Source of the DNA: a virus
Lineage: Duplodnaviria > Heunggongvirae > Uroviricota > Caudoviricetes
Direction: 5' to 3' (one strand)
IMG/VR virus record: IMGVR_UViG_2563366800_000004
DNA length: 3,255 nt
Shown here: one piece after another, positions 1 to 3,255 of the stretch
How positions within the stretch are numbered: the first letter of the stretch is position 1
Layout: each line of letters starts with the position of its first letter
The notes under the pieces: generated by a model
What the model saw: the letters and a program-made list of their open reading frames with translations, nothing else
Databases searched by the model: none
Told to the model about the DNA's origin: nothing
Translations under genes and position numbers: made by a program

Positions 1-216
1 ATGAAATCCATGGATAAGTTAACAACGGGCATTGCCTACGGCACCTCCGCAGGCAGTGCTGGCTACTGGTTTTTACAGCTGCTCGATAAAGTCACGCCCT
101 CACAGTGGGCAGCAATAGGTGTGCTGGGTAGCCTGGTATTTGGCCTGCTGACGTACCTGACAAACCTTTATTTCAAGATTAAAGAAGATAAGCGCAAGGC
201 TGCGAGAGGTGAATAA
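1..216 (+). CDS. S: Class II holin (pinholin) of the phage 21 S type, 71 aa, with dual-start motif
   Basis: ORF 1-216 translates to [71 protein letters not shown]. By recall this closely resembles the phage 21 S holin and the essD-type holins of E. coli cryptic prophages. Two in-frame start codons (ATG 1-3 and ATG 10-12) are separated by a Lys codon, giving the Met-Lys-Ser-Met dual-start arrangement. Two hydrophobic segments are followed by a basic C-terminus ([13 protein letters not shown]). The stop TAA (214-216) overlaps the next ATG (216-218). The gene begins at base 1, so its upstream promoter and RBS are not visible. Confidence 0.9.
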
Positions 217-713
217 TGCCTCCATCATTACGAAAAGCCGTTGCTGCTGCTATTGGTGGCGGAGCAATTGCTATAGCATCAGTGTTAATCACTGGCCCAA
301 GTGGTAACGATGGTCTGGAAGGTGTCAGCTACATACCATACAAAGATATCGTTGGCGTATGGACTGTATGTCACGGGCATACAGGAAAAGACATCATTCC
401 CGGTAAAACGTATACCGAAGCAGAATGCAAAGCCCTCCTGAATAAAGACCTTGCCACGGTAGCCAGACAAATTAACCCGTACATCAAAGTCGATATACCG
501 GAAACAACGCGCGGCGCTCTTTACTCGTTCGTCTATAACGTGGGCGCAGGCAATTTCAGAACATCTACTCTTCTTCGCAAAATAAACCAGGGCGATATCA
601 AGGGCGCATGTGACCAGCTACGTCGCTGGGCATACGCTGGCGGTAAGCAATGGAAAGGCCTGATGACTCGTCGTGAGATTGAGCGTGAGGTCTGTTTGTG
701 GGGGCAACAATGA
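216..713 (+). CDS. R: SAR (signal-anchor-release) endolysin, T4-lysozyme-like muramidase, 165 aa
   Basis: ORF 216-713. The N-terminus [27 protein letters not shown] is a Gly/Ala-rich, weakly hydrophobic segment after a short basic stretch, typical of a SAR domain. Counting residues gives Glu35, Asp44 and Thr50 ([18 protein letters not shown]), the spacing of the T4-lysozyme/R21 catalytic triad. A purine-rich RBS GAGAGGTG (203-210) sits 5 nt upstream of the ATG. The start overlaps the holin stop (TAATG). Confidence 0.9.
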
Positions 714-751
714 GCAGGGTACCGGCGATCCGGCGCGTGAGTTCACCATGA
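710..751 (+). pseudogene. Rz (i-spanin) start stump: 13 codons then stop
   Basis: ATG at 710-712 overlaps the endolysin stop TGA (711-713) as ATGA, the usual R/Rz arrangement. The first codons (ATGAGCAGGG, Met-Ser-Arg) resemble the lambda Rz start as I recall it, but the frame stops at 749-751 and the downstream sequence is capsid-gene 3' end. No Rz1 lipoprotein ORF is present. Confidence 0.45.
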
Positions 752-816
752 TTCAGTCAGCACCGCTGATGCTGCTGGCTGATCCTGATGAGTTCGTGTC
801 CGTTCAACTGGCGTAA
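721..816 (+). pseudogene. 3' terminal fragment (about 31 codons) of a lambda-E-like major capsid protein gene
   Basis: In the frame with codons at 724, 727 and onward, the sequence reads GDPAREFTMIQSAPLMLLADPDEFVSVQLA and then TAA (814-816). This matches my recollection of the C-terminus of the lambda major capsid protein gpE. There is no start codon and no upstream capsid sequence; homology appears to begin near 719-724. Confidence 0.6.
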
Positions 817-818
817 TC

Positions 819-836
819 ATGGCCCTTCGGGGCCAT
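819..836. other. Intergenic stem-loop: 7-bp perfect stem ATGGCCC/GGGCCAT closing a TTCG tetraloop
   Basis: Read directly: ATGGCCC (819-825), TTCG (826-829), GGGCCAT (830-836), which are exact reverse complements with a C-G closing pair on a UUCG loop. It lies between the capsid-gene stop (816) and the FI RBS (848-854) and is followed by a moderately T-rich stretch TGTTTCTCTGTGG. Confidence 0.5.
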
Positions 837-857
837 TGTTTCTCTGTGGAGGAGTCC

Positions 858-1256
858 ATGACGAAAGATGAACTGATTGCCCGTCTCCGCTCGCTGGGTG
901 AACAACTGAACCGTGATGTCAGCCTGACGGGGACGAAAGAAGAACTGGCGCTCCGTGTGGCAGAGCTGAAAGAGGAGCTTGATGACACGGATGAAACTGC
1001 CGGTCAGGACACCCCTCTCAGCCGGGAAAATGTGCTGACCGGACATGAAAATGAGGTGGGATCAGCGCAGCCGGATACCGTGATTCTGGATACGTCTGAA
1101 CTGGTCACGGTCGTGGCACTGGTGAAGCTGCATACTGATGCACTTCACGCCACGCGGGATGAACCTGTGGCATTTGTGCTGCCGGGAACGGCGTTTCGTG
1201 TCTCTGCCGGTGTGGCAGCCGAAATGACAGAGCGCGGCCTGGCCAGAATGCAATAA
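858..1256 (+). CDS. FI: Lambda FI-like DNA-packaging / head assembly accessory protein, 132 aa
   Basis: From ATG 858-860 the protein begins MTKDELIARLRSLGEQLNRDVSLTGTKEELALRVAELKEELDD, which matches my recollection of lambda gpFI; stop TAA at 1254-1256. RBS GGAGGAG (848-854) lies 3-5 nt upstream. The ORF track's longer form from 819 starts inside the hairpin and lacks an RBS, so 858 is preferred. Confidence 0.85.
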   Translation: MTKDELIARLRSLGEQLNRDVSLTGTKEELALRVAELKEELDDTDETAGQDTPLSRENVLTGHENEVGSAQPDTVILDTSELVTVVALVKLHTDALHATRDEPVAFVLPGTAFRVSAGVAAEMTERGLARMQ

Positions 1257-1267
1257 CGGGAGGCGCT

Positions 1268-1621
1268 GTGGCTGATTTCGATAACCTGTTCGATGCTGCC
1301 ATTGCCCGCGCCGATGAAACGATACGCGGGTACATGGGAACGTCAGCCACCATTACATCCGGTGAGCAGTCAGGTGCGGTGATACGTGGTGTTTTTGATG
1401 ACCCTGAAAATATCAGCTATGCCGGACAGGGCGTGCGCGTTGAAGGCTCCAGCCCGTCCCTGTTTGTCCGGACTGATGAGGTGCGGCAGCTGCGGCGTGG
1501 AGACACGCTGACCATCGGTGAGGAAAATTTCTGGGTAGATCGGGTTTCGCCGGATGATGGCGGAAGCTGTCATCTCTGGCTTGGACGGGGCGTACCGCCT
1601 GCCGTTAACCGTCGCCGCTGA
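1268..1621 (+). CDS. FII: Lambda FII-like head-tail joining (head completion) protein, 117 aa, GTG start
   Basis: From GTG 1268-1270 the protein reads MADFDNLFDAAIARADETIRGYMGTSATITSGEQSGAVIRGVFDDPENISYAGQG..., matching my recollection of lambda gpFII (117 aa). RBS GGGAGG (1258-1263) lies 4 nt upstream. Stop TGA at 1619-1621. Confidence 0.85.
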   Translation: MADFDNLFDAAIARADETIRGYMGTSATITSGEQSGAVIRGVFDDPENISYAGQGVRVEGSSPSLFVRTDEVRQLRRGDTLTIGEENFWVDRVSPDDGGSCHLWLGRGVPPAVNRRR

Positions 1622-1632
1622 AAGGGGGATGT

Positions 1633-1761
1633 ATGGCCATAAAAGGTCTTGAGCAGGCCGTTGAAAACCTCAGCCGTATCAGCAGAACGGCGGTGCCCGG
1701 TGCCGCCGCAATGGCCATTAACCGCGCTGACAGACAATACGCAGGGGGCAACAGGTCTTGA
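1633..1761 (+). pseudogene. Truncated lambda Z-like tail-completion gene: about 31 authentic N-terminal codons, then out-of-frame junction sequence and stop
   Basis: ATG 1633-1635 is preceded by AGGGGG (1623-1628). The translation [31 protein letters not shown] matches the lambda gpZ N-terminus as I recall it, then continues as [11 protein letters not shown] and stops at TGA 1759-1761. Intact Z is about 192 aa. Confidence 0.6.
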
Positions 1762-2671
1762 GTTATACGAGGTGTATAACAACGGATATCCAACAGCGTA
1801 TGGAAATATCATTCACCTGAAAGGGATGACAGCCGTTGGCGAAGGTGAGTTACTCATCGGCTGGAGTGGTACAAGCGGTGCTCATGCTCCGGCATTTATT
1901 CGTTCACGACGGGATACGACCGACGCAAACTGGTCGCCGCGGGCGCAGCTTTACACCTCGGCTCATCCTCCTGCAGAGTTTTATCCAGTCGGCGCACCAA
2001 TCCCGTGGCCATCAGATACCGTTCCGTCTGGTTATGCCCTGATGCAGGGGCAGACTTTTGACAAATCTGCCTACCCGAAACTTGCAGCCGCTTATCCGTC
2101 AGGCGTGATCCCTGATATGCGTGGCTGGACGATTAAGGGCAAGCCCGCCAGTGGTCGTGCCGTATTGTCTCAGGAACAGGACGGCATAAAATCGCATACC
2201 CACAGCGCCAGCGCATCCAGTACTGATTTGGGGACGAAAACCACATCGTCGTTTGATTACGGCACTAAATCCACGAATAACACTGGTGCGCATACCCATA
2301 GTTTAAGTGGCAGCACGAATGCAGCTGGTAATCACAGCCATAGAGATGGCCGTCGATTTAACCCCAGTGTTTTTAAAGATACTTATCAATATGGTTATAC
2401 AAGCTCAGGTCAAAATACCTGGGGTGTACAAGGCTCAGTAGGTATGTCTACGGGGGCGTTAGCTAATACCAGTACAGATGGTAATCATAGCCACTCACTG
2501 TCCGGCACCGCAGCATCTGCAGGTGCACACGCACATACTGTCGGTATTGGTGCTCATACGCACTCCGTTGCGATTGGTTCACATGGACACACCATCACCG
2601 TTAACGCTGCTGGTAACGCGGAAAACACCGTCAAAAACATCGCATTTAACTATATTGTGAGGCTTGCATAA
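1727..2671 (+). pseudogene. stf: C-terminal ~314 codons of a side tail fibre (Stf) gene, including the receptor-binding tip with HxH motifs; no start codon of its own
   Basis: The frame with codons at 1730, 1733 and onward reads ...[23 protein letters not shown]...[56 protein letters not shown]...[31 protein letters not shown] and stops at TAA 2669-2671. The PIPWP block and the [11 protein letters not shown] terminus are as I recall for lambda/Rac-type Stf C-termini. The frame stays open upstream only as far as a TTG at 1649 inside the Z stump, with no convincing RBS. The first in-frame ATG (1826-1828) has GGG immediately adjacent, which is poor spacing. Confidence 0.8.
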
Positions 2672-3255
2672 TGGCATTCAGAATGAGTGAACAACCACGG
2701 ACCATAACAATTTATAATCTGCTGGCCGGAACTAATGAATTTATTGGTGAAGGTGATGCATATATTCCGCCTCATACAGGTCTGCCAGCAAACAGTACCG
2801 ATATTGCACCGCCAGATATTCCGGCTGGCTTTGTGGCTGTTTTCAACAGTGATGAGGCATCGTGGCATCTCGTTGAAGATCATCGGGGAAAAACCGTCTA
2901 TGACGTGGCTTCCGGCGACGCGTTATTTATTTCTGAACTTGGCTCGTTACCGGAAAATGTCACCTGGTTATCGCCGGAAGGGGAATATCAGAAGTGGAAC
3001 GGCACAGCCTGGGTGAAGGATACGGAAGCAGAAAAACTGTTCCGGATCCGGGAGGCGGAAGAAACAAAAAACAGCCTGATGCAGGTAGCCAGTGAGCATA
3101 TAGCGCCACTTCAGGATGCTATAGATCTGGAGATCGCAACGGAGGAAGAAACCTCATTGCTGGAAGCCTGGAAAAAATATCGGGTGTTGCTGAACCGTGT
3201 TAATACAACAACTGCACCGGATATTGAATGGCCAACAGTACCCATTATCGAATAG
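2671..3255 (+). CDS. tfa: Tail fibre assembly protein (Tfa), 194 aa
   Basis: ATG 2671-2673 overlaps the stf stop (TAATG). The protein [54 protein letters not shown]...[30 protein letters not shown] matches my recollection of lambda Tfa (orf-194) with scattered substitutions. RBS-like GAGG (2659-2662) lies about 8 nt upstream. Stop TAG at 3253-3255 is the last codon of the window. Confidence 0.9.

Follow-up and report, generated by a model that had tools for sequence, protein, structure and literature searches.

The stretch of DNA analysed here (3,255 nt, referred to as the window) carries five intact genes, encoding a holin, an endolysin, FI, FII and Tfa, together with stumps of Rz, E, Z and stf, and all of these genes lie on the + strand. 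This is the arrangement that the earlier note had described, and every feature was indeed found in its place, including the start/stop overlaps of S with R and of stf with tfa (TAATG at 214-218 and 2669-2673). The claim that the survivors carry no inactivating changes was also borne out, as the five intact genes were full length by translation, by Pfam profile and by alignment to lambda or to known structures.

The first gene (1-216, +) encodes a class II holin of the phage 21 type (EssD/S21 family, 71 aa; named EssD, WP_000839582.1, in RefSeq) that matched Pfam PF04971 Phage_holin_2_1 over profile positions 1-63 of 64 (E = 2e-35). The protein starts with MKSMDK and has two early Met codons, M1 and M4, which we take to act as dual starts, as in phage 21. 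Comparison of positions 1-720 with the sibling prophage L004 of E. coli 2020CK-00188 gave no nucleotide difference. The adjoining gene (216-713, +) encodes a SAR endolysin of the RrrD/R21 type (165 aa; Pfam PF00959 Phage_lysozyme, 3-125/125), which matched the structures of RrrD (PDB 4ZPU) and of phage 21 lysozyme (3HDE) over its full length with E values of about 1e-108. In the translation, E35, D44 and T50 form the E-D-T catalytic triad and the Gly/Ala-rich residues 8-27 the N-terminal signal-anchor-release (SAR) segment. An S21-family holin with two starts and a SAR endolysin with the E-D-T triad place the pair among the phage 21-type cassettes. Rz/Rz1 spanin genes were looked for downstream of the endolysin, and only 4 Rz codons were left, the Rz1 region being deleted. 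This stump (ATG AGC AGG GT(A), 710-721, +) reads on out of frame as a 13-codon ORF, and in L004 the sequence runs on into a full-length Rz (...GAGCAGGG TA ACCGCGATTATC...). Since the embedded Rz1 lipoprotein gene was lost together with Rz, no spanin would be made.

Positions 721-1729 share 99.4% nucleotide identity with lambda. The segment starts with the 3' stump of the major capsid gene E, the last 32 codons including the stop (721-816, +; lambda 7065-7160; Pfam Phage_cap_E 302-328/329), followed between E and FI by the hairpin ATGGCCCTTCGGGGCCAT and a T-rich run (819-836, +), a native lambda sequence that scored as terminator-like in a terminator scan. FI, the DNA-packaging accessory protein (858-1256, +; 132 aa; Pfam PF14000 Packaging_FI 1-131/131), and FII, the head-tail joining protein (1268-1621, +; 117 aa, GTG start; Pfam PF05354 Phage_attach 4-96/99), are both intact and 100% identical to the lambda proteins, with one synonymous difference in FII. 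Of the tail gene Z, the first 29-31 codons remain (1633-1718/1726, +; Pfam Minor_tail_Z 1-30/190); the ORF continues out of frame to 1761, and lambda homology stops at 1726-1729. The next fragment (1719-2671, +) comprises the C-terminal 317 codons of the side tail fibre gene stf, with the collar domain and His-rich fibre repeats (Pfam Collar and Phage_fiber). Its frame differs from that of Z, it has no start or ribosome-binding site of its own, gene callers take a GTG at 1700, and in RefSeq it is listed as a pseudogene. Its counterpart in K-12 is StfQ. The tail fibre assembly chaperone Tfa (2671-3255, +; 194 aa; Pfam PF02413 Caudo_TAP 1-130/131) is intact, and 45 blocks of the public collection list exactly the same protein, with several stf contexts among them. 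Sister lineages with this Tfa have other gene sets: an intact stf (L442), a fusion of U-V to stf (L445) or a fusion of J to stf (L004).

The element that contains the window (L001) is bounded by two direct copies of the lambda att core GCTTTTTTATACTAA at L001 positions 16820 and 25301 (0 expected by chance), with ybhC on the gal side and ybhB on the bio side, which places it at attB-lambda. It carries int, xis, IS3, the window and a GGDEF gene, with host genes on both sides; one flank of the window reads attL-int-xis ... IS3 and the other diguanylate cyclase gene, attR, ybhB/bio. The missing head and tail genes were looked for in both flanks and none was present, so that the view of a phage remnant rather than a rearranged but complete phage held. 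The lambda gene order int-xis ... S-R-Rz ... E-FI-FII-Z ... stf-tfa is kept, and the genes for growth are gone: nu1 to D, U to J, the early region and Q are absent or truncated. In kind, the remnant is ordinary, a decayed lambda-like prophage at the classic lambda site of the E. coli chromosome. We give a probability of about 0.8 to the reading that the window is the rest of the late region of an 8.5-kb lambda-family prophage remnant at attB-lambda (between ybhC and ybhB), which was dismantled stepwise and is neither a working nor a selected module.

The junction of Z and stf (junction 2; 1719-1726, +) has an 8-bp microhomology, TAACCGCG, which is common to lambda Z (CCAT TAACCGCG TT) and intact stf (CGGG TAACCGCG CT), and the same junction is present in the metagenome contig L140. 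Unexpectedly, dozens of other remnants, one of them in the K-12 reference strain, have deletion endpoints at the same sites, to the base. At least 22 different deletions, among them nohA/stfQ of K-12 Qin, end at exactly the nucleotide of the stf breakpoint, directly before TAACCGCGCTGACAG. At this recurrent hot spot (HS1), joining occurs exactly before TA(A/G)CCGCGCTGACAG, with 22 distinct non-native left contexts at 43 loci; the native context was found at 139 loci. When junctions were collected by a downstream anchor that makes no assumption about the site, three TA dinucleotides accounted for 29 of the 31 junction types within 72 nt. Of the 20 junctions whose left parent is known, 18 had TA in both parents, whereas TA accounts for 3.1% of the dinucleotides in the lambda left arm, and 24 parental sites gave the consensus C(-4) G(-3) G(-2) N TA N C C G. 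The same rule was seen at nu1/J, at a deletion internal to A and at the left end in Z, which has several right ends (three within stf). All events seen at these sites were deletions, with no inversions. A three-way comparison of the window, L004 Rz and lambda 7034-7104 put the crossover of the Rz-E junction (junction 1; 717-729, +) at or beside the TA at 720-721. The 11-mer of the stf hot spot, GGGTAACCGCG, is also present in the Rz parent, but microhomology with lambda E is imperfect (7/10; TAACCGCGAT vs CACCGGCGAT) and TA is present in only one parent, a poorer fit to the rule than junction 2. Crossovers thus fall on TA within the quasi-palindrome CGGN-TA-NCCG; both internal deletions of the window used a site of this kind, and deletions in many lambdoid remnants end at such sites again and again. 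We take this to point to a reaction of the break-and-join or template-switch type in which the terminal TA has to pair. The microhomologies at junction 2 (8 bp) and junction 1 (7/10) are those of microhomology-mediated (illegitimate) deletion, but one site reused by 22 partners exceeds what this class predicts.

Inversion of the Pin/Gin/Hin type was rejected as a cause of the hot spot: a search that allowed 3 mismatches found no pix-type crossover site of invertible tail-fibre segments (CCTTCTCCCAAACCAA; PMC12529663) in either the window or the stf-pinQ region of ATCC 8739 Qin. The strain of the window has no pinQ at the Qin locus because it has no Qin there. Targeting by IS30 was rejected as well; its 26 natural sites are ATATTAAAAAAGGCNAC-like, none lies in stf, and the duplications are AC, GC, AG, CT, GT or CC, never TA. 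IS630 prefers CTAG. More generally, junctions of the HS1 type might be scars of insertion sequences that had entered at TA, caused adjacent deletions and then disappeared again when the transposase drove strand switching at microhomologies of 2-4 bp, as described for the IS-excision enhancer (IEE) and ISApl1. There are documented cases of insertion-sequence loss with short-microhomology scars (10.1101/2023.06.07.543989), the target duplications of IS30 are 2 bp long and palindromic hot spots are its preferred targets (PMC9333248), and these remnants often contain insertion sequences, such as IS3 in L001 and the IS3-family element in L114. We nevertheless consider such scars improbable: none of the 94 IMG/VR loci with the native left half had an insertion sequence at HS1, the natural IS30 sites are of a different type, and the CTAG preference of IS630 clashes with consensus positions -1 and +3.

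If only the C-terminal stf fragment and tfa were under selection, as a receptor-binding domain with its chaperone, reuse of HS1 could reflect selection for deletions that stop just before the fragment rather than a mechanistic hot spot. Every Qin remnant examined does retain 'stf-tfaQ-pinQ with upstream content that varies from ynfO to J, the fragment is annotated as the protein StfQ in K-12, and StfE2, which blocks T2 adsorption after inversion by PinQ, provides a precedent for a defence role of a cryptic-prophage tail-fibre fragment (PMC12529663). However, selection could not make 22 independent junctions fall on a single phosphodiester bond and leave the 20 nt upstream free of them, the TA rule also applies to junctions elsewhere (nu1/J, inside A and at the left end in Z), and the stf fragment of the window lacks a start codon and ribosome-binding site of its own. 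This explanation is unlikely.

The earlier note had also suggested that the lysis and tail-fibre genes could still be expressed from the same late transcript. A Q-dependent late operon would have an intact Q and pR'/qut upstream of the lysis genes; an intact Q was sought upstream of the holin in the carriers that could be examined and was not found, Q being absent in PCP06171 and present only as its 3' part in GCA_000408625.1. In PCP06171, IS3 lies 87 bp upstream of the holin ATG, with a DUF2513' fragment, xis and int beyond. L446 has only the 3' part of Q, beside an IS3 end remnant, keeps the region just downstream of the truncated gene and has a full IS3 between the Q part and the holin. No promoter-like site was found on the + strand upstream of the holin. 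Because Q is not intact, IS3 lies upstream, a promoter-like site is absent and a terminator-like hairpin (819-836) precedes FI, a common late transcript is unlikely. The lysis pair would most likely be silent, since Q-modified transcription and a spanin are missing. Should the pR'/qut region survive, Q could be supplied by a second lambdoid prophage resident in the cell, and outward promoter activity from IS3 is reportedly possible. FI, FII and Tfa have no partners left to act on, and we know of no role for FI and FII without terminase, capsid and tail.

Likewise, the suggestion that the survivors are kept by selection found no support. Differences from relatives are mostly synonymous in stumps and intact genes alike (synonymous/non-synonymous counts of 4/0 for the E stub, 9/4 for the stf fragment and 5/2 for FII), and because this pattern is common to both, the substitutions probably reflect polymorphism among working phages, not differential constraint after truncation. 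Identical retention of five genes in at least five assemblies with little divergence could also be explained by selection. In a stronger form, the survivors would be a domesticated module, selected for example for lysis-linked release, biofilm or phage defence and co-expressed from one transcript. The five ORFs are full length with zero frameshifts, the arrangement is fixed within a small clade, and the lysis genes of DLP12 are reportedly linked to biofilm; the StfE2 case mentioned above (PMC12529663) counts in the same direction. Against such a module stand the truncated or absent Q with IS3 upstream, the lack of a promoter-like site and the terminator-like hairpin before FI, the loss of the spanin, the established dependence of FI and FII on terminase, prohead and tail, stumps that are as mostly synonymous as the intact genes, the different gene sets of close relatives and the presence of the arrangement in only 1 of 5426 complete genomes. 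It is thus very improbable, and stepwise decay remains our reading.

The events of this decay are recent, because 721-1729 is 99.4% identical to lambda and the carriers are 100% identical to each other. In this respect the proposal of two very recent deletions stood. Two events are too few, however, and they were not made at the same time: the decay was stepwise and included IS3 events. The 2971-bp metagenome contig L140 (99.0% identical) has the Z-stf junction and the GGDEF flank, but E still extends upstream of the point of the Rz-E junction. On the strength of this one contig, we infer that the Z-stf deletion preceded the Rz-E deletion. Three further events are distinct from one another: the Rz-E deletion, the insertion of IS3, and the IS3-linked loss that took the early region and the 5' half of Q. 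In L446, IS3 has simply inserted, duplicating 3 bp of its target, and a 33-bp IS3 end abuts the 3' half of Q, with early-left genes beyond; the IS3-linked loss in PCP06171 is larger. A phage with a phage 21-type lysis cassette, lambda head genes, a stf/tfa pair and a diguanylate cyclase gene as cargo would first have integrated at attB-lambda. One deletion would then have joined Z codon ~29 to stf codon ~707 at the common octamer TAACCGCG, and another Rz codon 4 to the last 32 codons of E. IS3 would have entered 85-87 bp upstream of the holin, and IS3-linked deletions would have taken the early region and the 5' half of Q, in PCP06171 everything from the DUF2513 gene fragment to the holin. Only the order of the two deletions is anchored (by L140), and the IS3 step may fall before, between or after them. 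The five genes would be intact because the events were recent and missed them by chance.

Four independent NCBI assemblies match the 3255 bases at 100% identity, and one base (position 1918) separates these from E. coli PCP06171. Because the sequence recurs in independent assemblies, the arrangement is not an assembly artefact. The Rz-E junction, too, was present in 1 of 5426 complete E. coli genomes, and in the NCBI assemblies with the same window. Lambda DNA serves as a standard and often occurs as a contaminant, positions 721-1729 match laboratory lambda at 99.4% identity, and the PCP06171 record is labelled whole genome shotgun, so that a mis-assembly or a laboratory construct fusing lambda to prophage DNA might be suspected. 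This has next to no probability in view of at least five independent assemblies from 2013 onwards with the same sequence, junction 2 in a metagenome contig, six differences from lambda, some at sites common to Qin-type Z stubs, and junctions with microhomology and no cloning sites.

Among known systems, the lysis genes resemble those of DLP12 and phage 21 (essD-rrrD-rzpD; S21 pinholin and R21 SAR endolysin): the holin has the same Pfam family and length, the endolysin matches the RrrD and R21 structures over its full length, and the genes overlap in the same way. In contrast to these cassettes, Rz/Rz1 is cut to 4 codons, so that the third lysis step is missing, and IS3 replaces the upstream late promoter context. 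With lambda (J02459), the remnant shares the segment 721-1729 at 99.4% identity with identical FI and FII, the att core, the arrangement of int-xis beside attL, and 183 of 194 residues of Tfa; unlike lambda, it has a phage 21-type lysis cassette instead of lambda S/R, has lost ~20 kb of head and tail genes together with the entire early region, and has another allele of the stf C-terminus (87% identity over 279 nt only). L004 shares the attB-lambda site, the GGDEF cargo, nucleotide-identical holin and endolysin genes, stf-tfa at 97.7% identity and a deletion of its own that ends at HS1, but Q, nin genes, Rz and exo/bet/gam are still there, HS1 is joined to J (lambda 16137) rather than to Z, and E'-FI-FII-Z' is missing. 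In Qin of K-12 (nohA'-'stfQ-tfaQ-pinQ), the stf fragment begins at the same nucleotide (GAGTGAATA directly followed by TAACCGCGCTGACAG in MG1655), StfQ and the window fragment align from their first residues onwards at 84% identity, and an intact tfa follows with the same 1-nt stop/start overlap; Qin remnants of other strains even keep E-FI-FII-Z'/'stf-tfaQ. Qin differs in that it is integrated in ydfJ rather than at attB-lambda (in the window's strain, ydfJ is intact and Qin is absent), its left partner of stf is nohA (nu1) instead of Z, pinQ rather than a GGDEF gene follows tfaQ, and its lysis cassette is essQ-ydfR-rrrQ-rzpQ. Int-promoted deletions of the lambda b region reportedly have one end fixed at att. 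There, the fixed site is att, whereas here it lies inside stf (and Z, Rz) and the common core is only TA within CGGN-TA-NCCG; as in those deletions and at recombinase pseudo-sites, one endpoint is fixed and its many variable partners resemble the fixed site.

The gene map was checked by a six-frame ORF listing and Pfam scans, which bore out the five intact genes and the fragments described in the earlier note. Intact on the + strand are a phage 21-family class II holin (71 aa; 1-216), an endolysin (165 aa; 216-713), FI (858-1256), FII with a GTG start (1268-1621) and Tfa (2671-3255). Of four further genes only pieces are left: four Rz codons (710-721), the 32 final codons of the capsid gene E (721-816), ~29 codons from the start of Z (1633-1718) and, from the side tail fibre gene stf, 317 C-terminal codons (1719-2671). 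Both 1-nt stop/start overlaps are genuine in the ORF listing. The whole length of the endolysin aligned to the known structures of the RrrD and phage 21 lysozymes; its N-terminal segment is rich in Gly and Ala, and E35, D44 and T50 are in place. The FI and FII proteins are 100% identical to those of lambda, the stretch 721-1729 differs from lambda in 6 of 1009 bases, and Rz and Rz1 are both lost. Within the tfa coding sequence, a full-length match (222 bits) to the candidate small-RNA family RF02111 "IS009" of Rfam was found at 3014-3212 (+); this is probably a consequence of tfa being conserved and not a sign of an independent RNA gene.

The complete window is present in one of 5426 complete E. 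coli genomes, that of PCP06171 (seawater, Galapagos), with a single mismatch at 1918 in the stf fragment (G in the window, A in PCP06171) as the sole difference; it was absent from every phage record searched. An exact-protein look-up with Tfa added four NCBI assemblies, GCA_000408625.1 among them, in which the window is 100% identical; the arrangement is therefore genuine, and a small clade is fixed for it. In PCP06171, the window lies within an 8.5-kb element bounded by two lambda att core copies between ybhC and ybhB, in the order attL, int, xis, two small ORFs, IS3, window, a minus-strand GGDEF/MASE4 gene and attR. The missing head and tail genes were looked for in the flanks of the element, and none was found nearby; host genes (gal, mod, bio, uvrB) were found instead, so that the locus is indeed a remnant. 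The AT-rich GGDEF/MASE4 diguanylate cyclase gene just past the window end, between tfa and attR (23329-24660 of the PCP06171 locus, L001; minus strand), is also present in the sibling prophages L004, L140 and L445 and is cargo of this att-lambda phage lineage. Unrelated to the junctions discussed below, an island near ydeP in PCP06171 (chromosome 2297609-2302324; 14609-19324 of region L434) carries genes for the Avs4 anti-phage nuclease and a DEAD/DEAH helicase, flanked by IS3-family fragments.

The two deletions proposed initially are too few, since the intermediates seen in relatives require at least four events: the Z-stf deletion, the Rz-E deletion, the IS3 insertion and IS3-linked losses. 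The 2971-bp metagenome contig L140 has the GGDEF flank and the Z-stf junction as in the window, with 99.0% identity, but its E gene runs on upstream; therefore, the Z-stf deletion is older than the Rz-E deletion. The sibling prophage L004 at the same site has a holin and an endolysin with zero nucleotide differences from those of the window but retains exo-bet-gam, nin genes, Q, Rz and a J fragment and is without E'-FI-FII-Z'. In GCA_000408625.1 (L446), a full IS3 (5853-7244) lies 85 bp upstream of the holin and is a plain insertion that duplicated 3 bp; beyond it in the upstream direction come moron genes, only the 3' part of Q, which is abutted by a 33-bp solo IS3 end (2620-2650), and then early-left genes. 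In PCP06171, everything between a DUF2513 fragment and the holin-upstream IS3 is gone, and the single IS3 (L001 18660-19913) has no matching duplication, consistent with an IS3-mediated deletion. With these intermediates preserved in other strains, the locus offers a clean worked example of stepwise decay. Some Qin remnants (S1-CAM-01-C, L115 557-2969; L003 3707-9000) have undergone four or five separate head-region deletions with FI and FII still intact, which may be ascertainment, the loci having been found by window search.

The earlier note had envisaged that one late transcript could still express the lysis genes and tfa. In the two carriers with a readable upstream region, Q is not intact, being absent from PCP06171 and truncated in GCA_000408625.1; the contigs of the other assemblies end just upstream of the holin. 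IS3 is located 85-87 bp upstream of the holin, a consensus scan found no + strand promoter-like site upstream of the holin, and the native E-FI hairpin (819-836) scored as a terminator in a terminator scan. In lambda, this hairpin is read through only by Q-modified polymerase. Together with the loss of Rz/Rz1, these findings make a single lysis and tfa transcript unlikely, although IS3 might drive transcription outward or Q might be supplied in trans.

The same note had left open whether the intact genes are kept by selection and had proposed to date the deletions and to count substitutions in intact versus truncated genes. Synonymous and non-synonymous differences from L140 numbered 4 and 0 in the E stub, 0 and 1 in FI, 5 and 2 in FII, 9 and 4 in the stf fragment and 0 and 1 in tfa; from L004, they numbered 11 and 4 in the stf fragment and 12 and 8 in tfa. 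Thus, the stumps appear as "constrained" as the intact genes, which indicates that the differences were inherited or imported from working phage alleles and that the time since truncation was too short for decay to show. Counts in intact genes versus stumps gave no date, the differences being too few and apparently imported from functional alleles. Nothing argues for survival by selection, and the sequence gives no sign of the intact genes being retained for a purpose; FI and FII have no known function where terminase, proheads and tails are missing.

The remnant itself is ordinary, one more decaying lambdoid cryptic prophage at the historic lambda attachment site; its junctions are the part that could matter. 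At junction 2 (1719-1726), Z (...GCAATGGCCAT/TAACCGCG TT in lambda, the slash marking the breakpoint) is joined to stf (...AAAAGGTCGGG/TAACCGCG CTGACAG in the intact gene) at the shared octamer TAACCGCG. At junction 1 (717-729), Rz, with first codons ...GAGCAGGG TA ACCGCGATT, is joined to lambda E at 7065 (...GACCA CCGGCGAT), and the 11-mer GGGTAACCGCG of the stf site is also present in this Rz parent. Viewed alone, the two are ordinary microhomology deletions; in context they are not. Both fall into a class of deletion endpoints that are TA-centred and reused.

In Qin remnants of other strains, the left partner of the same stf fragment is a portal, terminase, J, ynfO, tape-measure or Z sequence, always joined at the identical base. 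This breakpoint (HS1), directly before TAACCGCGCTGACAG (window 1719-1726; 4001 in the Qin prophage of ATCC 8739, L010; 5841 in MG1655, L448), is common to at least 22 different deletions, to the nucleotide. IMG/VR and JGI metagenomes were scanned with the 24-mer to the right of HS1 (TAACCGCGCTGACAGACAATACGC), with the native left side and with a site-independent downstream anchor. HS1 was found in its native context in 139 loci, and 22 different foreign left contexts were found in 43 loci, every one joined directly before TA(A/G)CCGCGCTGACAG. One additional junction was located 2 nt from HS1, and these scans gave none in the 20 nt upstream of HS1. Of the 31 junction types in the 72 nt that follow, 29 fell on three TA dinucleotides, HS1 (CGGG TA ACCG), HS2 (GAGT TA TACG) and HS3 (CGGA TA TCCA). 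HS2 (GAGT/TATACGAGG; L010 4046, window 1764) and HS3 (ACGGA/TATCCAAC; L010 4069, window 1787) are weaker reused stf breakpoints with 3 and 5 partners, respectively, and GGATATCC, a perfect palindrome, is centred on HS3. In other remnants, the Z site (ATGGCCAT/TAACCGCG; window 1711-1726, lambda 8055-8070) recurs as the left end of junctions to at least five further right partners, most of them TA-initial (TATACGAGG, TATGCGTGG, TACCCGATC, TTCCGTCGG and a TAACCGCG/TGGCC variant), and the Rz site serves as the right end in one IMG/VR locus. An apparent extra junction in GCA_027673655.1 was a scaffold gap (a run of N).

In 18 of 20 known cases, the undeleted left parent continues with TA, a dinucleotide that makes up 3.1% of those in the lambda left arm; by our own arithmetic, the binomial probability is ~1e-25. 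Other deletions of the same remnants (nu1-J, A-internal and, in part, D-E) also follow this rule. From 24 parental sites, the consensus C G G N TA N C C G was derived, which has dyad symmetry. Hybrids have the left parent's base immediately ahead of TA and the right parent's base immediately behind it, which places the exchange within TA. All mappable left partners (21/21) are co-directional, with no inversion among these junctions.

Several known activities were considered and rejected. Pin invertase might have accounted for the fixed stf breakpoint, pinQ adjoining tfaQ in Qin, but its pix sequence, taken from PMC12529663, is absent, PCP06171 is without Qin, and only deletions, never inversions, were found. 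IS30 makes 2-bp duplications at palindromic hot spots, but its natural targets from K-12 and IMG/VR differ in motif and never duplicate TA. An origin of Z'-'stf by gene conversion with a Qin remnant in the same strain does not apply, since ydfJ is intact in PCP06171. Judging from the base origins around TA in hybrids, which fit a 2-nt but not a 4-nt overlap, a gyrase-type 4-bp stagger is not expected either. HS1 looks like the IS911 target, but this likeness stems from similar coding sequence (..TAL = ACC GCG CT). IS scars are a further reading of the hot-spot junctions, less favoured than the two below; IS loss by strand switching at microhomologies is documented, but none of the 94 loci that retain the native left half had an IS at HS1.

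We favour either an enzyme that would cut or exchange with a 2-nt TA overlap at quasi-palindromic sites or template switching, in which a nascent 3' end would stall at the small palindrome and have to pair via its terminal TA. Stated generally, an undescribed site-preferring break-and-join or template-switch activity may trim E. coli lambdoid prophages at the TA in CGGN-TA-NCCG, with tCGGG TA ACCGcg in stf as the strongest site and common stop point; we give this reading roughly one chance in three. The window would then record two such trimming events at one locus. No description of the stf hot spot was found in the literature searched, though one may exist elsewhere.

If prophage decay in E. 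coli largely uses a few TA-centred quasi-palindromic sites, "domestication" patterns read as selection, such as conserved tail-fibre/tfa ends, may partly be mechanistic, and a concrete sequence would be at hand for a genetic assay of the responsible activity. The common stop point in stf would leave many remnants, K-12 Qin included, ending in an StfQ-type fragment plus Tfa, and the pseudogene boundaries of the K-12 reference (nohA/stfQ) would be explained. The nohA-stfQ boundary in the Qin prophage of MG1655 is at HS1, and StfQ of K-12 aligns with the stf fragment of the window from its first residues.

Follow-up and report, generated by a model that had tools for sequence, protein, structure and literature searches.

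The window, which is the whole stretch of 3,255 nucleotides analyzed here, opens with an intact phage 21-type pair of lysis genes, a holin (S) and an endolysin (R). In all likelihood this pair survives, now probably silent, in a recently decayed and heavily deleted lambdoid prophage that has lost both its spanins and its promoter. What is seen at this locus is prophage decay of the ordinary sort, and neither a new kind nor a new variant of lysis system; both proteins are already catalogued alleles. The window holds seven recognizable coding pieces, all of them on the plus strand, and the first two are the lysis genes, with the following features:

1..216, plus strand: class II holin gene of the phage 21 type, from the list of open reading frames and PF04971, with its stop codon TAA at 214-216

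10..216, plus strand: short holin product of 68 amino acids starting at Met4, the pinholin form by homology with S21-68

22..81, plus strand: putative first membrane segment of the holin, residues 8-27, with 60% Gly, Ala, Ser, or Thr and no 19-residue window at a KD hydropathy of 1.0

106..168, plus strand: putative second membrane segment of the holin, residues 36-56, hydrophobic, with a KD maximum of 1.72 at residues 36-54

216..713, plus strand: signal-anchor-release (SAR) endolysin gene, a GH24 lysozyme of the R21/RrrD type (PF00959), 165 amino acids, with its stop codon TGA at 711-713

237..293, plus strand: putative SAR-type segment of the endolysin, residues 8-26, with a KD of 2.11 and 63% Gly, Ala, Ser, or Thr

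318..365, plus strand: catalytic motif E35-X8-D44-X5-T50, read off the translation

In a profile search, the holin matches PF04971 ('Bacteriophage P21 holin S') with an E-value of 2.2e-35 and 120.9 bits, at a cutoff of 26; NCBIfam has no specific model for it, and the matches of the endolysin in that collection are all below threshold. An identical protein is named 'phage lysis protein EssD' in RefSeq (WP_000839582.1), and the holin shares 62 of its 71 residues (87%) with S of phage 21 and 70 of 71 with S of phage 434. Translated from the ATG at 1-3, the protein has 71 amino acids and corresponds to the antiholin form. The gene opens with ATG AAA TCC ATG (1-12, encoding MKSM), so that a second ATG stands at 10-12. 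This dual start, correctly read by the earlier note, is shared with phages 21 and 434, whose annotations list an antiholin and a class II holin from the two ATGs, and its role is to provide a longer antiholin and a shorter holin (PMC9636201). With the motif Met1-Lys2-X-Met4 in place, the longer form is predicted to carry an extra N-terminal positive charge. By composition and hydropathy only, the holin is also predicted to combine the weakly hydrophobic first segment of the pinholin type, which can exit the membrane, with its stably anchored second segment; the first segment had been described before as rich in Gly and Ala, and residues 8-27 are rich in Gly, Ala, Ser, and Thr, with a KD below 1.0. 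The pinholin S21-68 forms small heptameric channels of about 2 nm that depolarize the membrane, and not micron-scale holes (PMC9636201). The 87% identity to S21 suggests the same small-channel behavior for the holin of the window.

The endolysin matches PF00959 with an E-value of 8.9e-46 and 155.7 bits in the profile search, and carries the name 'lysozyme RrrD' in RefSeq (WP_001135261.1). It is identical at 161 of 165 residues both to RrrD of DLP12 (PDB 4ZPU) and to the endolysin of phage 434, and at 159 of 165 to PDB 3HDE, which, like 3HDF, we take to be a structure of phage 21 R; the genome record of phage 21 independently gave the same 159 of 165. Residues 1-60 are identical to those of phage 21 R, annotated there as a SAR endolysin. 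The properties expected of a SAR domain were taken from the literature (weakly hydrophobic, rich in Gly and Ala, and without a cleavable signal peptide; PMC9239132), and residues 8-26 are predicted to form such a segment, in keeping with the R21/RrrD type. The catalytic residues follow the pattern E-X8-D-X5-T, the canonical lysozyme triad (PMC9239132). Both the SAR-type N terminus and Glu35/Asp44/Thr50, which had been pointed out previously, are confirmed by translation, hydropathy, and identity to phage 21 R, and the hydropathy analysis that had been proposed for the two proteins gave the values listed above for endolysin residues 8-26 and holin residues 36-54. Endolysins of this class are released from the inner membrane and activated upon depolarization by the pinholin (PMC9239132).

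The two genes overlap in the sequence TAATG, which holds the stop codon of S and the start codon of R, and the stop codon of R overlaps the next ATG in the sequence ATGA at 710-713. Both reading frames are fully intact, and the translational coupling and the Shine-Dalgarno region, with its predicted hairpin, have been kept. When 47 nt at the holin start were folded, a local hairpin was predicted over the ribosome-binding site with a z-score of -2.4, which is suggestive only, and a fold of 91 nt around the same start gave an overall z-score that was not significant. As far as sequence can tell, the pair agrees with the S21 pinholin and R21 SAR-endolysin family in every feature that can be tested.

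The order and overlaps of S and R, the MKSM dual start, the SAR segment, and the residues E35/D44/T50 are all the same in phage 21, for which the hairpin at the ribosome-binding site is likewise predicted. However, phage 21 additionally has Rz (153 amino acids) with an embedded Rz1 (60 amino acids), as well as the late promoter pR' and Q, whereas in the window Rz stops after codon 4, there is no Rz1, and an IS3 element replaces everything beyond 87 nt 5' of the holin. The closest relatives in sequence are phage 434 and the essD-rrrD(ybcS)-rzpD/rzoD genes of DLP12, which is also a defective prophage with its lysis genes kept; both of them retain the two spanins, while the cassette described here lacks spanins as well as any control region upstream. 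Lambda shares the head-region DNA and the attachment site, but most of its genome is missing here, and it uses a class I holin and a cytoplasmic transglycosylase in place of the phage 21-type pair.

The loss of the spanins can be followed at the right end of the cassette, where the remnant of Rz is fused to lambda head genes, and these in turn to tail fiber genes. Some of the assignments rely on a sister relic in strain 2020CK-00188, which is described below. The features from this point to the end of the window are:

710..721, plus strand: remnant of the i-spanin gene Rz, ATGAGCAGGGTA, encoding Met-Ser-Arg-Val, from alignment with the Rz genes of phages 434 and 21 and of the sister relic

710..751, plus strand: open reading frame of 13 codons, not a gene

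721..816, plus strand: final 96 bases of E, the major capsid gene of lambda (lambda 7065-7160), a partial coding sequence in RefSeq

819..836, plus strand: terminator-like hairpin, GC-rich and with a T-rich stretch on its 3' side, close behind the E stop codon, from a consensus scan

858..1256, plus strand: lambda FI, DNA packaging protein, intact (PF14000, E = 4.8e-59; annotation; lambda identity)

1268..1621, plus strand: lambda FII, head-tail joining protein, intact (PF05354, E = 9.7e-20; annotation)

1633..1726, plus strand: first 31 codons or so of the lambda tail gene Z (PF06763, residues 3-32)

1719..2671, plus strand: 3' part of the side tail fiber gene stf (PF07484 and PF03335; a partial coding sequence in RefSeq; alignment)

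2671..3255, plus strand: tail fiber assembly gene tfa, intact (PF02413, E = 2.2e-43; WP_016245830.1)

The homology to Rz ends after 720/721, and a megablast alignment reaches 729 solely through imperfect similarity. The earlier note had described Rz/Rz1 as reduced to 13 codons; the open reading frame at 710-751 does have that length, but only 4 of its codons derive from Rz, the other 9 being out-of-frame codons of the capsid gene E. The junction reads GGGTA/CCGGCGAT, where the slash marks the join, and is accompanied by an imperfect short homology between GGGTAACCGCGAT in Rz and GGGTGACCACCGGCGAT in E. On the lambda map, the deletion measures about 9.6 kb, running from Rz at 45966 to the cos end at 48502 and from 1 to 7064, and it has removed Rz, Rz1, bor, cos, and the genes from Nu1 through most of E.

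The two components of Rz/Rz1 and a unimolecular spanin or other outer-membrane disruptor were looked for. The i-spanin (PF03245), which normally has an N-terminal membrane segment and a periplasmic coiled coil, is down to the 12 bases, or 4 codons, of the Rz remnant. For the o-spanin (PF06085), a small proline-rich lipoprotein of the outer membrane whose gene lies within Rz or overlaps it, a scan of all open reading frames on either strand of the whole window found none with a lipobox, and a blastn comparison of the Rz-to-J region of a relative against the 43-kb locus found no similar Rz/Rz1 DNA. For a unimolecular spanin, in which one open reading frame combines a lipoprotein signal with a C-terminal membrane segment, the same lipobox scan was negative, and the downstream open reading frames all belong to E', FI, FII, Z', stf', or tfa (a prime denoting a fragment). 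The earlier statement that the cassette contains no spanin genes is therefore upheld by both searches. The sister relic in strain 2020CK-00188 occupies the same chromosomal site, adjoins the same diguanylate cyclase gene, and is the same prophage eroded in a different way. Its EssD and RrrD proteins have the same RefSeq accessions as those of the window, the DNA differing at 2 of 816 bases, and they are followed by an Rz of 155 amino acids (PF03245, 3.8e-29) in which Rz1 is embedded (PF06085, 2e-21). Since a sister relic with the same S and R proteins keeps Rz/Rz1, the spanin-less state of the window is derived by deletion. The prophage relic has undergone several illegitimate deletions, and the absence of the spanins goes back to one of them, not to a feature of design.

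Another of these joins lies further downstream, where the Z fragment meets the interior of stf through a shared octamer, TAACCGCG (1719-1726). After the common AACCGCG, lambda Z continues with TTGCT and the window with CTGAC, and the homology to the sister relic begins at 1719. The stf part has no N terminus and is out of frame with the Z fragment. Chimeric joins like Rz/E and Z/stf might be produced by the mis-assembly of prophage repeats, as lambdoid prophage sequence is repeated in E. coli genomes (in a median of 4 places per genome), and among 5426 complete E. coli genomes just one contains the full window with the Rz/E junction, that of strain PCP06171 from Galapagos seawater, with a mismatch at position 1918. 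Nevertheless, there is hardly any chance that these joins are artifacts: the 3255 bases are 100% identical in four independent draft assemblies made years apart, among them GCA_000408625.1, and the short homologies at the junctions are typical of illegitimate recombination. With PCP06171 the carriers amount to five, and a junction common to five assemblies effectively refutes an assembly error.

In PCP06171, the relic is found between ybhC and ybhB/bioA, which is the lambda attachment site, and the lambda att core, GCTTTTTTATACTAA, stands in an exact copy on either side of it, the two being 8.5 kb apart. Its genes follow the order int and xis (at the left end), two small genes, IS3, holin, endolysin, E fragment, FI, FII, and Z fragment, and then stf fragment, tfa, and a MASE4-GGDEF diguanylate cyclase gene. 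In each of the five carrier assemblies, the IS3 element is complete (1258 bp) and stops 87 nt short of the holin ATG, with its transposase genes directed away from the holin. In GCA_000408625.1 the element is bordered by a 3-bp target duplication, GTT, which indicates a simple insertion. There is no duplication in PCP06171, where the far flank reads CTT and a truncated early-region gene abuts the element, pointing to a further deletion beside IS3.

The position of IS3 bears directly on the expression of the pair. In phage 21, pR' lies 325 nt 5' of S and is preceded by Q; with only 87 nt left here, pR' and Q must have been cut off or deleted. A functional lambdoid late lysis operon lies 3' of pR' and depends on Q, and what is found instead is IS3 at 87 nt and no Q gene annotated in the 8.5-kb relic. 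When the coding strand was scanned over a stretch that starts 500 nt 5' of the holin and reaches into stf, by consensus match only, no sigma-70-like site was detected, and inspection by eye of the 87-nt stub together with the IS3 end gave at best 3 of 6 hexamer matches. A strong sigma-70 promoter 5' of the holin is thus rejected, weak ones being another matter: weak, alternative-sigma, or IS3-derived outward transcription may occur and would be compatible with a scan of this kind. The earlier note considered that the cassette looks functional, and this holds for the reading frames, which are intact, but not for the control region, given the proximity of IS3, the loss of pR' and Q, and the lack of a promoter-like site.

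The history shown by these observations starts from an ancestral late lysis operon S-R-Rz/Rz1 of the phage 21/434/DLP12 type, of which positions 1-751 are the surviving left part. The illegitimate deletion of about 9.6 kb, between the imperfect short homologies, joined codon 4 of Rz to the final 96 bases of E, and a second deletion fused codon 31 of Z to the middle of stf. By entering 87 nt before the holin start, IS3 cut S and R off from pR' and from antitermination by Q, and in one genome an extra deletion beside IS3 took everything back to the xis-proximal region. The reading frames would then be intact because the losses are recent, and not through a new role of the pair. The holin and endolysin genes are probably silent; their intact frames and coupling fit recent silence, although they fit continued use equally well. 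Under this reading of plain decay, the locus has little import beyond its correct annotation, as S and R belong to the best-studied pinholin/SAR-endolysin system, but it does offer a tidy natural case of a prophage eroding step by step, in which three junctions are mapped and an IS3 has inserted.

Continued use could mean that the pair has been domesticated as a spanin-less module, with a cryptic or IS3-associated promoter driving low-level transcription, and that it serves host wall turnover, vesicle release, or stress lysis, in the way proposed for the lysis module of DLP12; the loss of the spanins would make such a module less dangerous. We consider this improbable. Cryptic lysis cassettes are not always inert, as seen from DLP12, whose lysis genes are reported to be under the control of Q, RpoE, and Hha (PMC7918800). 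For K-12, reports describe expression of these genes and an influence on the turnover of the wall and the production of vesicles (PMC7918800, PMC12287860). The reported effects of DLP12 essD/rrrD(ybcS)/rzpD-rzoD on vesicle production and wall integrity (PMC7918800, PMC12287860) speak for a domesticated pair here too, as do the intact frames, translational coupling, and ribosome-binding region, and the capacity of SAR endolysins for slow spontaneous escape from the membrane when no holin is present (PMC9239132). Moreover, no fewer than five assemblies, drawn from different sources, carry the arrangement. These carriers, however, are 100% identical or one base apart, so that its persistence reflects clonal descent and not demonstrated selection. 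Domestication is further opposed by the upstream region without a promoter-like site, the IS3 transposase genes facing away from the holin, the occurrence in a single one of the 5426 complete genomes, and the debris that surrounds the pair (the E, Z, and stf fragments). The related assembly L008, finally, has kept the Rz/E junction and lost the holin and most of the endolysin, with the first 526 bases of the window gone, which argues against a need to retain the pair. A more specific proposal, in which weak transcription from an IS3-boundary promoter or by an alternative sigma factor makes the pair a host-controlled, non-explosive device for wall remodeling or vesicle promotion, is more improbable still. 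If it were true, the locus would represent a naturally occurring halfway stage between a phage lysis cassette and a tamed one, and, were expression shown, a natural spanin-less counterpart to the domestication of DLP12.

Besides the relic at the lambda site, PCP06171 holds a Rac relic about 670 kb away, which consists of a 5'-truncated rrrD followed by an intact Rz of 154 amino acids, with an Rz1 of 61 amino acids embedded in it and bearing a VVGC lipobox. One and the same genome has S-R without Rz/Rz1 in one relic and Rz/Rz1 without S-R in the other. DLP12 is absent from this strain, argU being joined to cusF by IS1, and was accordingly rejected as a source of spanins in trans.

A split lysis system could be built from the two relics, with the lambda-site relic providing the holin and endolysin and Rac the spanins in trans, so that co-expression would lead to full lysis. 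The intact Rz with its embedded Rz1 in Rac makes this conceivable, and the provision of spanins in trans is an established experimental design, since a study of phage Mu used a plasmid carrying lambda RzRz1 apart from the holin and endolysin plasmids (PMC9239132). Yet the two loci, besides being some 670 kb apart, belong to separate transcripts, neither relic has a recognizable late promoter or Q, and two independent relics are the simplest reading; a split system has only a very slim probability. According to the earlier note, a spanin equivalent elsewhere in the same transcript would have spoken against its account of the cassette. None was found, as the Rz/Rz1 genes of Rac lie off the S-R transcript.

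If the pair in the decayed prophage were transcribed after all, the consequences can be anticipated from related systems. By analogy with phage 21, the 71-residue form would restrain or delay the 68-residue pinholin, whose small channels would, at triggering, make the membrane potential collapse (PMC9636201); the tethered SAR endolysin would then be released and degrade the wall (PMC9239132). Without spanins, the outer membrane would be expected to hold, giving rounded, dead cells and no clean lysis (PMC9239132). Indeed, when the outer membrane is stabilized by 10 mM Mg2+, lysis needs spanins and cells turn spherical (PMC9239132). The spherical cells and vesiculation suggested by the earlier note are in this sense a sound conditional drawn from established spanin genetics, but nothing indicates that the genes are expressed. 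The same genotype, a holin and an endolysin without spanins, is found in spanin-defective lambda Rz/Rz1 mutants and in the DLP12 rzpD/rzoD deletion. These are, however, laboratory alleles in expressed operons, whereas the deletion in the window is natural and lies in a relic where no promoter is visible. The DLP12 rzpD/rzoD deletion in K-12 is the nearest experimental analog, and it changed vesicle-associated porin only 1.7-fold (PMC7918800).

Downstream of the Rz/E junction, positions 721-1729 of the window, which run from the 3' end of E through FI and FII to the 5' end of Z, are 99.4% identical to lambda 7065-8073. The terminator-like hairpin at 819-836 falls inside this stretch and is native lambda intergenic sequence.

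The ribosome-binding site of the dual-start holin gene lies within a predicted hairpin, for which equivalents are predicted in two phages:

L001 (the PCP06171 locus holding the window) 19971-19996, upstream of window position 1: predicted hairpin in which the holin ribosome-binding site GGAGGUG pairs with an upstream CACC.AUCC
L002 (phage 434) 2474-2495: equivalent predicted hairpin
L015 (phage 21) 1337-1362: equivalent predicted hairpin

The structure at the PCP06171 locus has a predicted folding energy of -14.9 kcal/mol (z = -2.4), and the stem sequences in phages 434 and 21 differ from it. These folding predictions are consistent with a conserved element for translational control of the dual-start holin. 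The less eroded relatives carry additional genes directly before the holin:

L004 (sister relic at the same site, strain 2020CK-00188) 55-2813: lipocalin gene, YbgA-like gene (PF04463/PF08349), and AraC-type regulator
L007 (GCA_000408625.1) 993-3734: the same three genes

In phage 434 and DLP12, this position is instead held by the porin gene nmpC, and the cargo in this slot between Q and S therefore appears to vary.

At the other end of the lysis cassette, a GC-rich hairpin with a T-rich run after it resembles a terminator:

Window 819-836: terminator-like hairpin, directly after the E stop codon

This hairpin is native lambda intergenic sequence, and might stop the lysis-gene transcript before FI, if any such transcript passed. 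A single mismatch, a G/A difference at position 1918, separates the window from the RefSeq record of PCP06171, while GCA_000408625.1 and three other draft assemblies are identical to the window.

In three different relics, different upstream genes are fused to nearly the same point of stf:

Window 1711-1765: join of Z codon 31 to stf via the shared octamer TAACCGCG
L004 5730-5740: join of the J interior to stf, within about 3 bases of the same octamer
L003 (relic at the Qin site) 3990-4000: join of Z to stf, 45 bp further in

The three end points thus cluster within about 50 bp, which could reflect either nested deletions related by descent or a recombination-prone site.

The Rac relic of PCP06171 holds the mirror image, in the same genome, of the window's cassette, with Rz/Rz1 intact and rrrD truncated:

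L017 28644-29437, minus strand: 5'-truncated rrrD, followed by intact Rz (154 aa) with embedded Rz1 (61 aa, lipobox VVGC)

In GCA_027673655.1 (L008 1-5860), the window's sequence from position 527 onward is fused directly to Rac-type genes (recE-like, a truncated lysozyme, Rz, trkG, ParB-like, and a J fragment). This junction suggests that a large rearrangement took place between the Rac and attB-lambda relics, with loss of the holin and of the greater part of the endolysin.

Immediately to the right of the window, and still within the relic, a gene separates tfa from the right att core:

L001 23329-24660, minus strand: MASE4-GGDEF diguanylate cyclase, 443 aa (PF17158, 7e-36; PF00990, 3.5e-44)

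The gene is also present in L004 and L007-L014, being kept in every relative at the attB-lambda site. It has the look of prophage cargo, could influence c-di-GMP signaling in the host, and may be the reason for the persistence of the relic's right end.

At the DLP12 site, PCP06171 lacks the DLP12 prophage and the neighboring genes up to cusF (L006 41266-42224). In the same interval, IS1, together with a small HTH gene fragment, adjoins the tRNA-Arg gene argU, an arrangement which suggests that the loss was an IS1-mediated deletion.

Follow-up and report, generated by a model that had tools for sequence, protein, structure and literature searches.

An inherited deletion scar joining Rz to the capsid gene E in a lambda-type prophage of Escherichia coli lies on TA[A/G]CCGCG, a recurrent breakpoint of lambdoid prophages

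Introduction

The cryptic prophages of Escherichia coli K-12, such as Qin, DLP12 and Rac, are members of the lambda family in which internal deletions have left a lysis cassette, a tail-fibre tip, tfa and, in some cases, pin. Quasi-site recombination in the Din family is exemplified by Cin with cixQ, where the partners of a good site are secondary sites that match it poorly but have the same central dinucleotide. Short-homology illegitimate recombination in E. coli, of which the hotspots of the lambda-bio transducing phages are an example, is RecA-independent and uses only a few bases that are shared by the two ends. The deletions that are promoted by lambda Int between att and secondary att sites form a further family, in which one endpoint is fixed.

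In this study, we analysed a stretch of 3,255 nucleotides of Caudoviricetes DNA (IMG/VR record IMGVR_UViG_2563366800_000004), referred to below as the window, in which the start of the spanin gene Rz is fused to the end of the major capsid gene E (junction 1) and the start of Z is fused to the side-tail-fibre gene stf (junction 2). The remnant is built like the K-12 cryptic prophages, and the nohA|stfQ' joint of Qin lies on the same sequence motif and obeys the same TA rule. It differs from them in its location at the lambda attachment site and in the E'-FI-FII-Z' island that was kept between two junctions of the hotspot type. The motif junctions have clean 2-bp overlaps and a recombinase gene beside the tail-fibre genes in common with the Din-family reactions, but the motif does not look like cix, gix, hix or pix and, apart from one possible inversion (L066/L077), the products are deletions. 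In contrast to short-homology recombination, the motif junctions usually share only 2 bp, which are nearly always TA, and at three loci one of the endpoints is tied to an 8-mer rather than being scattered. A near-strict TA at a variable partner and a single fixed endpoint are also typical of IS630/Tc1-mariner-type transposition and of IS-mediated adjacent deletions; here, however, the fixed flank belongs to the normal coding region of Rz, Z or stf. No IS, other element, inverted repeat or transposase was found at the motif junctions, with none at positions 706 to 820 of the window and an IS3 at another junction. Unlike in the deletions that are promoted by Int, the fixed endpoint is not att and, on inspection, the motif does not resemble the core TTTATAC overlap. 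The hotspot resembles invertase quasi-sites, TA-target transposition and Int-promoted deletions, and it fails the sequence-based tests of each of them.

Results

All of the genes in the window are on the plus strand. The lysis cassette at positions 1 to 721 is of the DLP12/21 type and comprises the holin, the SAR endolysin and the first four codons of Rz. The gene for the class II (phage 21-type) holin, essD (1 to 216; PGAP WP_000839582.1, Pfam Phage_holin_2_1), and the SAR endolysin gene rrrD (216 to 713) are both intact according to the ORF list, PGAP and Pfam, and the TGA stop codon of rrrD (711 to 713) overlaps the ATG of Rz at 710. The i-spanin gene Rz is reduced to a stump, ATG AGC AGG GTA (710 to 721), which contains the only bases derived from this gene. 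It is followed at 722 to 816 by the 3' fragment of E, which consists of codons 311 to 341 (from 721) and the stop codon, has no start codon of its own and was annotated by PGAP as a pseudogene "missing N-terminus". FI (858 to 1256) and FII (1268 to 1621) are intact, as was determined using the ORF list, PGAP and the alignment with lambda. Only the first ~29 codons of Z are present (1633 to 1718; a PGAP pseudogene), and the homology with lambda ends at 1726, the last base of the motif copy TAACCGCG at junction 2 (1719 to 1726). The side-tail-fibre gene, which is of the PhiR26_1/mEp460 type, runs from 1719 to 2671; its C-terminal ~316 codons are retained and the N-terminal ~709 are missing. The intact tail fibre assembly gene tfa (2671 to 3255; ORF list, PGAP and Pfam) closes the window.

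The closed chromosome of E. coli PCP06171 differs from the window by one base. In this genome, the remnant has a length of only ~6.4 kb and occupies the lambda attachment site, which is flanked by ybhC and ybhB/bioA; a lambda-type int and xis are on the left and a diguanylate-cyclase cargo gene is on the right. The genes that are left are int, xis, two small ORFs, S, R, FI, FII, the tail-fibre tip and tfa, and the placement of int/xis at one end and stf/tfa at the other corresponds to the prophage order. Because the end of an IS3 lies 87 bp upstream of essD in the source genome, neither a Q gene nor a late promoter is left for the lysis cassette, which makes moot the remark in the first-pass annotation of this DNA that, without spanins, lysis should stall at the outer membrane.

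The two flanks of junction 1 were identified by alignment. On the left, positions 1 to 721 of the window are identical to the essD-rrrD-Rz segment of a sister prophage remnant (L003), which supplied the reference for this flank and has an intact Rz; the sequences diverge after 721, with mismatches up to position 729 only at 722 and 724. The junction-spanning BLAST matches from intact Rz genes also reach window position 729, with 97.8% identity. On the right, window 721 to 1726 aligns with lambda 7065 to 8070 with 99.5% identity. As lambda E occupies 6135 to 7160, lambda 7065 corresponds to window 721 and the end of E at 7160 to window 816; the retained peptide TGDPAREFTMIQSAPLMLLADPDEFVSVQLA* is identical to the C-terminus of lambda E, and the homology continues collinearly past E through FI, FII and the stump of Z. 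The first-pass annotation, which was made from the letters alone, had described an Rz start fused to a capsid 3' end at about 717 to 723, and this description was correct on both points. The breakpoint alignment that it proposed places the join at 720/721, with the 2-bp TA as the microhomology, and the homology with E agrees with its assignment of 721 to 816 to the end of the major capsid gene. Its statement that Rz runs for 13 codons before the capsid sequence holds only for the length of the reading frame: the ORF at 710 to 751 does have 13 codons, of which four (12 nt) are from Rz and nine are out-of-frame codons of E. This chimeric ORF is not a gene; the 94 loci that carry the Rz start go on as AACCG..., and all of the non-junction loci with the ATG at 710 follow the natural sequence of Rz over 50 nt or more.

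Both of the parental sequences were found on one contig. The E allele ...GGGTGAC-TA-CCGGCG exists naturally and has ACT instead of ACC for Thr310; a locus with this allele (L363, ...GGGTGACTACCGGCG) is 100% identical to window 720 to 1724. The left parent (L093), which ends ~440 nt into Rz, is 99.6% identical to window 1 to 729 and has the Rz sequence GGGTAACCGCG, that is GGG-TA-ACCGCG, intact at the position of the junction. These two loci belong to the same 36.5-kb contig of an apparently intact relative, IMGVR_UViG_2778261388_000006, where they have the same order and orientation; the order Rz ... E is also the same in phage 434. The recombination of Rz GGG-TA-ACCGCG with E GAC-TA-CCGGCG gives GGG-TA-CCGGCG, with a clean 2-bp overlap, the TA at 720 to 721 that is common to both parents, and no filler. 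On the Rz side, this TA lies in codon 4, and on the E side it spans codons 310/311. When lambda, which reads CA and not TA at the E site, was used as the E reference, the parents had only one base in common (A721) in addition to an imperfect patch that could be aligned either ungapped with 7 of 9 matches or as CnGGGTnACC....GCGAT with a 4-nt gap. This imperfect homology was superseded by the plain TA overlap that was obtained with the 100%-identical L363, and the assignment of TA at junction 1 depends on L363 representing the true parent. Since the join is a clean TA-to-TA one and both parents are on one contig of an intact relative, a single deletion event is the most economical history, though not a proven one.

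The hexamer GGTACC, which had previously been reported at 717 to 722, was found at 718 to 723. Rz contributed GGTA and E contributed CC, and a KpnI site is absent from both parents, with Rz reading GGTAAC (GGGTAACC) and E reading GACTACC or GACCACC. It occurs once in the window, and shuffled sequences gave a mean of 0.60. Judging by its position, the shuffles and the parental sequences, the hexamer is a chance by-product of the fusion and not a cloning scar.

The length that was lost at junction 1 amounts to ~9.1 kb in the closest intact relative (443 + 8,467 bases and a gap of ~183 bases that was estimated from phage 434), 8.6 kb on the scale of phage 434 and 9.6 kb on that of lambda. The loss is thus about 9 kb (8.6 to 9.6 kb across the references), which exceeds the 7 to 8 kb that had first been suggested. 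With the gene order across the deleted interval taken from phage 434, the missing genes are the rest of Rz, Rz1, the bor/iss region, cos, Nu1, A, W, B, C/Nu3, D and codons 1 to 310 of E, so the proposed removal of the spanins, bor, cos, the packaging and head genes and most of the capsid gene was borne out.

The exact 37-nt junction was found at seven loci in six assemblies, namely L001/L006 (PCP06171, complete), L004, L005, L007, L008 and L009, and four public assemblies are 100% identical to the whole window. An assembly error is excluded because the same exact junction is present in six independent assemblies. Among 5,426 complete E. coli genomes, the Rz'|'E joint occurred in one, and a scan of metagenome contigs with the junction 37-mer gave no matches. 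Junction 1 is therefore real, rare and lineage-specific, an inherited scar of a deletion in a lambda-type prophage; once formed, it was passed down vertically in one E. coli lineage. Two sister remnants at the same att-lambda locus, L003 and L012, have different and mutually exclusive deletions. The window type kept the 5' end of Z, L003 a fragment of J, and L012 the 3' end of Z together with U, and all three end at the TA of stf. As the retained pieces are mutually exclusive, the stf site was used at least three times in a single prophage lineage.

Three genes (Rz, Z and stf) carry the motif TA[A/G]CCGCG, which is a recurrent breakpoint in lambdoid prophages. Junction 2 (Z'|stf', 1719) lies on the same motif as the Rz side of junction 1, and the 11-mer GGGTAACCGCG is common to the stf site and the Rz breakpoint. 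Across genomes, the tail-fibre sequence that starts with TAACCGCGCTGACAG (window 1719) is preceded by many different left partners; in the intact Stf genes of PhiR26_1 and mEp460_ev081, this point reads ...GGTCGGG-TA-ACCGCG, and the copy in Z reads CCAT-TA-ACCGCG. An unbiased scan for stf breakpoints, with its anchor 144 nt downstream from the motif, showed that 87 loci were unbroken through the site and that 14 different left partners, including Z, the start of V, E, J, Nu1 and A, broke at TA or no more than 1 nt away. The other positions in the 144-nt stretch had no more than one or two events each, and minor accumulations of breakpoints at +44/45 and +63 to +71 resemble mosaic joints involving other fibre genes. 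At the Rz TA, the left side was retained in L082, L133, the window type and L066/L077; this sample is small (four distinct left-retained events within a 16-nt detection window and one reverse event) and thinner than the evidence for the stf site. Events at the Z TA were found in L438, L470 and L479, and reverse-orientation events at the same TA in L215 and L340. In L066/L077, a stretch of ~20 nt that could not be placed connects GGGTAAC of Rz to int, which is in the reverse orientation. Most of the hotspot loci are draft assemblies or IMG/VR contigs, and the event counts are numbers of distinct junction sequences rather than a complete census. Four distinct events are in closed genomes: nohA|stfQ' of K-12 Qin (L160), A'|stf' of TUM3755 (L161), J'|stf' of 2020CK-00188 (L003) and Z'|stf' of PCP06171.

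For the three motif copies taken together, 24 independent junctions had identifiable parents, and in 21 of these the join falls exactly on a TA of the partner; the remaining three have CA, TT or a TA that is 1 nt off. By chance, TA would be expected at the partner in 1/16 of the junctions, i.e., in 1.5 of the 24. In the Qin nohA|stfQ' joint, for example, the Nu1 parent GAATA-TA-TCGAAC became GAATA-TA-ACCGCG. Compared with random TA sites of phage 434, the partner sites were slightly more motif-like (p about 0.01) and slightly more palindromic (p about 0.03); what is required of the partner is TA and little else. The motif itself is only 8 bp long and has no obvious palindrome. In the literature that we searched, in which the older subscription papers were thinly covered, no description of the motif or of a TA rule for prophage deletions was found, and a prior description is possible.

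Discussion

We consider it likely that the window records a natural deletion between Rz and E on the recurrent breakpoint TA[A/G]CCGCG, and that it arose through an activity that breaks and rejoins DNA in a sequence-directed manner, with an overlap of 2 nt (TA). In this deletion, the TA in codon 4 of Rz was joined to the TA at codons 310/311 of E, with ~9 kb removed and no base lost or added at the join. More generally, TA has been broken repeatedly at all three motif copies and rejoined to a TA elsewhere in the same prophage, and most of these events deleted morphogenesis genes. While the deletion scar and the recurrence of the breakpoint are read directly from the genomes, we infer the activity itself from the pattern of the junctions. 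It may be a conservative serine-type recombinase or a TA-target transposase-like enzyme that acts on the motif and on weak pseudo-sites; alternatively, a site-specific staggered cut could leave a TA overhang that then guides end joining. The similarity of the partners to the motif and their palindromy are weak, so a classical two-site recombinase is not demonstrated.

An ordinary deletion by random, microhomology-mediated and RecA-independent illegitimate recombination, with the recurrence of the motif arising from coincidence or sampling bias, is in our opinion unlikely. Deletions of this kind do occur in the same loci, as is indicated by junctions with a longer microhomology, such as Nu1'|Z' in L012 (about 6 nt, GATAC-G), and by others of an ordinary type with an overlap of 2 nt in L026 or of 14 nt at the rrrD|stf joint in EC361. 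The imperfect patch between Rz and lambda E could also be read in this way, but junction 1 has an overlap of TA alone when the parent that is 100% identical is used. Moreover, randomly placed breaks do not account for the concentration of 14 partners on one dinucleotide (within 1 nt) in an unbiased scan in which the other positions had one or two each, for the use of the same 8-mer in three separate genes, or for the excess of TA among the partners (21 of 24 against 1.5 expected).

It has to be considered whether a serine invertase of the Pin/Cin/Gin family that is encoded beside tfa could have acted on quasi-sites through the identity of the central dinucleotide. Cin reportedly picks its quasi-sites by this dinucleotide. 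The clean 2-bp overlaps are of the type that serine recombinases make, an identical 2-bp core is present in the partners (TA/TA in 21 of 24), and a serine recombinase gene is located directly downstream of stf-tfa in mEp460_ev081, in K-12 Qin (pinQ) and in EC361 (pinR). PinQ is active in K-12 (PMC12529663). However, the motif resembles neither pix (CCTTCTCCCAAACCAA; the e14 pix sites) nor P1 cixL (..CTAAACC TT GGTTTAAG..), and it lies ~500 bp inside the position that is equivalent to P1 cix. The 26-bp site with AAACC-NN-GGTTT half-sites on which these enzymes act has no counterpart at the motif or, in L016, anywhere in the stf region, and an inverted second copy of the motif near the recombinase was absent from L016, L015 and L001. 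Additionally, the att-lambda remnant of the window lineage has no pin gene, and the mapped products are all deletions, with the one possible inversion in L066/L077 as an exception, while these enzymes normally disfavour deletions. A Pin/Cin-type crossover site was consequently rejected for the motif, and we judge the involvement of such an invertase to be improbable.

A sequence-specific nuclease that breaks the motif, for instance an enzyme of the BstEII/EcoO65I type that recognises GGTNACC, followed by resection and microhomology joining, seems quite improbable to us as well. E. coli is said to have a microhomology end-joining pathway, and several of the sites do fit: the 11-mer that is shared by the Rz and stf sites contains GGTAACC, E of both lambda and phage 434 reads GGTGACC immediately to the left of the junction 1 breakpoint, and the partner in L133 has GGTTACC 3 nt away. 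The reading fails at the Z copy (ATTAACC) and at the variant TAGCCGCG (listed also as GGGTAGCC), which were used even though they are not GGTNACC, and the other 12 such sites in phage 434 are not adjacent to any of the junctions that were found. A 5-nt GTNAC overhang predicts variable endpoints rather than a fixed TA, and restriction would be expected to cut throughout the chromosome. The GGTNACC restriction reading was therefore rejected.

An engineered KpnI construct or an assembly or scaffolding artefact, for which only the position of GGTACC exactly on the breakpoint would speak, was rejected as having a practically negligible probability: neither parent contains the hexamer, its single copy in the window matches the chance expectation, neither vector nor scar sequence is present, the strains were isolated from environmental and clinical sources, and the exact junction recurs in one closed chromosome as well as in five further assemblies. 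Other candidates were also discarded. No locus with an insertion at the motif was found, which speaks against an element that integrated at TA and was later lost with its flank, and an informal comparison by eye showed that none of the IS ends, the lambda Int core, the EcoKI, EcoBI and EcoP15I sites, Chi or the RuvC/RusA preferences fits.

Returning to a sequence-directed break and rejoining at TA[A/G]CCGCG, a broader proposal can be put forward only tentatively, as we hold it to be possible but somewhat more doubtful than probable: an undescribed activity of E. coli or of its lambdoid prophages, with a 2-nt TA crossover at this motif, may account for much of the loss of morphogenesis genes from these prophages, and it may have made both of the junctions in the window as well as nohA|stfQ' of Qin.

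Taken singly, deletion scars of cryptic lambdoid prophages are ordinary, and the present one only documents how one prophage was disabled; the interest lies in the hotspot. Given the recurrence, the decay of lambdoid prophages that led to Qin, DLP12 and similar cryptic remnants is not purely stochastic and, if the directed activity is true, the "grounding" of prophages would be partly directed and not only the result of random decay. The recurrence offers a testable mechanism for the long-standing observation that E. coli remnants so often keep the lysis cassette, the tail-fibre tip and tfa without heads and tails. It also explains recurrent chimeric ORFs such as K-12 nohA with the 3' end of an out-of-frame stf, where the annotated ORF reads on into the out-of-frame tail-fibre sequence.

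Junctions at the hotspot motif

The second junction of the window, Z'|stf' (1719-1726), carries the same motif as the first, TA[A/G]CCGCG, at which breakpoints recur in Rz, Z and stf. Its parents were CCAT-TAACCG(C/A)G in Z and the sequence at about codon 709 of stf, which were joined at TAACCGCG, and the remainder of Z, the genes U, V, G, T, H, M, L, K, I, J and lom, and two thirds of stf were lost. The overlap between the parents is 8 nt when lambda Z is used for the comparison vs. 6 nt (TAACCGAG) with the type of Z that is found in the apparently intact relative (locus L363).

In two further loci (L066, at about 11171-11240, and L077), the GGGTAAC of Rz is connected, through an unplaced stretch of approximately 20 nt, to an integrase gene, which is entered at its 5' end and read in the coding direction. 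An inversion-type event at the same hotspot may have given rise to this joint, the parent of which was looked for and was not found.

A hotspot joint is also present in the Qin prophage of E. coli K-12 BW25113 (nohA|stfQ', L160 2440-2560), where nohA, the Nu1 homologue of K-12, was found to be a chimeric ORF. The part derived from Nu1 stops at ...GAGTGAATA-TA, and stfQ' follows out of frame from the hotspot motif onward. In the same prophage, pinQ lies immediately downstream of tfaQ.

Junctions of other types

Ordinary microhomology junctions without the hotspot motif are represented by three deletion joints in related remnants: Nu1'|Z' in the sister remnant L012 (about 260-270, overlap GATAC-G), cos-proximal|C in L026 (about 11728, 2 nt) and J|J in L005 (about 7489, 1 nt), the last being an assembly that shares the exact first junction. 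Another type of junction, which differs from the TA-to-TA joins, is widespread and was found in E. coli EC361 (L159 4216-6423; also matches H23-H30), in which the first ~59 codons of rrrD are fused in frame to a tail-fibre gene and the product is annotated as a single 735-aa "tail fiber protein". At this joint, 14 nt are covered by both of the BLAST segments.

Conservation and surroundings of the remnant

The whole window is 100% identical to four public assemblies (L004, L007, L008 and L009) and differs by one base from PCP06171 (L001), the sole complete genome with its architecture. A draft assembly among these is the probable origin of the window. The E-FI intergenic hairpin ATGGCCCTTCGGGGCCAT (819-857) has been kept from lambda. 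The ORF at 819-1256 was rejected as a new gene, as it consists of FI plus an in-frame ATG upstream.

In PCP06171, a complete IS3 (L001 18656-19913), which is separated from essD by 87 bp (19914-20000), lies upstream of window base 1, parts the lysis cassette from int-xis and stands in place of the entire early and regulatory region. In L004, a lipocalin/YbgA/AraC cargo block is found beyond IS3 instead, and therefore the left boundary differs among strains. Downstream of the window, a MASE4-GGDEF diguanylate cyclase gene (L001 23329-24660) is located between tfa and attR and is common to all of the att-lambda remnants of the lineage (L003, L004, L010 and L012). This gene is likely a moron, and it may account for the retention of the remnant.

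Follow-up and report, generated by a model that had tools for sequence, protein, structure and literature searches.

Hairpins located between the major capsid gene and the gene that follows it have already been annotated in phages N15 and HK225. In N15, a stem_loop at 7053-7073 carries the label 'putative rho-indep. transcription terminator', and in HK225 a terminator is recorded at 7009-7028. In both phages, the element lies in the gap between the homologues of lambda genes E and FI, and it consists of a 7-bp stem with a GGCCC/GGGCC core and a 4-nt loop, followed downstream by CTTTCTGGAG. The hairpin described here has the same location and architecture and is the same element, save for a compensatory change of an outer pair from A-U to G-C. 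It differs in the loop, which is AUUC or UGUC in N15 and HK225 and UUCG here, and in the distance of the stem from the capsid stop codon, which is 9 nt in those phages and 2 nt here. No experimental test of the function of the hairpin downstream of E, whether in N15, in HK225, or in phages of the lambda type, was found in the literature.

Similar elements have been described in P22-like and lambdoid phages, where terminators are found inside a single operon antiterminated by Q or gp23, at the end of the procapsid module (PMC8022706). In the case of phage L, the roles suggested for them are partial termination or the stopping of transcription that has not been antiterminated, and the authors state that these roles are not known (PMC8022706). 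Unlike here, the capsid protein encoded upstream of those terminators belongs to the family of P22 gp5 and not to that of lambda E, and the sequences are unrelated. As a sequence feature, the element is consequently already known, both through its annotation in N15 and HK225 and as a member of a recognised class of hairpins located within late operons.

Other known systems resemble the hairpin in the way in which it might work. Newbury et al. in 1987 and Chen et al. in 1988 reportedly demonstrated by experiment that the half-life of an mRNA is affected by REP, between malE and malF of E. coli, and by the puf hairpin of Rhodobacter capsulatus. As here, the cistron with the stronger expression is closely followed on its 3′ side by a stable hairpin, and the mode of action is a block to exonucleases that results in segmental stability. 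Nevertheless, the effect on half-life was shown in those systems, while we infer it here; furthermore, the sequences are unrelated, and the stem studied here is shorter. The likeness is a resemblance that may point to a working mode, and it does not imply membership. In phage T7, the leaky terminator T-phi is located directly after capsid gene 10 and enriches the capsid mRNA relative to the genes downstream. Here too, a terminator-type hairpin directly follows the major capsid gene. However, T-phi acts on T7 RNA polymerase and terminates most transcripts, whereas the late operon of lambda is transcribed by an antiterminated host polymerase. Finally, hairpins of the cUUCGg (UNCG) type are said, following Tuerk et al. 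in 1988, to be extra stable. The hairpin considered here has the UUCG loop and the C-G closing pair of that type (C825-UUCG-G830), which is a structural motif and not a functional family.

The stretch of DNA that was analysed (the window, 3,255 nucleotides) is a decayed lambda-like prophage found at the lambda attachment site (ybhC...bioA) in the chromosome of E. coli PCP06171 (locus L001, 8001-11255). Its neighbours in this chromosome include int, xis, and IS3, the last of which lies just upstream of the window. The window begins with essD (1-216) and rrrD (216-713), after which a few codons from the start of an Rz-like gene (about 710-720) are fused to a stub of E (721-816, plus strand). This stub, which retains the last 31 codons of the major capsid gene and its TAA stop codon (814-816), has a translation that ends in ...SAPLMLLADPDEFVSVQLA* and is recorded in RefSeq as an incomplete pseudogene with a missing N-terminus. 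Next come FI, encoding DNA-packaging protein FI, which is intact (858-1256, plus strand; RefSeq WP_000158919.1) and corresponds to lambda Fi at 7202-7600; FII, also intact (1268-1621); a stub of Z (1633-1725); a tail-fibre remnant (1895-2671); and tfa (2671-3255). Thus, there are two internal deletion joints, one between the start of Rz and the 3′ end of E (about 713-721) and another between the Z stub and the tail-fibre remnant (about 1725-1895). Positions 721-1300 are 99.7% identical to lambda 7065-7644. The exact arrangement of the prophage was found in only one of 5426 complete genomes. A match to Rfam IS009 (RF02111), with 222 bits against a gathering score of 117, was also observed inside tfa (3014-3212, plus strand).

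The 41-nt gap between E and FI is occupied by the hairpin, which therefore lies between the remnant of the capsid gene and FI, as the first-pass annotation had proposed. The sequence itself, a repeat finder, and a terminator scan all place it at 819-836 of the plus strand, where the 5′ arm ATGGCCC (819-825) pairs with the 3′ arm GGGCCAT (830-836) across a TTCG loop (UUCG in the RNA; 826-829) closed by the pair C825-G830. The perfect 7-bp stem, the loop, and the C-G closing pair that had been reported are all confirmed, and the stem does start 2 nt past the capsid stop codon. By contrast, the ribosome-binding site of FI is closer than the 20 nt or so first estimated: its Shine-Dalgarno sequence, GGAGG (848-852), begins 11 nt after the stem, and it is the ATG of FI (858) that is found 21 nt downstream. 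This Shine-Dalgarno sequence, whose GGAG is retained in the aligned relatives, precedes the ATG by 5 nt, and the space between it and the stem is filled by an interrupted U-rich tail, TGTTTCTCTGT (837-847). In lambda, the identical hairpin is found at 7163-7180, a site at which the RefSeq record has no annotated feature. A search of the whole window with Rfam 15 gave no gathering-level match to a curated RNA family at the hairpin; within 700-950 there were sub-threshold chance matches only, the best overlapping one being PhotoRC-I, with 14.2 bits against a cut-off of 45.

Folding of the RNA, one of the checks suggested at the outset, indicates that the hairpin forms stably. In isolation, it has an energy of -12.9 kcal/mol (z = -3.65), and none of 200 shuffled sequences folds as well. 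Moreover, its five G-C core pairs remain paired with a probability of 0.96 or more when up to 300 nt of flanking sequence is included at both sides, in the window as well as in lambda. Nevertheless, its energy alone is unremarkable. The 71-nt region that surrounds it (800-870) folds no better than its shuffles (z = -0.92), and 53.5% of dinucleotide-shuffled whole windows hold a perfect hairpin that is at least as stable. Terminator-like sites are also not in clear excess, as the scan of the window returned 4, where 2.6 +/- 1.9 are expected. Two equally good perfect-stem hairpins are found within coding sequence on the plus strand, at 1552-1575 in FII and at 1688-1708 in the Z stub. The second of these is also present in lambda Z (8032-8052), with one loop base different, and another perfect-stem hairpin that is at least as stable lies on the opposite strand of essD (33-55, minus strand). 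What exceeds chance is the position of the hairpin and its conservation. Since window-wide stability is not significant, the case for the element rests on these two properties.

Conservation was assessed in loci with relatives of lambda E that were gathered from a phage collection, from one genome per bacterial species, and from viral contigs, the last including a profile search led by a distant homologue. Scans of the viral contigs with single proteins returned almost only identical sequences, and the diversity of the set comes from the per-species scan and from the profile led by the distant E homologue. There were 326 loci, of which 300 had an E stop codon and at least 90 nt of downstream sequence; these represent 94 distinct downstream contexts. 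The statistic used was the most stable perfect-stem hairpin starting at most 38 nt past the E stop, ranked against windows of the same width from its own locus. The terminator located between D and E is covered by these control windows, which makes the ranking conservative. By contrast, the percentile of the whole-window minimum free energy (MFE), which was at or below 0.05 in 30%, was dropped as a measure of conservation, as G+C-rich coding windows fold well and render it too blunt.

By this ranking, the hairpin is kept in the relatives of lambda, which is the outcome expected from the first-pass annotation: in 86% of the 94 contexts it ranks within the best 5% of its own locus, and in 93% within the best 10%. 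Even among the seven contexts classed as weak, at least four have a hairpin whose stem is imperfect or lies slightly further downstream. The sequences of the stems are diverse, with 15 unrelated cores found in prophages of Escherichia, Kluyvera, Erwinia, Vibrio, and Pseudomonas and in phage Chi. For instance, the lambda/N15 clade has the core GGCCC, PhiR12_1-type phages share GGGGC with some other viral contigs, 569R10 has GAGUC-GAAA, and phage Chi has CCGCC...GGGCGG, while Vibrio phage K242 has a 10-bp stem and Pseudomonas-type prophages have GC-only stems, with others besides. Distant relatives retain the hairpin in front of downstream genes that are quite different.

Some of the records in which lambda E was found deserve a separate comment. 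Many assemblies from unrelated organisms (L090-L105 and L124-L162), such as those of Chromatium, Neobacillus, Kitasatospora, Paenibacillus, Bradyrhizobium, Shewanella, Corynebacterium, and Enterococcus, include short contigs of low coverage that match lambda E with 100% identity. These contigs are almost certainly contamination with lambda control DNA. Likewise, MW057783.1 ('Campylobacter phage CJLB-4', 48,361 bp) has an identity of 99.7-100% with lambda in the stretches that were compared, and it seems to be a lambda sequence under a wrong name.

Within the lambda clade, the five pairs of the GGCCC/GGGCC core are invariant in 35 distinct sequences, although the flanks can hardly be aligned. 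The outer pairs, 819-836 and 820-835, covary; one of them is U-A in 22 cases, C-G in 6, and U-G in 1, and the other is A-U in 15, G-U in 10, and G-C in 4. Cells in which both sides are changed number 14, against 7.0 +/- 2.3 in shuffles, a value reached by only 2 of 500 shuffles. In agreement with this, the hairpin between E and FI is the sole consensus structure that RNAalifold returns for 25 diverse junctions of the clade. The loop is more variable. UNCG loops are present in 38 of 48 distinct variants (TTCG in 28, TGCG in 6, and TCCG in 4), and the remaining 10 have other loops; in the N15/phi80/HK225 type the loop is AUUC, UGUC, or UUUC, and distant relatives carry unrelated ones. The hyperstable UUCG configuration stressed in the first-pass annotation is therefore present but inessential: since the N15/phi80/HK225 type has other loops, the identity of the tetraloop is preferred and not required.

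These comparisons bear on whether the element acts as an RNA at all. It could instead be a chance palindrome, a palindrome in the DNA that is bound by a protein, or a conserved linker at the boundary between mosaic modules. The frequency of equally stable hairpins in shuffled windows agrees with such a reading, as does the end of the homology between lambda and the HK225/phi80 type, which falls near the hairpin; in addition, the invariance of GGCCC...GGGCC could reflect a constraint on the sequence rather than on the structure. However, a palindrome without function in RNA would not lead one to expect 15 unrelated stems at the same position in distant relatives or compensatory changes in the outer pairs, and the U-rich tail is found on the sense strand only, given that the hairpin on the minus strand is followed by GATTACGCC. 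From these sequence comparisons, a reading without RNA function appears to be largely refuted, and we consider it scarcely credible. The same lack of a U-tract on the minus strand led to the rejection of a bidirectional terminator.

Considering its anatomy, the element is most likely an RNA stem-loop of the intrinsic-terminator type, which is probably leaky. Its perfect 7-bp stem, with five G-C pairs and a 4-nt loop, is the G+C-rich stem-loop of such terminators, and it is followed by UGUUUCUC (UGUUUCUCUGU), a tail that has five U in its first eight nucleotides, although interrupted, and that passes a simple terminator scan. An approximate d'Aubenton-Carafa score of -3.5, against a threshold of 0, is borderline and only rough, as modern energies were used. 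The initial description of a tract too moderately U-rich for a strong terminator was thus reasonable. Besides, the element is not at the end of a transcription unit, since FI and, further on, the tail genes follow it on that strand within the late operon. Among relatives, five or more T in the first eight nucleotides after the stem are found in only 48 of 87 contexts. The tails range from U8 (L155) and U5-U6 (L131, L273, L140, and L260) down to no U-tract, with the stem abutting the next Shine-Dalgarno sequence, in several contexts (L154, L158, L248, and L249), including Pseudomonas-type prophages. The hairpin is thus the constant feature, with a competence for termination that seems to vary among relatives. 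Nevertheless, many relatives have a canonical U-tract, the longest being U8, and this suggests selection for real termination as well.

The hairpin is not the only one in the late operon of lambda, in which every gap of at least 40 nt (within 1-22600) holds one. Between D and E, and thus upstream of E, there is a canonical terminator (6097-6118; locus L003, 533-554) composed of an A-tract, a GC stem, and a U-tract, which reads AAAGGCCGC-CUGU-GCGGCUUUU then UUU and ends in U7. Further hairpins are found after L (L-K gap, 14157-14184), with -17.0 kcal/mol; after I (I-J gap, 15462-15483), with a stem ending in UUUU; after J (J-lom gap, 18920-18935), where the hairpin is weak; and after lom (lom-stf gap, 19612-19633), where there is a strong terminator. 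The 655 intergenic nucleotides (2.9%) of lambda 1-22600 contain five of its 21 strongest hairpins on the plus strand, for which the binomial probability is about 3e-4. In this packed operon, gaps seem to exist only where a hairpin sits. In 86% of 101 distinct contexts, a hairpin equivalent to that of the D-E gap, with A-tract, GC stem, and U-tract, ranks within the best 10% of its locus. Hence, E is bracketed by hairpins in nearly all relatives.

It is possible, if rather unlikely, that the function for which the E-FI hairpin is selected is real termination of polymerases that have not been modified by Q. It would then be one of a series of insulators against spurious or read-in transcription of structural genes in the lysogen or before Q acts, and would be ignored in the late lytic phase. 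A role of this kind was among those proposed for the terminators of phage L (PMC8022706). It would account for the result of the terminator-like scan, for the annotation of the homologous stem-loops of N15 and HK225 as rho-independent terminators, for the canonical U-tracts of many relatives, and for the fact that all sizeable gaps in the late operon have a hairpin, whether or not the gene before them is an abundantly expressed one. On the other hand, the U-tract of lambda is interrupted and its score borderline, several relatives have no T-run, and phage Chi, which is reportedly virulent, has the hairpin too. Furthermore, the stem is so close to a heavily translated stop codon that a terminating ribosome would be expected to cover its 5′ arm.

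Late transcription of lambda, initiated at pR′, requires Q, and this protein renders the polymerase resistant to terminators across the operon. The resulting late transcript is roughly 26 kb long. Each head requires very many copies of both D and E, in roughly equal amounts of about 400 each. These facts weigh on the possibility that the hairpin is an attenuator in lytic growth, such that part of the late transcription stops there and the ratio of capsid protein to FI is set at the transcriptional level. Its terminator-like anatomy and its place directly after the most abundant structural gene fit such a role. In other phages, leaky terminators that balance expression have been found by long-read transcriptomics to be common, and the inefficient terminators of T7 have been cited as examples (PMC9163698). 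Nevertheless, the U-tract is weak, transcription must still reach the tail genes, all of which are downstream, and polymerase modified by Q resists terminators. Moreover, the same logic applied to the far stronger terminator between D and E would wrongly cut the expression of E. Since a working D-E terminator would starve E, which is made in amounts similar to those of D, both this element and the E-FI hairpin must be overridden during lytic growth. The attenuation proposed by the first-pass annotation is thus unlikely, and we regard it as improbable for lambda in general.

The hairpin could also act on translation, either by uncoupling initiation at FI from the ribosomes that terminate at E or by shaping this initiation together with a second local hairpin (837-868, plus strand). 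In this second structure, the U-tract pairs with codons 2-3 of FI (AAAG at 863-866, and A868) and the AUG of FI is buried. It is part of the MFE fold of 800-870 in both lambda and the window, where it covers the AUG and part of the Shine-Dalgarno sequence, and a similar pairing between the U-tract and GAAAG can be drawn in N15, HK225, and phi80. However, RNAalifold drops it from the consensus of the 25 junctions, for which reason it was rejected as a conserved element that sequesters FI. In addition, the distance from the stem to the Shine-Dalgarno sequence varies widely among relatives, and the hairpin is kept by distant relatives despite the change in the genes downstream. A translational role is therefore held to be very improbable. 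The low abundance of FI, taken for granted at first, was only an assumption, and the Shine-Dalgarno sequence of FI is near-consensus.

Two further candidates were considered at the junction. An N-terminally extended FI could start at the ATG at 819, within the 5′ arm of the stem (open reading frame 819-1256), but no more than 27 of 46 distinct relatives have a stop-free start in this frame, and 10 of the 46 lack any start codon at the equivalent position; this start was rejected. The record of phi80 (L087, 1603-2055) does place the beginning of FI within the stem, at the equivalent GTG, which is probably a wrong start call. The other candidate, an Hfq-dependent small RNA from the 3′ end of E, is unsupported by RIL-seq of E. 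coli infected with lambda, which identified three Hfq-bound small RNAs of the phage, PreS/LPR1, LPR2, and 6S, none of them at this position (bioRxiv 10.1101/2024.10.31.621285). The early left operon is the source of PreS, and neighbouring sites in the late operon give rise to LPR2 and 6S, with 6S ending at a terminator that is antiterminated by Q (bioRxiv 10.1101/2024.10.31.621285).

The explanation we prefer, tentatively and at somewhat less than an even chance, is that the hairpin is read through by Q-modified polymerase and serves as a 3′ barrier to decay of the capsid mRNA. Stable stem-loops at the 3′ end of an RNA impede PNPase and RNase II, and, for one situated close behind a cistron, blocking such exonucleases once the RNA has been cut downstream is the role with the best support. 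In the proposed sequence of events, Q-modified RNA polymerase would read through the E-FI hairpin, as it would through the others of the late operon, and the hairpin would then form on the free transcript behind the polymerase. Following endonucleolytic cuts downstream, it would block 3′-to-5′ exonucleases, with the result that the segment containing E, and likewise that of D behind its own hairpin, would outlive the downstream segments from FI to the tail genes. For polymerase that has not been modified, termination at the hairpin would be only partial because of the weak U-tract. A barrier of this kind and an insulating terminator, which is its main rival, are compatible and do not exclude each other.

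Several observations bear on a role in mRNA decay. As in the puf and REP systems, a stable hairpin with a conserved position is found directly 3′ of the stronger cistron, and, by this analogy, a role as mRNA stabiliser is plausible. The proposal also agrees with the finding that terminator hairpins raise the abundance of the transcript upstream (PMC11696848), and the constancy of the hairpin in relatives whose U-tracts differ speaks for it too. Against it, five G-C pairs and -12.3 kcal/mol make a modest barrier. Nor is the set of hairpins in the late operon specific to highly expressed genes, as L and I, whose proteins are not abundant, also have one at their 3′ side. Moreover, Sampson et al. 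in 1988 reportedly ascribed the differences in expression among late genes mainly to translation initiation, which leaves less room for control through mRNA stability.

A more specific form of the read-through and decay-barrier reading is that the two hairpins around E, together with the one after D, form a dedicated device, in which endonucleolytic processing and 3′ protection would carve stable mRNAs for D and E out of the late transcript, and the invariant GGCCC-UNCG-GGGCC of the lambda clade would be specifically recognised, for instance by an RNase or an RNA-binding protein. We consider this proposal doubtful. If it were true, the stoichiometry of the capsid would be set by segmental stability of the mRNA.

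In the window itself, any of the roles discussed is not likely to be in operation. Q, pR′, and most of E are absent, and a simple scan found no promoter-like site on the plus strand upstream of essD. Because E has been cut to 31 codons and Q, pR′, and a recognisable upstream promoter are missing, the hairpin is here a fossil, a relic inherited unchanged from a lambda-like late operon. For the same reasons, the setting of a ratio between capsid protein and FI, suggested at first for this DNA, does not apply to it. The finding is of little import for the window, where the hairpin is a piece of lambda sequence inherited in a dead prophage. The E-FI junction is also very common, being shared by 3163 of the 5426 complete E. 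coli genomes.

More generally, almost every phage with a capsid gene of the lambda E type keeps a hairpin directly after that gene and a canonical terminator directly before it, and these hairpins bracketing E constitute a clean comparative observation.

Follow-up and report, generated by a model that had tools for sequence, protein, structure and literature searches.

Prophage remnant at att-lambda

The stretch of DNA analysed in the current study (3,255 nt, hereafter the window) is 100% identical to nt 3135091–3138345 (minus strand) of E. coli PCP06171 (NZ_CM129872.1), and is present at full length in one of 5426 complete E. coli genomes. The locus is a prophage remnant of ~6.5 kb at att-lambda, between ybhC and ybhB-bioA, with the order ybhC, int, xis, two small ORFs, IS3, essD, rrrD, Rz', 'E, FI, FII, Z', 'stf, tfa, after which come a diguanylate cyclase gene and then ybhB and bioA. 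This order is that of a lambda prophage minus large pieces. The window covers the part from essD to tfa, as follows (window positions):

1–216, + strand: essD-type holin (phage 21 S family); ORF, Pfam Phage_holin_2_1 (E = 2e-35), annotated as essD
216–713, + strand: rrrD-type lysozyme; ORF, Pfam Phage_lysozyme (E = 9e-46), annotated as rrrD
710–721, + strand: Rz stump (ATGAGCAGGGTA) ending at junction 1, with TA at nt 720–721; intact sister prophages have ATGAGCAGGGTAACCGCGATT
721–816, + strand: 3' end of the major capsid gene E (lambda nt 7065–7160), from alignment to lambda and annotation
858–1256, + strand: FI (DNA packaging), intact; lambda alignment, Pfam Packaging_FI (E = 5e-59)
1268–1621, + strand: FII (head-tail joining), intact; ORF, Pfam Phage_attach (E = 1e-19)
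1622–1632, + strand: native Z ribosome-binding region, AAAGGGGGATGT ahead of the ATG, identical to lambda
1633–1726, + strand: Z stump, 31 codons plus 1 nt; the ORF runs on into stf-derived sequence as far as TGA 1759–1761
1719–1726, no strand: crossover, an 8-nt microhomology, TAACCGCG, common to Z and stf; TA 1719–1720 is the recurrent breakpoint (see below)
1719–2671, + strand: 3' third (codons 707–1023) of a side tail fibre gene (stf) of the mEp460/Qin type; frame 2, Pfam Collar and Phage_fiber
2671–3255, + strand: tfa (tail fibre assembly), intact; overlaps the stop codon of stf at its start, with GAGG 8 nt upstream of the ATG; Pfam Caudo_TAP (E = 2e-43)

The remnant is a defective lambdoid prophage, in which genes resembling those of lambda follow the prophage order, at a known attachment site flanked by host genes, and it is dead: the tail, terminase, portal and capsid genes and the early region are gone (there is no Nu1, A, W, B, C, D or U–J), Z, stf, E and Rz are truncated, and an IS3 insertion is present. 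Taken by itself, the junction between Z and stf is ordinary prophage decay, a textbook scar of a defective prophage.

The Z–stf junction

Window nt 721–1726 correspond to nt 7065–8070 of lambda (J02459) at 99.5% identity and, as lambda Z occupies nt 7977–8555, the Z start codon falls at nt 1633. The Z stump of 94 nt differs from lambda Z by two substitutions, its identity ending at nt 1726, and it matches positions 1–30 only of the 190-position Pfam profile Minor_tail_Z (PF06763; residues 3–32 of the 42-residue ORF), far from a full-length match. From nt 1719 to nt 3234 the window corresponds to stf and tfa of phage mEp460_ev081 (LR597641, from nt 21211) at 97.1% identity, and the stf breakpoint lies at codon 707 of the uninterrupted 1023-codon mEp460 gene (nt 19092–22163). 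The N-terminal part of Stf is absent, while collar and fibre repeat domains are kept behind no credible start. A three-way alignment places the crossover inside TAACCGCG (window nt 1719–1726), which is native both in lambda Z (context GGCCAT-TAACCGCG-TTGC) and in intact stf (context GGTCGGG-TAACCGCG-CTGAC). The segment missing between the two, ~13–14 kb in all, comprises the rest of Z (from codon 32), the genes from U to lom, and stf up to codon 706.

An earlier note on this DNA, made without database searches, had described an authentic Z stump of ~31 codons at nt 1633–1726, joined out of frame to the C-terminal part of Stf, and its coordinates prove right to the base by lambda alignment and Pfam. 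Z is read in frame 1 (1633 = 1 mod 3) and ends at TGA 1759–1761, giving a 42-codon ORF, while the stf fragment lies in frame 2 (1649 = 2 mod 3), open to nt 2671 and offset from Z by +1. The loss of the whole tail module, also claimed there, is borne out: U, V, G, T, H, M, L, K, I, J and lom are all absent from the window, so that no tail can be made. The alignment to lambda Z and stf fixed the breakpoint and brought to light the 8-nt microhomology, which the note had missed.

The junction is a real deletion scar rather than a chance match or an assembly artefact, because an independent metagenome contig (L159) carries an identical Z–stf junction, at 99% identity over 2.5 kb, and the same Z position has been reused in other complete genomes: PSJ-16 has the junction of the window minus 45 nt, and FCI55 and CP61_Sichuan have related junctions at the same Z position. 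In PCP06171, PGAP labels the Z and stf pieces as pseudogenes. Of 5426 complete E. coli genomes, just one contains the exact 141-nt junction, which might raise the suspicion of a faulty assembly or a laboratory construct, but with the same junction in an unrelated contig, a 45-nt-shorter derivative in PSJ-16, and a gene order colinear with that of a lambda prophage at its normal attachment site, this explanation can practically be dismissed.

Comparison with orf-314 of lambda

While frames and missing tail module were correctly read in the earlier note, its suggestion that the breakpoint lies at or near the boundary of lambda orf-314 does not hold. Direct comparison with lambda nt 21029–21973, which orf-314 occupies, rules this out, since orf-314 resembles the window only from about nt 1991, and the first ~90 codons of the stf fragment are not homologous to it. 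Nor is the orf-314 ATG a gene boundary, as it is merely the first ATG in a frame that has been open since lambda nt 20819. The match in size (317 codons in the fragment, 314 in orf-314) is a coincidence, because the breakpoint is at codon 707 of an uninterrupted 1023-codon gene. Lambda PaPa, with its orf-401 and orf-314, resembles the window in having a C-terminal stf piece detached from the N-terminal part and followed by tfa, but there a 1-nt frameshift interrupts an otherwise complete stf, whereas in the window two thirds of stf have been deleted.

A recurrent breakpoint in stf

When genomes were searched with the junction, the matches of many began at the same stf position under differing upstream annotations. 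In six genomes that were retrieved, the sequence ...TAACCGCGCTGACAG is joined, at the same base, to a portal gene, a terminase gene, J, the ynfO/cosR region (in E. coli C), a tape measure gene and a Rac gene. All upstream partners found are joined at TA, and they comprise portal, two types of terminase, Nu1/A, E, major head protein, tail tube, H, L, I, J (two sites), the end of lom, the cosR/ynfO region and the Rac gene.

An exact-pattern scan with the 24 nt that adjoin the site on its right, across viral contigs, metagenomes and genomes, returned ~186–190 loci. The intact stf site, cttcaaaaggtcgGG TA (A/G)CCGCG, is kept in 148, and the ~38 with a foreign left flank fall into 23 classes, ~21 of them independent, every one joined at TA. 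Events were counted by junction class and not by contig, as many contigs are clonal relatives, and the scan covered a 23-nt stretch in which junctions 1–20 nt further left were detectable, only junctions near the anchor being visible. The sole variant left flank, in L033, begins ~15 nt upstream and leaves the site itself intact. For 18 classes the native partner is known from lambda or mEp460, and because all of these are colinear with the phage map, the events are deletions. TA stands at the crossover in 16 of the 18 native partner sites (TG and CT in the other two); TA makes up 3.2% of the dinucleotides in these regions, which gives a binomial p of 1.6e-22. The microhomology is mostly just TA or GTA, the 8 nt of the window being the longest. 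The consensus of the partner flanks, CGGT-TA-TCCG, and the stf site, CGGG-TA-ACCG, both fit the palindrome CGGNTANCCG, the former being drawn from 16 sites in which single positions are weak (p 0.01–0.1).

The same position recurs among complete E. coli genomes, 1270 of which match a 180-nt query centred on the site. The match covers the site fully in 818, and in ~450 the best match starts not more than 3 nt from TA (exactly at TA in 19 of 22 sampled rows). All K-12 derivatives belong to the latter group with nohA as the partner, the nohA–stfQ junction of K-12 Qin lying at exactly the stf TA used in the window. On its stf side, the deletion ends at a site-specific hot spot, shared with at least 20 other independent prophage deletions.

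The cryptic lambdoid prophages of K-12 (Qin, Rac and DLP12) resemble the window remnant in being defective and in having kept a 3' fragment of stf together with an intact tfa. In Qin the order is nohA, stfQ, tfaQ, pinQ, with the nohA–stfQ junction at the TA described above. Unlike Qin, which lies in ydfJ, the window remnant sits at att-lambda; its upstream partner is of the lambda type (E', FI, FII, Z'), its essD and rrrD are of the DLP12 type, it has no pin gene, and it carries a diguanylate cyclase gene as cargo.

Two other origins for a fixed right-hand end were considered and rejected. Insertion of a cassette, instead of deletion, is contradicted by the remainder of the partner gene never being found downstream of tfa. 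The end of an insertion sequence does not account for it either, as the left flanks are all phage DNA colinear with lambda or mEp460, and no IS element is present at any junction. Reciprocal products were sought in a scan anchored on the left, and one genuine case emerged, L121, in which the left side of the stf site is joined inside tfa; a second candidate, L119, proved to be a chance match of 17 nt.

The same motif in Z and Rz

The motif in Z (lambda nt 8063, TAACCGCG) is itself a deletion end in five events:

Window and contig L159: the Z–stf junction described above
PSJ-16: Z TA joined to a TA that lies deeper in stf by 45 nt
FCI55: joined to stf nt 20579, overlap TAAC
CP61_Sichuan: joined to stf nt 21608, overlap TA
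L148: lambda A nt 1647 joined to Z, with the right half of the motif kept

TAACCGCG has one copy in lambda and one in mEp460, and both are deletion ends.

A further copy lies in Rz. Sister prophages at att-lambda have an intact Rz with ATGAGCAGGGTAACCGCGATT, which shares an identity of 11 nt with the stf site, and in two of them (L126 and L127) the intact Rz contains GGGTAACCGCG, where the window instead continues with lambda E from nt 7065/7066. Junction 1 of the window (nt 720–721), ...CAGGGTA|CCGGCGATCC, fuses the Rz motif to lambda E. With an anchor on the left side of this motif, a scan found ~95 intact copies and four junction classes, junction 1 included, all at TA. In one of these, represented by L208/L219, Rz is joined to xis-int in inverted orientation, and the event looks like an inversion. 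Both deletion scars in the window lie on copies of one motif. Neither the stf hot spot nor the position of the Rz–E junction on the same motif had been noticed in the earlier note.

TA is also common at junctions elsewhere in these loci. Among 23 other resolved deletion junctions, ~13 cross over at TA, TACC, TAAC or GCTA, and four more have TA in one parent. Some secondary sites recur, namely lambda nt 697 (TGA-TA-CCGGGG) four times and mEp460 nt 1909 (AGC-TA-TCCGG) twice. No direct Rz–stf fusion was found in 5426 genomes despite the 11 nt common to both sites.

Possible mechanisms of the deletions

Window nt 1622–1830 are best read as the scar of an internal deletion of ~13–14 kb at the stf hot spot, and we would give this reading a probability of about 0.85. 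The segment from Z codon 32 to stf codon 706, with U through lom, was removed and the ends were joined at TA inside TAACCGCG. The motif (C)GGG-TA-ACCG(CG) in stf and the TAACCGCG copies in Z and Rz recur as deletion ends that are exact to the nucleotide. A conservative exchange with a 2-bp overlap would best account for this, and breakage and rejoining would link a preferred site to secondary sites resembling it, as with serine recombinases at quasi-sites. The suggestion is based on the following properties of the junctions: the ends are fixed to the base, and TA is common to both partners; at each junction the base before TA is that of the partner (–1) and the base after it that of stf (+1), nothing being lost or gained; the flanks are weakly palindromic, including the half-sites that were lost in the deletion; and nearly all products are deletions, one looking like an inversion.

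Ordinary illegitimate recombination between TAACCGCG copies, mediated by microhomology through replication slippage or alternative end joining, with the recurrence of TA reflecting a fragile or pause-prone sequence, is a serious rival, although it appears the less likely of the two, and part of the data would suit it. Microhomology amounts to a perfect 8 nt at the window junction and to 2–7 nt at others, every event whose parent is known is a simple deletion, and a fixed break in stf coupled to a requirement for 2 nt of homology would by itself yield TA partners, a caveat that applies equally to the conservative exchange. On the other hand, most partners share just TA or GTA, a weak overlap of the AT-only kind and the opposite of what annealing would prefer; the right-hand end has never been eroded by a single base in ~21 events; and the match of the lost half-sites to the palindrome, as well as the inversion-like junction at the Rz site, would not be expected. 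Single-strand folding of three motif sites gives energies no better than those of shuffled sequence, and a hairpin or cruciform at the sites was rejected as a cause on the same grounds. The 11-nt identity between Rz and stf, which homology-driven events should favour, has never been used, and its disuse in the 5426 genomes is a caveat against the conservative exchange as well.

The parallel that can be drawn for the conservative exchange is with Cin of phage P1 and its quasi-cix sites (Iida and Hiestand-Nauer 1986/1987, as cited in PMC4134206). In both cases there is one preferred site with many secondary ones, the secondary sites share the 2-bp crossover dinucleotide with weak similarity in the flanks, and this dinucleotide now and then has a single mismatch (TG, CT, CA). 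The TA motif, CGGNTANCCG, differs from the Cin type, TTATCNNAAACC-NN-GGTTTNNGATAA, and here the products are almost all deletions instead of inversions and no recombinase is known to act on the motif. Deletions with one end fixed at an enzyme site and the other variable, at sequences of weak similarity, are also known from lambda Int and from illegitimate recombination at the nick sites of rolling-circle origins (M13, pC194). The fixed end in stf, in contrast, contains neither an att core nor a replication origin, the overlap is 2 bp and not the 7 bp of Int, and the motif is active in three different genes.

Another candidate explanation is that the Pin-type invertases (Din family) of Qin, Rac and e14 are responsible, acting at a pix site in stf and at quasi-sites as Cin of P1 does. 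The pinQ gene adjoins tfaQ both in Qin and in phage mEp460, a pin gene lies beside tfa in Rac too, and PinQ is active in vivo (PMC12529663). In stf the sequence GTCTTCAAAAGG TC GGGTAACCGCGC matches a canonical 26-bp crossover site of an E. coli prophage (sites from PMC4134206) at 15 of 26 positions, the TC core included, and this relic site is at the homologous place in the fibre protein; the choice of quasi-sites by Cin according to the central dinucleotide, as cited in the same source, would also be in keeping. The relic core TC is, however, 4–5 nt to the left of the observed TA, and the junctions lack the GGG expected from cleavage there. When aligned around TA, the flanks agree with the consensus of Din half-sites at none of the nine specified positions. 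There is no inverted partner site in mEp460 or at the window locus, the copies of the motif in Z and Rz have no pix-like surroundings, and the att-lambda remnant of PCP06171 has no pin gene in its annotation. With the core off TA and the inverted partner missing, the hot spot was rejected as a crossover site of the Din family (26 bp, 12-bp inverted half-sites TTATCNNAAACC, 2-bp core), and the involvement of Pin enzymes is improbable.

Several other activities were considered and set aside. IS30 makes a 2-bp target duplication and uses near-palindromic targets; its hot spot LHS (lambda ~33272–33290, TCGCCAATAAAAGTGGCGA) is unlike CGGNTANCCG, and the junctions, as mentioned, are free of IS elements. 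Exchange by a type II topoisomerase with a 4-nt stagger predicts that the –1 and +1 bases come from one parent, which is not the case here, as the two are invariably of different origin, –1 being the partner's and +1 that of stf. The junction patterns fit neither a tyrosine recombinase with a 6–8-bp overlap nor an integron-type crossover at G|TT. Lambda cos has GGTTAC in common with the complement of the motif, which was judged a chance resemblance.

Returning to the conservative exchange, it could be the work of a site-specific activity of E. coli or its lambdoid prophages that has so far gone unrecognised, breaking and rejoining DNA at TA in CGGNTANCCG, with GGGTAACCGCG in stf and Rz and TAACCGCG in Z as its best sites. 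By repeatedly excising the morphogenetic genes and sparing the stf C-terminus and tfa, such an activity may have been a main route to the defective prophages of the Qin, Rac and att-lambda types, K-12 Qin included. We put this forward tentatively, its chances being somewhat short of even.

Expression of the stf fragment

The stf frame is open from TTG 1649, and its first ATG is at nt 1826. A purine run resembling a Shine-Dalgarno sequence lies 0–2 nt before each of these, too close for normal spacing, in agreement with the earlier note in that the fragment has no convincing start. A promoter scan found nothing promoter-like upstream of the fragment, and the counts over the whole window did not exceed those in shuffled sequence. 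The late promoter region (Q/pR') is gone as well, because IS3 lies 152 nt upstream of essD. Lacking its own promoter, start codon and ribosome-binding site, the stf fragment is most probably a pseudogene. Ribosomes initiating at the intact Z start would make a 42-residue peptide and stop at nt 1761, and, as far as can be judged from the DNA, non-translation of the stf fragment, as supposed in the earlier note, is plausible and its expression unlikely.

A functional junction can nevertheless be imagined, in which a +1 frameshift or re-initiation after the 42-codon Z' ORF, or a start at ATG 1826, would provide a free receptor-binding Stf fragment maintained by selection, with a possible role such as blocking phage adsorption. 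The Z start and its Shine-Dalgarno sequence are intact, as is tfa; the Z' ORF ends in UCU UGA (nt 1756–1761), where a +1 shift would enter the stf frame, with AGGGGG upstream at nt 1743–1748; PGAP annotates the equivalent ATG-1826 ORF of a sister genome as an intact protein of 281 aa; and portal–Stf and tape-measure–Stf fusions in other strains are in frame. The programmed +1 site of the prfB type is CUU UGA with a Shine-Dalgarno sequence 3 nt upstream, and the window departs from it in having UCU and a spacing of 8 nt. Both AGGGGG and UGA are ordinary stf coding sequence, and the ~21 junction classes are mostly out of frame. In favour of a function, adsorption of T2 is inhibited by chimeric e14 Stf proteins (PMC12529663). 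Still, with nothing promoter-like upstream of the fragment, the Q/pR' region lost, and the purine run only 0–1 nt from ATG 1826, a selected function for the junction seems highly improbable.

Significance for prophage decay

Prophage decay by deletion is a phenomenon of a known kind; what appears to be new is the site-specific component, the recurrent TA hot spot, K-12 Qin included. The searchable literature contains no description of this motif or hot spot, which is weak evidence of novelty given that most older subscription journals lie outside it. The breakpoint in the window is not random, being common to at least 20 independent deletions in three prophage families, among them that of the reference strain K-12. 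Since these deletions share a hot spot that is exact to the nucleotide, the inactivation of prophages in E. coli is partly directed and sequence-specific rather than purely random. If an enzyme is responsible, it would represent a new factor in prophage domestication and in the evolution of tail-fibre modules, and the motif would predict where lambdoid prophages break.

Deletion junctions on a shared motif

At junction 1, the other deletion scar of the window (708-730, TA at 720-721), Rz is cut off after its initial 11-12 nt (ATGAGCAGGGTA) and fused to lambda E at 7065/7066. The sister att-lambda prophages with intact Rz carry GGGTAACCGCG at this position, an 11-mer identical to the hot site in stf, and both scars of the window therefore lie on one motif.

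A relative of junction 2 occurs in the Qin prophage of PSJ-16 (L002 8996), where the Z'/'stf layout is that of the window but 45 nt shorter (compared with window 1718-1762), the TA of Z being fused to a second TA in stf (GAGT-TA-TACG). This form, present in only one of the 5426 complete E. coli genomes, reflects either another event at the hot site, which had been retained, or the Z site having been used independently.

The left ends of other deletions also recur. The lambda Nu1 sequence TGA-TA-CCGGGG (L011 696-701) is the left end of four different junctions and AGC-TA-TCCGG in mEp460 terL (L012 1909) that of two; secondary deletion sites are used repeatedly. At one class of Rz-motif junction (L208 11191, L219 1034) the Rz stump ends at the motif TA and abuts an xis-int-att block in inverted orientation, an arrangement consistent with an inversion, not a deletion, at the Rz motif.

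Similar sequences elsewhere

A gix/hix-like sequence, TTATCCATAAACC TC GTTTTTACGGGG, is found near gnsB/ydfO in Qin-type prophages, distant from stf, and may be an orphan site of the invertase Pin:
L002 (PSJ-16 Qin) 2782, gix/hix-like sequence
L008 1730, gix/hix-like sequence
L012 (mEp460) 44801, gix/hix-like sequence

Lambda cos (L011 48490-48502 / 1-12), with the sequence CAGGTTACG / GGGCGGCGACCT, has a complement, CGTAACC, similar to the hot motif GGGTAACC; the resemblance was judged to be due to chance.

Reading frames across the stf junctions

The deletion at the stf TA preserves the reading frame in some strains, giving portal-Stf and tape-measure-Stf fusion ORFs (L005 2077-3411; L009 2050-3456), the former annotated in RefSeq as an intact 'phage portal protein'. 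At window 1743-1761, AGGGGG is followed after 8 nt by UCU UGA, which closes the 42-codon Z' ORF, and a +1 slip at this point would lead into the stf frame. The likeness to the prfB frameshift site is loose, as both codon and spacing are wrong. Within the WSPWAQLY stretch, the stf fragment has CGG (Arg) at window 1939-1941 where PSJ-16 Qin has TGG (Trp), a change that fits relaxed selection on a pseudogene.

Flanks of the prophage remnant

The sequences bordering the window in PCP06171 are:
L001 13686-14848, flank
L001 18329-19660, flank

An IS3 element, 152 nt upstream of essD, takes the place of the entire early and Q region. Directly after tfa, within the remnant, lies a gene for a sensor-domain diguanylate cyclase which, since both sister prophages (L126, L127) carry the same gene, looks like a cargo (moron) gene.

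Follow-up and report, generated by a model that had tools for sequence, protein, structure and literature searches.

A lambda-type side tail fibre tip in a decayed Escherichia coli prophage probably carries its head as an exchangeable cassette between histidine boxes

Positions 2190-2600 of the window, that is, of the whole stretch of 3,255 nucleotides analysed here (IMG/VR record IMGVR_UViG_2563366800_000004; Caudoviricetes), very probably belong to the C-terminal receptor-binding tip of a lambda-type side tail fibre protein (Stf). This tip is a close homologue of that of T4 gp37, its head forms a cassette bounded by His boxes, and in this genome the gene is a dead remnant. Homology to gp37, the positions of the HxH motifs, a collar domain and a chaperone gene located directly downstream all place the region among the gp37/Stf tips. 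The gene is not a functional lambda-type side tail fibre gene, as it has no full-length frame and no tail genes accompany it. All features described below lie on the plus strand unless otherwise indicated.

Seven HxH triplets are read in the stf frame (+2), at 2195-2203 (HTH), 2291-2299 (HTH), 2333-2341 (HSH), 2486-2494 (HSH), 2528-2536 (HAH), 2555-2563 (HTH) and 2582-2590 (HGH). The original prediction had placed them exactly there, and the peptide that it quoted between the third and fourth motifs is also correct. The motifs contain 14 of the 17 histidines of the stf' reading frame. Among 100,000 shuffles of the 315 residues, none gave seven HxH motifs; the maximum, six, was reached in 5 shuffles and the mode was 0-1. 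A phmmer search against the PDB retrieved the gp37 tip (2XGF) with an E-value of 2e-85 over 215 residues, residues 85-314 of the fragment being placed on chain residues 28-242. The proposed homology between the C-terminus of lambda-type Stf and the T4 gp37 tip is therefore borne out. Moreover, the seven motifs pair one-to-one with gp37 H883/885, 915/917, 929/931, 966/968, 980/982, 989/991 and 998/1000, and both arms of the stem align with gp37 without any indel (from H883 to H931 for the descending arm). Hence, the histidines do not fall at positions that differ from those of the gp37 metal ligands, an outcome that would have spoken against the prediction; all seven motifs align. In an alignment of 25 homologues carrying different heads, the 14 motif histidines are invariant or at least 90% conserved. 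In gp37, H929 and H931 are iron ligands and seven iron atoms are coordinated along the needle (PMC6957217). Lambda Stf, which binds OmpC, resembles the gp37 tip in both sequence and structure (PMC12617516), and conservation of the HxH motifs in lambda has been reported (PMC11705849).

The fragment can be divided using the 2XGF alignment and the domain limits published for gp37, namely a D10 knob made of residues 811-881 and 1010-1026, a stem made of residues 882-931 and 960-1009, and a tip made of residues 932-959 (PMC6957217). The first half of the collar/knob domain, equivalent to gp37 D10 (about 812-881), extends from 1979 to 2191, and the Pfam Collar family (PF07484) matches the base of the needle with E = 1.5e-12 (47.7 bits vs. 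a cut-off of 24). It is followed by the descending arm of the needle stem (2192-2341; gp37 882-931) with His boxes 1-3, by the head or tip subdomain (2342-2467), which is the presumed receptor-binding surface, and by the ascending arm (2468-2617; gp37 960-1009) with His boxes 4-7. Finally, the alignment assigns 2618-2668 to a C-terminal strand running back to the collar/knob (gp37 1010-1026). Its final 15 residues are identical in 8 of the 8 aligned sequences, T4 gp37 included, where a T stands at residue 1010 in place of the A of the window. Two copies of a 26-nt direct repeat (family D1) flank the head cassette on both sides. The left copy (2315-2340) encodes TNAAGNHSH with His box 3, and the right copy (2468-2493), which is 81% identical to it, encodes TSTDGNHSH with His box 4.

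Thus, the collar-needle-head architecture is alike in T4 gp37 (2XGF, residues 785-1026) and in the window, where it is known from sequence alone, and in both cases a chaperone gene is located directly downstream. In contrast, the AT-rich head of the window (42 amino acids, GC3 about 0.26) is unrelated to the 28-residue tip subdomain of gp37 (932-959), the backbone upstream of the collar is also unrelated, and the gene of the window is truncated. The gp37 residues equivalent to the cassette are required for function (PMC6957217).

By analogy with gp37, an intact fibre of this type would be built from three chains descending from the collar as a needle arm that carries His boxes 1-3. The three chains would then form a small distal head contacting the host receptor, before returning upward as the ascending arm with His boxes 4-7. 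At each HxH level, six histidines from the three chains would hold a single metal ion on the threefold axis, so that seven metal ions would rivet the needle together. For the tip of the window, iron binding and trimer geometry are inferred from the homology with gp37. An AlphaFold2 model of the monomeric tip, computed with the 25-sequence alignment, has a mean pLDDT of 46 and a pTM of 0.19, as expected for an interwoven trimer.

The number of rungs varies within the family. Lambda stf, g37 of the Gaprivervirus P896 and the corresponding genes of DCP80 and VR7 have an extra FDYGTK repeat in the descending arm together with an extra HxH in the ascending arm, giving eight motifs; the window regions that match these paired extra repeats are 2240-2262 and 2537-2563. 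With such insertions in pairs, the needle would gain one rung and its arms would stay in register. In the 120 closest homologues, the repeat counts co-vary, one FDYGTK being found with 3+4 motifs (n = 87) and two with 3+5 motifs (n = 3). Among 142 more distant representatives, the lambda-type proteins and those of the Gaprivervirus phages P896, DCP80 and VR7 fit the paired pattern and one, P0247, does not, it being understood that counting motifs from the largest gap is unreliable in distant homologues.

The chaperone gene, tfa (2671-3255), is intact. It encodes 194 amino acids and its start overlaps the stf stop codon. The product matches Pfam Caudo_TAP (PF02413) with E = 2.2e-43 and is 94% identical to lambda Tfa and 30% identical to T4 gp38; by analogy, it would act as the folding chaperone of the fibre. 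The Rfam family IS009 (RF02111), a candidate small-RNA family, gives a full-length match inside tfa at 3014-3212 on the plus strand (222 bits vs. a gathering score of 117), where it coincides with the coding sequence. The Rfam scan detected no RNA family within 2190-2600.

The head behaves as a cassette, as shown by unrelated centres lying in conserved flanks and by one same centre lying in divergent backbones with breakpoints at the His boxes. Among the 120 closest homologues in the database, at least 10 unrelated classes of 30-51 amino acids occupy the space separating His box 3 from His box 4, with flanks that are invariant or nearly so. Rac StfR, PhiR29_1, mEp332 and lambda Stf have flanks 92-100% identical to those of the window and unrelated inserts of 30-51 amino acids. 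The original prediction, which held that the insert differs from that of the Rac-type Stf, is right on this point. K-12 Rac StfR has the same scaffold with seven HxH motifs, a collar and stem arms that are nearly identical, and 93% DNA identity outside the cassette, but its head is a different one of 34 amino acids (SLANVNTASANSGAGSASTRLSVVHNQNYATSSA), its pre-collar domain is another one, and it is full length (1120 amino acids). In the DNA, breakpoints in identity define a recombinational exchange unit (2336-2496) that extends from His box 3 to His box 4. The identity of the window to PhiR29_1 and StfR is 43-47% inside 2336-2496 vs. 92-93% outside. With P896 g37 the picture is reversed, 95.7% inside vs. 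70.3% outside (Fisher p = 2.6e-13), and the transitions are located at His box 3 and just past His box 4. An insert that cannot be aligned between lambdoid Stf proteins with near-identical flanks, and that is near-identical in P896 with flanks at 70%, is what the idea of a swapped cassette had anticipated.

Other relatives illustrate the same modularity. Ur-lambda Stf (774 amino acids), which binds OmpC, belongs to the same family and has the same stf-tfa locus (Tfa 94% identical, tip 71% overall), but it has a different 43-residue head, an extra FDYGTK and an extra HxH repeat, hence eight motifs. The window's head class is found in the Stf of PhiR26_1, mEp460_ev081, PhiR42_1 and PhiR68_2, at 98-99% protein identity across the 314-residue fragment, and in that of Kati, at 92% identity over residues 57-314 with a different pre-collar domain; unlike the window, these five phages have an intact stf in a complete genome. 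Kati therefore combines the head of the window with a different pre-collar domain, and PhiR29_1 combines the pre-collar domain of the window with another head. At 95% identity or more, the head class is present in 1143 of 5426 E. coli genomes (21%), in seven lambdoid phages and in P896. By analogy with gp37, the His-box-bounded head is a presumed host-recognition cassette. The head (2342-2467) would set specificity, and the cassette of about 160 bp is very probably exchanged through recombination in the conserved DNA of His boxes 3 and 4. In the literature, we found no report on the receptor of the PhiR26/mEp460-type head class.

The base composition of the insert differs from that of its surroundings. 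GC is 0.424 and GC3 is 0.25 in the insert (2342-2485), vs. 0.51-0.53 and 0.44-0.51 in the rest of the tip, and vs. 0.57-0.585 and 0.56 in FI and FII. The insert is therefore more AT-rich than FI/FII, as had been claimed, and the GC and codon usage analysis proposed with that claim does reveal a compositional shift. The GC3 of the cassette (12/46, 0.26) also departs from that of the flanks (86/175, 0.49; Fisher p = 0.007), and only 4% of the 144-nt windows across the whole window match the insert in AT-richness. GC1 and GC2 of the insert resemble those of the flanks and the drop occurs at third positions; hence, the shift lies at synonymous sites and does not come from amino acid composition. 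However, low GC as a sufficient sign of a swap was rejected. The lowest GC of the window (0.368 over 144 nt) is found at 2623-2766, which covers 50 nt at the end of stf and 95 nt at the start of tfa, and this most AT-rich stretch is not variable but conserved at 93-100% among lambdoid phages with different heads. GC3 is 0.31 in the N-terminal third of tfa. Because the conserved stf/tfa junction is even more AT-rich than the insert, low GC alone is not diagnostic: of the original statement that the AT-rich pattern betrays a swap, the swap itself stands, but not the diagnostic value given to composition. In other lambdoid head classes, GC3 is 0.35-0.39 vs. 0.49-0.52 in the flanks. As judged from these sequences, AT-richness may be a general property of the head segment or the trace of an older AT-rich donor; a recent exchange with P896 does not explain it, because P896 appears to be the recipient.

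P896 is a virulent myovirus with a gp38-type chaperone and eight HxH motifs in gp37, and differs in these respects from the window. Of the more than 200 T-even phages whose tip flanks are homologous to those of P896, P896 alone has the head class. Its congeners DCP80 and VR7 share the flanks at 83-100% and have different heads, which implies a recent swap in P896 whose crossovers fell at His boxes 3 and 4. The possibility that a T-even phage was the source in this recent event was rejected, since the cassette occurs in 1 of more than 200 T-even phages and the congeners have other heads. On these sequences, the simplest reading is that P896 took the cassette from a lambdoid phage or prophage.

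A single chromosomal place, in E. coli PCP06171, is identical to the whole window, whose exact arrangement is found in no more than one of 5426 complete E. coli genomes. The prophage is located in the att-lambda region, with ybhC and ybhB on either side, and it is a decayed lambda-like remnant represented in its late-gene part. The order of the genes is int, xis and an IS3 element, then, in the window, the essD holin gene, the rrrD lysozyme gene, the Rz'/E' fragments, FI, FII, Z', stf' and tfa. From 731 to 1725, the sequence shares 99.5% identity with phage lambda itself. A second internal deletion junction, between Rz' and E', lies at about 713-722, the identity to the end of lambda gene E starting near 721. 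Between tfa and ybhB, just outside the window, a gene for a diguanylate cyclase with a sensor domain (L001 15329-16660, minus strand) lies inside the expected right end of the prophage at att-lambda and is probably prophage cargo.

The stf' fragment (1727-2671) comprises the 3' 945 nt of the gene, that is, 314 codons and the stop codon, corresponding approximately to codons 711-1025 of the intact PhiR26_1 Stf, with which its product shares 99.0% protein identity. PGAP annotates it as a pseudogene ("incomplete; missing N-terminus"). A three-way comparison with lambda Z and PhiR26_1 stf places the Z'/stf' deletion junction at 1719-1726, in an 8-bp microhomology (TAACCGCG). There, lambda Z codon 31 or so is fused to stf codon 711 or so of 1025 (PhiR26_1 numbering). 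Z' is read in frame +1 vs. +2 for stf', and the join is thus out of frame. The deletion removed lom and the tail genes from the remainder of Z to J, leaving nothing between Z' and stf'. A deletion at the 8-bp microhomology would account both for this out-of-frame junction and for the loss of the tail genes. In the stf' fragment, no in-frame start with a convincing ribosome-binding site was found. Compared with PhiR26_1, the fragment has 11 codon differences, three of which are non-synonymous. The codon at 1940-1942 specifies Arg (CGG) vs. Trp (TGG) in the functional phage copies of PhiR26_1 and PhiR29_1, and this change is absent from all of the 262 database homologues compared. The codon at 2456-2458 specifies Ala (GCG) vs. 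Trp (TGG) in PhiR26_1, Kati and P896; this second change needs two adjacent base changes and is also found in seven protein clusters, all of them short (236-380 amino acids). As two tryptophans kept by functional copies are lost, the tip module itself may be damaged, as far as can be judged at the sequence level. In PCP06171, stf' is a dead remnant unable to build a fibre, as it lacks an attachment domain, a convincing start codon and accompanying tail genes. The remnant tip would serve at most as a DNA donor for incoming phages.

Many relatives of 1979-2668 consist of an Stf tip on an unrelated phage N-terminus (terminase GpA, major head protein, ParB, Lom or portal), as in P0003, P0004, P0008, P0039, P0040, P0063 and P0111. 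A terminase-tip fusion of 348 amino acids is present on 480 contigs. These fusions seem to have arisen through separate internal deletions, each sparing the stf tip and tfa of a decaying prophage, probably because this pair adjoins the attR end. In another protein, P0121 (938 amino acids), a first tip breaks off within its head and is fused to another Stf shaft, which bears a complete RDGRRF-class tip; it looks like a recombinant or an assembly chimera.

Several other readings of the region have to be weighed against that of a gp37-like tip with an exchangeable head, stranded in a dead gene. The HxH motifs might be a by-product of a Gly/Ser/His-rich repeat (Pfam Phage_fiber), neither binding metal nor being equivalent to the gp37 ligands. 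In favour of this, the motifs belong to short repeats with the pattern G-x-H-x-H-[ST], one such repeat is matched by Pfam Phage_fiber (PF03335), and the DNA direct repeats D1, D2 and D5 span the motifs. But a repeat of this kind would hardly explain an indel-free one-to-one alignment with the seven motifs of a solved structure reported with seven iron ions, nor the strong conservation of the 14 histidines around heads that are unrelated, so that this view is barely credible. The variable AT-rich stretch might also result from local hypermutation or diversifying selection, with a low GC due to amino acid composition and no exchange of cassettes. Point mutation contributes, since the RDGRRF class holds point variants, including the W/A polymorphism. 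Nevertheless, the restriction of the GC drop to third positions (0.25 vs. 0.44-0.51), head classes that cannot be aligned and range from 30 to 51 amino acids, the sharp breaks in identity at His boxes 3 and 4, and the finding of the cassette at 96-97% DNA identity both in the 70% backbone of P896 and beside the different pre-collar domain of Kati contradict it and make it very improbable.

Exchange being accepted, the cassette could have originated in T-even phages before entering the Stf of lambdoid phages, and its GC3, similar to that of T-even genes, would then be accounted for. Its value of 0.26 is close to that of P896 g37 (0.27) and T4 g37 (0.27), vs. 0.49 for the lambdoid flanks, and an older AT-rich donor can be envisaged. 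We nonetheless consider this origin unlikely: a single phage has the head out of the more than 200 T-even records in which the flanks are homologous, but seven lambdoid phages and 1143 E. coli genomes have it, and the other lambdoid head classes also have a low GC3. As regards the fate of the gene, stf' and tfa might still be expressed and kept for the benefit of the host, for instance as a free receptor-binding protein. In line with this idea, tfa is intact, numerous homologues in the database are remnants of the tip and tfa with an unrelated N-terminus, and a gp37 fragment of comparable extent (799-1026) is reported to fold if co-expressed with its chaperones gp38 and gp57A (PMC6957217). However, the fragment has no in-frame start with a convincing ribosome-binding site and its frame is not that of Z', its product would have no tail-attachment domain, two Trp of the functional phage copies are lost, and a single genome out of 5426 has this exact arrangement. 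In addition, stf-tfa adjoins the attR end of lambda-type prophages, so that internal deletions keep the pair by position alone. Retention for the host is thus highly doubtful, and the reading of stf' as a dead remnant is preferred.

Much of this picture is established. The relationship between gp37 and Stf, the binding of iron by HxH motifs and the recombination of adhesin segments were already known, and many genomes carry an annotation of the allele. Work by Tetart and Krisch, including a 1996 paper, reportedly dealt with the recombination of adhesin segments. For the most part, the locus bears out textbook knowledge of phages, conflicting with no accepted result and raising no fresh question. 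What is mildly new is the clean and recent sharing of a cassette between lambdoid prophages and one T-even-type phage, P896. The swap unit is mapped to the nucleotide level (2336-2496) and occurs naturally in lambdoid and T-even backbones, which makes it useful for the engineering of fibre specificity. One natural case is thereby documented of a cassette common to a prophage lineage present in 21% of complete E. coli genomes and to a virulent T-even-type phage. We propose tentatively, with the odds slightly short of even, that the 160-bp cassette passed very recently between lambdoid E. coli prophages and P896, most likely from prophage to virulent phage, and that the stf-tip remnants of decayed prophages, this one among them, are live donors of host range for infecting lytic phages. 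If this is true, the AT-rich synonymous sites of the heads would mark a gene pool common to phage types that differ in base composition.
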